Of a stretch of 64,000 nt of DNA, positions 1 through 64,000 are shown piece by piece. The stretch is from NCBI GenBank assembly GCA_963842085.1, contig CAWJET010000002.1, positions 448,001 to 512,000 of the forward strand, given 5' to 3'. A program made the position numbers and the translations under genes. Position 1 is the stretch's first letter. Each line of letters opens with the position of its first letter. Source of the DNA: an uncultured delta proteobacterium (GTDB taxonomy: Bacteria; Desulfobacterota; Binatia; Binatales; Binataceae). The notes below the pieces were generated by a model, which was not told the DNA's origin, did not search any database, and was given only the letters and a program-made list of their open reading frames with translations.

Positions 1-183
1 CGGCGCCGATGCGGTGAGCTGGATATGCGATGCCGATGCTGTGGCGTGTTCAGGTTTCAAAACGTGTGTGACTCGCTCGGCATTGACGCGGAGCGATTGC
101 GCGCGGCTGACCGAGCAACGACGGGCGGCGTGAGCCGAACAACGCCGGTCGTTTCCTCAATCGACGGCGTGAAAAAAATCTAA
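1..183 (+). pseudogene. 3' fragment of a conserved hypothetical protein, apparently frameshifted
   Basis: Frame 2 reads DAVSWICDADA and frame 1 continues FRFQNVCDSLGIDAERLR...KKI* (stop 181-183). Together these resemble the recurrent 'A..W...D....FSF.N.C..LG.D...LR' hypothetical motif. Truncated by the window edge. Confidence 0.35.
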
Positions 184-190
184 AGTCTTA

Positions 191-316
191 TTACTGCCAA
201 ATCGAATCCAGCGCGGGCCAGATATGATAGGCAAAGCCATACATCAACGTCGTGAGAAACCAGCCTGCGGCAAATCCGATATAGAGACCTTCTGCGAACG
301 TATGATTCTTCATCAT
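191..316 (-). CDS. 41-aa small membrane protein (not in the ORF track)
   Basis: Read by hand: MMKNHTFAEGLYIGFAAGWFLTTLMYGFAYHIWPALDSIWQ*. It has a single hydrophobic helix and an SD-like AGGTGAG just upstream. Confidence 0.45.
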   Translation of the reverse strand: MMKNHTFAEGLYIGFAAGWFLTTLMYGFAYHIWPALDSIWQ

Positions 317-343
317 GAATACTCACCTACTTCGTCGACGCTT

Positions 344-583
344 TTACCGCGCTCCGCTTCTCCTTGGTTGATTGCGCTGCCTTCTTTTTCGCCGCCACGC
401 CCGCGCAGGTTTCTCTACCGCGGATGCCTTGCGCACTTCAATCGACGATCCCCCAAGCTGCCGCTGCCAGCCTGCCGCGTCGGACCAGAATTTCCGAACC
501 TTGAGGATTTCGCCCTTGCGCACGACGTAATAGACTTTGCCTTCTTTCGCAACCGGATGTTCGGTCTTTTCGATTTTTTTCAT
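344..583 (-). CDS. small basic hypothetical protein
   Basis: 79-aa ORF with GGAGG 7 nt upstream of the ATG. No recognisable family. Confidence 0.4.
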   Translation of the reverse strand: MKKIEKTEHPVAKEGKVYYVVRKGEILKVRKFWSDAAGWQRQLGGSSIEVRKASAVEKPARAWRRKRRQRNQPRRSGAR

Positions 584-819
584 CGCTCGTCCTCCGAGGT
601 TCGTCGCGCTTGCTCGATGAAGATCACCAGCGCAGTCAGGGTATTGCGGACGGTGTAGCAGCGTTCGGCGCTCGCCTAGAGTAGTAACTGGAGCACTCAG
701 TGGCTAATCGAAGCGGTGCCGAATGGCTATTGGGGCGAGCGGCGCCGAGGATCGAATTGTGAACAGCGCAACCTTGGATATTTCCGGCGCGCCCGCTTCG
801 AGTGTAGAATCTCAGCGCA

Positions 820-1461
820 ATGAGCCTAATCTGTCCCAGATGCCGTACCACGATTCCTTTGAGGCCAAAGAGAGGCCAAGGCCATGTCTTTACCGCGCGT
901 GGTGTCGCGATCCACGGAAACGTGGATTACGACAAGGGAGAAGCTCACATGGGTGACGCTCCATTCAAAGCTTACTATCCGTTGTTTGGAGAGACTTACG
1001 GGGTCGCGCTCTGTGACGAATGCAGTAATGAGTATGTGGTCATTATCTCCGGCCCTCCGAGGATCGTCTGGCCGCTACCGGGGGTAGAAGTCCCAAAACA
1101 GATTCCAGGAGAAGTGAGTCGTCCGCTGATAGAAGCGAAAAAGGCGCACGGCGTCAGCGCTGAAACGGCCGCTCTACTTGCGGCTCGTACGGCATTAGTC
1201 CGGATGCAAAGACAGCAAAAGATCTCCAAGATTGATGACCTGATAGAGCAAGGAGTAATCACCCCTGTGCTAGCGGGCCAGGCGCATGAAGTGAGATTAT
1301 GGGCGAACGCGACCGGACACGAAGATTTGACAACGGATCCCTCTGGCGACGACGTTGAGCATCTGATCGCATACATCGACCTGTTGTTTGAAACGATCTA
1401 TGTCCACCCGGAAAGGCTCGCTGCACTTAAGAAGAAACGGGGCAAAATGAAAGGCGAATAG
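820..1461 (+). CDS. DUF4145 domain protein with N-terminal CxxC/CxxC zinc ribbon
   Basis: CPRC...CDEC, then the DUF4145 pattern (A..LAAR.AL...KID.L...G.I....AHEVRLWANATGH). Lower GC than the core genes. Confidence 0.7.
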   Translation: MSLICPRCRTTIPLRPKRGQGHVFTARGVAIHGNVDYDKGEAHMGDAPFKAYYPLFGETYGVALCDECSNEYVVIISGPPRIVWPLPGVEVPKQIPGEVSRPLIEAKKAHGVSAETAALLAARTALVRMQRQQKISKIDDLIEQGVITPVLAGQAHEVRLWANATGHEDLTTDPSGDDVEHLIAYIDLLFETIYVHPERLAALKKKRGKMKGE

Positions 1462-1626
1462 ACCCTCCCATCGCCGAGAAGGTTGACGGCGCGGGCCGTC
1501 ACTCGCTTTTCTAAATTCAGTCACTCATTGTCAAATTAAGTCAGTACCCGAAAGGTCCGTTCACTTGTGACAACGTACCAGGTTGTAGTATTCCTGCGTC
1601 TGGAGTTGTTAACTCGTAGGGGGATC

Positions 1627-2213
1627 ATGAGAAGACTCGCCGTCTATACCGTTGCAGTTTGCTCTTTGATTGGCACTTCATGCGCCACGATGCTGAAGGG
1701 TACCAAGGACGAAATCACCGTAGTTTCGGATCCGGCCGGCGCCCAGGTGACCGCCAACGAAACTCAGGAGGGACCGACTCCTGTCTCGTTCACCGTCCCT
1801 CGAAACAGGATCTCAACATCACGGTTTCGAAGGCAGGCTACCAGCCGCAAGATCTGCAAGATCCGGTCAGCTTTCGCTGGGGCTATGAGGCTTGGGCGTT
1901 CCTCGCCTACATAATCCCGATGGTTGTTGATTTGTCGGACGGCGCGGCCTGGGGTCATGACCACCTGACGTTGACTGCGCATCTTGAACCAAACACCCAA
2001 CCGACTTCCGCCGCAGGAGGAACGCCACCGGCTGCGAGCGCTGCCTCCGAGACCCAGGTGTCGCCTCTCGCAGCCCCTTCGCCGGCTCCACAGATCGAAA
2101 GTAGTGCTGGTGCGCCTGTTCCGTCGCCTGCCGCAGCTTCATCGGCCTCCGCCGCGAGGCAACCTGCGGCCAGCGAGGCACCATCGTCGCACGTGCCTTC
2201 CTTGCCTGAATAA
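1627..2213 (+). pseudogene. PEGA-domain lipoprotein split by a 1-bp frameshift near 1798-1801 (pseudogene or assembly indel)
   Basis: ORF 1567-1914 supplies the signal/lipobox (GTSC) and SDPAGAQV...GPTPVSFTVP. ORF 1659-2213 continues SKQDLNITVSKAGYQ...VDLSDGAAW plus an Ala/Pro/Ser tail. One extra C in GTCCCTCG joins them. Confidence 0.7.
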
Positions 2214-2273
2214 CGCGGCGGAGAGTGTACATCTCAGTCCGTCGAACCTCCGCCACATCGAACTGTGCACGCT

Positions 2274-2331
2274 GCACTGCCAAATCGTCATCGAGCGCGA
2301 GCGTGGTCGCGGGCTTTGAGATCAGCGATCG
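2274..2331 (+). repeat. imperfect direct repeat, copy 1 (~58 bp)
   Basis: GCACTGCCAAATCGTCATCGAGCGCGAGCG...CGCGGGCTT(T)GAG.TCAGCGATCG is repeated at 2752-2808. Confidence 0.85.
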
Positions 2332-2389
2332 GCGGGAGGGCCCCTTAACCAATTCATTCTGCGCTCAAATTAACCAAGGAGGAGAAAAA

Positions 2390-2701
2390 GTGATCAAGAC
2401 GATCAGAGCGAGAGCGATCTGCACGCGGTGCAAAATGATGCTCGTCGATCCGAGCGATGCAGAGAACCTAACGCATGGCATTCGCGGCGCAATGATCCTC
2501 GATCCGAACGACGAAAAGGACCGAACGCACCGCACCCGAAAAGACGGCACGCCGTGCGGTGGTCCCATCGCGATGTCGCAGTCGCGCCCCAAGACGCCAC
2601 TGGAGGAACGGATCGATCGCGTGGTCGAAAAGCAGATGGAGCGACGCACGCTCGAAAAGCTGACGCTCGACAAATCTCTCGCAGGGAGGACTAGAAAATG
2701 A
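2390..2701 (+). CDS. hypothetical protein, possible Zn-binding (CxxC...H...C)
   Basis: Strong SD AAGGAGGAG at 2376-2384 before GTG 2390, in frame with ORF 2225-2701. Confidence 0.55.
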   Translation: MIKTIRARAICTRCKMMLVDPSDAENLTHGIRGAMILDPNDEKDRTHRTRKDGTPCGGPIAMSQSRPKTPLEERIDRVVEKQMERRTLEKLTLDKSLAGRTRK

Positions 2702-2751
2702 AACTCGCACTCACTCAACAGAAACGTCGCGAACCATCCCGCGCCCGCCCG

Positions 2752-2808
2752 GCACTGCCAAATCGTCATCGAGCGCGAGCGGGATCGCGGGCTTGAGGTC
2801 AGCGATCG
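2752..2808 (+). repeat. imperfect direct repeat, copy 2
   Basis: The first 30 bp are identical to 2274-2303; the remainder is nearly identical. Confidence 0.85.
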
Positions 2809-3044
2809 CCCCGCGCGCCGTTGATCGCAACGAAATCGCAATCTGTGTGGCGCAGCACCTCGCCACACAATGTCCGAGATTATCTAGTCAACTCAGTTGG
2901 TTAGCGAACCATGCAGAAACTCGCGATAAAAACGCAGATTGTGTTTCAATAGCGCCGCGCGCTCAACCCAGCCGCGTGAAGATCGAAAACCCGTCTTGAA
3001 TTGGAATCATCAGCCGGTTAGACCCTATACTCTTGCCCTCGCCC

Positions 3045-3130
3045 GCGAGAGTGGCGGAATGGCAGACGCGCAAGGCTCAGGACCTTGTGAGCGCAAGCTC
3101 GTAGGGGTTCAAGTCCCCTCTCTCGCACCA
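3045..3130 (+). tRNA. tRNA-Leu(CAG)
   Basis: Acceptor stem GCGAGAG/CTCTCGC-A-CCA, D-arm GGCGGAATGGCAGACGC, anticodon arm CAAGG-CT CAG GA-CCTTG, long variable arm, T-loop GGTTCAAGTCC. A TATACT -10 box lies at 3026-3031. Confidence 0.97.
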
Positions 3131-3162
3131 ATTTTAATCGTGCGGTGCGGTCGCGTTGCGGC

Positions 3163-3414
3163 TCAATAGGGCGCAGGAACCGCGTCAGAGGCCTTGTTGC
3201 CCGACGTTTCCGGACCATGGCATTTTGCGACGTCCGCTTCGCTGGCGCCGATGGCAGACGCTATTTCAGCATCGGAGCGGCCGGATTCCGCCTGCAGCTT
3301 TACCACGTTGCAGTCGACGTGATCTGTGGAGATCGAGCTGCAGCCCGCCACTCCGGCAACAAGCAACGTTCCAAGCGCGGCAGCCATAGTCAGTTTGCGA
3401 AACGCGTGAGCCAT
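3163..3414 (-). CDS. small lipoprotein
   Basis: Signal peptide with lipobox VAGC, two further Cys, and GGAG/GGGG upstream. Confidence 0.65.
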   Translation of the reverse strand: MAHAFRKLTMAAALGTLLVAGVAGCSSISTDHVDCNVVKLQAESGRSDAEIASAIGASEADVAKCHGPETSGNKASDAVPAPY

Positions 3415-3575
3415 CGAAATATCCCCTCCGGAGTCGAATACGGCCCGTCCCCCGCCACGAGCATGCGCACGATATTATTAACCGGCTCGATTTTACAAGC
3501 TGTAGATCGAACGGACGCCCTGCCGAAAGCCGATCGTGCTTGAGAGGCGACCGGCGGGACAATATGATTTGAGCG

Positions 3576-3598
3576 AAGGGCGCGCCGCGCCCTTTTTT
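3576..3598 (+). terminator. intrinsic-terminator-like hairpin in the valS leader
   Basis: AAGGGCGC-gcc-GCGCCCTT-TTTT, ending 16 nt before the valS start. Confidence 0.4.
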
Positions 3599-3614
3599 CG
3601 ACGGAGCGACTGCG

Positions 3615-6290
3615 GTGGATTTGCCCAAAACATTCGATTCCAAGTCCGCTGAAGAACGATGGTTTCAAAAGTGGATTGACCTCGGCTACTTCAAAGCCGA
3701 TCCCGCGCGCCCGGGCAAAGTCTTCTCGGTCGTGATTCCGCCGCCCAACGTCACCGGCCAGCTCCATCTCGGCCATGCGCTCAACGTCTCGCTGCAGGAC
3801 ATCATCGTGCGCACGCGCCGGATGCAGGGTTACAACACGCTGTGGCTGCCCGGCACCGATCACGCGGGAATCGCGACGCAGAACGCGGTCGAGAAGGATC
3901 TCGCGAAGGAAGGCAAGGACCGCCATCTGCTCGGCCGCGACGCGTTCGTCGCTCGCGTCTGGGAGTGGCGCGAGACCTACGGCGACCGCATCCTGCACCA
4001 GTTGCGCCGGCTGGGCGCGTCATGCGACTGGAGCCGCGAGCGCTTCACGCTGGACCCCGGCCTTTCGCGCGCTGTTACCAAAGTTTTTGTCGATCTCTAC
4101 AACAAGGGTCTCATCTATCGCGCCAACCGGCTGATCAACTGGTGCCCGCGATGCGAAACGGCGCTGTCCGATCTCGAAGTCGATCACAAAGACGTGCAGG
4201 GGAGTCTCTGGTACATCCGCTACCCGCTCGCCGACGGATCCGGCGCAATCACGATCGCGACGACGCGGCCGGAGACCATGCTTGGCGACACGGGTGTTGG
4301 TGTGAACCCGGATGACGATCGCTACAGATCGTTGGTTGTTGAAGATGGGCGGCCGGTTCGTAAGATTATTCGTCTGCCGTTGCTTGGTCGTGAGATTCCG
4401 CTCTTTGGGAACGAATTTGTGGATCGCAGGTTTGGAACAGGCGCCTTGAAAGTCACGCCTGCACACGACCCTCTCGATTTTAGGCTCGGCCAAATGGAGA
4501 AACTCGAATTCATTTCGATTTTCGACGGCACCGCGCATATCAACGAAAACGGCGGCGCGTATCGCGGGCTGTCGCGCGAGGATGCGCGCAAGCAAATCGT
4601 CAAGGACCTCGAAAAGGCCGGCCTGCTCGAAAAGATCGAGCCGCATTCGCACGCGGTCGGCGTGTGCTCGCGATGCGACACCGTCGTCGAGCCGATGCTC
4701 TCCGAGCAGTGGTTCCTGCGGATGCGCGAGATGGCCGATCGCGCGATCGAGGCCGTGCGCAAGGGTGACACGACCTTCCATCCGAGGTTCTGGGAGAACA
4801 CGTTTTTCAACTGGCTCGAGAACATCCACGACTGGTGTATCTCGCGCCAGCTATGGTGGGGCCATCGCATTCCCGCCTACCGATGCGTGCGATGTGACCA
4901 CCTGATCGTCGCAGCGGAGCGCCCCTCGCGATGCCCCGAGTGCGACGGCTCCGACATCATCCAGGACGACGACGTGCTGGACACCTGGTTCAGCTCGGGC
5001 CTGTGGCCGATGTCCACGCTCGGCTGGCCGGAGTACACGCCCGACTTCGAGCGCTACTACCCGACCAGCCTGCTGCTGACGGGATTCGACATCATTTTTT
5101 TCTGGGTCGCGCGCATGATGATGTTCGGGCTCGAGGTAACGGACAAGGTGCCGTTCAGGGACGTGTACATCACGCCGTTGGTGCGCGACGAACTCGGCAA
5201 GAAGATGACCAAGTCGAAGGGCAACGTCGTTGACCCGCTCGATTTGATGGACCAGTACGGCGCCGACGCGGTGCGCTTTACGCTCGCGCAGTTGGCCGCG
5301 CAAGGCCGTGACGTAATCCTGTCGCAGGACAGGTTCGCCGCAGCGCGCGCATTCGCAAACAAAATCTGGAACGCCGCGCGCTTCGTGATGATGAATCTCG
5401 ATGGCGCGCCGCAACCCATCCCGAAAGTAGAAGTCGCGAAGCTGGGCTTGGCCGAGCGATGGATTCTGTCGCGGCTCGACGACACGATTCGCGATGTCAC
5501 CCGCTCGATCGACGCTTACGAATTCAACGTCGCGGCGATGAAGCTGTACCAGTTCATCTGGCACGAGTTCTGCGACTGGTACATCGAGCTGTCCAAGGAG
5601 CCGCTCAAGGCCGGCGGAGAACGGCAGGCTGCGGCGCGCTGGGTGCTGGTGAACGTATTCGACAAGATGCTGCGCCTGCTGCATCCGTTCATGCCGTTCG
5701 TCTCGGAAGAAATCTGGCAGGTGATTCGCCTGTATCTCGACGAGCCGAATCTCGCCGCGCATCTGCCGATTGCGAAGTATCCAGAGCCGTCGGCAACGAA
5801 TCCGCTGTCACCGGCGGAAGAGCTCGCGATGAATCACTGCATCGAGGCGACCGAAGCGATCAACTCGCTGCGCTCGCTGCTCGGCTGGCATCCAAGCCAG
5901 CGCGTGGACGGTGTGATCATGCAACGCGGGCCTCTTGACGAAACTTATATGTGGATCAAGTACGCCAAGGTCTTGGGTAAACTAGGGAATGTTGAGAAGG
6001 AGCCAAATTCGCGACAGCGGATCGTCCTCATCAACCTACCTTGGGCAGATATAGGAATTAGAGTACCTCCTGAATTCGACTACCAACGGACAAGGCAGAA
6101 GCTTCAGAAGGATCTCGCAGACGTTTTGAAACACGCGACACAACATGAAGCGCGACTCAACGATTCACAATTCATGCAGAAGGCCGACGCCGAGACTGTA
6201 GAAAATGTCAGCGCGCGCTTTAAGGAGCTACAGGCTCAACGCGTCCTACTGCAACGACAGATCCAACAATTGGATGCGGCAGTGGACTAG
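3615..6290 (+). CDS. valS: valine--tRNA ligase
   Basis: PPPNVTG.LHLGHA (HIGH), TTRPET, DWCISRQLWWGH, DVLDTWFSS, KMTKS (KMSKS) and a C-terminal coiled coil; 891 aa. Confidence 0.98.
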   Translation: MDLPKTFDSKSAEERWFQKWIDLGYFKADPARPGKVFSVVIPPPNVTGQLHLGHALNVSLQDIIVRTRRMQGYNTLWLPGTDHAGIATQNAVEKDLAKEGKDRHLLGRDAFVARVWEWRETYGDRILHQLRRLGASCDWSRERFTLDPGLSRAVTKVFVDLYNKGLIYRANRLINWCPRCETALSDLEVDHKDVQGSLWYIRYPLADGSGAITIATTRPETMLGDTGVGVNPDDDRYRSLVVEDGRPVRKIIRLPLLGREIPLFGNEFVDRRFGTGALKVTPAHDPLDFRLGQMEKLEFISIFDGTAHINENGGAYRGLSREDARKQIVKDLEKAGLLEKIEPHSHAVGVCSRCDTVVEPMLSEQWFLRMREMADRAIEAVRKGDTTFHPRFWENTFFNWLENIHDWCISRQLWWGHRIPAYRCVRCDHLIVAAERPSRCPECDGSDIIQDDDVLDTWFSSGLWPMSTLGWPEYTPDFERYYPTSLLLTGFDIIFFWVARMMMFGLEVTDKVPFRDVYITPLVRDELGKKMTKSKGNVVDPLDLMDQYGADAVRFTLAQLAAQGRDVILSQDRFAAARAFANKIWNAARFVMMNLDGAPQPIPKVEVAKLGLAERWILSRLDDTIRDVTRSIDAYEFNVAAMKLYQFIWHEFCDWYIELSKEPLKAGGERQAAARWVLVNVFDKMLRLLHPFMPFVSEEIWQVIRLYLDEPNLAAHLPIAKYPEPSATNPLSPAEELAMNHCIEATEAINSLRSLLGWHPSQRVDGVIMQRGPLDETYMWIKYAKVLGKLGNVEKEPNSRQRIVLINLPWADIGIRVPPEFDYQRTRQKLQKDLADVLKHATQHEARLNDSQFMQKADAETVENVSARFKELQAQRVLLQRQIQQLDAAVD

Positions 6291-7138
6291 TGGAACTGTT
6301 CAAGCAATTCGATCCCACCGATCTCATCAAGCGCGCGCTCGCTGAGGACGTGGGGCAGGGCGATATCACCACCGCCGCGACTGTTGTCCCCGGCGCGATG
6401 GGGCGCGCGAGGATCATCGTTAAGGAACCGCGGATGATTCTCGCCGGCGGCATCCTGATTGAGCCCGTGATGCGTCAGACAGGCGCCGAGCCTCGAATGC
6501 TCAAGCTCGCGCCTGAAGGGGCTGAGCTGAAGGCGGGCGATGTGCTCGCGGAGGTCGAGGGCAAGCTCGCGGGACTGCTGATCGGCGAACGCACCGCGCT
6601 CAACTTCGTGCAATTGCTCTCAGGAATCGCGACCACGACGCGCGCATTCGTCGATGCCATAGCGGGCACGCGTGCGAAGATCATCGACACGCGCAAGACG
6701 CATCCCGGCTTGCGCGTCGTCGAGAAGTACGCGGTCCGCGTCGGCGGCGGGCACAACCATCGCCTGGGCCTCGACAGCGGCGTGCTGATCAAGGAAAACC
6801 ACATCGCGGCGGCGGGCACGGTGACGAAAGCGATCGAAGGCGCGCGCCGGGTCGCACCGCATACGCTCAAAATCGAAATTGAGTGCGAGACGCTCGCGCA
6901 AGTTGAAGAAGCACTTAAAGCCGGCGCCGATGCGATCCTGCTCGACAACATGACGCTCGGCAATATCCGCAAAGCGCGCGCGTTGGCCGGATCAAAAGTT
7001 CAGCTCGAGGTTTCCGGCGGCGTGACGCTCGAGACCGTTCGCGCAATCGCCGAGGCGGGCGTCGATCTGATCTCCGTCGGCGCGCTGACGCATTCAGCGC
7101 GCTTCCTCGACATCAGCATGAGAATCGACGCGGTCTGA
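6290..7138 (+). CDS. nadC: nicotinate-nucleotide diphosphorylase (carboxylating)
   Basis: EDVGQGDIT, ERTALN, DTRKTHPG, NHRLGL, LIKENH, LLDNM, SGGVT, ISVGALTHS. Confidence 0.97.
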   Translation: MELFKQFDPTDLIKRALAEDVGQGDITTAATVVPGAMGRARIIVKEPRMILAGGILIEPVMRQTGAEPRMLKLAPEGAELKAGDVLAEVEGKLAGLLIGERTALNFVQLLSGIATTTRAFVDAIAGTRAKIIDTRKTHPGLRVVEKYAVRVGGGHNHRLGLDSGVLIKENHIAAAGTVTKAIEGARRVAPHTLKIEIECETLAQVEEALKAGADAILLDNMTLGNIRKARALAGSKVQLEVSGGVTLETVRAIAEAGVDLISVGALTHSARFLDISMRIDAV

Positions 7139-7193
7139 TTGGCGGGCGCCGCCGCGCGCCCGACCCAACGCCTGGGCGGATTCACTGAAAAAA

Positions 7194-7991
7194 ATGCCTC
7201 AGAATCCATATCTTGCTATCGAACGAGGCGCGCCCGGCCGCATCGGCTGGCGAATCCATTATTTCGACGAGCTCGACTCCACCCAGGAAGCCGCGCGCCC
7301 GCTGGCCGCCAGCGGCGCCGACCAGGGCACCGTGGTAATCGCCGAGCGACAGACCGCCGGCCGGGGCAGGATGGGCCGCACGTGGCATTCGCCGTCCGGC
7401 GTCAACCTGTACACGACGATAATCCTCCGCCCGCCGATTCCGCTCGCCGACGTCCCGCGCATGAGCCTGGTCGCCGGCGTCGCTGCGGCCGAGGCGCTTG
7501 AGCGCGAGGCGCCGGGTATCGTCGCGCTCAAATGGCCCAACGACGTATGGCTGCGCGGACGCAAGGCCGGCGGCATAATCGCCGAGGCGGTCACCGACGC
7601 TCGACAGAATCTCGACTGCGTGCTGCTCGGCATCGGCATCAACGTAAATCTCGCCGCCGACGACATCCCGCCCGACCTGCGCGACAGGGCGACCTCGATG
7701 CGTATCGCGACCGGCCACGCGTGCGACCGGATTGCCATCGCGGATTCGCTTTTTAATCTGCTCGACTCCCGCTATATGGAAACCCTGACGCGCGGCTTCG
7801 AGTCGATTCGCCCCGCGTGGGAACGCTTCTCCGCTCTGACCGGCAAGCGCATCGCGATCGCGGACGGCGGGCGGCGTCAGTCGGGAGTGGTGAAGGGAAT
7901 CGACGGGACCGGTGCACTGCTGCTAGACATCGGAGACCGGGTCGAGCGAATCGTCGCGGGTGAGGTGAGCGTGGAGGGCGCGTACGAGTAG
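7194..7991 (+). CDS. birA: biotin--[acetyl-CoA-carboxylase] ligase (group I, no HTH)
   Basis: DSTQ, QTAGRGRMGRTW, KWPND, KAGGI, GIGINVN. No N-terminal HTH. Confidence 0.93.
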   Translation: MPQNPYLAIERGAPGRIGWRIHYFDELDSTQEAARPLAASGADQGTVVIAERQTAGRGRMGRTWHSPSGVNLYTTIILRPPIPLADVPRMSLVAGVAAAEALEREAPGIVALKWPNDVWLRGRKAGGIIAEAVTDARQNLDCVLLGIGINVNLAADDIPPDLRDRATSMRIATGHACDRIAIADSLFNLLDSRYMETLTRGFESIRPAWERFSALTGKRIAIADGGRRQSGVVKGIDGTGALLLDIGDRVERIVAGEVSVEGAYE

Positions 7992-8084
7992 GCTTATGTG
8001 ATTAGCGCGAAATAACTGCATCGCTCGGGGCGTGGCGCTCTGAAATCGGCGCTGTCCCGGCGCGCAGGTTGAGAGGTAAGCTCC

Positions 8085-10202
8085 ATGGCAGTGGAGGAAA
8101 TCGGACGGCTTAGAACTATCGCAATCGTGGGCCAGGGCGGGACCGGCAAGACCCAGGCCGCGGACGCGATGCTCTTTACGGCGGGTGCGGCGCCACGACT
8201 GGGGCGGCCCGACGACGGCTCGGCGGCGATGGACTTCGAGCCGGAAGAAACCAGGCATCACATTTCGATTAGTTCCTCGTTCAATCATCTCAACTGGAAA
8301 AAGACCGAAGTAATTTTCGCCGACACCCCCGGCTACACCGCCTTCCTGCCCGAGACGATCACCACGCTGCGTGCGGTCGACGGCGTCGTCATGCTGATAA
8401 GTCCGGGCGCAGACACCAAGATCGAATCCGAAAAAATCTGGGCCGCGACCGCCGATCTCAAACTGCCGCGAATCGCCTTCGTGTCGCGGCTCGATCGCGA
8501 GCGCACCAGCTTCGACGCCGCGATGAAGGACCTCGAAAAGGTGCTCGGCGCGCGCGCGGTCGCGCTGACGATCCCGATTGGCGAGGAGCTGGGCTTCAAG
8601 GGCGTCGTCGATGTGCTCGCGATGAAGGCGCTCACTTACGCCGACACCAGCGGCAAATCCAGGGAAGAGGAATTATCGGCTGAGCTGAAGACACGCGCGG
8701 AAGCGGCGCGCACGGCGCTGTTCGAAGCGGTCGCCGAGACCGACGACACGCTGCTCGAAAAATATCTCGACCAGGGCACTCTCGACGACGCCGAAGTTCG
8801 CACCGCCCTGCACGCGGCCGTCGTCGAGCGCAAAATCACGCCCGTCTTCTGCGGCTCGGGCGCGAAAAATATCGGCATCGGGCCGCTGCTCGACGCCGTG
8901 ACGACCTTTTTGCCGGCGCCCAACGAACGCCCGCCGGTCGAATGCCAGAATCCCGCCACCGGCGAGCCCGTAAGCCGTCCGGCAGATCCGACTGCGCCGT
9001 TCGCCGCGCTGGTCTTCAAGACGATAATCGATCCGTTCGCCGGCAAGCTCTCGATCTTCCGCATCGTTTCGGGCCGCGCGCAAAGCGATGCGGGCGTGCT
9101 CAACTCGACCAGGGAATCGAAGGAACGCTTCGGCCAGTTGCTGCGGCTCGAAGGCAAGAAGCAAGCGCCGATTGCCGGCGCAATCGCCGGCGAAATCGTC
9201 GCCGTCGCCAAGCTCAAGGACACCACCACCGGCGACACGCTATGCGACGAGAAAGCGCCGGTGCTCGTGATGCCGCCGCTCACGCGTCCGGCCGGTGTGA
9301 TGTCGTTCGCAATTCGTCCCAAGAGCAAGGGCGATGAGGAGAAGGCGTCGTCCGCGCTGCAAAAGCTGATCGAGGAGGACCTCGCGCTCGAGATGCATCG
9401 CGATCCGCAGACCCACGACATCATTTTGTCCGGCACCGGCCAGATGCATATCGAAATCACGGTCGAGAAGCTGCGCCGCAAATTCAACGTCGACGTCGAG
9501 CTTCAGGCGCCCAAGGTCCCTTACAAGGAAACCATCAAGGGACGCGCCGAAGCGCAGGGCAAGTACAAGCGCCAGTCCGGCGGTCGCGGGCAATACGGCG
9601 ATTGCTGGCTCAAGATCGAGCCGATGCCGCGCGGCAAGGGCTTCGAGTTCGTCGACAATATCGTCGGCGGCGTGATCCCGCGCAACTTCATACCGTCGGT
9701 CGAAAAAGGCGTGCGCAACACGCTGGTCGAAGGATTCCTGGCCGGCTATCCGATGGTCGACGTCAGGGTCACCGTATTCGACGGCAGCTATCACGACGTC
9801 GACTCGTCGGATATGGCGTTTCAAATCGCGGCCTCGATGGGCTTCAAGGCGGCGCTAGAAAAAGCCAGACCGATCATCCTCGAACCGATCGTCGCGCTCG
9901 AAGTTGCGTGTCCCGATGAATGCATGGGCGACGTGATCGGCGACCTCAACTCGCGCCGCGGCAAAGTGCTCGGGATGGACAGCAAGGGCAACGGCCAGGT
10001 GATCAAGGCGCAGGTGCCGATGGCAGAGGTGCTGAAGTATGCGCCCGACCTGCGCTCAATTACGTCGGGCCGCGGTTCCTTCGAGCAACACTTTTCGCAC
10101 TATGAAGAGGCGCCGGCTCCAGTCGCTGAAAAGATCATCAAGGAGACGCTCGCCGCGCGCGAGGCCGCCGGCGCCAAATCGCACGCCCACGCCCACGCCT
10201 AG
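8085..10202 (+). CDS. fusA: elongation factor G paralog (EF-G2-like)
   Basis: Five-domain EF-G with YKETI, QSGGRGQYG, GSYHDVDSSDMAF and LRSITSGRG. G motifs are degenerate and the gene is not in the str operon. Confidence 0.9.
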   Translation: MAVEEIGRLRTIAIVGQGGTGKTQAADAMLFTAGAAPRLGRPDDGSAAMDFEPEETRHHISISSSFNHLNWKKTEVIFADTPGYTAFLPETITTLRAVDGVVMLISPGADTKIESEKIWAATADLKLPRIAFVSRLDRERTSFDAAMKDLEKVLGARAVALTIPIGEELGFKGVVDVLAMKALTYADTSGKSREEELSAELKTRAEAARTALFEAVAETDDTLLEKYLDQGTLDDAEVRTALHAAVVERKITPVFCGSGAKNIGIGPLLDAVTTFLPAPNERPPVECQNPATGEPVSRPADPTAPFAALVFKTIIDPFAGKLSIFRIVSGRAQSDAGVLNSTRESKERFGQLLRLEGKKQAPIAGAIAGEIVAVAKLKDTTTGDTLCDEKAPVLVMPPLTRPAGVMSFAIRPKSKGDEEKASSALQKLIEEDLALEMHRDPQTHDIILSGTGQMHIEITVEKLRRKFNVDVELQAPKVPYKETIKGRAEAQGKYKRQSGGRGQYGDCWLKIEPMPRGKGFEFVDNIVGGVIPRNFIPSVEKGVRNTLVEGFLAGYPMVDVRVTVFDGSYHDVDSSDMAFQIAASMGFKAALEKARPIILEPIVALEVACPDECMGDVIGDLNSRRGKVLGMDSKGNGQVIKAQVPMAEVLKYAPDLRSITSGRGSFEQHFSHYEEAPAPVAEKIIKETLAAREAAGAKSHAHAHA

Positions 10203-10218
10203 AGCGCGGGGCAGGGCA

Positions 10219-10246
10219 GGGCGGCCTTGTATTGCAAGGGCCGCCC
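10219..10246 (+). terminator. GC-rich hairpin after the EF-G paralog
   Basis: GGGCGGCCTTG-tattg-CAAG(G)GCCGCCC with a weak T-tail. TACAAT at 10253-10258 may be the -10 box for the next operon. Confidence 0.4.
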
Positions 10247-10279
10247 GTCTTGTACAATCGGTGCGGTGGCAGCTAGCCG

Positions 10280-10492
10280 ATGGCGCCGATAGGAAAGAGC
10301 CTGGTCTTCGCCGGTATCGCGATTGCGGTCGTGGGACTGGCGCTGTGGGGATTGTCGTCGGTGCCGTACGTCGGCAGGCTGCCGGGCGACATCTACGTCC
10401 GCCGCGGCAACTTCACCTTCTATTTTCCGCTCGCGACCTGCATTCTTGTAAGCATCATTGCGACTATACTGTTCTCGCTGACGAGGCATTGA
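10280..10492 (+). CDS. DUF2905 family small membrane protein
   Basis: Two TM helices around the signature GRLPGDI...NFTFYFPLATC. Confidence 0.85.
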   Translation: MAPIGKSLVFAGIAIAVVGLALWGLSSVPYVGRLPGDIYVRRGNFTFYFPLATCILVSIIATILFSLTRH

Positions 10493-10496
10493 CGAA

Positions 10497-12725
10497 TTGG
10501 CAACGGAAAAATCCGCAAGCCTGCATCGGCTCGCAGAGCGCAAGCGGCGCCGCCGCGAGCTGATCGCCGTCGGTGTGGCCGGCGCGACTCTGGTCGCATT
10601 CGTGCTCGCCCAGACCGAGTTGCCGCCGCTCACGCGTCACACCTCGCTGGCTTCGAACCTGGCGGTCATCTCGCTCTTCAACCTGAGCTTTTTGCTGCTC
10701 GGCTTGATGCTGTTCCTGGTCGGACGCAACCTGGCCAAGGTCATCTTCGAGCGCCGCCGCGGATTGATCGGCTCCAAATTCCAGGTCCGGCTGGTGGCGG
10801 GATTCATCGCGGTCGCCCTGATCCCGAGCGCGTTCCTGCTGTACGTGTCGGGCGTGTTTCTGCACGCCGACATCAATAGCTGGTTCAATCCCGAGTACCA
10901 GCAGATTCTCGATGACTCGCTCGAGATCGCGAGGACCTATTATCTGAATTCGGCCAACAACGCGTCGCATTTCGCGCGCGTGCTGGCAGAGGAGATCTCG
11001 GCGCGCGGCCTGCTCGCGCCGCAAAAGCGCGACGATCTCAAGGCGTTCATCAATCAGCGCCAGGAGGAATACAACCTCGGCACCATCGAGGTGTTCTCCG
11101 CCGATCGCAAGCTGCTGCTGATCGACCTCAGTCCCAAGACGCCCACCGGCATCGGCGCGTCGCCCGATTCGCCGATCATCTCGCAAACGCTGAAGGGACA
11201 GGCCCTCACGCGCACCGACCGCCTCGGCAACGCCGACGTAATCCGCGGCTCCGCGCCGATTTACGTCTCGAGCGAGACCGACAACGTGCTCGGCGCCGTG
11301 CTGGTCGACTACTATCTCCCGCAGAGCCTGGCGACGCGCGCGACCAACATTTCGCGCGTATCCGAGGACTACTTCCAACTCCGAATCCTGCGCCAGCCCA
11401 TCATGAACAGTTACCTGCTGACGCTGGTGCTGATCGGGCTGGTGGTGGTGACGCTGGCGAGCTGGTTCGGCATATTTCTTTCGCGCGGAATCACCGGCCC
11501 GATCAAGCTGCTCGCGCGCGGCACGCAGGCGATCGCGGGCGGCGACCTCCATTACCGCATCCCCGCCGTGGGCGACGACGAGCTCGGCCAGCTGGTCGAT
11601 TCCTTCAACCAGATGACCGCCGATCTGCGCGCTTCCGCCGCTGAGCTCGAGCGCCGGCGCCATTACACCGAGACCCTGCTGCGCAATGTGTCGGCGGGCG
11701 TCGTCGGGCTGGACCACGACGGCGTCGTCACCACCATCAATCCGTGCGCCGAGCGGCTGCTCGATCTGAGCGCCGCCGCCGTCATCGGCCGCAACTACCA
11801 GGGCGCGTTCCCGCCCGCGCTGGCCCGCGTGCTCGACGACATATTCGCTTTCGCCACGCGCCCGCGCGAAGCCCGCTCGACCGTCAAGCTCGAAGTCGCG
11901 AGCGGCGAGACCGAGCTGATGATGACCGCGAGCCCGCTGGGCGACACTCCCGGCGAACCCGCCGGAACCGTGCTGTTCTTCGAGGACGTCAGCCAGATTG
12001 CGAAGGTCGAGCGGATGGAGGCGTGGCGCGAAGTTGCGCGCCGCATCGCGCACGAGATCAAGAATCCGCTGACCCCGATTCAGCTTTCGGCCGAACGGCT
12101 CCGGCGCCAGCTCGGCGCGCGCCCGGGTATCGAGTCCACGCTGGTCGAGGAATGCACGCGCACGATTATCGGCGAAGTCGAGGACCTCAAGCGGCTGGTG
12201 AATGAGTTTTCGGCGTTCGCGCGGATGCCGCATCTGAATCCGGTTCCGGGCGACATCAACGCGCTCGCCGGCGAGACCGTCGCGAATTTCCGCGAGGCGA
12301 ATCCCAGGGTCGAGTTTGCGCTCGCGCTCGACCCCGCGATCCCGCTGATTCCGATCGATCGCGACGCGCTGAAACGCGCGCTGGTCAACCTGCTCGACAA
12401 CGCGGTCGCCGCCGTGACCGCCATCAATCATAACGGCGCCGGCCCCAGGATCGAGGTGCGTAGCTATCGGCGCCCCGACAACTCGCTCGTAACCCTCGAA
12501 GTCGCGGACAACGGCCCGGGCATCGATCCGCGCCTGCGCACCCGCATCTTCGAGCCGTACTATTCGGGCAAAAAGGGCGGTACCGGACTCGGCCTCGCGA
12601 TCGTCTCCGCGGTCGTAACCGACCATCACGGCTTCGTCCGCGTAACCGACAACCCGCCGCGCGGAAGTAGATTTGTGCTAGAATTTCCTATAAAACACCT
12701 ACAATTCGCAAAGGCAACCGGCTGA
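10497..12725 (+). CDS. ntrY: NtrY-like sensor histidine kinase (TM-periplasmic-HAMP-PAS-HisKA-HATPase)
   Basis: Three N-terminal TMs, 'INSWF', a periplasmic domain, HAMP (DELGQLVDSFNQM), PAS, the NtrY H-box AWREVARRIAHEIKNPLTPIQLSAERL, and N/G1/F/G2 boxes. Confidence 0.9.
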   Translation: MATEKSASLHRLAERKRRRRELIAVGVAGATLVAFVLAQTELPPLTRHTSLASNLAVISLFNLSFLLLGLMLFLVGRNLAKVIFERRRGLIGSKFQVRLVAGFIAVALIPSAFLLYVSGVFLHADINSWFNPEYQQILDDSLEIARTYYLNSANNASHFARVLAEEISARGLLAPQKRDDLKAFINQRQEEYNLGTIEVFSADRKLLLIDLSPKTPTGIGASPDSPIISQTLKGQALTRTDRLGNADVIRGSAPIYVSSETDNVLGAVLVDYYLPQSLATRATNISRVSEDYFQLRILRQPIMNSYLLTLVLIGLVVVTLASWFGIFLSRGITGPIKLLARGTQAIAGGDLHYRIPAVGDDELGQLVDSFNQMTADLRASAAELERRRHYTETLLRNVSAGVVGLDHDGVVTTINPCAERLLDLSAAAVIGRNYQGAFPPALARVLDDIFAFATRPREARSTVKLEVASGETELMMTASPLGDTPGEPAGTVLFFEDVSQIAKVERMEAWREVARRIAHEIKNPLTPIQLSAERLRRQLGARPGIESTLVEECTRTIIGEVEDLKRLVNEFSAFARMPHLNPVPGDINALAGETVANFREANPRVEFALALDPAIPLIPIDRDALKRALVNLLDNAVAAVTAINHNGAGPRIEVRSYRRPDNSLVTLEVADNGPGIDPRLRTRIFEPYYSGKKGGTGLGLAIVSAVVTDHHGFVRVTDNPPRGSRFVLEFPIKHLQFAKATG

Positions 12726-12776
12726 TGCGATTCTTGCCGCGCCGCGACGAAGCGCGCTCCCCGGAGAAAATTTGAC

Positions 12777-14054
12777 GTGAACGAGACCGTGCTGGTGGTG
12801 GATGACGAGGAGCGGATTCGGTCGTCTTTGCGTGGAATCTTGAGCGATGAAGGCTTTCGCGTCGTCGAGACCGGCGACGCCCCGGGCGTGATGGACCTGA
12901 TTGCGCGCGAGAGTCCCGCCCTCGTTCTGCTCGACGTCTGGATGCCCGAAATGGACGGCATCGAGTTGCTGCGGCGAATCAAGTTCGAGCAGCCCCAGGT
13001 CCCGGTCATCATGATTTCCGGCCACGCCAATATCCAGAGCGCGGTCGCTGCCACCAAGCTCGGCGCCGCCGATTTCATTCAGAAGCCGTTCTCGGTCAGC
13101 GGATTGCTCGCGTCGATCGCGCGGGCGCTCGAGGGCGACTCCGCCGGTCCTGATCCATCCAGCGCGCGCGGCATGAGCGCCGAGGTCCGCGCTGCCGGCC
13201 GCAAGGCAATCCGCGCCGGCGCGATTCCGCAGCGCACCGTCGCGCGCTCGATCGTGACCGGCGGGCAGGGGCTTCACACCGGCCTCAAGACCGGCGTCAT
13301 CCTCCATCCCGCGCCCGCAGGATTTGGAATCGTGTTCACCTCGCTCGCCGACGAGACTTCCATTCCGGTCCGCTTCGAGAACGTCACCGACACCGGCTAC
13401 AACACCACCCTCGCCAGCGGCGGCCGCTCGGTCCGCACCGTCGAGCACCTGCTGTCTGCGCTCCACGCCTTCGGCATCACCAACCTCCTCGTCAAGACCG
13501 ACGACGAAGTACCCGCGCTCGACGGTTCGGCGCTTGAGTTTTGCAAACAGATTGCCGAAGCCGGGCTCACCACGCAGGACGCAACCGTCGAACCGATCAA
13601 ACTTACCCACCAGCTCGTGATCGGCGATGAAGGCGAGGGCCGCGAGTTTATCAAGGCCGAGCCCGCCGACCACCTGATCATTGATTACACGCTCGACTAC
13701 CCCAAACCGATCGGCATCCAGCAACTGCACTTCGAGCTGACTTCGCCCGACGCCTACACCCGCGAAATTGCGCCGGCGCGCACCTTTGGCTTCGTTTGGG
13801 AGTTTCGCAAGCTCGCCGAGCTCGGCCTCGGCAGCGGCGCGCGCATCGACAACGCCATCTTGGTCGACGACGACAAGGTCGTGAACACCACGCTGCGCTT
13901 CCCCGACGAATTCGCGCGCCACAAGGTCCTCGATCTGATCGGCGACCTCTACCTGCTCGGCCGTCCGCTGCATGCGCACATCACCGCGTCGAAGACCGGC
14001 CACTCCGACAACCTGGCCCTGGTCAAGGCAATCCACGCGTCGCTCCAAAGCTGA
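12777..14054 (+). CDS. lpxC: receiver domain fused to UDP-3-O-acyl-GlcNAc deacetylase (REC-LpxC)
   Basis: aa 1-120 are an NtrX-type REC (VVDDE, LLDVWMP, ISGH, QKPF). From aa ~152 the sequence is LpxC (QRT, GLHTG, TVEHLLSAL, EVPALDGSA, ARTFGF, RHKVLDLIGDL, GHSDN). Confidence 0.92.
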   Translation: MNETVLVVDDEERIRSSLRGILSDEGFRVVETGDAPGVMDLIARESPALVLLDVWMPEMDGIELLRRIKFEQPQVPVIMISGHANIQSAVAATKLGAADFIQKPFSVSGLLASIARALEGDSAGPDPSSARGMSAEVRAAGRKAIRAGAIPQRTVARSIVTGGQGLHTGLKTGVILHPAPAGFGIVFTSLADETSIPVRFENVTDTGYNTTLASGGRSVRTVEHLLSALHAFGITNLLVKTDDEVPALDGSALEFCKQIAEAGLTTQDATVEPIKLTHQLVIGDEGEGREFIKAEPADHLIIDYTLDYPKPIGIQQLHFELTSPDAYTREIAPARTFGFVWEFRKLAELGLGSGARIDNAILVDDDKVVNTTLRFPDEFARHKVLDLIGDLYLLGRPLHAHITASKTGHSDNLALVKAIHASLQS

Positions 14055-14077
14055 ACGGTTTGTCTTTCTCGCTTGTT

Positions 14078-14112
14078 CCCCTTCCCACATGCGAAGGGGT
14101 TAGGGGTTAGGT
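14078..14112. repeat. palindromic intergenic repeat (CCCCTTC...GAAGGGG-TTAGGGGTTAGG type)
   Basis: 7-bp stem followed by a G-rich tail. Related to the element at 29825-29915. Confidence 0.55.
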
Positions 14113-14160
14113 TAATCGAGGCGCGCGCAGTTCCCTCAGTCCTGACGGCTTAAACTCGAC

Positions 14161-14892
14161 ATGGATCTCAGAGGAAAAGTCGCGTTGGTAACCGGCGCAA
14201 GCCGCCGCGTCGGACGCGCCATCGCGCTGAAATTCGCCGGCCACGGCGCCACGGTCGCAGTTCACTATCATGGCTCGCACGCCGAGGCGGACGCAGTCGT
14301 CGCCGAGATCGCGCGCAAGCGTGGCAAGGCTCGGGCATTTTGCGCCAACCTTGAGCGCGTCGGTGAGATTGAGGCGATGGTCGCCGGCGTGCTCGACGCG
14401 TTCGGCCGAATCGACATCCTCGTCAATTCCGCTTCGGTCTTCGCGCGCACGCCGCTCGCCGAACTCACCGAGCGCGACTGGGACGCGAACCTCGATACCA
14501 ACCTGAAGGCGCCGTTTTTTCTGTCGAAGTTCGCGGGCGCAGCGATGCGCCGGCAGGGCGCGGGCAAAATCGTCAACCTCGGCGATTGGGCCGGGCTGCG
14601 TCCGTACAAGGACTACCTGCCGTACTCAGTGTCCAAGAGCGGCCTGATAGGCTTGACCAAGGCGCTCGCCAAAGAACTGGCGCCCGAAGTGCAGGTCAAC
14701 TGCATAGCGCTGGGCATGGTGATGCCGCCCGAAAGCTATACCAGGGAAGAAGTGGAGCGCCTCGTCAATCGCACGCTAACCAAAAAAATGGGCTCCGCCG
14801 AAGACGTCGCCCGCGCCGTGATCTTCTTCTGCGAAACAGACTTCGCCACCGGCGCAACCCTCGAACTGGAAGGCGGTCGCCTGCTCGTTTAG
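14161..14892 (+). CDS. SDR family oxidoreductase (pteridine reductase/FolM-like)
   Basis: TGASRRVG, VHY, LVNSAS, YSVSK catalytic YxxxK. Confidence 0.88.
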   Translation: MDLRGKVALVTGASRRVGRAIALKFAGHGATVAVHYHGSHAEADAVVAEIARKRGKARAFCANLERVGEIEAMVAGVLDAFGRIDILVNSASVFARTPLAELTERDWDANLDTNLKAPFFLSKFAGAAMRRQGAGKIVNLGDWAGLRPYKDYLPYSVSKSGLIGLTKALAKELAPEVQVNCIALGMVMPPESYTREEVERLVNRTLTKKMGSAEDVARAVIFFCETDFATGATLELEGGRLLV

Positions 14893-15932
14893 CTCTTCTC
14901 CGTCGGCGCCTTCTTGAACTCGATCTTCGCGCTCTTCGCAATTTTCTTGAGCAGCGCCTTTACGACCGTGTCTTCGTTCTCGTCGAGCAAAAACATCGCA
15001 ATCTTCGCCTTCACTTCCGACAGGGGCGAGATCGTCTCGCCGCGCCGCGAAAGCACCTTGATAAAGCTGAAGCCGAGATTCGACTCGACGATTTGCGTCA
15101 GCTGCCCGACCGGCGTCGCGAACACCAGCTTGTCCACCACCGGCGGCAACTGCCCGGGCCGAAAGTAACCGAGGTTGCCCCCCTTCGCCGCCGATTCCGC
15201 GTCCTCGGAGTTCTGCTTGGCGAGCGCCGCGAAGTCCTTGCTCTTGAGCGCCTCCTTGTACAGCTTGATGATTTTTTCGCTCGCCGCCTTCTTCTGCGCG
15301 TCGGTCGGGTTGGGCGGGAGCTTCACCGCGATGTGCGCGATTTCCGCCTCGCCGGGATCCTTGACGAACAGGTCGCGATGCTCGTCGTAGTATTGCTGGA
15401 TCTGCGCGTCGGTGGGCTGCACGTGATGCGCCCGGAATTCGTCGTCGAGCATTTTCTCGATCACCATCGACCCGCGCACCGCGTTCATCAGTTGCGCATC
15501 CGGAGCGCCGGTCGTCGCGACGGTCTGGCCGCCCGCGCCGGCAATCTGGAACTCGCGCGCACGCTGCGCCACTTCGGGGTCGGAGACCGTGATCTTGCGC
15601 TTCTCGGCCTCCTGCAGCAGCAATTGCCGGTTGATTAGATTTTCGCTCGCGTCGCGAAACACCGCCCTCGATTCTTCGGTGCTGGTCGCGTTGATCATCC
15701 GCGCTTCGGTCTTCGCATAGTCGGTTATCTCCGCCGCGGTGATCGGAGCGCCGTTGACCGTCACCACCACCGGATCTTTCGGATTGGGTTTGACCAGCGG
15801 GAGGATTCCGAGGAAGCGTTGTTGCCAGTCGAGTCCCGCCTCACCAAGTTGCGCGCAGACTGGATACGCGGTTGCAACCGCGACAGCAATCGCGACAATC
15901 AAACCGGCGAGCGGCGTTCGGCTAATGCGCAT
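14889..15932 (-). CDS. SurA/PrsA-like parvulin peptidylprolyl isomerase
   Basis: Signal peptide from MRISRT (start moved to 15932), a SurA N-domain, AHIAV, FAALAKQNSED, GGNLGYF. Confidence 0.88.
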   Translation of the reverse strand: MRISRTPLAGLIVAIAVAVATAYPVCAQLGEAGLDWQQRFLGILPLVKPNPKDPVVVTVNGAPITAAEITDYAKTEARMINATSTEESRAVFRDASENLINRQLLLQEAEKRKITVSDPEVAQRAREFQIAGAGGQTVATTGAPDAQLMNAVRGSMVIEKMLDDEFRAHHVQPTDAQIQQYYDEHRDLFVKDPGEAEIAHIAVKLPPNPTDAQKKAASEKIIKLYKEALKSKDFAALAKQNSEDAESAAKGGNLGYFRPGQLPPVVDKLVFATPVGQLTQIVESNLGFSFIKVLSRRGETISPLSEVKAKIAMFLLDENEDTVVKALLKKIAKSAKIEFKKAPTEKS

Positions 15933-16052
15933 CAATTCAAAACCCCCAATCGGTCTGCGTGCGGCGCCCCGCACGATGAACCCACGGCGTATACTCGGAT
16001 GCGATTCGGCGTCAAGGGGGTCGCCTCGATGCGGGCGGCTGGGAGATTTGCG

Positions 16053-16238
16053 ATGGCGCAACTGCGCACCGTGAGCATGGTCTTCGCGATAGTCGCGAGC
16101 GTAGTCGCGATTGTCGCCGGCTTCATCCTGTTTTTTGTGATCGAGCAGCCGTTCCTGGCGTCGATTTTTCTCGCCTCCGCGCTAATCGCTATCGGATGCT
16201 TCGTGCTCACGGGCATCGCCGCCTACTTCGGTCCCTGA
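16053..16238 (+). CDS. small two-TM membrane protein (61 aa)
   Basis: MAQLRTVSMVFAIVA... is the hydrophobic 3' part of ORF 15819-16238, with GGGAG upstream. Confidence 0.55.
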   Translation: MAQLRTVSMVFAIVASVVAIVAGFILFFVIEQPFLASIFLASALIAIGCFVLTGIAAYFGP

Positions 16239-16290
16239 ACTAGCCTCGCAACTTGTTCTAACAGGGACGAAGTCCCGCATCTTTTCTTGG

Positions 16291-16348
16291 TACTGGGTGC
16301 AGGGGTCACCCCTGCCCAGGGAAGCGTGAAACCCACGGTGGGTTTCAC
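16291..16348 (+). repeat. REP-like double-hairpin repeat, copy 1
   Basis: TGGG(T)GCAGGGG-tca-CCCCTGCCCA followed by GTGAAACCCAC-g-GTGGGTTTCAC. Confidence 0.9.
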
Positions 16349-16354
16349 ATTCAA

Positions 16355-17131
16355 TTAAGTGTATTCCCCCCTGCTGCCACGCGGCACGAGTGCCGGCGCG
16401 TACGCCGTTCTGCACGGCGGCCCCGGCGCGAAGTAGTGCACGACTTCCGGCGTGTTGCTGCGCATGAAGATCAAGCTCGACGACCGCGTCCCATAGTTCT
16501 CCAGATGCAGGCACAGCGCATTCGGCCGTCCCGTGCGCGAATCGAGCTGCGTATTATGGTCGGCCAGCAACGCCCCCAGCTCTGCGCGCTGCCCCACGGG
16601 GTCGCGCTGGAAATCCGCACGATTCCCAAGCTCCGCGAACTTGCCATACGACGCGCTTATCTTGGGACACTCGAAATCGTTCACGTCGAGATTGGACAGC
16701 AGATGCAGCCCGGGCTTCAGCGCGACCACCTCGATCAAAGCGCCGCGATTATACGCGACGAACGCCTCGGTCCGCGAGACCATCAGCAGATTGAATGGAT
16801 TGTAGTCCGACCCACGCTCGCGCGCCGCGAACTCCGCCGCCTCCGCCGCCGTCCGGCGCCGAAGCGCATCGAGGCATAGCAACCCGCGCGACCGCGCATT
16901 CGGATTGGCGCCGTTCTCCGCGCGCCGATTTAGCAGCCCCGCCACAATTCCATGCTCGCTGATGCCAAGCCACGTCCCGCCCGCCTTCAGGTCCTTGCCG
17001 CCAACCACGTGCGGCTCCTCGAGCAGGGTAGTAGGGTCAACCGCCGGCCGCTCGAGAAACTCATCACGATTGGCCGCAATCACCACCGGACAGTCGCGCG
17101 TCGCCTGAAAGTAAATCGCCAGCGTGCACAT
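16355..17131 (-). CDS. NRDE/TANGO2 family protein
   Basis: Start MCTL (Ntn Cys), AANRDEF, GGTWLG, SRGLL, YNPFNL, YGTRSS. The ORF-track upstream extension is repeat sequence. Confidence 0.92.
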   Translation of the reverse strand: MCTLAIYFQATRDCPVVIAANRDEFLERPAVDPTTLLEEPHVVGGKDLKAGGTWLGISEHGIVAGLLNRRAENGANPNARSRGLLCLDALRRRTAAEAAEFAARERGSDYNPFNLLMVSRTEAFVAYNRGALIEVVALKPGLHLLSNLDVNDFECPKISASYGKFAELGNRADFQRDPVGQRAELGALLADHNTQLDSRTGRPNALCLHLENYGTRSSSLIFMRSNTPEVVHYFAPGPPCRTAYAPALVPRGSRGEYT

Positions 17132-17184
17132 CCATACAAAGTTGGCAGCCCGCCGCCCCCCCGCACAAGCCCCACATTTCTTAT

Positions 17185-17242
17185 TACTGGGTGCAGGGGT
17201 CACCCCTGCCCAAGGAAGCGTGAAACCCACGGCGGGTTTCAC
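17185..17242 (+). repeat. REP-like double-hairpin repeat, copy 2
   Basis: Two mismatches relative to copy 1. Confidence 0.9.
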
Positions 17243-17284
17243 TACGATGAAGTGTGTTCGTGTTTTGTTCTCCTGAACTAAAAA

Positions 17285-17300
17285 CGTTTCACGTGAAACA
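17285..17300. promoter_or_regulatory. parS: parS-like site
   Basis: CGTTTCACGTGAAACA, a 15/16 match to the consensus TGTTTCACGTGAAACA, in an AT-rich intergenic region. Confidence 0.75.
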
Positions 17301-17409
17301 TTTTTGTGAAAACCTCAACAACAGAGCACCAAATTCGACCACCTGCCACGAATTCGACTGCCATTTGCGCGCGCGTCCCTCAACGAAACGATTTTGATAG
17401 AATCGATGC

Positions 17410-18633
17410 GTGAGAGCAGGCAGCGAAAGGCGATTCGACGTGATTGTCATCGGCGCGGGCGTCGTCGGCAGCTCGGTTGCTCTCGGCTTGGCCGAGCGCG
17501 GGCTCAAAACGCTCGCCGTCGACATCGATCTCAGCGGACGCCTCAGCTCCAGCGAGAAGAACGCCGGCGGCGTGCGCGCCACCTGGTGGCAGCGGGTCAA
17601 TATCGCGCTCTGCCGCGCGTCCATCGAATACTACGAGCGCGTGCGCGACGAAGTCGGCTTTCGCCAGAAGGGTTACCTCTGGCTCTACGACCAGGACACG
17701 TTCGCACGCGCCGTCGAGCATATCCCGCTCCAGCGCGAACTCGGCCATCGGATCGAGGCGCTGACTCCAGCCGAGGTAAATCGCCGCATGCCCGAGATCG
17801 ACAAGCTCGACGGGATTGCAGGCGCCACGTTCTCGCCCGCCGACGGGCTTATCAACCCGAACCTGCTCAAGGAGCACTATCGCGCCCGCGCGCTGAAACT
17901 CGGCGCTCAGTTTCTCGATCGCACCTACGTCGTCGCGCTCGACGCGGCTGCATCGGGCGCGCGCGTCCAATGCTGGCAGTCCGACGAGCCGCACACCGAC
18001 GAAGGCCTCGTCCGCATGATGACGCAGGACGGCCCCGGTGAAGCCGAGACCGGCCGCGTCTTCGAGCTGACAGCAGACGCGATCGTAGTCGCCGGCGGTG
18101 CATGGTCGCCGAGTGCGATGAAGCTGCTCCGGCTGCGCAACTGGACGCAACCGATTCGCCGCCAGGTCTGTATCGTGGACAATCGCGTCACGAATCTCGC
18201 GAACTACGGCATGATCGTCGACACCTCCGGCGTGTATTTCCACCACGAAGGCGCGCATATCCTGGCTGGATACTCGCCGCCCGACGAGCCGCCCGGTTAT
18301 CATTTCAACTACGACGGTGAACCGTTTTTCCTGAACGAGATTTGGCCGCGGATGTTCGCGCGGATGTCCTCGATGGAACGCCTGCGCCACGTCACCGGAT
18401 GGGCCGGACTGTACGAAGTCAGTTCCGACCGCAGCGCGATTGTCGGCCGCGCCGCGCCACACGTCTACGAGGCGCACTCATTCAGCGGCCGCGGCGTGAT
18501 GCAATCCTACGGGGCAGGGCAGGCGCTCGCCGAGCTAATCGCCGACGGCCACTACACCAACTTCGACGCCTCGGCACTGTCGCGCGATCGCTTCGATCGC
18601 GGCGAGCAAGTCTTCGAGGAACTCCATATCTGA
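17410..18633 (+). CDS. FAD-dependent oxidoreductase (DAO/sarcosine oxidase beta-like)
   Basis: IGAGVVG, NAGGVR, GYLWL, WAGLYE, FSGRG. Confidence 0.88.
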   Translation: MRAGSERRFDVIVIGAGVVGSSVALGLAERGLKTLAVDIDLSGRLSSSEKNAGGVRATWWQRVNIALCRASIEYYERVRDEVGFRQKGYLWLYDQDTFARAVEHIPLQRELGHRIEALTPAEVNRRMPEIDKLDGIAGATFSPADGLINPNLLKEHYRARALKLGAQFLDRTYVVALDAAASGARVQCWQSDEPHTDEGLVRMMTQDGPGEAETGRVFELTADAIVVAGGAWSPSAMKLLRLRNWTQPIRRQVCIVDNRVTNLANYGMIVDTSGVYFHHEGAHILAGYSPPDEPPGYHFNYDGEPFFLNEIWPRMFARMSSMERLRHVTGWAGLYEVSSDRSAIVGRAAPHVYEAHSFSGRGVMQSYGAGQALAELIADGHYTNFDASALSRDRFDRGEQVFEELHI

Positions 18634-18749
18634 ACTGACTGCCGAATGGGTGGCGGTCTACCGTGGGTTTCCTCGCCTTAACTTGGCGTGATATTTAATC
18701 TAATCCGCGCGGGGCTTGCCCCTTCGGCTTCCGCTGTCGAGGAGGATGG

Positions 18750-19709
18750 ATGTTTTCATCGATCGAGGACGTAATCGAGCGATTCGCCAAAAGCAATTAT
18801 ATCGCCAGCCGGCGAATCGCGACCGTCATCTACCTGGCAAGCGAGCTGCGCAAACCCATCCTGGTCGAAGGCCCCGCCGGCGTCGGCAAGACCGACCTGG
18901 CCAAGGTGCTCGCCGCCTCGCTGGGCTTCGAGATGATCCGCCTACAGTGTTACGAAGGCCTCGACGAGGGCAAGGCGCTCTACGAATGGGAGTACGCCAA
19001 GCAGCTCCTCTACACGCAGATTCTCAAGGACAAGATCAGCGAGGTGCTGGTCGGCGCAAAAGGCTTGACCGAGGCGGTCGATCGAATCGCCGCGCAGGAC
19101 GAAGTATTTTTCTCCGAGCGCTTCGTGCTGCCGCGCCCGCTGCTCAAAGCGATTTCCAGCGAACAGCCGTCGGTCCTGCTGATCGACGAGATCGACAAGG
19201 CCGACGCCGAGTTCGAGGCCTTCCTGCTCGAATTGCTGTCCGATTTCCAGGTGACCGTGCCCGAGCTCGGCACGCTCAAGGCCAAGCACATCCCGCTGGT
19301 CGTGCTGACCTCGAACAACGCGCGCGAAATGTCCGACGCGCTTAAGCGCCGATGCCTGCATCTCTACATCGACTTTCCCGATCGTGCGCAGGAACTCGCG
19401 ATCGTCAAGCTCAAGGTGCCCGAGGCCGCCGACAAGCTCGCCCAGGAAGTCGTCACCGTCGTGCAATCGCTGCGCAAGCTCGACCTCAAGAAAACGCCGG
19501 GCATCAGCGAGACGCTCGATTGGGTCAAGGCGCTGACTCTGCTCAACGTGACCAGCCTCGACCAGGAACTGGTCACCGAGACGCTCGACACGATCGTCAA
19601 ATACGAAGGCGACGTGCGCAAGGCGCAGGAAGAACTCAAGGATTACGTGCGCCGCGTGCGCGCGCGCCGCGGCACCGAAGCCGGCAGCGACAAGGACCTG
19701 CTCAATTGA
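18750..19709 (+). CDS. MoxR family AAA+ ATPase (CoxD-like)
   Basis: EGPAGVGKT, RLQCYEGLD, LLIDEIDKAD.EFEA, LTSN, DALKRRC; SD AGGAGG. Confidence 0.93.
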   Translation: MFSSIEDVIERFAKSNYIASRRIATVIYLASELRKPILVEGPAGVGKTDLAKVLAASLGFEMIRLQCYEGLDEGKALYEWEYAKQLLYTQILKDKISEVLVGAKGLTEAVDRIAAQDEVFFSERFVLPRPLLKAISSEQPSVLLIDEIDKADAEFEAFLLELLSDFQVTVPELGTLKAKHIPLVVLTSNNAREMSDALKRRCLHLYIDFPDRAQELAIVKLKVPEAADKLAQEVVTVVQSLRKLDLKKTPGISETLDWVKALTLLNVTSLDQELVTETLDTIVKYEGDVRKAQEELKDYVRRVRARRGTEAGSDKDLLN

Positions 19710-19755
19710 CCGCGAGAAAGTCTGAACGAGAAGCAGGGTAGGGCACCACGACACC

Positions 19756-21168
19756 ATGCAAGAGAAGCTCGTAGAATTCGCGAACCTGCTGCGCGAGAAC
19801 GGCGTGCGCGTCTCGCTGGCGGAGACGCTCGACGCGTTCAGCGCTTGCGAAGTCACGGGCCTGAACGAGCGCGACGCGTTCCGCGCCGCGCTGCGCGCCA
19901 CGATGGTCAAGCGGGCCAGCGAATTGCCGACCTTCGAAGAACTGTTCGATATCTACTTCTCGGGCCTCGGCGAAATCATCAAGCAGGCCAGCCAGGCCGT
20001 GCAGAACGCGCTCTCGATGTCCGATCAGGAGTTTCAGAAATTCCTCGATCAGATCGAGAAGATGCTCAAGCAAGAGGGCAAGAACCTTTCCGAGCTCGCC
20101 AAGCAACTGCTGCAGAACAACTCGGGCGAGATGGAGCGCAAGATCCGCGACGCCGCGCGCGCCGTCAAGCTGCAGGGCATCGAGCGCACGATCGAGGAGA
20201 ACTACTTCGCGCGCGCGCTCGCCCGCCAGCTCGGGCTGGACAAGATCGAAGCCGAGATCAAGGAACTGCGCGAGCAGCTCGAGAAGATGGATATCGGCTC
20301 CGAGCTGAAAGCAAAGATGGAAGAGTACCTCGAGCGCCGGCTCAAGGCGCTCGACGACATCATCCGCCGCTACGTCCGGATGGAGCGCGAGAAGCGCGAC
20401 ATCAAGCAGAAGGAAGATCAGCGGCTCAACCAAATCGGCGAGAAGAGTTTCTACTACCTGACCGAAGAAGAACTGCGGAAAATGAACGAGGCGGTGACGC
20501 GCCTCGCGCAGCGCCTGAAGAACGTCATCACCGTGCGCCGCAAGCGCTCGAAGAAGGGCCGCTTCGACATCAAGCGCACGCTGCGCCAGAACCTCGAGTA
20601 CGGCGGGGTGCCGTTCAAGCTCCGCTTCGAGAAGCGCAAGAAGGAAAAGCCGCAGGTCGTAATCCTGTGCGACGTTTCGGATTCGGTGCGCAACGCGTCG
20701 CGCTTCATGCTGCAGTTCGTGTATTCGCTGCAGGATCTCTACTCGCGCGTGCGCAGTTTCATCTTCGTCGCCGATATCGGCGAAGTGACCGAGTGCTTTC
20801 GCAACAACGACGCCAAGGAAGCGCTCGACGTTGCGCTCAAGGGCGATATAATCAACGTGTATGCCCACTCGAATTTCGGCTACGCGTTCCGCAACTTCGT
20901 GACCGATCACATCGGCTCGGTCAACAAGCGCACCACTGTGATCGTGCTCGGCGACGCGCGCAACAATTACAATCTGCCGCACGATTGGTGCTTGCGTGAA
21001 ATCCGCCAGCGCGCCAAAAAAGTGATCTGGCTTAATCCTGAGAGCCGCAACACGTGGGGCTTCGGCGACAGCGAAATGGATCGCTACGCCCCGCACTGCG
21101 ACCTGGTGGAAGAGTGCCGCAATCTCAACCAGCTTTATCGGGTGGTCGATCGCTTGGTCGCCGGCTGA
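19756..21168 (+). CDS. VWA domain CoxE-like protein
   Basis: FANLLR..GV.VS, MIDAS-like CDVSDS, GDARNN, WLNPE, WG.GDS.M. Confidence 0.9.
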   Translation: MQEKLVEFANLLRENGVRVSLAETLDAFSACEVTGLNERDAFRAALRATMVKRASELPTFEELFDIYFSGLGEIIKQASQAVQNALSMSDQEFQKFLDQIEKMLKQEGKNLSELAKQLLQNNSGEMERKIRDAARAVKLQGIERTIEENYFARALARQLGLDKIEAEIKELREQLEKMDIGSELKAKMEEYLERRLKALDDIIRRYVRMEREKRDIKQKEDQRLNQIGEKSFYYLTEEELRKMNEAVTRLAQRLKNVITVRRKRSKKGRFDIKRTLRQNLEYGGVPFKLRFEKRKKEKPQVVILCDVSDSVRNASRFMLQFVYSLQDLYSRVRSFIFVADIGEVTECFRNNDAKEALDVALKGDIINVYAHSNFGYAFRNFVTDHIGSVNKRTTVIVLGDARNNYNLPHDWCLREIRQRAKKVIWLNPESRNTWGFGDSEMDRYAPHCDLVEECRNLNQLYRVVDRLVAG

Positions 21169-21308
21169 CGGACTCGATCCGCGCGGCTGCGCAGCTTGTT
21201 CGGTTGACCACACGGCGTCTTTGGGCCAAGATAGTTTCACCAGGTGATGAGCACGGTTTTCACTCGAATTCGCGTGCGCTTGAAGAAAAACGGTTGAAGA
21301 GCCCGTCT

Positions 21309-21842
21309 ATGGCTGGTCACAGGGAAGACTTCATTTTGATGATCGTAGGCGGGATCACGCTCGACCCGTCCACCAAGATGCCGATCGTCGTGCTCAAGGA
21401 TCCCGACAACAAGCTCAACCTGCATATCTGGATCGGTCCGCTCGAGGCGACCGCGATGGCCACCGAGCTCGAAGGGATCAAACCGCAGCGCCCGATGACG
21501 CACGACCTGCTGCGCAACCTGATGACCGAGTTTGGCGCGACGGTCGAGTCGGCCGAGATTACCGAGTTGCGCGAGAACACGTACTTCGCACGGATCCAGG
21601 TCAAGACGCGCGACGGCAAGGCGCTCGAAATAGATTCACGGCCGAGCGACGCGATCGCGCTGGCGTTGCGCACCAAGTCGCCGATCTACGTCGCCAAGAA
21701 AGTGCTCGAAGCGAGCAGCGAGCTCCACGAATCCCAGGGCGAACCGCAGACTTCGGATCAGAACCTCGCCGGCGTGTCGCGCGACAAATGGTCCGAGATC
21801 CTCGAGCGGATGTCGCCCGAGGATTTCAAATACAAGATGTAA
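21309..21842 (+). CDS. bifunctional nuclease family protein (DUF151)
   Basis: IWIGPLEA, RPMTHDL, DSRPSDAIALALR. Start placed at ATG 21309. Confidence 0.92.
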   Translation: MAGHREDFILMIVGGITLDPSTKMPIVVLKDPDNKLNLHIWIGPLEATAMATELEGIKPQRPMTHDLLRNLMTEFGATVESAEITELRENTYFARIQVKTRDGKALEIDSRPSDAIALALRTKSPIYVAKKVLEASSELHESQGEPQTSDQNLAGVSRDKWSEILERMSPEDFKYKM

Positions 21843-21900
21843 GGCGCGTGCGCGCTAGTTCCTCTGGTCCTCTGCCGGGCGGCGCCCGCTGGAGCATTCG

Positions 21901-22638
21901 ATGCCGCCGACTACTCATCGCCGCAAACTGACTCAAAAAGAACTCAGGGCGCCCGACGAGTTCACGACGCTGGTCGAGAACGCGCGCGACTTCTTCGTCA
22001 ACAACCTCACCCAGGTGATTGTCTCGACCGCGGTCGTCGTGCTTGCCGGCGCGATCGTGATTGGCGTGTACTACTACGAGCGCCATCGCGACAACCTTGC
22101 GGCGGCCCGATTCTACGATGCGATCACCGCGCTCAACGCCGGACACAACAAGGCCGCCGAGACGCAGTTCAAGCAGCTCGCCGAGCAAGAGCCCGGGCGG
22201 CGGCTGGGACAGCTGGCGCGTTTCTACCTGGCGAGCGCCTACATTGCCGACGGCGACCTGCCGGACGCGCGCGATTCGCTGGTCGCGTTTCTGGCCGAGG
22301 AGCGCGACCCGTTGTTCCGCAGCCTGGCGCTGTCCAACCTCGCGGTGGTTTACGAGCGAATGTCGGACTGGAAGAAAGCGGCCGGCGCTTATCAGCAGGC
22401 GGCTGCCGATCCGGGGCCGGAGCAGGCGAGGGCAGAACTGGGTGCGGCGCGGATGCTGGCGAAGGCGGGCGACAAGCAGGGCGCGATCGCGGCCTATCGC
22501 GGCTTCCTCGCCGCCCATCCGTACGCGCAGCAGCGCCAGGACGTAATGGAATCGTTGGCGCTGCTCGGCGCACCGGCCGAGATTGCGCCGCCGTCGTCAG
22601 CCGCAGCGGCCGGCCCGCAGCCCGTCGTCATTCATTAG
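21901..22638 (+). CDS. YfgM-like membrane-anchored TPR protein
   Basis: RKLTQKELRAPDEF, one TM, TPR helices. Confidence 0.8.
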   Translation: MPPTTHRRKLTQKELRAPDEFTTLVENARDFFVNNLTQVIVSTAVVVLAGAIVIGVYYYERHRDNLAAARFYDAITALNAGHNKAAETQFKQLAEQEPGRRLGQLARFYLASAYIADGDLPDARDSLVAFLAEERDPLFRSLALSNLAVVYERMSDWKKAAGAYQQAAADPGPEQARAELGAARMLAKAGDKQGAIAAYRGFLAAHPYAQQRQDVMESLALLGAPAEIAPPSSAAAAGPQPVVIH

Positions 22639-23583
22639 TCGCCGACGCCGACGCCGACGGCGACTTCGCGGCGAGTTCCGAGTTAATCACGAAGTCCAGA
22701 ATTTTTCCGTCGGGCAGCCCCACTACCGGTATCCCGTTGACGAAGAAGGTTGGCGTCGACGAGACTCGAATCGAGTTGCCGTCCAATTGATCCTGCTTCA
22801 CGCGAGCCTCGGTCTGCGGACTGTCCATGCACGCCTTCAGTGAAGGCTGGTCGAGCTTCTGCGCCTTCGCCAGCTTGTCCACATTGTCCTGCAGGTTCTT
22901 GGCGTTGATCGTTCCCTGGTTGGAGTAGAAGTAGCGCGCGAAGTCCCAGAACGCGGCCGGGTTCTGCAGCCGCGCGCACTCGGCCGCTTCCGCGGCCTTC
23001 ATCGCCCACGGATGCACGTTGAGCGGGTAATTTTTGAAAATCAGCTTCACCTTGCCCTTGTAAGTCGTGTTGACCAGGGTCTCGAGCACGCTGAACGCGT
23101 GTGCGCAGAACGGGCATTCGAAGTCGGCAAATTCCACGATCGTCACCGGGGCGTCCGGCGGTCCCTGCATCGGCCGATCGTTCAGGCTAACGGCGCCCAT
23201 GTTGACCCGTCCCCAGGGCTCTGTGCTGGTGTCGATATACTGTCCGATGATCGCCTTGCTCTCGTCCTTGTCGAAAAAGATTGTGGTAACGACTCTCTGA
23301 CCCGCTTCATTGCCCACGATCAGCTGGCGCGCGAGCAGTCCGTCGATTGGCGTCTTGAATGCGGGTCCGAGCTTGATCAGGTCGGCACTGGGAATCTTGA
23401 AGTGCTTCTGCAGATAGGACCTGAGCGCCGCGTCCTTCGCGGGATCCGTGGCAACCGCCGCCGCCATGGCAGGGGAGGCCCCTTCCGCGTCCTGGGCGAG
23501 GGCCAAGCCACCTGTGCTCAACAGCATCGCGCCAACGAGCGCGCAAATGCCCGCTATCTTTTTACCGTAGGAGAACTTCGCAT
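22628..23583 (-). CDS. DsbA family thiol-disulfide oxidoreductase (start uncertain)
   Basis: GPPDAPVTIVEFADFECPFC, KNYPL..H, STPTFFVNG. The open frame extends to 23641. ATG 23583 gives a clean signal peptide if one A is missing in the A5 run (T5 at 23559-23563). Confidence 0.85.
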
Positions 23584-23602
23584 AAGAAGTATTATGTAAA
23601 CT
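23575..23602 (+). other. dif: dif site (XerC/XerD chromosome dimer resolution)
   Basis: ACTTCGCATAA-GAAGTA-TTATGTAAACT in an 11-6-11 layout. The right arm equals the B. subtilis XerD arm TTATGTAAACT. The left arm combines ACTTC (B. subtilis) with GCATAA (E. coli). Confidence 0.88.
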
Positions 23603-23735
23603 ACGAAGTGGTATCGAAAATCGAAAAAGGCCTGAAATCATTAACTCTCCATGCTCCCCGGTTCGAGTATTTTATCCGCTTCAGATAACGTGATGCTCTT
23701 CGGTGATGAAGAAGGCGAAGTCGGCACAGTTCTAG

Positions 23736-24380
23736 CTAATCGCGACGGCTCCGTACAGCGCCCGGTTCCTTGCCGGGTTTCGTTGTCGCCGGCTCGCGGC
23801 CCAGCGCGCGCAACGCCCGGCGCGCCACGAAATTGCGCGGCGCGAGCTTCAGCGCTTCCTCGTAGTACGCAACCGCATTCGGCGCGCGCTCCAAAGCCGC
23901 CGCGCATTGTCCCATCGCAACGAGGAGTTCGACGCCGCCGGCGCCGAACTCGCGCGCGCGTTTGAGCGCGGCGAACGCGTCGGCGAATTTTTCCTGCTCG
24001 GCGAGTGCCAGGCCGAGTCGCAAAATCGCCTCCGCGTTAAGCGGGTCGAGTTCGAGCGCGTCGCGATACATCGACAGCGCCGCGCGCTTCGCGCCCTTCT
24101 GGTACAGGTCGCGCGCCGCGGCGGCCATCCGCGCACCCTCCTCGGCCCATCCGCGCGATTCGACGTCGACCGCTATCTCGCCGTGCGAGACTTCCACCTT
24201 GACGAGCTTGAGCTTGTCGCCCAGGTATTCGCGGATCCGATCGAGCACGGCGTCGGCGTTGGTTTCCGGCGACTCGAGAAATGCGAGACCCACGGGATCG
24301 CCGACGTGATCGATCCGCCGGATGACGACCGAGCGCCGCACGCGGGTCGTTCTCGCCGCCTGCCTGTCAGACGCGCTCAT
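23736..24380 (-). CDS. tetratricopeptide repeat protein
   Basis: ALELDPLNAEA...LG.AL, A...YEEALKLAP.N TPR units. Overlaps the dgt stop. Confidence 0.78.
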   Translation of the reverse strand: MSASDRQAARTTRVRRSVVIRRIDHVGDPVGLAFLESPETNADAVLDRIREYLGDKLKLVKVEVSHGEIAVDVESRGWAEEGARMAAAARDLYQKGAKRAALSMYRDALELDPLNAEAILRLGLALAEQEKFADAFAALKRAREFGAGGVELLVAMGQCAAALERAPNAVAYYEEALKLAPRNFVARRALRALGREPATTKPGKEPGAVRSRRD

Positions 24381-25527
24381 TGGGATCGAAAAGTTTGCGG
24401 TACTCGTCGAGCGCGAAGCGGTCGGTCATCCCTGCGATGTAGTCCGCCACCGCCCGCGAGATCGGCTCGCCGTATCGTTCCGCACGCGCGACGACGTGCT
24501 CGGGCATCTGGCGCGGCTCGGTCATGTAGGTCTGGAACAGCGCCGCCAGCACCCTGCCCGCTTTCTCGGTCATCCGGCTGACGCGGTAGTGCCGATACAA
24601 TCGCTCGCGCATCACTTGCTTGATTTCGCCGACCTTCGCGCCGGTCGCGGGGCTGAACGACGCCAGCGCCCTACCCGCCTTGCGCACGTCCTCGACGCTG
24701 TGGACCCTGTTATGCTCCAGCTCGGCGGCGAGATTGGTCATCAGGTCGGTGGACATCGCGTCGATCATCCTGATGACCGTCTGGTAGCGGAGCACGCGCA
24801 TCTCGGCGGCCGGAGACGCGTCGCGCGCCGCTGCCGCTGATTCCCTAAACAGCGCAGACGCATTGAGCTCCTCGACCGTCAGCATCTGCGCCTTCAGCCC
24901 GTCGTCAACGTCGTGCGCCAGGTAGGCGATCTCGTCCGCCAGATCGACGATTTGCGCTTCCAAGCAAGGATACGTGCTCGTGTCGAACTCCTGCGCGGCC
25001 GGACGATCCTGAAAATGCGAGTGCTTGACGATTCCCTCGCGCACCTCGAAGCTCAGATTGAGTCCGCGAAAGTTCGGGTAGCGAATCTCGATCCAGTCCA
25101 CCGTGCGCAGGCTCTGCGCGTTGTGATCGAAGCCGCCGTACGGCGTCATCAGCTCGTTGAGCACTTTCTCGCCGGCGTGGCCGAAAGGGGTATGCCCCAG
25201 GTCGTGCGCGAGCGCCACCGCCTCCGCAAGCTCCTCGTTGAGGCCGAGCGCCCGCGCGACGGTGCGCGCGATTTGTGCGGCTTCGAGCGTATGCGTCAGG
25301 CGAGTGCGGTAGTAATCGCCCTCGTGATTGACGAAAACCTGGGTCTTGTATTCGAGGCGTCGAAACGCAGCCGAGTGGATAACGCGATCGCGATCGCGCT
25401 GAAAGACGGTGCGAATCCGATGCTCGGGTTCGGGAAACCGCCGCCCGCGACTGGCCCGCGACGCCATCGCATACGGCGCCAGCGTGCGCGCCTCTATTTC
25501 TTCGAGCTCCTGCCTCGTCCGCAGCAT
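24367..25527 (-). CDS. dgt: deoxyguanosinetriphosphate triphosphohydrolase
   Basis: FQRDRDR..HS.AFRRL.YKTQVF, RTRLTH, AHDLGHTPFGHAGE, ADEIAY..HD, DYIAGMTD. Confidence 0.95.
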   Translation of the reverse strand: MLRTRQELEEIEARTLAPYAMASRASRGRRFPEPEHRIRTVFQRDRDRVIHSAAFRRLEYKTQVFVNHEGDYYRTRLTHTLEAAQIARTVARALGLNEELAEAVALAHDLGHTPFGHAGEKVLNELMTPYGGFDHNAQSLRTVDWIEIRYPNFRGLNLSFEVREGIVKHSHFQDRPAAQEFDTSTYPCLEAQIVDLADEIAYLAHDVDDGLKAQMLTVEELNASALFRESAAAARDASPAAEMRVLRYQTVIRMIDAMSTDLMTNLAAELEHNRVHSVEDVRKAGRALASFSPATGAKVGEIKQVMRERLYRHYRVSRMTEKAGRVLAALFQTYMTEPRQMPEHVVARAERYGEPISRAVADYIAGMTDRFALDEYRKLFDPNERV

Positions 25528-25671
25528 CGCGGCCCTATCCAGCGGTTGCGCTCACATCCGAGATGCTACCACGCTATCGCCGGCTCTCGAAGCGCCTCGG
25601 TCGACTGCGGTCAACATGGTGTAGTCTTAAGCGCGATGCGGGGATTCTATAATTGCACTGGTTTTGTTGAC

Positions 25672-26367
25672 GTGCGTCGCCTTCGGACCCATGACGCCAT
25701 CGGGCGGATTGCCTTGATGCTCGCGGCGAGCGCGCTGTTCGCCGCCTGCGCGACGTCGCGTCCAGACCAGCTACCGCCGCCCGCGCCGCCCGTCCCGGTG
25801 CCGCAGCCAACGCCGACGCCGCAGGTGGTCGGGATGGCGTCGTGGTACGGCCCGGGATTCCACGGCCGCAAGGACGCGTCGGGCAGGTACTACGACCAGG
25901 AGGATCTCACCGCGGCCTCGATCGCGTTTCCATTGGGCAGCCGCGTGATGGTCACCAATCTCGACAACGGGCGCTCGGTCGAAGTGACGATTACCGACCG
26001 CGGACCGTTCAAGAAGGGGCGCAAGATCGATCTGTCGCACAAAGCGGCGGGCATGATCGGGATGCTCGACAATGGCACCGCGCGCGTTCGCATCGCGCTC
26101 ATCAGCAAGCCGCCGGGAACTCGCGACGTGGGCGCGCCGCTGCGCTACTGGGTTCAGGTGGGTTCTTTCTCGGAGCAGCAGAACGCCGAGCAAGTGCGGA
26201 AAAAGTTGGCCGCGTACTATGCCGACGTTCACATCGAGCAGCTTGATGCTGACCACCACCGCTATTACCGTGTACGCATGGGCGCTTTCGCAACGCGCTC
26301 CGCCGCCGAGGCGCGCGCATCCGACTCCGCCAGATTTGGACTTCCAATCGTGATCGTCACCGAATGA
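25672..26367 (+). CDS. rlpA: septal ring lytic transglycosylase RlpA (lipoprotein, DPBB + SPOR)
   Basis: Lipobox FAAC, GMASWYGPGFHG, DRGPF..GR.IDLS, SPOR YWVQVGSFS. The start is uncertain (25636-25717); the upstream part of the ORF is a shadow of dgt. Confidence 0.9.
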   Translation: MRRLRTHDAIGRIALMLAASALFAACATSRPDQLPPPAPPVPVPQPTPTPQVVGMASWYGPGFHGRKDASGRYYDQEDLTAASIAFPLGSRVMVTNLDNGRSVEVTITDRGPFKKGRKIDLSHKAAGMIGMLDNGTARVRIALISKPPGTRDVGAPLRYWVQVGSFSEQQNAEQVRKKLAAYYADVHIEQLDADHHRYYRVRMGAFATRSAAEARASDSARFGLPIVIVTE

Positions 26368-27701
26368 CCAGCCGCACCATCTTCGCACGACGGCTCTGGT
26401 GGCAAATCTGCGCTGTCGCCGCCCTGGTACTGCTCGGTGGATGCGCCTACTCGCTGGTCAACGGCGACCGGATCAACCCGCAACAGGCGGCAAAGATCGA
26501 GGCCGGCATCCAGGACATCCGCCAGCTTCGCTTCAAGCAGCCGGTGCCGCTCGTCGTCAAGACCCCGGACCAGGCCGAGGCTATGATGGAGGCCGAGCTG
26601 ATGCGCGACTACACCGATAACCAGCTCGAGGTTGACACCGTCGCCGGCGCGCTCACCGGTCTCTATCCGACGGGGCTCGATCTCAAGGCGGCGTCGCTCA
26701 AGCTGCTCAAGAGCCAGGTCGCGGGCTTTTACGATCCGCATGGCAAGGAAATGGTACTGGTCGAGGGTGGCGCCGATCTTGGTCTCTGGAACAGCGCCGC
26801 GCAATTCATGATTCAGCGCGACGTCGTCGGCGAGATGCTGCTCGCGCACGAGCTGACGCACGCCCTTCAGGATCAGAACTTCGACCTCGAATCGAGCCTC
26901 GACAAGGTGAAGGACGACGACGATCGCGGGCTGGCGCTCAAGTCGGTCGCGGAAGGCGACGCGACCATCGCCGGATTCGCGTACGCGGTCGGCCGCATGG
27001 ACGACAGCACGGCGGACGCGCTCGCCGACAATCTCAAGCAGCTCCCGCAGGCTCTGGCAGCCGAAGCGCCTAACACGCCCGAAGGCCTCAGCGCGCCGCT
27101 CCTGTTCCAGTATTCCGACGGTGTCCGCTTCGTCGCCGAGGCTTACCACCGCGGTGGATGGCCTGCGGTTGACGCGCTCTATCGCCACCCTCCGCAGTCC
27201 AGCCACCAGATTCTGCATCCCGCGCTCTACTTCGACAACAGCGCGCCTCAGCCGCGCATCGAGCTCGCCGGCTACGACCGAATCATGCGCGGATGGAAAA
27301 AAGCCGACGATGACACTTACGGCGAACTGCTCATCCGCGTGATCCTGGAGCGCAATCTCGGCAAACAGTCCACCGAACTCGGCCTCGCCTCGCGATGGAC
27401 CGCGGATCGCATGATCATCCTGCAGCAGAGCCGCGGGGTGAATGTGATCTGGATGCTCGCGTTTAGCGACCAGCAAACCGCCAGCCACTTTGCCGTCGTG
27501 TATCAGACCCTGCTCGATCGCCTGCTCGGCGACTCCACTCCGCATCGCATCGATACCCGTTCGAACGCGGTGCTGGTCGTCATCGGACAGGGCGCGGATT
27601 ATTTCGACACGCTCGCGCCCGCCATCTGGAACGCAAGCACGATCGAATCCGGCGGCGTTACCGCGCGCATCGAGCCGTCCGCCAATTCATTGATTCAATA
27701 G
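26364..27701 (+). CDS. lipoprotein, putative zincin metallopeptidase (HExxH)
   Basis: Lipobox LGGC, AGFYDP, LAHELTHALQDQ, EGDA. ATGA overlap with rlpA. Confidence 0.8.
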   Translation: MTSRTIFARRLWWQICAVAALVLLGGCAYSLVNGDRINPQQAAKIEAGIQDIRQLRFKQPVPLVVKTPDQAEAMMEAELMRDYTDNQLEVDTVAGALTGLYPTGLDLKAASLKLLKSQVAGFYDPHGKEMVLVEGGADLGLWNSAAQFMIQRDVVGEMLLAHELTHALQDQNFDLESSLDKVKDDDDRGLALKSVAEGDATIAGFAYAVGRMDDSTADALADNLKQLPQALAAEAPNTPEGLSAPLLFQYSDGVRFVAEAYHRGGWPAVDALYRHPPQSSHQILHPALYFDNSAPQPRIELAGYDRIMRGWKKADDDTYGELLIRVILERNLGKQSTELGLASRWTADRMIILQQSRGVNVIWMLAFSDQQTASHFAVVYQTLLDRLLGDSTPHRIDTRSNAVLVVIGQGADYFDTLAPAIWNASTIESGGVTARIEPSANSLIQ

Positions 27702-27710
27702 GGCGGCGCC

Positions 27711-29879
27711 CTACCCTACATCGCCGAGACTGAAACCGAGCGCCAGCATTTTACGCACCGCCGCGCGCGCTCCCTCCGATTCCCGGCTGGCCAACGACGG
27801 ATCGCGCGCGATCCACTCGTCCGCCAGCTTGCGCGCGCGTTCGATCGAGCGATGGTCGCGAATCAGATGCACGAACCGCAGCGGCAGCGCCCCGGTCTGG
27901 CGCGCGCCGAGCAAGTCGCCCGGACCGCGCAACCGCAGATCGGCCTCCGCGACTTCCGCGCCGGTTGTGCGATCGCGCATGACGGCCAGGCGCTCCTGCG
28001 CGGCACTGTCCGCGGTGCTCGACGCCACCAGGCAGCAGCGCGAGGGTTTCTCACCGCGCCCGACCCTGCCGCGCAGTTGATGCAATTGCGCAAGCCCATA
28101 GCGCTCTGCTGCGACCACCACAATTATCGTCGCCTCCGGCACGTCGATTCCGACTTCGACCACGGTAGTGCAGACCAGCACGTCGAGCGCGCCGTCGCGA
28201 AATTCGCGCATTGCGCGATCTTTTTCCGCCGCGCCCATCCTGCCGTGCATCGTGCCGATTCTTGCGCCGCGCAATGCCCCCCGCTTGAGGCGCGCCGCCG
28301 TGGCGGACACCGACCTGGCTTCGTCTTCGTCGCCGTCGATGAACGGCACGACGTAGTACGCGCGCCCGCCGCTATCGATCTCGGCGCGCACGATGTCGTG
28401 CACGCGCGGGATGTCGTCCTCGGTGTAAATCTCGGTCGCGATCGGCGTGCGCCCTGCCGGCAGCTCGTCGAGAAACGAGACGTCGAGGTTCGCGAACAGG
28501 CTCATCGCCAGACTTCTCGGAATCGGCGTTGCCGTCATCATCAGCAGATTCGCCCTCGGCCCCAAGGCCTTCATCTTTGCGCGATCGAAAACGCCGAATC
28601 GATGCTGCTCGTCGATCACGCCGAGCGCGAGTCCGCGCATTCGCACCCGCTCCTGTATCAGCGCATGCGTTCCGAACACCGCCCCGATTTCCCCGCTCGC
28701 AAGCCCCCGCAAGATCTGGTTGCGCGCCGCACCCGTCACGCTGCCGGTGAGTAGCGCGTGCCTTGCTCCAAGCGGCCCGCACGCGCGCGCGAATCCTCTA
28801 TAGTGCTGCTCAGCGAGCAGCTCCGTCGGCGCCATCATCGCCGCCTGATATCCACATTCGATTGCGCGAATCATCGCCCAGAACGCGACAATCGTCTTGC
28901 CGCTGCCCACGTCGCCCATCAGCATCCGGTTCATCTGGTTAGGCTGCGCGAGATCGGCGCCGATTTCTTCAATCGCGCGCGATTGCGATCCGGTCAGCGC
29001 AAAGGGCAGCTCATCGGTCATCCGTGCGCTAAGGCTTTGTGAGCCATCGAGCGCGATTCCAGCGCGGCGCGTGCTGCGCAGGCGTTCAATCGACAGTGCC
29101 AGCTCGAACGCGAACAATTCATCGAAGGCGAGCGCAAGATGACCGCGCGATTCGCCGTTCACCAATGCGTCGAAGTCGGCGTCGGGCGGCGGATCGTGAA
29201 GGTACCGCAACGCCTGGGGAACCGACGGTATCTCGCCGCGCAATCTTTCCGGCAATGCGCCCTGAATCGTATCGCTCACCTGGGCCAGCGCGCGCGCCAC
29301 CAAACTCGCGAACAGGCGCTGCCCGACAATTGAAGGCAAACGGTAAACCGGTCGAATCGCCTTGGGCTCACCGTCCGACAGCCGATGGACCTCCGGCTGC
29401 ACGAGCTCGATTCCGCCATCGGCCCCTGCCGCAACTCGCCCGCGGACCAATACGCGCTCGCCGCCTGGAAGATAACCGCGCATGTAAGCAGGCAGGTTGA
29501 ACCACACAACCCGGAGCCGCCGGCCGCCAGCGTCAAGCCATCCCGAAGCGAGCCGCCGCCACCGCGAGCCGCGCATGGGCCGCTCGGAAATCCTGCCCAG
29601 GGCGCCTTCCACGACGACGACGCTCCCAATGCGCAGATCTTTCGCTGACGAGCGCTCGCGCCAATCCTGGTAACGCACGGGCAAATGGAACACGAGATCA
29701 GCTGCACTGGCGATCCCGCGCGCTTGCAGAGCCGCCGCCCGCTTTGGCCCAATACCCGCCATCGCAGCAACCGGGCTGTCAATCCCGATCGCCCCGCCAT
29801 CCGATCCCGCGCCGATTACTTTACGGGAGAGGTTAGGTGAGGGTTCCGGGCTCATCGATGTGGAGCGTTGCCCTTCCAA
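27711..29879 (-). CDS. recG: ATP-dependent DNA helicase RecG
   Basis: GDVGSGKT, MAPTELLAEQH, DEQHRFG, MTATPIPRS, QLHQLRGRVGRG, DLRLRGPG. The exact start is uncertain. Confidence 0.96.
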   Translation of the reverse strand: MEGQRSTSMSPEPSPNLSRKVIGAGSDGGAIGIDSPVAAMAGIGPKRAAALQARGIASAADLVFHLPVRYQDWRERSSAKDLRIGSVVVVEGALGRISERPMRGSRWRRLASGWLDAGGRRLRVVWFNLPAYMRGYLPGGERVLVRGRVAAGADGGIELVQPEVHRLSDGEPKAIRPVYRLPSIVGQRLFASLVARALAQVSDTIQGALPERLRGEIPSVPQALRYLHDPPPDADFDALVNGESRGHLALAFDELFAFELALSIERLRSTRRAGIALDGSQSLSARMTDELPFALTGSQSRAIEEIGADLAQPNQMNRMLMGDVGSGKTIVAFWAMIRAIECGYQAAMMAPTELLAEQHYRGFARACGPLGARHALLTGSVTGAARNQILRGLASGEIGAVFGTHALIQERVRMRGLALGVIDEQHRFGVFDRAKMKALGPRANLLMMTATPIPRSLAMSLFANLDVSFLDELPAGRTPIATEIYTEDDIPRVHDIVRAEIDSGGRAYYVVPFIDGDEDEARSVSATAARLKRGALRGARIGTMHGRMGAAEKDRAMREFRDGALDVLVCTTVVEVGIDVPEATIIVVVAAERYGLAQLHQLRGRVGRGEKPSRCCLVASSTADSAAQERLAVMRDRTTGAEVAEADLRLRGPGDLLGARQTGALPLRFVHLIRDHRSIERARKLADEWIARDPSLASRESEGARAAVRKMLALGFSLGDVG

Positions 29880-29915
29880 ATGACCTCTCTTCGGCCGAAA
29901 GTCCTACCCTCTCCC
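29825..29915. repeat. short element bounded by 13-bp inverted repeats
   Basis: GGGAGAGGTTAGG (29825-29837) and CCTACCCTCTCCC (29903-29915) are 12/13 complementary. Confidence 0.55.
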
Positions 29916-29976
29916 CGGACAAGAAGAGATTAAGAGCCGGTGAAGTTGAGTGAATGCTCCGCGCGTGTGGGGGCCG

Positions 29977-32900
29977 CTACTCCCGATGATAATCCTGCAG
30001 CGCGCGCACCTCGAACGGTTGATGCTTCAGCGCGTAGATTCCCTCGACGGCAGCCTTCGCACCCGCCATCGTCGTGAAGTACGGCAGCCGAAGCTCCAGC
30101 GCCGTGCGCCGAATCGAGAACGAATCTTTCGTGCCGCTCGCGTCCGGCGTGTTGACGACCATCGCGACCCGCCCGTCCTTCATCGCGTCCACTATATGCG
30201 GGCTGCCTTCGAGCACCTTGTTGACGCGCTCGCACCTGAGCCCGAGATTTCGAATGTGAGTCGCGGTCCCGCGCGTCGCGATCAGCTCGAATCCCATCGC
30301 AACCAGCCCGCGCGCTATCGGCTCGAGGTAGCGCTTGTCTTCATCGCGGACGCTGATGAACACCAGCCCGGCGTCCGGCAGATTCGATGACGCCGCCAGC
30401 TCGGCCTTTGCAAACGCCATCGCAAAAGTCCTGTCGATGCCCATCACCTCGCCGGTCGATTTCATCTCCGGTCCCAGGATTGTGTCGACGCCCGGGAATC
30501 GCCCGAACGGAAACACCGACTCCTTGACCGCGACATGCGCCGGCACGCGCTCGGTCGTAAACCCGAGCTCGCTGAGCTTCTTCCCCGCCATTACAGTCGC
30601 CGCGTACTTGGCCAGCGGCACTCCGATCGCCTTGCTCACGAACGGAACCGTGCGCGACGCGCGTGGATTCACTTCCAGGATATAAACCTCGCCGCCATAA
30701 ATTGCGTACTGAATGTTAATCAGCCCGATCACGCCGAGTTCGCGCGCCAGCATCCTGGTCTGCGCGATCAGCTCCTGCTGCAGCGCGGCGCTCAGCGTCG
30801 TCGGCGGAAGCGCGCACGCGCTGTCACCCGAATGGATTCCGGCGTGCTCGACGTGCTCCATTATTCCGCCGACCACGACTGTGTCGCCGTCGGCGATCGC
30901 GTCCACATCGACTTCGATCGCGCCCTGCAGGTAGCGATCGATCAACAGCGGATGCCGCTCGGAGGCTTGCAGAGCCTGCGTCACGTATCGGCGCAGCTCC
31001 TCCTCGTTGGGAATCACTTCCATCGCGCGCCCGCCCAGCACGTACGACGGACGGATCAGCACTGGGTACCCAACCTTCGCCGCTCCCGCCACTGCGTCTT
31101 CGAGCCCGCGCGCGAGCACACCCTCGGGCTGCCTGAGCCCGAGTCGCGCGACCATCGCGTTAAATCGCTCGCGATCCTCCGCGCGATCGATCGCATCGGG
31201 ACTCGTCCCCAGTATCGGCACGCCCGCACGCGCCAGCGGCACCGCGAGCTTCAGCGGCGTCTGCCCGCCGAACTGCACGATCACGCCGACCGGCCGCTCG
31301 CGCTCGGCAATCGCCATCACGTCCTCGAACGTCAGCGGCTCGAAGTACAGGCGATCCGAGATGTCGTAATCGGTCGATACCGTCTCCGGGTTGCAGTTCA
31401 CCATGATCGTTTCGAAGCCGGCGTCCTTGAGCGCGATGCTCGCGTGGACGCAGCAGTAGTCGAACTCGATCCCCTGCCCTATCCGGTTCGGGCCGCCGCC
31501 CAGTATGATCACTTTCTTGCGTGCGGTCGGCGGCGCCTCGTCCTCTCCCTCGTAAGTCGAGTAGAGGTAAGGCGTGAACGCTTCGAACTCCGCGCCACAG
31601 GTGTCCACTGATTTGAAAACCGGTGTCACTCCCGCCTCGCGCCGCGCCGACGCCACGGCAGGTTCATCGATCCCGCGCAGCTCCGCGATTCGTCGATCGG
31701 AAAATCCCATCGGCTTGAACTCGCGGAAGTACGCCGTGCCAAGCGGCTCGCGCGCGACGCGCTTTTCCTCCTCGACCAGCTTTGCGACCGCGTCGATAAA
31801 CCACCGATCGATTTTGCTCAGCGCGTAAACTTCCGCCGGCGTGATCCCCAGCCGCAACGCGTCCGCCAGATGGTACAGCCGATGGCTGCTCGCGGTTGCA
31901 ACCTGCGCGCGAATCCGCGCCGCGTGAGCGCTCGACGGCTCTGCGAGCCCGCTCTCAAGCCCATGCGATCCGATTTCGAGCGAGCGCAGCGCCTTCTGCA
32001 GCGACTCCTTGAAGGTCCGCCCGATCGCCATCGCCTCGCCGACCGACTTCATCTGCGGGCCCAGCTCGTCGGCCGCGCCGCGAAACTTCTCGAACGCAAA
32101 GCGCGGAATCTTGGTCACCACATAGTCGATTGTCGGTTCGAAGCACGACGGCGTCATGCGCGTGATGTCGTTGGGTATCTCGTCGAGCCGGTAGCCGACC
32201 GCCAGCCGCGCCGCGATCTTGGCGATCGGAAAACCGGTCGCCTTCGACGCCAGCGCCGAGCTCCGCGACACGCGCGGGTTCATCTCGATCACGACCATCC
32301 GGCCCGTGTCGGGCTCGATCGCAAACTGGATATTCGAGCCGCCGGTGTCGACGCCGATTTCGCGGATGATCCGAATCGCCGCGTCGCGCATGAGCTGGTA
32401 CTCCTTGTCGGTCAGCGTCTGCGCGGGCGCGACCGTTATCGAATCGCCGGTATGCACGCCCATCGGATCCAGGTTCTCGATTGAGCAGATGATCACGACG
32501 TTGTCAGCCATGTCGCGCATCACCTCGAGCTCGAATTCTTTCCAGCCTTCGACCGATTGCTCGATCAGCACTTCATGGCTGGGCGACTGTTCGAGGCCAT
32601 GGGCCACCTTGGCGCGATAGTCGTCTAGTTCGCGCGCAATCGAGCCGCCGGTCCCGCCGAGGGTTCGCGACGGCCGAATGATCACCGGCAGGCCCAGCTC
32701 GCCCAGCACCCGCTCCGCGTCCGCCGCCGAACGCGCAATCGCGGAAAGCGGCACTTCGAGCCCGATTTTCAACATCGCCTGCTTGAACAGGTCGCGATCC
32801 TCGGCCTTCTTGATCGCGCCGAGCTTCGCGCCGATTAGTTCGCACTTGAATCGATCGAGCACGTCCGCCTCGGCCAGCTCGATCGCCAGGTTCAGCGCGG

Positions 32901-33180
32901 TCTGCCCGCCGACCGTCGGCAGAAGAGCGTCCGGACGCTCGCGCTCGATAATCTTGGTCAACACCGCCACGGTCATCGGCTCTATATAGGTGCGATCGGC
33001 CAGTTCCGGATCGGTCATTATCGTCGCCGGATTCGAATTGACGAGAATCAGGCGGAGCCCCTCTTCGCGCAGCGCCTTGACCGCCTGCGTGCCCGAGTAA
33101 TCGAACTCGCAGGCCTGCCCGATCACGATTGGCCCCGAGCCAATCAGCAACACCGATTTCAGATCTTTACGAAGCGGCAA
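29977..33180 (-). CDS. carB: carbamoyl-phosphate synthase large subunit
   Basis: [46 protein letters not shown] domain; 1067 aa. Confidence 0.98.
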
Positions 33181-33210
33181 GTTGGTGATCCCAGGATTTC
33201 GGATTTCTTG

Positions 33211-34410
33211 TCATGTCGTTTGCGCCGATGCCTCGGCCGCGATGATTCGCTCCAGCGCTTCGGCGCCATAACGCGGGAACGTATCGACCAGTTTCCGAAA
33301 TCGCGCAAACAGGTAGCTCGAATCGTGCGGTCCCGGCGATGCTTCGGGATGGTACTGCACGGAAAAGAAGGGCACTCCGGTTCCTTGCAGTCCTTCGACA
33401 GTGTTGTCGTTCAGGTTCAGATGCGAAAGCTTCGCGCGGCTTTTCAAGGACTCGTCATTGACCGCGAAGCCATGGTTTTGCGACGTGATCTCGACCCGCC
33501 GCGTGCGCAAATCCATCACCGGATGATTGGCGCCGTGATGGCCGAAGTCGAGCTTGTAGGTCTTGCCGCCCAGCGCCAGCCCCAACAACTGATGCCCCAG
33601 GCAGATGCCGAACACCGGCTTCTTGCCCAGAACGCCTGCGATGGCTCTGTAAGCGTACGGCAGCGCCGCAGGGTCGCCGGGTCCGTTGGATAGAAAAACG
33701 CCATCGGGATTGTGCGCGAGTATCTGCTCGGAGGTGGAAGCCGCCGGAATCACCTTGACGCGAAAGCCGGTCGCGACCAGCCGGTGCAAAATGTTGAGCT
33801 TGATTCCGTAGTCGAGCGCCACAATCGATGGCGCGTCGCGCATCGCTTCGTGGCTCGCGCGGACATGCCCGCGGCCCAATTTCCAATCACCGAAGTCCCA
33901 GTCGTAAGGCTTGTCGGAGGTAACCTCTTTCACAAGATCGCGGCCGACTAACCCGGGCGACGCCTTGGCCTTGCGCACCAACGAGTCGGCGTCCAGGTCG
34001 ATGCTCGAGATCACCGCCTCCTGCGCACCGCGCGTGCGCAAGTGTCGCACCAGCGCGCGCGTGTCGATACCCTCAACGCCGACCACGCCGGCGGCTTCCA
34101 GGTACTTTCCAAGCGGCATCTCCGAGCGCCAGTTCGACGGCCGTTCCCAATATTCCTTGACGATGAAGCCTTCGACGTACACGCGCCGCGACTCCGCGTC
34201 CTCGGCGTTGATTCCGACGTTACCGATTTCCGGGTAAGTCATGCAGACCAGTTGGCCCTTGTACGACGGGTCGGTCAGCACTTCCTGGTATCCGGTCATC
34301 GCGGTGTTGAACACCGCTTCGCCCACGGCCTCGCCCACCGCGCCGAATGCGCGGCCGCGGAAAATTCGACCGTCGGCCAGCGCCAGTATCGCTTCGCGCC
34401 CCTTGCTCAT
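33211..34410 (-). CDS. carA: carbamoyl-phosphate synthase small subunit
   Basis: FNTAMTGYQE.LTDPSY.GQ, SNGPGDP, GICLGHQ, QYHPEASPGP. Start placed at MSKG. Confidence 0.97.
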   Translation of the reverse strand: MSKGREAILALADGRIFRGRAFGAVGEAVGEAVFNTAMTGYQEVLTDPSYKGQLVCMTYPEIGNVGINAEDAESRRVYVEGFIVKEYWERPSNWRSEMPLGKYLEAAGVVGVEGIDTRALVRHLRTRGAQEAVISSIDLDADSLVRKAKASPGLVGRDLVKEVTSDKPYDWDFGDWKLGRGHVRASHEAMRDAPSIVALDYGIKLNILHRLVATGFRVKVIPAASTSEQILAHNPDGVFLSNGPGDPAALPYAYRAIAGVLGKKPVFGICLGHQLLGLALGGKTYKLDFGHHGANHPVMDLRTRRVEITSQNHGFAVNDESLKSRAKLSHLNLNDNTVEGLQGTGVPFFSVQYHPEASPGPHDSSYLFARFRKLVDTFPRYGAEALERIIAAEASAQTT

Positions 34411-34417
34411 CGCTCCG

Positions 34418-35776
34418 CTACGCCTTTCTCCCGTCGTAAACGATCTCGCCCGCAACCATAGTCAGCAGCGCCTTGCCCTTCAGCCGCATCCCAGCGAACG
34501 GAGTGTTACGGCTCTTTGACAGGAATTTTTCCGGCGCAACCGTCCACTCGAGATTGGGATCGATCACCGTGATGTCCGCGAGCGCACCCTCCGCGAGCGT
34601 CCCGGCCTCCAGCCGCAGCAAGGCCGCCGGATTGACCGACATCATCTGAACCAGCCGGGCCGGTTCGATCAACGATCGATGCACCAACTCGAGCGCCAGT
34701 CCGAGCGACGTCTCAAGCCCCACGACTCCGTTTGCGGCGTGCGCGAATATCTCCGCGGTGTCGTGCTCGAGGCGCGCCGCCACGTGCCCGGGGCCGAAAA
34801 ACGCGGCAAGCTGCTCCATCCGCTTGGACTTTGGATCATGCGGTGCATGGTCGCTCGCGATCATGTCGATAGTGCCGTCGCAAATCGCAGCGTGGAGCGC
34901 TTCCACATCGTCGCGACTCCGCAGCGGAGGATTCATCTTCGCGTTCGGTCCCCAGGTAATCGCGGCGCTTTCGTCCAGCGTGAAATGGTGCGGCGCCGCT
35001 TCACAGGTGACCTGCGCGCCATGCCGCCGCGCGGCGCGGATCAGTTCGAGCGACTCGGCCGTGGACACGTGGCACACATGAACCGCCGCACCCGAGCCAA
35101 TCGCAATCGCGAGGTCGCGGCGCACGCGCTCCGACTCGGCCGAATCGGTATAGCCGCTGACGCCCAGATGTTCTGCTATCGCGCCTGCGTTCAACGCTCC
35201 ATTGCATGACAGCGCGCGATCCTCTTCGTGCAGCGCAACTGCGTAGCCGAGCCGCCTGGTTTCGTCCAATGCGCGCGACAGTACCATCGCATCGTCGATG
35301 GGAATTCCGTCGTCCGAGAACAATCGCGCACCCGCATCGACCATCGCGGCGAAATCAACCGGCTCAGTTCCGCGGAGGCCTTGCGTGACGGCGGAGACTG
35401 GCACCATCCGCGCCGAGTGAGCATCTTTGGCGCGCTCGAGCATGTAGCGTGTAATCGCGGGGTTGTCGTTCACGGGTGACGTGTTCGCCATTGCTGCGAC
35501 AGTAGTGAAGCCGCCTGCCGCCGCGGCCCGCAGGCCCGTCAGGATCGTTTCCTTTTCGGGGAAACCGGGATCGCGCAGATGTACGTGCGGATCGATCAGG
35601 CCAGGCACGATCCAGCATCCACTCACGTCGACTAGGGTTACCGCCTGCAAATTTATCCCGGTCCGGTCGCTTTCGAGCGCTGCGATTTTGCCGTCGCGCA
35701 CCAACACTTCAAAAAATCCGTCGAGCGCCCTCGCCGGATCGATTACCCGGCCTCCTCTGAACAGGATCGAGTTCAA
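34418..35776 (-). CDS. pyrC: dihydroorotase (type I)
   Basis: DPHVHLRDPG, AAGGFTT, FSDDG, CHVS, KMNPPLR, SDHAPH, SKSRNTPF. Confidence 0.95.
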   Translation of the reverse strand: MNSILFRGGRVIDPARALDGFFEVLVRDGKIAALESDRTGINLQAVTLVDVSGCWIVPGLIDPHVHLRDPGFPEKETILTGLRAAAAGGFTTVAAMANTSPVNDNPAITRYMLERAKDAHSARMVPVSAVTQGLRGTEPVDFAAMVDAGARLFSDDGIPIDDAMVLSRALDETRRLGYAVALHEEDRALSCNGALNAGAIAEHLGVSGYTDSAESERVRRDLAIAIGSGAAVHVCHVSTAESLELIRAARRHGAQVTCEAAPHHFTLDESAAITWGPNAKMNPPLRSRDDVEALHAAICDGTIDMIASDHAPHDPKSKRMEQLAAFFGPGHVAARLEHDTAEIFAHAANGVVGLETSLGLALELVHRSLIEPARLVQMMSVNPAALLRLEAGTLAEGALADITVIDPNLEWTVAPEKFLSKSRNTPFAGMRLKGKALLTMVAGEIVYDGRKA

Positions 35777-37761
35777 TGCACCGCCTCGGGTTCTTTCAGC
35801 GGTTCGACGATTGAATAGATCGTTACATGGTCGTGCGACTTGGCCTTTGGATCCGCGCCGGCCGTCGCGAGGCGCACCTGCACGCGCTCGGTGCGCGAGG
35901 TCGGGATGTTCTTGCCGACGTAGTTTGGCCGAATCGGGACGGCGCGGTGTCCGCGATCGATCAACACCGCCAGCTTGACCGCGGCCGGACGTCCGCCCTG
36001 CCAGATCGTCGCCATCGCGCGCTGCACGGTCCAGCCACTGTTAATCACGTCGTCGACGAGGATGATGGTGCGGTCTTCGACGTTGAAATTCTCGGCGCCA
36101 TCGATCGGCTGCAAGGCGTCGGCCGGTTTGTACACGTCGAGCGCCGCGCATGGCGGGAGAACGCCGGTCTTCGATCCGATGAGGTCGCGCAGCCTCAGCG
36201 CGAGCATCGCGCCGCGACTTACGACGCCCACTATCGACACGCCCGGCATATCGTGAATGTCGGCAATCACCTGGTCGGCGAGAGATTCGATCGCGCGAAC
36301 GACCTCGTCTTCATTCATGACTTCGCGCTGCGGGCCGCGCTTGTAAGGTTCGTAGCCGCCTTCCTCGGCCTGCTTCACGCTGTCGAACACGGCCAGCGAG
36401 CCTTCTTCGATCCATTGGTGAACGTAGCCTTGCAGGTTTTCGTCGAAGCGATAGTAGCGATGCGAGCGCGCGTGGCCGACGTATTCGGTCTTCAGTTCGC
36501 GCTCGCAGAAGGCGCACTTAAGCGCGAGCACGCCGGCATCCGCGCTGCGGCCGAGGGTGAACCGCGGCGCCAGGTAGGCGCCTTCGAATCGCGTGATGCA
36601 GTTCAGATTTGAGCAGCGCGGCGGCGGTTCGGCCTTGAAGCGAATCGGCTCGGCCTCCGGCCGCGGACCGGCAGATACGCTGCCCGCCTTCTCCATCAGC
36701 CACGCGATCAATGCCATCCGGACCGGCACGCCGGCGGCGGCCTGCTCGAAGTACACCGCGCGCGGATCGGTATCGAGCTCGTAAGCGAGTTCGCTCGTGC
36801 GCGGCAGCGGATGCATCACCACGGCTTCATGCGTGCGCGAGGTGCGAAGCGCGCGCGCGTCGAAGCGGACGTAGTCGGCGGCACCGGATTCTTTGCCCGA
36901 CATACGCTCCTTCTGCAACCGCGTTACGTAAAATGCGTCGAGCGCGGCCGGAGGCTCGCCCGCAGGAATTTTTCGAAGCGCCTCGTCGCCGGTGAAGAGC
37001 GCCATCTGATGCGGCGCGCTCGGAGTCAGATAAAGAGCGTCGAGCCCGCCCGCCAGCGACTTGAGCTCATCCATCGTGACAGTCGAGAAGCTGTAGTTGC
37101 GTTCGGCGGCCAGCCGCTCGAGCACGTAGTCGGGAACGTCCATGCCGCTGGTCGGCACGGCGACGATGTTCGCCCCGAAACGCGCGAGCGCGTAGATCAG
37201 CGAATGAACAGTGCGGCCAAATTTCAGGTCGCCGCATAGTGCGACGGTGAGTCCCTTCAGGTGGCCCTTTTTCTTGCGCAAAATGTAGAGATCGCAAAGC
37301 GTTTGCGTTGGATGCTCGCGGCTGCCGTCGCCGGCGTTGAGAACAGGGCATGGCGCGTACTCGGCGGCGACGTGCGCCGCGCCGTCATGAGGATGCCGCA
37401 GCACGATCAGGTCGGCATAGCCGGCGACGACGCGCACTGTATCGGCCAGGCTCTCGCCCTTGGCGGCTGAGCTGGCGTGCATGTCGGCTGAGCTGATCAC
37501 GGCGCCGCCGAGGCGATGCATCGAGGACTCGAAGCTGAGGCGCGTACGGGTCGAGGGCTCGTAGAACAGTGTCGCCATGATGAGGCCGGCGGCGATCGTG
37601 ATCTGGTCGCCTCGCTCGAGCTGAGCAGCAAAGCCGTCGGCGAGCGCAAACACGCGTTCGATGTCGGAGGTGTCGAGATCCTCGATCGAAACGACGTCAA
37701 ATTTTGCCAGCCGTGACACTTTAGTGTTCGCCGCGCATCGAGCGCGCACGTTCGACCTCAT
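35773..37761 (-). CDS. pyrB: aspartate carbamoyltransferase fused to a PyrI-like Zn domain and a PyrR-like PRT domain
   Basis: FYEPSTRTR, HPTQ, GDLKFGRTVHSL, TRLQKER, MHPLPR; then CSNLNC...CAFC; then a C-terminal PyrR fold (ILVDDVINSGWT, LIDRGHRAVPIRPNYVGKNIPT). Confidence 0.93.
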   Translation of the reverse strand: MRSNVRARCAANTKVSRLAKFDVVSIEDLDTSDIERVFALADGFAAQLERGDQITIAAGLIMATLFYEPSTRTRLSFESSMHRLGGAVISSADMHASSAAKGESLADTVRVVAGYADLIVLRHPHDGAAHVAAEYAPCPVLNAGDGSREHPTQTLCDLYILRKKKGHLKGLTVALCGDLKFGRTVHSLIYALARFGANIVAVPTSGMDVPDYVLERLAAERNYSFSTVTMDELKSLAGGLDALYLTPSAPHQMALFTGDEALRKIPAGEPPAALDAFYVTRLQKERMSGKESGAADYVRFDARALRTSRTHEAVVMHPLPRTSELAYELDTDPRAVYFEQAAAGVPVRMALIAWLMEKAGSVSAGPRPEAEPIRFKAEPPPRCSNLNCITRFEGAYLAPRFTLGRSADAGVLALKCAFCERELKTEYVGHARSHRYYRFDENLQGYVHQWIEEGSLAVFDSVKQAEEGGYEPYKRGPQREVMNEDEVVRAIESLADQVIADIHDMPGVSIVGVVSRGAMLALRLRDLIGSKTGVLPPCAALDVYKPADALQPIDGAENFNVEDRTIILVDDVINSGWTVQRAMATIWQGGRPAAVKLAVLIDRGHRAVPIRPNYVGKNIPTSRTERVQVRLATAGADPKAKSHDHVTIYSIVEPLKEPEAVH

Positions 37762-38306
37762 TTTCCGTTTGCGTTTCCAATCACGACCGCGTCCGTGCCG
37801 TCTATTTCAGCGAGCCGCACATAAACGCGCTGGCCACGCGGGGCCTGGATATTCTTACCCACGTAGTCGGCGCGGATCGGAAGCTCGCGTTCGCCGCGAT
37901 CGACCAGCACCGCGAGCTGAACAGATTCCGCGCGGCCCAGGTCGGAGATCGCGTCGAGGGCGGCGCGCACGGTTCGCCCGGTATAGAGCACGTCGTCGAC
38001 GAGCACGACACGCTTGGCGTCGAGCGAAAACGGGATGTCGCGGCCGATCAGCCGGGGGTCGCCGGGCGCGCCCTTGCCGTCGTCGCGGTAGGATGAGATG
38101 TCCAGCGTGCCGACGGGGACCTCGCGCTTGCCGTTGGCGCGCAACTCGCCGGCAATTCGTTCGGCGAGCGTGGCGCCGCGGCGGACGATTCCGACCAGCA
38201 CGACGTTGTCGGCGCCGCCGTTGCGCTCGGCAATCTCCATCGCGATCCGCTTGACGGAGCGCCCGACCTGGGTGGCGTCGAGGGCCAGGTTGGATGCGGC
38301 GCTCAT
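37758..38306 (-). CDS. pyrR: bifunctional pyr operon regulator/uracil phosphoribosyltransferase
   Basis: RIAMEIAER, LDISSYRDD, VLVDDVLYTGRTVRAA, VDRGERELPIRADYVGKN. Start is ATG 38306, downstream of the attenuator. Confidence 0.95.
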   Translation of the reverse strand: MSAASNLALDATQVGRSVKRIAMEIAERNGGADNVVLVGIVRRGATLAERIAGELRANGKREVPVGTLDISSYRDDGKGAPGDPRLIGRDIPFSLDAKRVVLVDDVLYTGRTVRAALDAISDLGRAESVQLAVLVDRGERELPIRADYVGKNIQAPRGQRVYVRLAEIDGTDAVVIGNANGK

Positions 38307-38316
38307 CGCGCGGGCC

Positions 38317-38347
38317 AAAAAAAATCCCGGCTGCAAAAACAGCCGGG
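38317..38347 (-). terminator. pyr attenuator terminator
   Basis: On the minus strand: CCCGGCTG-tttttg-CAGCCGGG-A-TTTTTTTT, 10 nt before the pyrR start. Confidence 0.88.
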
Positions 38348-38375
38348 TCCGAAAATATGCACTCTCATTGTCGTT

Positions 38376-38406
38376 CCTTTTCGCTATCTCAGTAGCGGAT
38401 TAAAGG
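38376..38406 (-). promoter_or_regulatory. PyrR-binding RNA loop (anti-antiterminator)
   Basis: On the minus strand: CCTTTAATC-CGCTA-CTGAGA-TAGCG-AAAAGG. It shows the UUUAA element and CNGNGA hexaloop of PyrR binding loops. Confidence 0.8.
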
Positions 38407-38460
38407 TGACTAGAATTTATGATCGCAAGAGATCTGCGTCAACCCCGCGCGACCGAGACA

Positions 38461-39741
38461 TTAGCGCGATTTCTCGAATGCCTCTTCCATTGCGGCGGCT
38501 TCGAGCGACAGGCCGCGCGTTTCGGGTAGGAGCAGTGCCACGATGATCGAGTTGGGTATCGCGAGCAGGCTCAGGTAGCCGACCACGATCGACAGACCGC
38601 CGAGGCGCGCGGCGAGAAGCGCGATCAAGGTCTGGGCGGAGACCGCGGCGGCCGCACCGATCAGCGCGAACCACCCCATCATCGCGCCCCGGATCGCAGT
38701 CGGGAAAAGTTCCGTCGCGATCGAATTACCGCCGACCTGCCCCGCGCTCAGGCCAGCGGTGAAACAGCAATAGGTGACCTCGATCCATAGCCAGCGAACG
38801 GCCAGATGCGCCGGAGGACCCCAATAGAAGGCGAGCGCGCCGAAACCGGTCATCATGCCCGCAACGAAGATCGTGGGGATGCGACCGTAACGCTCGCAGC
38901 CTCGCGCGCCGAGCGGGAAACCGAGCATCCCCACGCCGCCTCCGACCAGCATCAGGACGCTGGCGGCGCCCGGCGCCAATTTCACGACCGAGACCAGGTG
39001 GAAGTACGCCCAACTGCTGGCCGCGACCCCCGCGATGTTGGCCAGCAACGCGCAGAACAGAATCGTGACCGCGCGGCGTCGATAGAGCTGCCCGAACGCG
39101 TCGTAGAAGCTGCTGGCTGAAGTCGTGCCGCTCGCGGCGGCGCGTTGCCAGCGGCCGCTTTCCGGGATGACCCTGGCCGCCCTACATAGCGCGGCGACTC
39201 CCATTGCCGAAGCCAGCACCAGCATCCATCTCCACGAGTGACGACTCGCCACCATCGGCATCACGATCAGGCACAGTCCGCCACCGAGACCCAGCCCCAG
39301 CCCGCCCCAGCTCTGCCCCCGTGCGCGCTCTTCGATCGCGAGTTCCTCGGCCAGGATCACGATACCGCCGGAGATTGTCGCGCCAATGAAGGCGTAGAGC
39401 GCGATCTCGCACAGCGCGAAGGCCGCGTAGTTGGTCGCGAAAGCAGCGGCGAGCGCGCCAACGGAGGTGCCGGCCATGCACACGAGTACCATTCGGCGAC
39501 GTCCCAGCCGATCGATCATCAGCGAAAGTCCAAGCGCGCCAATCGCCGAGAGCGAAATCCATGCGAACAGGCCCGCGATTCCCGACTCGCCGAGGTGAAA
39601 GCTCTTCGCGATCCAGGGTGAGCCGATGCCGTTGATCGACATCGTGAAACCTTCGAAGGCGAGCGCGCTCGCGATCGAGCGGACCAGCCGGCGATTCGTG
39701 AGCGCGGACTCCTGCTCGCCAATATGCTGCGGATCGACCAA
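38461..39741 (-). CDS. MFS transporter
   Basis: About 12 TMs, DRLGRR motif A, ERYGR, ELFPT.IRG, LPETRG. Confidence 0.92.
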   Translation of the reverse strand: MVDPQHIGEQESALTNRRLVRSIASALAFEGFTMSINGIGSPWIAKSFHLGESGIAGLFAWISLSAIGALGLSLMIDRLGRRRMVLVCMAGTSVGALAAAFATNYAAFALCEIALYAFIGATISGGIVILAEELAIEERARGQSWGGLGLGLGGGLCLIVMPMVASRHSWRWMLVLASAMGVAALCRAARVIPESGRWQRAAASGTTSASSFYDAFGQLYRRRAVTILFCALLANIAGVAASSWAYFHLVSVVKLAPGAASVLMLVGGGVGMLGFPLGARGCERYGRIPTIFVAGMMTGFGALAFYWGPPAHLAVRWLWIEVTYCCFTAGLSAGQVGGNSIATELFPTAIRGAMMGWFALIGAAAAVSAQTLIALLAARLGGLSIVVGYLSLLAIPNSIIVALLLPETRGLSLEAAAMEEAFEKSR

Positions 39742-39756
39742 GAAGAACGACGCGAA

Positions 39757-40356
39757 CTATGCGCCGCGCTTGCGCTCGAGTTTTCTTAAGCGCTGATCCT
39801 GGTCGCGGGTTTGAACTGTGATGCGGTCGTCGAAGCGGTCGAATTTGCGGGCGAGATTGGCGAGCGATTTGCTGGTTTGCTTTAGCTCGGCGCCGAGTTT
39901 CTTTGCGGCCATCTCGGCTGACGCAGCGATCTCGCGCTTGAGAATCTTCGCGGTATCGCCGCCTGAATCGGCAACCTGCCGGCCGGTGGACGCGACTGCA
40001 CGCGCGGCTTGTTCGCGGAATTCGAGCGCGCGCGTGGAAAATTCTCCGCGAAGTCCTTTCTCGGCGGCGGCCAGTTCGTCGCGGAATTCGATGCGTGCTT
40101 TGCCGAGCGCCTCGCCCAACCGCACGATCTCGGCGCCGAGATCGTCGCGCGCGGCGGTAATACCGCGCCGATTTTCGGCAATCTGCTCGGATAGAAAGCG
40201 AATCTGTCCGCCGACTTCCGCGAACTGTCCAAAGATCTCGTCGCGCAGCGTGTCCAGGCGTCCGCCGAAACCAGACACCGCTTCGACCACGAGATCGAAC
40301 CGGGCGCCCAGCTCCTCGAGGATCGCGCCAATCCTGTTCAGCGCTTCGTCCGCCAC
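39757..40356 (-). CDS. coiled-coil hypothetical protein
   Basis: All-helical amphipathic repeats, SD AAGGAAGG, and co-oriented within the operon. Confidence 0.7.
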   Translation of the reverse strand: MADEALNRIGAILEELGARFDLVVEAVSGFGGRLDTLRDEIFGQFAEVGGQIRFLSEQIAENRRGITAARDDLGAEIVRLGEALGKARIEFRDELAAAEKGLRGEFSTRALEFREQAARAVASTGRQVADSGGDTAKILKREIAASAEMAAKKLGAELKQTSKSLANLARKFDRFDDRITVQTRDQDQRLRKLERKRGA

Positions 40357-40375
40357 CTGGCCCTTCCTTTTCGGG

Positions 40376-41128
40376 TTAATGCACGATCATCCCGAGCCGA
40401 TCCCATCTGACGTACTCGAACCAGAGCAGGACTTCGCTCAGCGTCGACGCGCCGTCCGCTTTCTCCTCATTCCAGGGCAGGTAGATGATTGTGGCGCGCC
40501 CTTCGACATCGTTGAGGTCGACGAAGCCCCAGAAGCGGCTGTCGTAGCTGCGATCGCGATTATCGCCCATCATGAACAGCTTGCCCGGCGGAACAGTCAC
40601 GGGTCCGAAGTTGTCGCGCGGCGAGACGGGAGAGCGATCCTGCGCGGCGACCTCGAGATGCGCGTGCGGATCCGGCATCGGTGAGCCGTTGAGCCATACG
40701 ACGCCGTTCTTCACGGCAATCGTGTCGCCGGCGACGCCGATCACGCGCTTGATGAAATCCTTGGTGCGATCAGGCGGGAAGACGAACACCACGACATCGC
40801 CGCGATGAACCGGTTCGAGATGGAAAACGTACTGGCCCAGCGGCAGGCCGGGGATGTCGAGGCCGAAAATCGAGTCGGGCATCCGCAGCCCGTAGATGAT
40901 CTTGTTGACCAGGATGTGGTCGCCGATGAGCAGCGTCGGTTCCATCGAGCCCGACGGAATCTTGTACGCCTGTAGGAAGAATGTGCGGATGAAGATCGCG
41001 AGCACGAGCGCGATGAACATCGCCTCGCCGTATTCGCGCGCGACGGATTTCTGCACGGGCGCGTGAGTTGCGGGCTCGCGGGAAGCTTGCTGCTGCGCCT
41101 TGGGAAGATTACGCGCTGGTTCGGCCAC
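40376..41128 (-). CDS. lepB: signal peptidase I
   Basis: IPSGSMEPTL, DFIKRVIG, GDNRDRSYDSR. Confidence 0.96.
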   Translation of the reverse strand: MAEPARNLPKAQQQASREPATHAPVQKSVAREYGEAMFIALVLAIFIRTFFLQAYKIPSGSMEPTLLIGDHILVNKIIYGLRMPDSIFGLDIPGLPLGQYVFHLEPVHRGDVVVFVFPPDRTKDFIKRVIGVAGDTIAVKNGVVWLNGSPMPDPHAHLEVAAQDRSPVSPRDNFGPVTVPPGKLFMMGDNRDRSYDSRFWGFVDLNDVEGRATIIYLPWNEEKADGASTLSEVLLWFEYVRWDRLGMIVH

Positions 41129-41135
41129 GGCTACC

Positions 41136-42938
41136 CTACTCCCCGACCTTGAGCAGGGCCAGGAAAGCCTCTTGCGGAATCTCGACGCGCCCGACCTGTT
41201 TCATCCGCTTCTTGCCTTCCTTTTGCTTCTCGAGCAGCTTTCGTTTGCGCGTGATATCGCCGCCGTAACACTTGGCGGTGACATTCTTGCGCAGCGCCTT
41301 GACGGATTCCCGAGCGATGATCTTGGCGCCGATCGCGGCCTGAATCGCGACTTCGAACATCTGGCGCGGAATCAACTCGCGCATCTTTTCGCACAACGCC
41401 CGGCCCCGTTCGTAAGCCTTGTCGCGATGCACGATAATCGAAAGCGCGTCCACCACCTCGCCGTTTATCCGAATATCCAATTTAACCAGAGGCCCGGCCC
41501 GGAAGTCCAGAAACTCGTAGTCCAGCGAGGCATAGCCGCGGCTCACCGATTTCAGCCGATCGTAAAAGTCGAAGACGATCTCGGCCAGCGGCAGTTCGTA
41601 GTGCAGGATGACGCGCTTCTCGCCGAGGAAGCGCAAGTCGCGCTGGATCCCACGGCGATCCTCGCACAGCTTCATCACGGCGCCCAGGTACTCCTCGGGC
41701 ATGTGGATAGATGCGAGGATGAACGGCTCCTCGATCGCCTCGATCGTGTTCTCGTCGGGCAGCAGCGACGGATTGTCCACCGTCGTCAGCGCGCCCGAAA
41801 CGGTGCGCACCTGGTAGGCGACGGTCGGCGCAGTCACGATCAGGCTGATCCCGAATTCGCGCTCGAGACGCTCCTGCGCGATCTCCATGTGCAGCAGACC
41901 CAGGAACCCGGCGCGAAAGCCGAAGCCGAGCGCCTGCGAGGTCTCGGGCTCGCAGATGAGGCTCGCGTCGTTGAGCCGCAGCTTTTCGATCGCGTCGCGC
42001 AGCGCGCCGTACTGATTCGCCTCGGTCGGATAAAGGCCCGCGAATACCATCGGCTTCAGTTCCTTGAAGCCCGGCAGCGGCGCGACGGCGGGATTGTCCG
42101 CGTCGGTGATCGTGTCGCCCACGCGCATGTCCGCGACGGTTTTGATCCCTGCCACGACGAAGCCAACCTCGCCCGGGCCGAGCGCGTCTGCGGGCCGCTC
42201 GTGCGGAGTGAAATGCCCCAGGCGCATCACCTCGCCCAGCTTGTCGGTGCCCATCAGCCGCACTTTCATCCCGACGCGAAGTCCACCGCCGAAGACGCGG
42301 ACCAGGCCAATCACGCCTTCGTACACGTCGTACCAACTGTCGAAGATAAGCGCGCGAACGGCATTTTCGCCGGTGGGTTTGGGCGCGGGAATGCGCGCGA
42401 CGATCGCTTCGAGAACATCGTCGATGCCGACGCCTTCCTTGGCGCTGGTGAGAATCGCCTCGGAAGCGTCGAGCCCGATAATTTCCTCGATTTGCTGGCG
42501 GGTGCGTTCGATGTCGGCGCCGGGCAGATCGATCTTGTTGATCACGGGAATAATTTCCAGCCCGTGATCGAGCGCGAGATAGACGTTGGCGAGCGTTTGC
42601 GCCTCGACGCCCTGGCTCGCGTCGACGATCAGGAGCGCGCCCTCGCACGCAGCCAGGCTGCGCGAAACTTCGTAGGCAAAATCGACGTGCCCCGGGGTGT
42701 CGATCAAGTTGAGGACGTACCCTTTGCCGTCTTTGGCGGTGTAGTTGAGGCGGACCGAGCGCGCCTTGATCGTGATGCCGCGCTCGCGCTCGAGGTCCAT
42801 CGAGTCCAGGAACTGATCCTTCGACTCGCGCATCGTGAGCGCGCCGGTGCGCTCGAGGATTCGATCGGCAAGCGTGGACTTGCCGTGATCGATATGCGCG
42901 ATGATCGAAAAGTTGCGAATCGAGGCGGCTTCGGTCAT
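41136..42938 (-). CDS. lepA: translation elongation factor 4
   Basis: [56 protein letters not shown]. Start placed at MTEA. Confidence 0.98.
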
Positions 42939-42939
42939 T

Positions 42940-43881
42940 TCAACTCGAACGGGCGCGTTGCTGCTTGAAATATTTGAACGTCTCTTCGAGTCCGTCGGCG
43001 AGCTTCTTTTCGGGCCGCCAGCCAAGTTCCTTTTCCGCGCGCGCCGGCGAGATGACCGAGCGCTTCTGTTCGCCGGGGCGGGCAGCGGCGTGCTCCGCCT
43101 TGGTCGGGAAGTCGGCGATTCCCGCGAGCGTGGAATAAAGATCGTTCACGTTAGTCTCGATGCCGGTGCCGATATTTAGCGCGATTCCCGAGGTGCTCGA
43201 TTTACCCGCCGCGAGCACGGCCCTGACCACGTCGCCGACGTAAACGTAGTCGCGCGTCTGCGTGCCGTCGCCGTAAATCGTAACGGGGGTGCCGTCGAGG
43301 ATTCGTCCGCAGAAGATCGCAACGACGCCGGCCTCGCCGTGCGGATCCTGGCGCGGGCCGTACACGTTGCCGAATCGCAGCGCCAGGTAATCGATTCCGT
43401 ACTCGACCTTGTAAAAAAAGAGATAGGCTTCGGTCGCGAGCTTGGCAACGCCGTACGGACTCACCGGGCGTTTCGGATGGTCCTCATTGCAGGGAAACTC
43501 GTCCTGCTCGCCGTAAATCGCGCCGCCCGTGGAGGAAAAAACCACGCGCTTGAGGCCGTGTTTGCGCGCCGATTCGATCAGGTTGAGGAATCCGACCAGG
43601 TTCACCTGCGCGTCGAATGCGGGATCGGCGACCGAGCGCCGCACGTCCATCTGCGCCGCGAGGTGGAAAATAATCTCGGGCCGCACTTTCTCGACAACGG
43701 ACGTAACCGCGGCGGCGTCGCGCAGATCGGTCTGATAGAGCGTCGCTTTCGCGTTCACCTGATGGCGCTTGCCGGTGGAAAAATCGTCCAGCACCGACAC
43801 TTCACCCGCACCGGAGGCAACGAGCGCATCCACGATGTGCGAGCCGATAAAGCCGGCGCCGCCGGTCACCATAATTCTCAT
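42940..43881 (-). CDS. NAD-dependent epimerase/dehydratase (UDP-glucose 4-epimerase-like)
   Basis: [34 protein letters not shown]. Confidence 0.92.
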
Positions 43882-43896
43882 CGAAGTGTCCTTGTC

Positions 43897-45204
43897 CTAA
43901 ACCGGGTGGCGCCCGACCGAGTAGTACCGGAGTTCGAGCGCCTTCATCAGATCCGGATCATACAGGTTCCGGCCGTCGAATATCACCGGCTCCTTAAGCT
44001 CGGCCTTGATCCGCTGGAAGTTGGGATGCCGGAACTCGTTCCACTCGGTCAGAATCAACAGCGCGTCGGCACCCTGGAGCGCCTCGTAGTTGGTCTTGTG
44101 GTAGGTGACGCGATCGCCGAAAATCTTGCGCGCATTTTCCAGCGCTTCGGGGTCGTGCACGCGGCACTTCGCACCGGCCTGCAGGAGTTCCTCGATCACG
44201 ACCTGCGCCGGCGCCTCGCGCATGTCGTCGGTGCGCGGTTTGAACGCGAGCCCCCAGATCGCAAGCGTGCGGCCGGTCAGGTTTTCTCCGAAATGCTGTT
44301 TCACGCGGGCGGGAATCAGCCGCTTCTGGCGGGAGTTCACCGACTCCGCGGCCCGCAGAAGCGCGAAATCGAGATTATGCTCGCTGGCAGTATGAATCAT
44401 CGCCTGCACATCCTTGGGAAAGCATGAACCGCCGTAACCGACTCCCGGGAACAGGAACGACGAACCGATGCGCTTGTCGGTGCCGAGTCCGCGGCGGACG
44501 GCGTTGATGTCGGCGCCCACAGCGTCGCACAGGTTCGCCATCTCGTTGATGAACGAGATGCGCATCGCGAGCATCGCGTTGGACGCATACTTGGTCAGCT
44601 CCGCCGAGCGCGGATCCATCACGAGGATCGGATTGTCGGTGCGCACGAACGGGTTGTGAATCTCCTTGAGGATAGCCGTCGCTTGCTCGCTCAGGCTTCC
44701 GATCACGACCCGGTCCGGCCGCATGAAGTCCTCTATCGCGGAGCCTTCCTTGAGAAACTCCGGAACCGAGCACACGTCCGCCCGATGCTTGGCAAATTTA
44801 CCGACAATTTCCCGCACTCGATCGTTGGTGCCAACCGGGACGGTGCTCTTGATTGCCACGATATGATAGCCGGTGATCGCCTTTGCGATATCCTCGGCGG
44901 CCTGGAAAATCGCGCTCAAATCCGCCGCGCCTGACGCGCTCATCGGAGTGCCTACGGCGATATATGAGACCATCGACTGTTTGATCGCCTCGGCGATGTC
45001 GGTGGTGAAGTGAAGCCGGCCTTCCTTCAGATTGCGCCGCACCAGTTCTTCGAGTCCCGGCTCGTAAATCGGAATCTTGCCCTCACAAAGCTGCGCGATT
45101 CGCTGCTGGTCGATGTCGACGCAGAATACTTCGTTGCCGCTTTCGGCATAGCAAGTGCCGCTCACGAGTCCGACGTATCCGCTCCCCACGACTGCGATGT
45201 TCAT
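43897..45204 (-). CDS. ugd: UDP-glucose 6-dehydrogenase
   Basis: GSGYVG, KSTVPVG, PEFLKEG, GYGGSCFPKD, AFKP.TDDMRE. Confidence 0.95.
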   Translation of the reverse strand: MNIAVVGSGYVGLVSGTCYAESGNEVFCVDIDQQRIAQLCEGKIPIYEPGLEELVRRNLKEGRLHFTTDIAEAIKQSMVSYIAVGTPMSASGAADLSAIFQAAEDIAKAITGYHIVAIKSTVPVGTNDRVREIVGKFAKHRADVCSVPEFLKEGSAIEDFMRPDRVVIGSLSEQATAILKEIHNPFVRTDNPILVMDPRSAELTKYASNAMLAMRISFINEMANLCDAVGADINAVRRGLGTDKRIGSSFLFPGVGYGGSCFPKDVQAMIHTASEHNLDFALLRAAESVNSRQKRLIPARVKQHFGENLTGRTLAIWGLAFKPRTDDMREAPAQVVIEELLQAGAKCRVHDPEALENARKIFGDRVTYHKTNYEALQGADALLILTEWNEFRHPNFQRIKAELKEPVIFDGRNLYDPDLMKALELRYYSVGRHPV

Positions 45205-45213
45205 CGATAGCCT

Positions 45214-46152
45214 CTAGAATTCTTCCCTGATTACGTAGATCGGCTTTCCCTGCGATTCGTGATAGGTACGCGCGAGCATCTCGCCAAGCAATCCTATACT
45301 CACAAACTGCACTCCGACGACTACTAACAATACTGCCAATAACAGCGCCGGCCGATTACCCAGTTCACGTCCAAGTAGTATTTTTTCCAGCACCAGTATG
45401 AAGGTCCATAGCCCGCCGAGTCCGCTCAGCACCATTCCGATCAAGCCGAACACCTGTATCGGCGCCGTAGAATAGCCGGATAGAAATTTGACGGTGATTA
45501 GGTCAAGCAACGTGCGCACGATGCGCCACAGACCGTACTTCGAGATGCCGGCATGGCGCGGCCGAAAGCCGATTTCGACTTCTGCGATTCGCGCGCCCTG
45601 CTCCGCCGCTATCGCGGGCACAAATCGATGCATCTCGCCGTAGAGCTGCAGGCTCCGTGCCAGGTCGCGGCGGTATGCCTTGAAGGTGCAGCCGTAATCG
45701 TGAAGCTTGACGCCGGTCATCGCGGAAATCAACGAATTTGCCGCCATTGAAGGCAGCCGGCGCGTCAGCCGTTCCTCCTGCCACCGCTCGGTCCGCCAGC
45801 CGCTGGCGAGGTCGTAGCCCTCGTCGAGCTTGGCCAGCAGCCGCGGGATGTCAGCGGGATCGTTTTGTCCGTCACCGTCCATCGCGATGACGACGTCGCC
45901 CGTGGCGTGCGAGAAGCCGCACGCCAGCGCGGCCGTCTGCCCCGAGTTGCGCGCCAGGGAGATTACGCGCACATTCTCGTCCGCTGACTTAATCTTACGC
46001 AGTGCGTCGAGACTGCCGTCGGTACTGCCGTCGTCCACGAAGATCAATTCGTAAGCCCGGCCAAGACTCTGCATCACGCGGCTCAACTCTGCATGCAGCG
46101 GGGCGAGATTATCCCGCTCGTTGTAGAGCGGAATAACTACTGAGTAGTCCAT
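45214..46152 (-). CDS. glycosyltransferase family 2 (polyprenol-phosphate GT, ArnC/GtrB-like)
   Basis: VIPLYNE, VDDGSTD, MDGDGQNDP, HDYGC.FK, two C-terminal TMs. Confidence 0.92.
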   Translation of the reverse strand: MDYSVVIPLYNERDNLAPLHAELSRVMQSLGRAYELIFVDDGSTDGSLDALRKIKSADENVRVISLARNSGQTAALACGFSHATGDVVIAMDGDGQNDPADIPRLLAKLDEGYDLASGWRTERWQEERLTRRLPSMAANSLISAMTGVKLHDYGCTFKAYRRDLARSLQLYGEMHRFVPAIAAEQGARIAEVEIGFRPRHAGISKYGLWRIVRTLLDLITVKFLSGYSTAPIQVFGLIGMVLSGLGGLWTFILVLEKILLGRELGNRPALLLAVLLVVVGVQFVSIGLLGEMLARTYHESQGKPIYVIREEF

Positions 46153-47060
46153 CTCGAGTGGTGAGAGTCTATCAGATCGATAAACTCTCTATAGCGATTG
46201 TCTATCTGCTCCCAGCTCAGATCCAATAGCCTCTCCAGCGAGTAGCGCTCGACCACGAACGACGCCATCACGCTGCCGTACACGACCGCCGTGCGCAGCG
46301 ACGATTCTGTCACGCGCCCGTGACGCGCCAAAAATCCCATCATGCCGCCGGCGAACGTATCGCCCGCTCCGGTTGGATCGACCACCTCCTCCAATGGATA
46401 CGCCGGTACTGCGAACATTCCTTCTTCGCTGAACTGAAGCACGCCATACTCACCGCGCTTGATCAGAACCGTCGCCGGGCCCATCTTCAGGATCGCGCGT
46501 CCCGCCTTCACCAGGTTGTGCTCGCCCGTAAGCACGCGCGCCTCATTGTCGCTGCAAAGGAGGATGTGGATTCGCTCGAGGACTTTGGCGAGACCCGGGC
46601 GTGTATTCTCGATCCAATAGTCATAGAGATCGGCCACGACCACTTTGGGACTGAGCACCTGGTCCAGCACGTGCTCCTGAAGCTCGGGATCGTTCGGCGC
46701 CAGATAGAGATAGTCAGCGCGGCGCTGGTCGGGCAGCAATTCCGGGGTGAAGTTCTCCAGAACGTTGAGCGAAAGCGCGACTGTGTCGCGCACGTTCATG
46801 TCTTCGTGGTAACGGCCGTGCCACCGGGTAGTCTTGCCCTCGCGTTTCGCAACTCCGCGCACGTCGATATTCCGATCCGTGAACAACTGCAAATCCTCGG
46901 CCTTGTAATCCGTGCCGACCACCGCGACGATGCTGACCGGAGAAAAAAATCGCGCTGCTATCGCAAAGTAGCTGGCGCCGCCGCCGATCACTTCCTCCAC
47001 TTTGCCATTGGGTGTCTCGACCGTGTCATAGGCCAGAAACCCGACTACAACGATACTCAT
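46137..47060 (-). CDS. PfkB family carbohydrate/nucleoside kinase
   Basis: GGGASY, IKRGEYG, VVDPTGAGDTFAGG. Confidence 0.92.
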   Translation of the reverse strand: MSIVVVGFLAYDTVETPNGKVEEVIGGGASYFAIAARFFSPVSIVAVVGTDYKAEDLQLFTDRNIDVRGVAKREGKTTRWHGRYHEDMNVRDTVALSLNVLENFTPELLPDQRRADYLYLAPNDPELQEHVLDQVLSPKVVVADLYDYWIENTRPGLAKVLERIHILLCSDNEARVLTGEHNLVKAGRAILKMGPATVLIKRGEYGVLQFSEEGMFAVPAYPLEEVVDPTGAGDTFAGGMMGFLARHGRVTESSLRTAVVYGSVMASFVVERYSLERLLDLSWEQIDNRYREFIDLIDSHHSRWTTQ

Positions 47061-47094
47061 CTATTGCACCAGCGCTCCCAAAATTTGGACTGTC

Positions 47095-47958
47095 CTAGAG
47101 ATACTTGCCGACCAGCGGACGCAAGTCGTCGATCAAGCGCTGCGGGATCGCCGCGTGCTCGGTAATGATCGTGTTCTTGAGCGCGTCCTTGCACGCGCAG
47201 GTCCGCGGCCGGTGGCCGAGCGTGTGCGCGAGCGCCGACACCGCGCTTTGCGCCTTGTCCACGTTGAGTTTCATCACGCGCAGGATCTCGCCGATATCCA
47301 CCGCCGCGGCCGTTTCACGCCAGCAATCGTAGTCGGTCACCAGCACCAGCGCCGCGTAACACATCTCCGCCTCGCGCGCGAGCCGCGCTTCCTGCATTGC
47401 GGTCATGCTGATCACGCTCGCCCCCCAGCTTCGGTAGAGATTCGACTCGGCACGCGTCGAGAATTGCGGACCTTCCATGCACAGATAAGTCCCGCTGTCG
47501 TGAATCACCGCGCCGCCCGCGCGCGCCGCGCCGGTCAAATCGCTCGCGAGATTTGCACACACCGGATCGGCGAGTGAAACGTGCACCACCAACCCGTCGC
47601 CGAAAAATGTCTCGGGGCGTTTGAATGTACGATCGATAAACTGATCGGGAACCACCAGTTCGCCCGGACGAATTTCCTCTTTGAGGCTGCCCGCCGTAGA
47701 CACCGAAACCAGATGGGTCACACCGAGCTGCTTCATCCCGAAAACATTGGCGCGAAAATTTATTTCGGACGGCAGCAATCGATGGCCGCGACCGTGTCGC
47801 GAAAGAAAAACGACCTCGATGTCCCCGATTCGCCCCTGGTAAAATGGATCCGACGGCCGGCCGAACGGCGTCTCGAGCTCCATCAGCTCGACCTTGTCCA
47901 GGCCCTTCATCTGGTAGAAGCCGCTGCCTCCGATCACCCCAAGTACGTTGTGCGACAT
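47095..47958 (-). CDS. mtnP: S-methyl-5'-thioadenosine phosphorylase
   Basis: GVIGGSG, TPFG.PS, RHGRGH, DQFIDRT, EGPQFSTRAES, VTDYDCW. Confidence 0.93.
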   Translation of the reverse strand: MSHNVLGVIGGSGFYQMKGLDKVELMELETPFGRPSDPFYQGRIGDIEVVFLSRHGRGHRLLPSEINFRANVFGMKQLGVTHLVSVSTAGSLKEEIRPGELVVPDQFIDRTFKRPETFFGDGLVVHVSLADPVCANLASDLTGAARAGGAVIHDSGTYLCMEGPQFSTRAESNLYRSWGASVISMTAMQEARLAREAEMCYAALVLVTDYDCWRETAAAVDIGEILRVMKLNVDKAQSAVSALAHTLGHRPRTCACKDALKNTIITEHAAIPQRLIDDLRPLVGKYL

Positions 47959-47974
47959 TTTCTTCTGGCGCTTA

Positions 47975-49048
47975 TCAGGCCGGGTTGTGCTGTTCGGCGT
48001 AGAGCTGACCGCATGCCGCCGCAATATCGAGCCCCCGGCTTTCGCGGATTGTAGCGGTCAAATTACCGTTCCTGAGGATCGCTTGAAAGGCCTCCACCGC
48101 TGCGCGCGAGCTGGTCCGAAGGGGAGAATCCGGCAGCGGATTGAAAAAGATCAAATTCACCTTGGCGCGCAAAGGCGCGAGCAGCTTCACCAGACGACGA
48201 GCGTCCGCGATCGAATCGTTCACCCCCGCCAGCATCACGTACTCGAAGGTGATCCGGCTGCGCCGCTTTAGCGGCAGCTTGCGGCATGCGTCGAGCAGGG
48301 CTTCCAGCGGATAGCGCCGGTTGATCGGCGCGAGGCGATCGCGAAGCTCATTGGTCGTCGCGTGCAGCGATACCGCCAGATTAACCGGCGTCTCGCTCAG
48401 CAGTCGCTCCATCATCGGGACCAAGCCGACGGTCGAGAGCGTGATCCGTCGCGGCGAGATACCCATTCCCCACTCCGAAGTCATTATCGCCAGCGTACGG
48501 ACTAATCGCGGATAGTTGGCGAGCGGCTCACCCATTCCCATGAAGACAAAATTCGTCAGCTCTTCGCCCGCGCTCAGCTCGCGCCGAGTGGCGAAGATCT
48601 GCGCCAGCATCTCGGAGCTGGTGAGGTTGCGATGCAATCCCATGCGCGCCGTTGCGCAGAATTCGCATGCCATGGCGCATCCCACCTGGCTCGACATGCA
48701 AAGCGTGACCCGCTTTTCGGTCGGGATGATCACCGATTCGATTTCTTCGCCGTCGTCGAGGTGGATGAGCAGCTTTCGGGTGCCATCGGACGAACGCGAG
48801 ACGAACGACGACACCGGATGTCCAATCGTGAAGTTTTGCTTCAGATAGTTGCGCAGCGAAGACGGCAGATCGCGCATCTCATCGAACGACTCGGCGCCGC
48901 GAGCGTGCACCCAATGCAGAATCTGGCGGGCACGATATGAGCGCTCGCCTGCGTTCGCGACAAGCTGCTCGACTTCGTCGAGCGTCAGGTCGCGGAAATC
49001 GGCGCGCGTGGGCGCCAGCTCGTCCAGAGTTTGGCGATTCGCGTTCAC
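47975..49048 (-). CDS. rlmN: 23S rRNA/tRNA m2A methyltransferase RlmN
   Basis: SSQVGCAMACEFC, FMGMGEP, SLHA, FEYVML, AACGQL. Confidence 0.96.
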   Translation of the reverse strand: MNANRQTLDELAPTRADFRDLTLDEVEQLVANAGERSYRARQILHWVHARGAESFDEMRDLPSSLRNYLKQNFTIGHPVSSFVSRSSDGTRKLLIHLDDGEEIESVIIPTEKRVTLCMSSQVGCAMACEFCATARMGLHRNLTSSEMLAQIFATRRELSAGEELTNFVFMGMGEPLANYPRLVRTLAIMTSEWGMGISPRRITLSTVGLVPMMERLLSETPVNLAVSLHATTNELRDRLAPINRRYPLEALLDACRKLPLKRRSRITFEYVMLAGVNDSIADARRLVKLLAPLRAKVNLIFFNPLPDSPLRTSSRAAVEAFQAILRNGNLTATIRESRGLDIAAACGQLYAEQHNPA

Positions 49049-49099
49049 GGCCCGTTATTCTAATCGAAACGCCGCCGTGAAAGCAGGACGGTCTCTTTT

Positions 49100-49516
49100 C
49101 TAGGCCAGGATTTCTCGGGCGGGGAAGAAAAACGCGATTTCATTCGCCGCGGTTTCGGGCGCATCGGAACCGTGCGTGGCGTTTTGCTCGACGTCGATTC
49201 CGAAGTCCTTGCGAATCGTGCCGGCATCGGCCTTTTTCGGATCGGTGGCGCCCATCAACTGACGCCACTTGCCGATGGCGCCCTCGCCTTGCAGCACCGC
49301 GATGACCACCGGGCCGGAAGTCATGTAGTCGCACAGCCCGCTGAAGAACGGCCGCGCTTTGTGCACGTCGTAAAACTTCTCGGCGTCGGCGCGCGAGAGA
49401 CGAATCTTGCGCAGCGCCACGATCGTCAGCCCCGACGCTTCGATTCGCTTGAGTATGTCGCCGGTGAGTCCGCGCCGGACCGCGTCGGGCTTGACGATCG
49501 CCAAAGTTTGTTCCAT
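49100..49516 (-). CDS. ndk: nucleoside-diphosphate kinase
   Basis: IVKPDA, GATDP..A..GTIR, NATHGSD. Confidence 0.97.
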
Positions 49517-49520
49517 GGAA

Positions 49521-50399
49521 TTATTTCTTGCCCTCGAGCACCGATTTCATCGTCGAGCCGAGGTCGGCCGGGCTCGACGCCACTGTGATTCCTGCCGCCT
49601 TGAGCGCCGCGATTTTGTCGGCCGCGGTGCCGCGCCCGCCGGAGATAATCGCGCCGGCGTGGCCCATGCGCCGTCCCTTTGGCGCGGTCTGGCCGGCGAT
49701 AAACGCGACCACCGGTTTCTTAAAGTATTGCTTTATATATTCCGCGGCCTCTTCCTCCGCCGTCCCGCCGATTTCACCAATCATGATAACTGCGCGCGTC
49801 TTGGGATCTTCGTTGAACAGCTTGAGCGCGTCGATATGCGATGTGCCGACAATCGGGTCGCCGCCGATTCCGATGCACGTCGATTGCCCGATTCCGAGCT
49901 GCGTCAGTTGATACACCGCTTCGTACGTCAGCGTGCCCGAGCGCGACACGACGCCGATGTCGCCCGGCTTGTGGATGTACCCGGGCATAATGCCGATTTT
50001 GCATTCGCCCGGCGTGATGATTCCGGGGCAGTTGGGGCCAATCAGGCGCGACTTGGTGCCCGCCATGTACGCTTTCACCTTGACCATGTCGAGGACGGGA
50101 ACGCCTTCGGTGATGCAGATGATCAGCTCGATTCCTGCGGCGACCGCCTCGAGCATCGCGTCGGCGGCGAACGCCGGCGGCACGTAGATCACGGTCGCGT
50201 TGCAGCCGGTCGCTCGGCGAGCCTGCTCGACGGTGTCGAAAATCGGGATGCCCTCGAAGTCGGTGCCACCCTTGCCCGGCACCACGCCACCGACCATCTT
50301 CGTGCCGTATTCTTTGCACGCGCGCGTATGGAGCTGGCCCGTCGCGCCGGTAATTCCCTGCGTCAGCACGCGCGTGTTCTTGTCGACTAGAATGCTCAT
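49521..50399 (-). CDS. sucD: succinate--CoA ligase alpha subunit
   Basis: [28 protein letters not shown]. Confidence 0.98.
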
Positions 50400-50408
50400 C
50401 TAAAAACT

Positions 50409-51572
50409 TTAAGCCCCGATTTCTTTCACGATGCGCTTGGCGGCATCGGCCATATCGCTGGCGCTGATCACCTTGATGCCGGACTCGGCCAGGATTCTCT
50501 TGCCCTCGACGACGTTGGTGCCTTCCATCCTGACGACCAACGGCACGCTGAGCTTGACCTGCTTGGCCGCCTCGACGACGCCCTGCGCCAGCACGTCGCA
50601 TCGCATGATGCCGCCGAAGATGTTGATGAGCACGCCTTTGACGCGCTTGTCCTCGAGCAGGATGCGAAATGCCGCCGCGACCTTCTCGGTGCTCGCGCCG
50701 CCGCCGACGTCGAGGAAGTTGGCCGGCTCGGCGCCGTAAATTTTGACAATGTCCATCGTCGCCATCGCGAGACCCGCGCCGTTGACCATGCATCCGATGT
50801 TGCCGTCGAGATGCACGTAGCTGAGGTCGTACTTCGCCGCCTCGGTCTCGGCGGGATCTTCTTCGTTGGCGTCGCGGAGCTCGCGGATATCCGGATGGCG
50901 GAACAGGGCGTTGTCGTCAAACGACATTTTCGCGTCGAGGCAGATGACGCGCCCGTCCTTGGTGACGACCAGCGGATTGATCTCGATGAGTGACGCATCG
51001 GTTTCGACAAACGCCCGGTAGATCCCCGCGAGCAGGGTTGCGAACTGGCCGACCTGCTTGTCCTTGAGGCCCAGTGAAAAAGCAATTTTGCGCGCCTGGA
51101 AGCCCGCGACTCCGAGCAAGGGGTTGATCTGTTCGGTGAGAATTTTGTCGGGCGTCTTGGCGGCGACTTCCTCGATATCCATGCCGCCCTCGGTGCTCGC
51201 GATCACGGAAACGGTTCCCGCCTTTCGATCGACCAGCATCCCAAGATACAGCTCGCGGGCAACGTCGCTCGCTTCCTCTATATAGACGCGGCGCACTACG
51301 CGGCCCTCGGGTCCCGTCTGATGCGTCACCAGCGGCTTGCCGAGGAGCTTGGCAGCGAAGTCGCGCACCTCGGACGCAACCGTCAGCAGTTTGACGCCGC
51401 CGGCCTTGCCCCGGCCACCCGCATGAATCTGCGCCTTGACCACAGCCTTGGGTTGGCCGAGCGCCGTGAACGCGGCCGCCGCCTCGTCAGGCGTGGTGGC
51501 GAACTGCCCCTTGGGAACGGGAACGCCGAAGCGCCCAAGTATCTGCTTGGCTTGATGTTCGTGGATGTTCAT
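50409..51572 (-). CDS. sucC: succinate--CoA ligase beta subunit
   Basis: [44 protein letters not shown]. Confidence 0.98.
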
Positions 51573-51591
51573 TCAGTTACCCGGCGCCAAC

Positions 51592-52341
51592 TCACTTCAT
51601 AAATAAATCGCGGAGCCATTTGATCGACGTCTGGCGTCCGACCGCGCCGATTGCCGTCGTGAGCGGAATTTCCTTGGGGCAGACCTCGACGCAGTTCTGC
51701 GCGTTGCCGCAGTCGGCCACTCCACCTTCCGACATCATCGCGTTGAGCCGCTCCTCGTGATTCATCTTGCCGGTCTGATGCTGGCTCATCAGGTACACCT
51801 GGCCGATCACCGCGGCGCCCATGAACTTCGAATGCGAGTTAACCTGCGGGCATGCCTCGAGGCAGCATCCACACGTCATGCATCGCGAGAACAGGTACGC
51901 AAACTCCTGCACGCTGGGCGCCATCCGCGGACCCGGACCCAGGTCGTAAGTCCCGTCGATCGGAATCCACGCGTGCGCCTTCTTCAGGTAGTCGAACATT
52001 CTGGATCGATCGACCCACAGATCGCGGATCACCGGGAATTTCGACATCGGCTCAACTGTCACCGGCCCATTGAGCTTGTCCGCAAGCTGCGAGCACGCCT
52101 GGCGCACGCGTCCGTTGATCACCATCGTGCAGGAGCCGCAGACTTCTTCGAGACAGTTGGCGTCGAACACGACCGGCGCGACGCGCTTGCCCTGGCGAGT
52201 GATCGGGTTGCGCCGAATCTCCATCAGCATCGAGATGATGTTGTGATGCGGCAGATACGGAATCTCGAACTCCTCATAATAGGGCTCGGAGTTCGGCGAT
52301 TCCTGGCGCTTGATTCGCAAGACTTGCGTCTGTTCCGGCAC
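51592..52341 (-). CDS. sdhB: succinate dehydrogenase iron-sulfur subunit
   Basis: CLEEVCGSC, CMTCGCCLEACP, CGNAQNCVEVCP (Bacillus-type). Confidence 0.96.
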   Translation of the reverse strand: MPEQTQVLRIKRQESPNSEPYYEEFEIPYLPHHNIISMLMEIRRNPITRQGKRVAPVVFDANCLEEVCGSCTMVINGRVRQACSQLADKLNGPVTVEPMSKFPVIRDLWVDRSRMFDYLKKAHAWIPIDGTYDLGPGPRMAPSVQEFAYLFSRCMTCGCCLEACPQVNSHSKFMGAAVIGQVYLMSQHQTGKMNHEERLNAMMSEGGVADCGNAQNCVEVCPKEIPLTTAIGAVGRQTSIKWLRDLFMK

Positions 52342-52358
52342 TGGGATGCTCCTGCGGG

Positions 52359-54116
52359 CTAGGCCGCCTTCGGCTCGCTGGCAGACTTATCGACGTCGTA
52401 GCGTCGCGGCCGCGGCTTGATAAGGCTCACGTCAACCGGCTCCCAGCTGAAACGCGGGCCGTCCGACGACCACGCCGCCATCGTGGTCTTCAGGAATTTC
52501 TCATCGTCGCGGTCAGGAAAATCGGGCTTGTAATGCGCGCCGCGCGATTCATTGCGATTGAGCGCGCCGAGGGTGATTGGCCGCGCCAGCTCGAGCATGT
52601 TCCATAGCTGGCGCACGAACAGCACTTCCTGGTTCGCCCACCTGCCCTTGTCGTTGAGCCCGATCCGGCCCCATCGATCCTTGAACTCGATTAGTTTGTC
52701 GTCGGTCTTTTTGAGCTTGTCGTTGTGGCGCACGACGGTGACGTTCTCGGTCATGATCTCGCCGAGCTCGCGCCACAACCCAAACGCATTCTCCGAACCG
52801 TTCATCTTGAAGATCTTGTCGAACGATTCGCGCTGCAGCTTCAGCTCCTGATCGAAAATCTGCGAACTGGCTGCGCTCTTGTGCGACTTGGCGTAGCCGA
52901 TCATCGCCGGCTCGGCGATATTTCCGCCATGCACGCACGACAGCAGCGAGTTGGCGCCGAGCCGGTTGGCGCCGTGATATTGGAACTCGCACTCGCCCGC
53001 CGCGAACAGTCCCGGCACGTTGGTCTGCTGATGGTAATCGACCCACAGGCCGCCCATCGAGTAGTGCATCGCGGGGAAAATCTTCATCGGGACCTTGCGC
53101 GGATCCTGGCCGGCAAACTTCTCGTAGATTTCGAGCACGCCCGCGACCTTGCGATTGAGTTCCTCGGGATCGAGATGGCTCACGTCGAGGTAAACCAGCG
53201 GGTTGCCGTCGATGCCAAGCTTCATCTCGAACACGACCTTGTGAATCGCGCGCGTCGCGATGTCGCGCGGCACCAGGTTGCCGTACGCCGGATACATCTC
53301 TTCGAGGAAGTACCACGGCTTGCCGTCGCGGTAGGTCCACACGCGGCCGCCCTCGCCGCGGATGGATTCCGAGATGAGGCGAAATTTGTCCTCACCTTGC
53401 ATCGCGGTGGGATGCACCTGGATGAACTCGCCGTTGGCATAGGTCGCGCCGGCCTGATAGCAGGCGCTGGTTGCCGATCCCGTATTCGCCAGCGACTGCG
53501 TCGAGCGGCCGTAGATGAGGCCCGGGCCGCCGGTCGCTATCAGCGTCGTGTCGGCGGGAAATGCGCGCATCTCGAGCGAGCGCGTGTCGATCGCGACGAT
53601 GCCGCGGCAGTCGCCCGATTCGTCCTGCACGAGGCTCAGCATCTCCCAGCCTTCGAACTTGCGCACGAGCCCGGCCGCCTCGTAGCGGCGAACTTGCTCG
53701 TCCAGTGCGTACAGGAGCTGCTGCCCGGTGGTGGCGCCCGCGAATGCGGTGCGGTGATGCTTGGTGCCGCCGAACCGGCGAAAGTCGAGCAGGCCTTCGG
53801 GCGTGCGATTGAACATCACGCCCATCCGGTCGAACAGGTAGATGATCGCCGGCGCCGCCTCGCACATCGCCTTGACCGGCGGCTGATGCGCCAGAAAGTC
53901 GCCGCCGTAAATCGTGTCGTCAAAGTGAATCATCGGCGAGTCGCCCTCGCCTTTCGTATTGACCGCGCCGTTGATTCCGCCCTGCGCGCACACCGAATGC
54001 GACCGCTTGACGGGCACGATCGAGAACAGATCGACTTGCTCGCCCTGCTCCGCCAGCTTCATCGCCGCGGTCAAACCAGCCAGCCCGCCGCCTACGATTA
54101 TGTGATGCCCTGGCAT
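52359..54116 (-). CDS. sdhA: succinate dehydrogenase flavoprotein subunit
   Basis: GGGLAG, RSHSVCAQGG, QVHPT, HYSMGG, HGANRLGANSL, ESRGAH. Confidence 0.97.
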   Translation of the reverse strand: MPGHHIIVGGGLAGLTAAMKLAEQGEQVDLFSIVPVKRSHSVCAQGGINGAVNTKGEGDSPMIHFDDTIYGGDFLAHQPPVKAMCEAAPAIIYLFDRMGVMFNRTPEGLLDFRRFGGTKHHRTAFAGATTGQQLLYALDEQVRRYEAAGLVRKFEGWEMLSLVQDESGDCRGIVAIDTRSLEMRAFPADTTLIATGGPGLIYGRSTQSLANTGSATSACYQAGATYANGEFIQVHPTAMQGEDKFRLISESIRGEGGRVWTYRDGKPWYFLEEMYPAYGNLVPRDIATRAIHKVVFEMKLGIDGNPLVYLDVSHLDPEELNRKVAGVLEIYEKFAGQDPRKVPMKIFPAMHYSMGGLWVDYHQQTNVPGLFAAGECEFQYHGANRLGANSLLSCVHGGNIAEPAMIGYAKSHKSAASSQIFDQELKLQRESFDKIFKMNGSENAFGLWRELGEIMTENVTVVRHNDKLKKTDDKLIEFKDRWGRIGLNDKGRWANQEVLFVRQLWNMLELARPITLGALNRNESRGAHYKPDFPDRDDEKFLKTTMAAWSSDGPRFSWEPVDVSLIKPRPRRYDVDKSASEPKAA

Positions 54117-54128
54117 TGGTTGTTCTCC

Positions 54129-54791
54129 TCAGGCGGGTGCGCGAAATGCGATCAGAATCGAGACGCTGACGATAGCCAGCACGACGAACAGCGCAACGCA
54201 CGCGCGGTTCACCAGCGTTTGCGCCCTGGCGCCGACCGCAATTCCCCAGGTGATCGTGAATGTGAAAATGCCGTTGGTGAGGTGATAGACGCACGCCAGC
54301 GTGCCGACGATATAGGTGGTGAGAATCAGCGGATTCATCATGAAGGCATGCATCCGCGCATAATCCGTCTCGACGCCCGTGGCGTAAAAGTACGCGCGCG
54401 TCGAAAGGACGTGAAAGCCGATAAACAAGAACGCGAGTATCCCCGTGATGCGCTGCAAGGTGTACTGGTAGTTGCGCTCGTAGGGGTAATCGTTGGGCTG
54501 CGCGGTGGCCGTGATGACCAAGCCGTAAATCGCGTGGTAGAGAATCGGAATCCACAGCACCAAGGCTTCGACCGCGATCTGAAACGGAATGTTGCGCGTG
54601 AACTCCGTTTCCTTCCACCACATCGCGCCGCCCTTCAGCACGAAGGCGTTTTCGAACAGATGGAAAAATAGAAATCCGCCGATCGGAATGATCCCCGACA
54701 GCGAGTGCAATCTGCGCAGCAGCCAGTGCCGCTCGTCCGCCGTCATCCCGGCCGCAATCGCGGGCGCCGCAACTGCTTCTGCTTCAGCCAT
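54129..54791 (-). CDS. sdhC: succinate dehydrogenase cytochrome b558 subunit
   Basis: RRLHSLSG, five TMs with heme-ligand His residues, QRITG. Confidence 0.94.
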   Translation of the reverse strand: MAEAEAVAAPAIAAGMTADERHWLLRRLHSLSGIIPIGGFLFFHLFENAFVLKGGAMWWKETEFTRNIPFQIAVEALVLWIPILYHAIYGLVITATAQPNDYPYERNYQYTLQRITGILAFLFIGFHVLSTRAYFYATGVETDYARMHAFMMNPLILTTYIVGTLACVYHLTNGIFTFTITWGIAVGARAQTLVNRACVALFVVLAIVSVSILIAFRAPA

Positions 54792-54814
54792 AAGCCTTTC
54801 CTGAATCGCGCGTT

Positions 54815-55759
54815 CTAGTTTCCGGCCGCGATTACTTTGTCCATCGCCTCGACCAGTTCGCGCACGTGCGCCACCGAACTGTCGAAGGCGGTCTTTTCGG
54901 CGGCGGTGAGCTGGATTTCGACGACCCGCTCGACACCGCCCGCGCCAATCACGACCGGTACTCCCGCAAAGAGTCCCTTCACGCCGTATTCACCGTCAAG
55001 GTACGCAGCGCCCGGCAGCACCTGTTTTCGATCGAGCATGTATGCCTCGACCATTTTGTAAACCGCGGTTCCCGCCGCGTAGTACGACGACGTCTTCATC
55101 AGCTCGACGATCTCGCCGCCGCCGGTGCGCGTGCGCTTCTCGATTTCCTCCAGCCGCTTCGCCGCGATCAGCCGTTCGATCGGCTGGCCGCCGACCGTCG
55201 TGTAGCTGCGAATCGGCACCATGTCGTCGCCATGCCCGCCCAGCACCATCGCGGAAACACTCTCGACCGACACGCCGAGCTCCGACGCCAGAAAGGTGCG
55301 ATAGCGCGCGGAGTCGAGCACGCCAGCCTGCCCAACAATGCGACCTTTCGCGAAACCGGTCACGCGCTTGAGCTGCGTAACCATCGCGTCGAGCGGATTG
55401 GTCACCGCGATCACGAAAGCGCCGGGCGCGTGCTGCTTGATCGCGGTGCCGACGTCGGTCATCACCTTGGCGTTTATCTTGAGCAGGTCGTCGCGGCTCA
55501 TGCCGGGTTTGCGCGGCGAGCCCGACGTGACGACGCAGCAATCGGCACCCTCGATCAGCTTGATGTCGGTGCCGCCCGATACGTTGAGGTCGAGGCCAAG
55601 CACGGGCGCGGACTCCAGCATGTCCAGCGCCTTGCCCTGCGGCAGTCCTTCGATGATGTCGTAAAGCACGACATCGCCGAGCCCGCGCAGGAAGCACAGA
55701 TGGGCGCAGGTTGCGCCGACATTACCAGCCCCGATGAATGCGATTTTCTTCCGAGCCAC
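54815..55759 (-). CDS. mdh: malate dehydrogenase (LDH-like)
   Basis: GAGNVG, GKALD, PRKPGMSRDDL, NPLD, LDSAR, GGHGD. Confidence 0.97.
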   Translation of the reverse strand: MARKKIAFIGAGNVGATCAHLCFLRGLGDVVLYDIIEGLPQGKALDMLESAPVLGLDLNVSGGTDIKLIEGADCCVVTSGSPRKPGMSRDDLLKINAKVMTDVGTAIKQHAPGAFVIAVTNPLDAMVTQLKRVTGFAKGRIVGQAGVLDSARYRTFLASELGVSVESVSAMVLGGHGDDMVPIRSYTTVGGQPIERLIAAKRLEEIEKRTRTGGGEIVELMKTSSYYAAGTAVYKMVEAYMLDRKQVLPGAAYLDGEYGVKGLFAGVPVVIGAGGVERVVEIQLTAAEKTAFDSSVAHVRELVEAMDKVIAAGN

Positions 55760-55969
55760 GCTTTGCTCCCAGCTCCCGGTCGTTGTCTGCCTGAAGCCTA
55801 CCTTATATTCGTGTTTCTGTTAATGAGCAATGCTTAAGTATGTCGGCGCGCCCGGCGCCGCCCGTCCTCGCACCTATCATGCAGCCAAACGTGCGATAGA
55901 TAGCAGCGTTGGCTGGCGTTGTGAAGCAATCGAACCGTGCCGCAGATGATTTTTGGGGTCGCGCCGTCC

Positions 55970-57265
55970 TCAAGCGTGGCGGAGCCATCGCCCGACTTCG
56001 CGCAGCGTCGGCCGCTTGCCGTACATCAGAATTCCGGTCCGGTAGATTCGTGCGCTGACGAACATAGCCGCGCCAATCGTCGCGACCAGCAAAACAAAAG
56101 ACAGCGCGACTTGCCAGACCGGCGGCTGGTGGACCGCCAGGCGCTCGAACATCAGGATCGGCGAGCAGAACGGAAACAGCGAAGCCGCCACCGAGATTGG
56201 CGCATCCGACGATGCCGCCACCGGCAGAATCATTGCCGACGCTGCAATCAGCGGCAGGATCACCACGAAGTTCCACTGCTGCGCCTCGTCAACCGAATTG
56301 AAGATCGCGCCGACGCTGGCGAAGATGGTGCTGTATAGCAGGTAGCCCAGGATGTAGAAGGCGACGAAATAGACAAGCACCGACGGACCCACGTCTAACA
56401 TCGTCATCGCGCTGCGCAGGTACATGCTGCGCGACGCACCATACGCCGCCATCGCAAACCAGACTGCGATCTGTGTCAGGCCGACGCTGCCGGTGCCGAC
56501 AATCTTGGCGATCATCAGTTCCTGCGCGCTCGCCGCACACAACAGGACCTCGGTGACGCGTGAGTTTTTCTCGTCCAGGACCGACCGCATCACCATCACA
56601 CCGTACGACAGCAGCGAAAAAAGCATCACGAACAGGAAAATGAACACGACCACGGCGCCGCGGACCGCGTTGAACACCGCCGAGGTATTACCTGCGCGGA
56701 CCGTGGTGAGATCGACCGGCGCCAGCGTCGCGGCCACGTCGCCGGCGCTGCTGCCCCGCTTCACCATGCGCTGCGCGGCAAACGCGTAAGACAACGCGTC
56801 GTCGAGCCGGCCTTGAAGAATGAAATCGCCCATCCGGCGCGTCGTGAAGACGACGTGGCGCGAAGCGAATGCCGGGCCGTCGAGCCACACATAACCCTCG
56901 AGCGCGCTGTCGTTGAGCTTCTTGTCGAGTTGCTCGTGCTCGGCCGGCGTGGCGGGCGAAACGACTGAAGCCTCGTAGCGCGTGCCATTACGGCGCATCA
57001 ATTCGCCGCGCACAAGTTCGGCCAGAGCGCGATCGTCGGAGGCGATCACGACTCGCGCCGGGCGCTCGCTGTCGCGCATGATGCCCTGGGCCGTCGAGCT
57101 GCTGATCAGCGTGGGCAGGATCAGAAATAACCCCATCAACAGCGGCGTCGCGAACGTCGAGAGAATAAACGAACGCGTTCTGACCCGTTCGAGATATTCC
57201 CGTGTCGCGATGATCCAGACTTTGTGAAGCGAGAACTCAGTCATCGCGGTTGGCGACGCGCTCAA
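55970..57265 (-). CDS. ABC-2 type transporter permease (NatB/YhaP-like)
   Basis: REYLERVRT.SF, EKNSRV.EVLL, IYRTGILMYGKR. Confidence 0.9.
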   Translation of the reverse strand: MSASPTAMTEFSLHKVWIIATREYLERVRTRSFILSTFATPLLMGLFLILPTLISSSTAQGIMRDSERPARVVIASDDRALAELVRGELMRRNGTRYEASVVSPATPAEHEQLDKKLNDSALEGYVWLDGPAFASRHVVFTTRRMGDFILQGRLDDALSYAFAAQRMVKRGSSAGDVAATLAPVDLTTVRAGNTSAVFNAVRGAVVVFIFLFVMLFSLLSYGVMVMRSVLDEKNSRVTEVLLCAASAQELMIAKIVGTGSVGLTQIAVWFAMAAYGASRSMYLRSAMTMLDVGPSVLVYFVAFYILGYLLYSTIFASVGAIFNSVDEAQQWNFVVILPLIAASAMILPVAASSDAPISVAASLFPFCSPILMFERLAVHQPPVWQVALSFVLLVATIGAAMFVSARIYRTGILMYGKRPTLREVGRWLRHA

Positions 57266-58142
57266 TGAAGATCTGCTCGAGTGACGGGTCCATCACCTGG
57301 AATCGGATGACGCGCAACCCGCGCATCGCGGTCCGGAGCAGTTCCTGGGTGTCGGCGCCTGGCTTGAGGCGCAGTTCGACGTGATTGCCGTAGTCATTCA
57401 ACGAATCGATGAGCGGATTGCCGGCCAGGCACGCACCGTCGCCTTCGTAATCGATTTGCACGAAGCGCCGGCCGTTGCTGGCTTTGACTTCGCTCAGGCT
57501 GCCTTGCAGCACCGCCTTGCCGCGATTGATCAGGCAGATCGAGTCGCAGAGCTTTTCCACCTGGTCCATCCGATGGGTCGAGAACAGGATCGACTTTCCC
57601 GCCGCGCGCAGACCGACCAGTACGTCCTTGAGCTGCATCGTGTTGACCGGATCGAGGCCGGCGAACGGCTCGTCCATCACGATCAGGTCGGGATCGTGCA
57701 ACAGCGCTGCGATGAACTGGATCTTCTGCTGCATCCCTTTCGACAACTCCTCGACGCGGCGGTCGACCCAGTCCGCAATCTCGAGACGTTTCGTCCATGC
57801 GTCGATTCGTTGCTTCGCCGCGGCGACCGATAGCCCCGCCAGCCGTCCGAGAAAAACCAGATTGGCGCCCACGCTCATCCGGCGGTATAGCCCACGCTCC
57901 TCCGGCAGATAGCCGACCCGGCGCAGCGCGCGGCGGCGCAGCGGCTCGCCAAAGAGCCGCACGATGCCCGCATCGGGCCAGGTGATGCCGATCATCATGC
58001 GGATGGTGCTGGTCTTGCCGGCGCCGTTGGGTCCGAGCAAGCCAAAGATGTGCGCTGGCGGTATCGAGAACGAGAGGCCGTCAACGGCCGCGTAGCCGCT
58101 GTACGATTTTCGGACTCCGAGCAGTTCTACCGTCGGCGTCAC
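57237..58142 (-). CDS. ABC transporter ATP-binding protein
   Basis: GPNGAGKT, YLPEERGLY, LSKGMQQK, DEPFAGLDP. Confidence 0.94.
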   Translation of the reverse strand: MTPTVELLGVRKSYSGYAAVDGLSFSIPPAHIFGLLGPNGAGKTSTIRMMIGITWPDAGIVRLFGEPLRRRALRRVGYLPEERGLYRRMSVGANLVFLGRLAGLSVAAAKQRIDAWTKRLEIADWVDRRVEELSKGMQQKIQFIAALLHDPDLIVMDEPFAGLDPVNTMQLKDVLVGLRAAGKSILFSTHRMDQVEKLCDSICLINRGKAVLQGSLSEVKASNGRRFVQIDYEGDGACLAGNPLIDSLNDYGNHVELRLKPGADTQELLRTAMRGLRVIRFQVMDPSLEQIFIERVANRDD

Positions 58143-58148
58143 CGCAGG

Positions 58149-58949
58149 CTAGTGCGCCCACACGAGTTGCGGGTTGGTCTCCCATGGATAGACGTGAACC
58201 ATCCAGCCAAACACCTGCGGGAAGAAGCGGCCGCCGGCTGCGTCGCAGGCTTCCTTGGTCGCGATCGAGCCGTTGAAGCCGAACTTGGTCCAGTCGGCAG
58301 TCTTGATGTCGGTGCCTTTGGGCGGGAAGCACAGGTTGATGTGCCGATGCCATCGCGCGACGCTCAGCGGGACGCGCTCGTCGAGCTGATCCTCGGTGGC
58401 GCCCTTGTGGTCAGTGTACATCGCGCCGATAAGCTTGTAGCCGCCGTCCTCTGTGCGCTGGTAGAGCAGCGAGGTCGGCTCGGTCGGGTTGAACTCGAAC
58501 GCGGCTTTGAGGGCGTACCAGTACCTGGTGAAATGCACCACCCTTTGTTTGAATTCGGGACGAAACGGCTTGAAGCCGTCGGCCTCGGCAACGCGATAGT
58601 CCTTGTACTTGGCGAGCGCATGCTGAAGATCGGTCACCAGGACGGCAGCGCGCGCTTTGTCGGTGGCGCTCGGGGGACGCAGGTCGGTGTACGCCATGTG
58701 CAGCGACATATTTTTCATGTCGCCGTTGGCCATGTGCATGTCGTGCTCCATTTCCGGTCCGTCTGACATGGACTCCATCTCGCCCTCTTTCATGTTCCCG
58801 GGATCGGGCTGCCCAGTGCCCGACATCTGCGACATTCCATGCCCGCCCATGTCCATGCCCTTAATGCCCTGTGCAAGGGCGGGAGCTGACATCGCAAGGG
58901 TTAGCGCGAGCACGGCGGCGACTATAGCAGCCGCAATTCGTAGCAGCAT
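58149..58949 (-). CDS. secreted protein with Met/His-rich N-terminus
   Basis: Signal peptide, an MDMGGHGM...MEHDMHM...MSLHM tract, and a globular domain with HF, WHRH..LC, C...GG.F and WMVHV. Confidence 0.8.
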   Translation of the reverse strand: MLLRIAAAIVAAVLALTLAMSAPALAQGIKGMDMGGHGMSQMSGTGQPDPGNMKEGEMESMSDGPEMEHDMHMANGDMKNMSLHMAYTDLRPPSATDKARAAVLVTDLQHALAKYKDYRVAEADGFKPFRPEFKQRVVHFTRYWYALKAAFEFNPTEPTSLLYQRTEDGGYKLIGAMYTDHKGATEDQLDERVPLSVARWHRHINLCFPPKGTDIKTADWTKFGFNGSIATKEACDAAGGRFFPQVFGWMVHVYPWETNPQLVWAH

Positions 58950-59207
58950 TGCCTGTTTTCTCCGCGAATGAGTCTATGCTGCGGACCGAGTGCAGCCAAT
59001 GAGCGAACATTCAGGCCGCATCTGCTCAAAAACCGGTCGTCCTGACTGTGGGTCCGATCATTTTGAGGCAAGTCAGAATTCGCGTTCTGGCGGGAACCAG
59101 GTTCCCAGTCGAGATGTCCATTTTTTAGAGTTCTACAATTAGTTTCGTGTTCTGGTTCGTGGTAGTCTCAGGCGATAGGCGCGGATCGCGCTCGTCGGAG
59201 GGGGAGT

Positions 59208-59897
59208 ATGTTGAGTGGGGAGCGGTATTCGGTGCAACGCCCGATACCGAAGTTTGGTCTGTCGGCGGCATTCGCCGCGATGCTTGCCGGGGCGCTGGCG
59301 GTCGGCACCTCCGGATGCGCCGTGCTGCCGTTCCTTTCAGTCATTCCGTCGGTAATCAGCTTTGCGTACAACGCTTCCACTAAGAAGAGTGATAGCGATA
59401 CCGATACGGCAGCGAAAGATCAGGACGCCGAGACGTCCACTGCGGAGACCGACACCGACTCGAACAAGCCGCCGCCCAAGCTAACCTCCGAAAATGTCTG
59501 CCACCTGCTCGCGCTGGCGCGGCCCGACCTGATGGTGGTTGAGTTGCGCAAGAACACGTCGGGCGCTCCCGAGTACCGCGAACTGCGTCTGCAGCCTGGC
59601 TCCACGGACGGCGCGCGCTGGAATCCGGTGGTCGACAACGATACCGGGCCGAACGGATGGCGTCCGGCGGTGAACTTTCTCAAGATGGGGTTCAACCCCC
59701 CGCTGAGCGATGTAATTCCCGACAACGGGACCTGCTACCTTGCGTATGCTCCAGTTTCTGCGGGGCCAGACGGTCTCAATCAGGTTGCGGAATTCAAGTC
59801 TGATTCTGGAGATGCGGCGGGAGCCTTCTCGTGGGACGGACGAGCCTATCAATACAAGGTGGCGCGCACCCTGCCCTGCCTTTCTCCGTCCTCCTAG
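59208..59897 (+). CDS. hypothetical lipoprotein
   Basis: Lipobox TSGC, an acidic linker, a Cys-containing domain; SD GGAGGGGGAG. Confidence 0.7.
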   Translation: MLSGERYSVQRPIPKFGLSAAFAAMLAGALAVGTSGCAVLPFLSVIPSVISFAYNASTKKSDSDTDTAAKDQDAETSTAETDTDSNKPPPKLTSENVCHLLALARPDLMVVELRKNTSGAPEYRELRLQPGSTDGARWNPVVDNDTGPNGWRPAVNFLKMGFNPPLSDVIPDNGTCYLAYAPVSAGPDGLNQVAEFKSDSGDAAGAFSWDGRAYQYKVARTLPCLSPSS

Positions 59898-59911
59898 CGC
59901 CCCGCTAGAAC

Positions 59912-61159
<1,248 letters not shown>

Positions 61160-61363
61160 CGGTGTCGCAATTCGCCTCTTGTTTGAATGATAGAGCGCAG
61201 ACGCGACGCGCGTTTCGATGTTTCACGGCGTCCCGCAGCACTCAGCGTATGCGGTTATCATATAGCAAAGAATTCGTGACGCCAGTATCGACGATCGCGT
61301 TTCGTTAACGCGAATCCGCCGATCGCGCTATACTCGCGCCGATAAATCGCAGCGGAGCAACCG

Positions 61364-62578
61364 ATGGATTTTACCTACACGCCGGAACAGGAAAAATTCC
61401 GCGCTGAAATCGCGGGGTGGCTCGAGAAGAACTCCGCCGAAGCTTTCGGGCGCAAGGGCGAAGGTCTCGGCGGCTCGACTGCCAGCCTGCTCGACGTTCG
61501 CGACGACGGACGCTGGAATCAGCTCCTCGACTACCATCGCCGGCTCTACAAGGCCGGTTACGTCGCGCTGCATTGGCCCAAGGAATGGGGCGGCGGCGGC
61601 GCGAGCATGATCAAACAGGCAATCTACCAGGACGAAGTGCTGCGGCTCGGGCTGCCCCTCTACGGCGCCAACCAGCTCGCGATCGATCGAATCGGCCCGA
61701 CCGTCATGCACCTCGGCACCGAGCAGCAGAAAAAGCGCTACCTGCTCAAGATGCTGACCGGCGAGGAAATCTGGTGCCAAGGTTATTCGGAACCCGGCGC
61801 GGGCTCCGACCTGGCGGGCCTGCAGACGCGCGCGGTGCTCGACGGCGACACCTTCGTGATCAACGGGCAGAAAGTGTGGACCAGTCTCGCGCATCGCGCG
61901 GACTGGCAGGTGCTGCTCGTGCGCACCGACCCGGCGGCGCCCAAGCATAAGGGGATTTCGTACCTGCTCGTCGATATGCACAGCCCTGGAATCACGGTGC
62001 GTCCGCTCGTCCAGATCACCGGCGACGCCGGCTTCAACGAGGTCTTTTACGACAACGTGCGCGTGCCCAAGGAAAACCTGGTCGGCGAGCTGAACGCCGG
62101 ATGGCAGGTGTCGATCGCAACGCTCATGTACGAGCGCGTCTCCGGCGGCACGCGGCATCCGGTGGAACGGACAATCGGCGAGCTAATCGAGCTCGCGAAG
62201 AAAGTGGATTTCGACGGCGGACCAGCGTGGAAGCATCCGTATGTGCGGCAGAAGCTCGCGCAGTTCGCGACCGAGGCGCGATGCCTGCGCCTGTCGCGTT
62301 ACCGCTCGCTGTCGGCACAGCTCAAGGGCAAGGTGCCGGGCGCGGAAAGTTCATTCGGCAAGCTGTTCGCCACCGAGCTGAACCTGCGCGTGGCGATGTT
62401 CGCCGACGAGATGCTTGGCGCGTTCGCCAACGTCGAAGGCGGCAGCGTCGGTGCGGTCGAAGGCGGCCGCTGGATGCATCGGACGCTCGCGGCGCGCGGG
62501 CTCACGATCGCGGCGGGCTCGAGCGAAATTCAGCACAACATCATCGGCGAGCGGGTCCTCAAGCTGCCCAAGGGTTAG
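61364..62578 (+). CDS. acyl-CoA dehydrogenase family protein
   Basis: WCQGYSEPGAGSDLA, NGQKVWTS, FNEVFYD, AGSSEIQ.NII.ER.L.LP. Confidence 0.95.
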   Translation: MDFTYTPEQEKFRAEIAGWLEKNSAEAFGRKGEGLGGSTASLLDVRDDGRWNQLLDYHRRLYKAGYVALHWPKEWGGGGASMIKQAIYQDEVLRLGLPLYGANQLAIDRIGPTVMHLGTEQQKKRYLLKMLTGEEIWCQGYSEPGAGSDLAGLQTRAVLDGDTFVINGQKVWTSLAHRADWQVLLVRTDPAAPKHKGISYLLVDMHSPGITVRPLVQITGDAGFNEVFYDNVRVPKENLVGELNAGWQVSIATLMYERVSGGTRHPVERTIGELIELAKKVDFDGGPAWKHPYVRQKLAQFATEARCLRLSRYRSLSAQLKGKVPGAESSFGKLFATELNLRVAMFADEMLGAFANVEGGSVGAVEGGRWMHRTLAARGLTIAAGSSEIQHNIIGERVLKLPKG

Positions 62579-62599
62579 AACCGAAGAACTTTATCTCAT

Positions 62600-62653
62600 G
62601 TGAAACCCGCCGTGGTTTCACGCTTCCTCGGGCAGGGGTGACCCCTGCACCCA
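62600..62653 (-). repeat. REP-like double-hairpin repeat, copy 3 (inverted)
   Basis: Reverse complement of the 16291/17185 element, with one C missing and one substitution relative to copy 2. It lies between convergent genes. Confidence 0.88.
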
Positions 62654-62706
62654 ATGATAGGCGCGAAATGTTGAGGACAACCTTTCGCTCTCAGGTTCTG
62701 TCCGTG

Positions 62707-62734
62707 TGTCATTCTAGAGCGAAGCGAAGAATCC
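62707..62734. repeat. short intergenic repeat of the TGTCATTCTGAGCGAAGCGAAGAATC type
   Basis: TGTCATTCTAGAGCGAAGCGAAGAATCC resembles a widespread palindromic intergenic repeat family (recognised from memory). Single copy in this window. Confidence 0.45.
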
Positions 62735-62743
62735 CGGACCTGT

Positions 62744-63238
62744 CTAGTGCGCCGAATCGAGCAGCTCCTGCAGATTGCTGGTGTCGCCACGCTCGCTCGC
62801 CGTCTCACCGGCGCGGTCGTAGAGCACATTGCCGGCGCGATCGACAACGGCAATCGTTGGGATGTAGCCGTGGTAGTAGCGCGCGATCAAAACTTGCTGC
62901 GCGAGCGACGGATTCCGCAGGTCGACCACGACGAACCGAATCTTGTCCTTGTATCGGGGATAGACTTGCACCAGGCGTTCGGCCTCGCGCGCGGTGTTCC
63001 AGCAGTTCGCGGTGCCGAAAAAGATCACGGTCGCATGGTCGGCGGCGAGCGAACCGTTGGACAGGTTTTTACCCTCGATGGGAAAGTTGGGACTCGAATC
63101 GTCCGAAAAGGAAAGGCCGGGCGCCAGTTTCAAGTCGCTGGCCGACGGACCCTGAACTTCCGCCGCGAATGCGATGGCGAAAATCAGACTTACAACGACG
63201 GAAACAGAAATCGCGAGCGCCTTGATACTCAGCTTCAT
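62744..63238 (-). CDS. secreted thioredoxin-like protein with a CxxT motif
   Basis: Signal peptide, VIFFGTANCWNT, RFVVVD, YIPT..VVD..G.V (thioredoxin fold with cis-Pro). Confidence 0.75.
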   Translation of the reverse strand: MKLSIKALAISVSVVVSLIFAIAFAAEVQGPSASDLKLAPGLSFSDDSSPNFPIEGKNLSNGSLAADHATVIFFGTANCWNTAREAERLVQVYPRYKDKIRFVVVDLRNPSLAQQVLIARYYHGYIPTIAVVDRAGNVLYDRAGETASERGDTSNLQELLDSAH

Positions 63239-63284
63239 ATCACAATAACCGAGCTGCGGGGTTGAATAGTTCCGAGGATGCCCG

Positions 63285-63959
63285 ATGCGAGCTCGAAATA
63301 ACAGTTCACAAAATTCATCGTACGGTCCGCGCGGCTATGGCGCCGAAATCGCGTACGTGGCCACGGATTCGACGCTCGGGCGCCTGCTGGTGGCCGGCAC
63401 GCGTCGCGGGATCTGCTTCGCCGCAATGGGTGATTCGGATCGGATGCTGGTCGCGGAGCTGCGCGGCGACTATCCGCTCGCGACGATTCGGATCTGCGAG
63501 CCGAATCGACGCGAGGATTTGCGCATCGGCCAATGGGCCTATGCGCTCGCGGACTACATAGCAGGCCGCGGGAACCTGCCGACGCCGCCGATGGATATCC
63601 GCGGGACTGCATTTCAGTTCGCTGTGTGGGAGCAGCTTCGCGCGATTCCGGCAGGCGAGACGTGCTCGTATTCCGACATCGCGCGGCGAATCGGACGGCC
63701 GCGCGCCGTCCGCGCGGTCGGCACCGCCAACGGCGCAAACCCGGTAGCGATTGTCATCCCGTGTCATCGCGCGATTCGTGCGTCCGGGCATCTCGGCGGA
63801 TACCGATGGGGGTTGAAGCGGAAGCGGCTGCTGCTCGAGATGGAAAGAAGGTGCCAGCCCCTGCGGATGAGCCAGGGAGGAAAGATAGATGCAGACGAGG
63901 CGTCAAACCGCCCAGCGTGCATCCGGAGCCCGAAGGTCCAAATCCTTCCCGGGTGGTGA
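63285..63959 (+). CDS. ogt: methylated-DNA--protein-cysteine methyltransferase (Ada C-terminal/Ogt-like)
   Basis: GTAFQ..VW..L..IP.G...SY, RAVGTA, NPV...IPCHR, GGYRWG...K..LL. Confidence 0.92.
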   Translation: MRARNNSSQNSSYGPRGYGAEIAYVATDSTLGRLLVAGTRRGICFAAMGDSDRMLVAELRGDYPLATIRICEPNRREDLRIGQWAYALADYIAGRGNLPTPPMDIRGTAFQFAVWEQLRAIPAGETCSYSDIARRIGRPRAVRAVGTANGANPVAIVIPCHRAIRASGHLGGYRWGLKRKRLLLEMERRCQPLRMSQGGKIDADEASNRPACIRSPKVQILPGW

Positions 63960-63988
63960 ACCCACGCACTGAAGGTCCAAAACCTTCC
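63932..63988 (+). repeat. two tandem hairpins GAAGGTCCAAA(T/A)CCTTCC, 39-bp period
   Basis: Copies at 63932-63949 and 63971-63988 are 17/18 identical, each with a GAAGG/CCTTC stem. Confidence 0.7.
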
Positions 63989-64000
63989 GAGCGTGAAGCC

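Follow-up and report, generated by a model that had tools for sequence, protein, structure and literature searches.

A receiver domain joined to the LpxC deacetylase in a soil Binataceae bacterium suggests direct signal control of outer-membrane synthesis

A 64,000-nucleotide stretch of an uncultured Binataceae genome (hereafter, the window) encodes a protein, REC-LpxC, in which a response-regulator receiver domain (REC) is joined to a complete LpxC, directly downstream of an NtrY-like sensor histidine kinase. LpxC commits the cell to making lipid A, acting as the gate of that pathway, and has long been pursued as an antibiotic target. The layout, a sole LpxC together with a receiver and a kinase, suggests direct signal control of outer-membrane synthesis, and on our best reading, a reasonably probable one, phosphorylation of the receiver would directly tune LpxC. 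Sequence comparison places REC-LpxC in a family, spread over several phyla, in which NtrX-like regulators are fused to LpxC, and of which it is the reduced end.

The three open reading frames that a first-pass annotation had delimited from the DNA letters were recovered with the same boundaries and strand (Table 1). Only 4 nt separate the end of the DUF2905 frame from the kinase start, and 51 nt lie between the kinase and the fusion.

Table 1. Features of the kinase and REC-LpxC locus, in window coordinates.
Feature	Position	Strand	Basis
DUF2905 small membrane protein, 70 aa	10280..10492	+	Pfam PF11146, 83.6 bits
NtrY-like sensor histidine kinase, 742 aa, TTG start	10497..12725	+	Pfam domains
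REC-LpxC fusion protein, 425 aa, GTG start	12777..14054	+	Pfam and NCBIfam
Receiver (REC) domain, residues 5-114	12789..13118	+	Pfam Response_reg
Phospho-acceptor Asp53 codon	12933-12935	+	inside REC domain
Inter-domain linker, residues 123-146, about 25 aa	13143..13214	+	AlphaFold2 pLDDT, alignment
LpxC deacetylase domain, residues 152-420	13230..14036	+	Pfam LpxC, TIGR00325, Foldseek

Both halves of the protein are well matched by family models. Response_reg (PF00072) scores 108.3 bits (E 3e-31), and Pfam LpxC (PF03331) scores 281 bits (E 1.3e-83; cut-off 27) over positions 1-267 of its 268-position profile; the NCBIfam lpxC equivalog TIGR00325 scores 242.1 bits, with a cut-off of 187.25. 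No AAA+ or HTH family is among the Pfam matches, as had been claimed, and the Pfam domains agree with a kinase and response-regulator pair in which LpxC is the regulator's only output. The LpxC part begins at the usual N-terminal QRT motif, and the chain ends a few residues past the catalytic domain, the LpxC match reaching residue 420 of 425, in line with the first-pass annotation. In an AlphaFold2 model (pLDDT 88.5) the whole-chain pTM of 0.85, reached despite a disordered linker, hints at a defined domain arrangement, and the top Foldseek match of the model is the Aquifex aeolicus LpxC 1yh8_A (target TM-score 0.95, rmsd 1.6, 275 columns). The C-terminal part is thus an LpxC by family models, by zinc and catalytic residues and by the fold of the predicted model, and the N-terminal part is a receiver by its PF00072 match and its acidic pocket, acceptor Asp, switch Ser/Thr and Lys. 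The linker between them has a pLDDT below 50 and is predicted to be disordered; it is gapped and unconserved in the alignment, and its length and sequence vary among relatives. Because it is long and variable, rigid coupling of REC to LpxC through the linker is not expected.

The residues on which each half would depend are conserved, as the first-pass annotation had held for both domains. D9, D10, D53 and K103 of the receiver are kept in 46/46 fused loci spanning five phylum labels, and position 81 is Ser or Thr in 45 of them. Across 47 diverse aligned REC-LpxC proteins, D10, S81 and K103 never vary, and conservation is at least 90% at D9 and D53. In two database members (P0141 and P0152) the acceptor Asp is replaced by Asn or Ser. 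This pattern points to selection on the receiver phospho-site of the fused proteins. Seven LpxC residues (E223, H224, H382, K383, D386, D390 and H409) are invariant in the same 47 sequences; they presumably include the counterparts of the zinc ligands (His, His and Asp) and of the catalytic Glu and His of the Escherichia coli enzyme, H79, H238, D242, E78 and H265 in its numbering.

The best NCBIfam match of the receiver is NtrX (125.6 bits, residues 4-121), far below the 600-bit cut-off of that REC-AAA+-HTH model (NF051870). Because only the receiver matches, and because a relative (P0123) has the full architecture plus LpxC, the window protein looks like a descendant of an NtrX-like regulator and is not itself an NtrX. 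Nor is it a sigma54 activator of the NtrC type, since it has no AAA+ domain.

An assembly or frameshift error joining a separate receiver gene and lpxC could produce the same picture, and the first-pass annotation had raised it solely because of two features of the linker, a TGA out of frame and an ATG in frame. All 31 genomes of the class have the fusion at full length (30/30 when the unpublished genome G018 is set aside), the same continuous frame recurs in hundreds of independent assemblies, and both Pfam domains are present on all of the best 120 database matches. The mapping across 13130-13230 that had been suggested was carried through with public soil runs, which may include the source sample: contigs from three of the four runs span the junction with zero mismatches and zero gaps, and no insertion or deletion is listed inside 12777-14054. 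Full-length fusions across the class and the public-run contigs refute the artefact, which we consider extremely improbable.

REC-LpxC is the sole LpxC of its source, a soil bacterium with a 4.9-Mb, 100% complete genome that also encodes LpxA (two matches above cut-off) and LpxB. Its sole-copy status and these companions lend indirect support to a deacetylase function. The two questions left by the first-pass annotation about the rest of the genome are thereby answered: it holds no second LpxC, and no NtrX above the NCBIfam cut-off elsewhere. It also has no match to the LapB zinc ribbon, a model that is unspecific and matches 10/14 control genomes. The fused gene is likewise the only LpxC in 5/5 other fused genomes tested. 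One fused genome (G332) carries in addition an unfused lpxC-kinase-regulator locus, which shows that a fused gene need not be the sole LpxC.

The kinase has a membrane and extracytoplasmic N-terminus followed by HAMP (327-378), PAS (392-498), HisKA (510-577) and HATPase_c (621-733) domains. Its assignment to the NtrY type follows from these four clear cytoplasmic domains and a weak NtrY_N match (27.9 bits, cut-off 23.2) that covers only profile positions 49-165 of 291; no NtrY equivalog is among the 25 NCBIfam matches listed. In 24/24 loci of the class, 12/12 in the genus and 12/12 in other families, the gene immediately before the fusion, on its strand, is the kinase. Outside the class it is directly upstream in 12/33 fused loci and was not seen within the examined flank in 17/33. 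Of five genomes in which no kinase adjoins the fused gene, four have full-length kinase homologues elsewhere; in the Nitrospinota genomes the homologue is located away from the fused gene, and no regulator was seen in the 1.4 kb downstream of it. When the kinase of an unfused locus (L064) was compared with the source genome, the window kinase matched at 614.9 bits (45% identity, residues 4-730) and the next match scored 99.5 bits, so that the kinase of unfused lpxC-DUF4390-kinase-regulator loci has one clear counterpart here, the window kinase. The operon of kinase and REC-LpxC contains no second cognate regulator. The expected linkage to both neighbors held for the kinase and failed for DUF2905: an HMM scan found DUF2905 upstream of the kinase in 10/55 related loci, including 5/12 from other families of the class, and DUF4390 takes its place in some relatives. 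DUF2905 is thus no constant companion but a variable accessory, outside the core of the system.

The architecture search that the first-pass annotation had called for shows that Response_reg plus LpxC is no one-off but is widespread in a large multi-phylum family, with members labeled Nitrospinota, Thermodesulfobacteriota, Acidobacteriota, Nitrospirota and Binatota. The family comprises REC-AAA+-HTH-LpxC, REC-AAA+-LpxC, REC-HTH-LpxC and REC-LpxC forms, with HTH_8 present in long forms (22/180 proteins classified). P0123 is a full REC-AAA+-HTH regulator plus LpxC, and one source names it NtrX. Because relatives carry REC-AAA+-HTH-LpxC behind the same kinase, the fusion gene does sit in the ntrX position, as was first claimed. 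In a phylogeny of LpxC domains (46 fused and 46 unfused rows), a branch with SH-aLRT support of 100 separates every fused domain from the unfused ones. Full-length and reduced fused forms are close sisters several times within the tree, so AAA+ and HTH must have been lost more than once, whereas REC and LpxC were kept. The fused clade also has signature residues in LpxC, for instance Lys240, a position that Glu or Asp occupies in 39/46 unfused proteins, a pattern suggestive of adaptation to the fused partner.

Unfused relatives indicate what was lost. In 11 unfused loci lpxC adjoins the two-component system. The synteny kept in unfused relatives is lpxC-DUF4390-kinase-sigma54 regulator, with GAFTGA and Walker B motifs intact. 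Among unfused regulators beside lpxC, 9/10 have GAFTGA or GSFTGA and 10/10 the Walker B Asp-Glu pair, whereas both are absent from all 15 fused long forms (0/15 each). Scores for Pfam Sigma54_activat are 237-246 bits in the unfused regulators and 24-128 bits in the fused. These comparisons indicate that the regulator's other outputs decay once it is fused to LpxC.

Response regulators with enzymatic outputs are familiar, among them CheB, PleD, WspR and RpfG. CheB is a receiver plus a methylesterase; as long as its receiver is unphosphorylated the active site is blocked by it, and phosphorylation lifts the block. REC-LpxC is built in the same order as CheB-type regulators, with the receiver at the N-terminus, then a flexible linker, and the enzyme at the C-terminus, but the output of CheB, PleD, WspR and RpfG is a signaling enzyme, whereas that of REC-LpxC is a housekeeping enzyme of envelope biosynthesis and the sole LpxC. 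We found no published description of the receiver-LpxC architecture, which is a variant among enzyme-output response regulators new to the literature searched.

The NtrY-NtrX system of alphaproteobacteria such as Rhodobacter sphaeroides and Caulobacter shares its kinase domain order and NtrY_N match with the window kinase; NtrX is the model that the window receiver matches best, and a link to lpxC and LPS is common to both. The AAA+ domain of alphaproteobacterial NtrX is not known to carry GAFTGA, and the long fused relatives resemble NtrX in this respect. Unlike the window protein, which has neither AAA+ nor HTH and was compared through the family model only, NtrX acts transcriptionally and on many genes. 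Loss of NtrYX in R. sphaeroides is described as raising lpxC mRNA 8.8-fold and increasing LPS (PMC7240162). In the account of Rajeev et al. (2011; PMC3333781), Desulfovibrio vulgaris Hildenborough DVU2934 has just one DNA target, lpxC, and the Syntrophobacter fumaroxidans operon orthologous to DVU2931/DVU2934 is immediately preceded by lpxC, an arrangement that matches the unfused loci L064-L076. By that description DVU2931/DVU2934 resembles the present system as a two-component system dedicated to lpxC, and differs in using separate proteins and transcriptional control.

A 2025 review (PMC12444477) describes proteolytic control of E. coli LpxC by LapB/FtsH/YejM through a C-terminal degron and activation of LpxC by MurA in Pseudomonas aeruginosa. 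As described there, both are post-translational and aimed at LpxC, as the proposed control of REC-LpxC would be, but both use separate partners, whereas REC-LpxC ends just past its catalytic domain, with a fold nearest the short Aquifex type. The bifunctional LpxC-FabZ fusion (NCBIfam NF009667) also joins LpxC to another domain in one polypeptide; its partner is a C-terminal pathway enzyme and that of REC-LpxC is an N-terminal signaling domain. The window protein is not an LpxC-FabZ (203.4 bits against a 465-bit cut-off).

From the observed anatomy, conservation, single LpxC copy, kinase linkage and domain-loss series, we infer phosphotransfer to the receiver and, upon phosphorylation, a change of either sign in the enzyme. 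The NtrY-like kinase would sense a membrane or periplasmic cue and set the phosphorylation state of Asp53, and the receiver state would set the amount of LpxC activity in the cell. The likeliest route is that the receiver would reversibly dock on and free the tethered catalytic domain, as the CheB receiver does with its esterase; receiver dimerization or altered stability may serve instead. As to history, an NtrC/NtrX-type regulator would have controlled lpxC transcriptionally, lpxC would then have moved beside that two-component system, a single event would have fused regulator and LpxC, and the sigma54-contact, ATPase and DNA-binding parts would have decayed and been repeatedly lost, leaving REC-LpxC. 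That one ancient fusion made a dedicated lpxC transcription regulator part of the enzyme, which repeatedly shed these modules as redundant, is plausible, and we put it forward tentatively.

The receiver might instead be a phosphorylation-independent N-terminal module, serving dimerization, membrane or partner localization or as a protease handle, with a kinase that does not switch LpxC. The fused loci outside the class in which no adjacent kinase was seen (17/33), the rare members that lack the acceptor Asp (P0141, P0152) and the working of known LpxC control through protein partners and proteolysis, as the review describes it (PMC12444477), would suit such a module. It is nevertheless unlikely, as it leaves hard to explain the retention of D9, D10, D53 and K103 in every fused locus (46/46) and of Ser/Thr81 in all but one (45/46), and it sits poorly with the strict kinase linkage in the class (24/24) and with the kinase homologues found elsewhere in 4/5 genomes without an adjacent one. 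The fusion might also be an accident: lpxC adjoins this two-component system in the 11 unfused loci too, so a read-through fusion of a single-domain regulator and LpxC, functionally linked, mechanistically independent and merely co-expressed (a neutral 'Rosetta stone'), is easy to imagine. Persistence as a single clade across five phylum labels, repeated loss of the other output domains while REC-LpxC was retained, and clade signatures such as Lys240, which suggest adaptation to the partner, make this quite improbable.

Signaling could also run the other way, LpxC sensing its substrate or product load and modulating receiver phosphorylation or dephosphorylation, so that the protein would report flux by serving the kinase and other regulators as a phosphate sink and, in long forms, would govern the DNA binding of those same proteins. 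The HTH_8 long forms (22/180) could couple enzyme occupancy to DNA binding in this way, and in G332 the fused copy and the unfused kinase-regulator locus could share a kinase. We think this unlikely: a DNA-binding part is missing from the window protein and from most of the family, the operon offers no second cognate regulator, and the invariant catalytic residues and sole-copy status mean that REC-LpxC must be a working enzyme.

Direct tuning of LpxC by its receiver thus remains our preferred reading, and a receiver on the sole LpxC provides a testable mechanism, with the kinase as input, Asp53 as switch and deacetylase activity as output. The long form is probably present in cultured Nitrospina species, because a sequence from an uncultured Nitrospina (L034) is 81% identical to the query P0126, and experiments may therefore not depend on uncultured Binatia. 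The regulation of LpxC outside Enterobacteria is an open question according to the 2025 review (PMC12444477). The fusion ties scattered observations on NtrYX and the envelope, and on DVU2934 and lpxC, to a physical link. The natural series begins with a sigma54 activator beside its target gene, passes by way of the full fusion and ends in a stripped REC-enzyme; it illustrates how a regulatory circuit can shift from transcription to direct protein control. If one ancient fusion did make the lpxC regulator part of the enzyme, REC-LpxC would add a third mode of LpxC control besides proteolysis and partner binding, and would document a rare case in which regulation of one target passed from the transcriptional to the post-translational level.

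The locus consists of three ORFs arranged head to tail, encoding a DUF2905 protein, an NtrY-like histidine kinase and a 425-aa protein in which an NtrX-like receiver is joined to LpxC (see table). Response_reg and LpxC were the only Pfam domains listed for the fusion. Its C-terminal part scores 242.1 bits against the NCBIfam lpxC equivalog (cut-off 187.25), and NtrX is the top NCBIfam model for its receiver (125.6 bits, residues 4-121); lacking the AAA+ and HTH parts, the protein falls far under the 600-bit whole-protein NtrX cut-off. The kinase carries a weak Pfam match to NtrY_N (27.9 bits, above the cut-off of 23.2). A scan of 9900-14400 returned 0 promoter-like and 3 terminator-like sites, the latter against 3.6 expected from shuffles. 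Of 12 fusion loci in the genus, all 12 have the downstream SDR gene as a neighbour and 11 have the SurA-like gene; in a further 12 loci, belonging to other families of the class, neither gene appeared.

Features of the fusion locus and its surroundings, with the public contigs that bridge the domain junction (window positions, or protein residues where marked)
Feature	Position	Strand	Details
EF-G-type GTPase, 705 aa	8085-10202	+	all five EF-G domains (Pfam); ends 78 nt upstream of DUF2905
DUF2905 ORF, 70 aa	10280-10492	+	Pfam 83.6 bits
Histidine kinase, 742 aa	10497-12725	+	starts 4 nt past the end of the DUF2905 ORF
Kinase HAMP	residues 327-378		Pfam
Kinase PAS	residues 392-498		Pfam
Kinase HisKA	residues 510-577		Pfam
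Kinase HATPase_c	residues 621-733		Pfam
REC-LpxC fusion, 425 aa	12777-14054	+	51-nt gap after kinase; GTG start with GGAGA ahead
Fusion Response_reg	residues 5-114		Pfam 108.3 bits
Fusion LpxC	residues 152-420		Pfam 281 bits, profile 1-267 of 268
Span of twelve fused-clade signature positions	13254-13997		residues 160-407
Bridging contig, run X1	13082-13289
Bridging contig, run X2	13064-13391
Bridging contig, run X5	13027-13237
One-base deletion variant	14092		intergenic, just past the stop codon
SDR gene	14161-14892	+	between the fusion operon and the convergent SurA-like gene
SurA-like periplasmic chaperone/PPIase	14889-16061	-	SurA_N and Rotamase domains; converges on the fusion operon
ORF, 511 aa	19702-21240	-	no Pfam match at E <= 1e-4; overlaps long + strand ORFs; perhaps no real gene

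The first-pass annotation had read the 425-aa ORF as a genuine fusion while noting that a single-base assembly indel could mimic one. Comparison with relatives and with independent assemblies confirms a continuous frame. A stop-free match was found in 31 of 31 genomes of the class, representing 10 families and 13 genera and including the window's own genome (30 of 30 without one unpublished genome, G018); the matches run from residue 1-5 to residue 419-425, with a single genome (G014) starting at residue 35. The best 120 of 7,823 database matches, from sources named Candidatus Binatus or Binataceae, are 73-93% identical, and all 120 contain both Pfam domains. Contigs from four public soil-metagenome runs belonging to two studies, among which the source sample may itself be included, were also aligned across the junction at 13130-13230: in three of the four runs one contig bridges this interval without mismatch or gap, and among the contigs listed from the fourth (X4), 13112-13178 is left uncovered. 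No insertion or deletion within 12777-14054 occurs among the contigs listed from the four runs, and their sole substitution is a C to A change at 13007 in X2, in a third codon position. The sole indel among these contigs is the missing base at 14092, present in all four runs (depth 3.5 to 18.3 of a total of 8.1 to 41.9); it reflects either variation among strains or a homopolymer problem and lies outside the fusion gene.

The fusion is also the predicted housekeeping LpxC of its host. The source genome (4.93 Mb in 2 contigs, 100% complete) has exactly one LpxC match, this gene, along with two LpxA matches above cut-off and one LpxB match, and in other lineages the fused gene is likewise the only LpxC in 5 of 5 fused genomes. 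The catalytic and zinc-binding residues E223, H224, H382, K383, D386, D390 and H409, which we take to correspond to E. coli E78, H79, H238, K239, D242, D246 and H265, are invariant in 47 of 47 aligned REC-LpxC proteins. No NtrX above cut-off was found elsewhere in the genome (top match 417.7 bits), which encodes ten NtrC-type regulators. The LapB zinc ribbon had no match there, using a 28-position model that is unspecific and matches 10 of 14 control genomes, Gram-positives included; DUF4390 had none either, and the controls were likewise without any match.

The pairing with the kinase proved conserved. By tblastn, all 12 loci compared from 12 genomes outside the genus have the kinase (38-46% identity over nearly its full length) immediately ahead of the fusion and in the same orientation, and so do all 12 loci compared within the genus. 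The DUF2905 protein, proposed earlier as a possible accessory, fares differently: an HMM trained on the window's DUF2905 protein together with related sequences places it upstream of the kinase in only 5 of the 12 out-of-genus loci and 10 of 55 loci in total, which leaves it a lineage-specific accessory and removes it from the core of the system. In Nitrospinota, a full-length kinase homologue (420-432 bits) is located elsewhere in the genome. In two such genomes, G330 and G031, the homologues (418 and 394 bits by tblastn) lie on a different contig from the REC-AAA+-LpxC gene, and no regulator turned up in the 1.4 kb of downstream sequence covered, an arrangement that looks like an unlinked kinase-regulator pair. 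A genome labelled Terriglobia (G332) contains both a fused REC-LpxC without an adjacent kinase and an unfused lpxC-kinase-REC-AAA+ locus (L073, L117); here one kinase might drive a transcriptional and an enzymatic regulator together.

The architecture extends well beyond the source lineage. The best matches among 1.84 billion representative proteins included REC-LpxC proteins and many longer forms. In a census of 180 proteins (the 150 best matches listed plus 30 cluster members), 22 are REC-AAA-HTH-LpxC, 9 are REC-AAA-LpxC (plus 1 with a split AAA match), 7 are REC-HTH-LpxC and 47 are REC-LpxC (plus 2 with split matches), many of the last being fragments; a further 10 lack the N-terminus, 74 are LpxC alone and 8 have other architectures. 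The Pfam domains of the 736-aa protein P0123 are Response_reg, Sigma54_activat, AAA_lid_14, HTH_8 and LpxC; P0125, P0127 and P0130 are without the HTH domain, and the 491-aa P0138 consists of Response_reg, HTH_8 and LpxC. By source name, the long forms come from Nitrospina and Nitrospinota, the 491-aa form from Candidatus Entotheonellia and one short form (P0153) from a Spirochaetota bacterium. Nitrospina in culture are also likely to have the long form. Public annotation calls the fused proteins simply LpxC; one source names P0123 'NtrX'.

We considered and rejected a restriction of the fusion to Binatia. When species-representative genomes were scanned with two LpxC motifs as patterns, fused loci among the matches listed carried the labels Nitrospina, Nitrospinota, Nitrospinaceae, Thermodesulfobacteriota, Desulfomonile, Syntrophobacter, Syntrophobacteraceae, Desulfocapsaceae, Thermodesulfovibrionia, Thermoanaerobaculia, Holophagae, Terriglobia and Binatia. 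A sample of 301 genomes from the window's own, very broad phylum was searched at E <= 1e-30. Among the matches listed, 38 genomes align with the query over both domains, and 38 more match the LpxC part only (E 2.9e-71 to 2.1e-94) in frames of 450-837 aa; judged by open-frame length alone, the latter are probably fused, with a diverged or longer N-terminal part. The remaining matches listed have open frames of about 290-430 aa and E-values near 1e-50, and 14 of the 301 genomes are without a match at this threshold. With roughly 76 of 301 genomes thus counted among the matches listed, 38 of them by frame length, fused LpxC is common in the phylum. In seven genomes of one genus (code g80: G112, G177, G208, G238, G267, G295 and G322), with completeness of 99-100%, the search with the LpxC part gave nothing at E <= 1e-30; these may possess a very divergent LpxC or make no lipid A.

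Eleven loci (L064, L065, L067-L071, L074-L076 and L086) encode lpxC, the kinase and a separate REC-AAA+-HTH regulator, in this order on one strand. A DUF4390 gene between lpxC and the kinase was confirmed by Pfam in 4 of 4 unfused loci tested, similar ORFs occur in 8 of the eleven, and three fused loci, L038, L046 and the long fused form L039, likewise have DUF4390 ahead of the kinase. Searched against the window's genome, the kinase of the unfused locus L064 has the window kinase as its top match, at 614.9 bits and 45% identity over residues 4-730, the next match scoring 99.5 bits; the window kinase is by far its best counterpart, and the sensing half is therefore the same in fused and unfused systems.

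To place the two kinds of locus relative to each other, we constructed a phylogeny of 92 LpxC domains from named loci (quick IQ-TREE, LG+G4, unrooted). A branch with SH-aLRT support of 100 parts 46 fused-locus rows from 46 unfused rows, and the unfused LpxC of Acidobacteriota, Thermodesulfobacteriota and Nitrospirota labels sits on the unfused side. The same split, with support of 94, appears in an independently built phylogeny of 113 representative proteins. Both trees are unrooted, and their topology is consistent with a single origin of the fusion. The fused side of the second tree also contains four short 'unfused' rows, and we rejected the reading of all four as reversals: P0164 and P0187 are fragments on contigs of 902 and 925 nt, while P0176 and P0222 lie on long contigs. 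Phylum labels are mixed among the fused forms, which implies either transfer between phyla or mislabelled bins. In the 113-protein tree, several full-length forms have a reduced form as their close sister: P0135 (full) pairs with the REC-HTH-LpxC protein P0138 (support 100), P0132 (full) with the REC-LpxC protein P0144 (support 89), and P0123 (full) groups with P0141 (REC-LpxC) inside a set of support 100. The AAA+ and HTH parts have therefore been lost more than once. One long form (L042:3458-5661), from a Thermodesulfobacteriota-labelled bin, encodes its receiver and LpxC in different frames and has a two-piece AAA+ match; the gene is either misassembled or in decay.

Even where the AAA+ domain persists, it has degenerated. 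The GAFTGA or GSFTGA motif is present in 9 of 10 unfused regulators and 0 of 15 fused long forms, and the Walker B Asp-Glu in 10 of 10 against 0 of 15; in the nine long forms with a recognisable Walker B motif, the residue after the Asp is Gly, Asp, Arg or Ser. Walker A is found in 10 of 10 unfused regulators and 13 of 15 long forms, and Pfam Sigma54_activat scores are 237-246 bits in the former and 24-128 bits in the latter. The phosphorylation site of the receiver, described as intact in the first-pass annotation, is so almost throughout: D9, D10, D53 and K103 are present in 46 of 46 fused loci, those without an adjacent kinase included, and position 81 is S or T in 45 of 46. The acceptor Asp is replaced in two database proteins, by Asn in P0141 (454 aa) and by Ser in P0152 (695 aa), which may be phosphorylation-independent offshoots. 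In the LpxC domain, twelve positions are near-fixed in the fused clade and rare in unfused proteins (V160, T172, G173, H230, L238, K240, C256, Y308, P309, L362, Y392 and T407); Lys240, for example, takes the place of a Glu or Asp that is present in 39 of 46 unfused proteins. These signature residues may form a docking or contact surface for the receiver.

An AlphaFold2 model of the fusion, computed from a 47-row alignment, has a pLDDT of 88.5 and a pTM of 0.85, and pLDDT below 50 is confined to residues 123-146. Foldseek matched the C-terminal domain to the fold of Aquifex aeolicus LpxC (1yh8_A; target TM-score 0.95, rmsd 1.6, 275 columns) and returned no solved chain spanning both receiver and LpxC (query TM-score about 0.60). 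Docked as separate chains, in runs made without controls, receiver (1-122) and LpxC (148-425) gave ipSAE values of 0.00 and 0.01.

Published work connects similar regulators with lpxC at the level of transcription. The Desulfovibrio vulgaris regulator DVU2934 and kinase DVU2931 are encoded in one operon and lpxC is the single DAP-chip target of DVU2934 (PMC3333781; also PMC4114195 and a bioRxiv preprint), and the first of these reports orthologues in Geobacter and Acidobacterium and, for Syntrophobacter fumaroxidans, an orthologous operon immediately preceded by lpxC (PMC3333781). By that description, the system matches our unfused loci. In Rhodobacter sphaeroides, deletion of ntrYX raises lpxC mRNA 8.8-fold and increases LPS, and lpxC is without an NtrX site (PMC7240162). 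The accessible part of a 2025 review of lipid A regulation treats NtrYX only as a transcriptional, non-specific input and does not contain the words 'fusion', 'fused' or 'response regulator' (PMC12444477). We found no description of a receiver-LpxC or NtrX-LpxC fusion in the accessible literature; most subscription journals lay outside the search, and an earlier description is possible.

Judged from the sequence comparisons, selection since the fusion has preserved both the phospho-switch and the enzyme, whereas the parts serving transcription were allowed to decay. This pattern is most simply explained if the attached enzyme became the output of the receiver, and we favour direct, phosphorylation-dependent control of LpxC by the fused receiver, a reading that we regard as moderately probable. 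Most likely, the receiver would dock reversibly on the LpxC catalytic domain, as the receiver of CheB docks on its own; in variant routes, control would act through dimerisation or stability. REC-LpxC belongs with the enzyme-output response regulators, in which a receiver is coupled to an enzyme. The analysis strengthens and widens the earlier interpretation, and REC-LpxC, present in several bacterial phyla, is directly relevant to the control of LpxC in bacteria other than the Enterobacteria.
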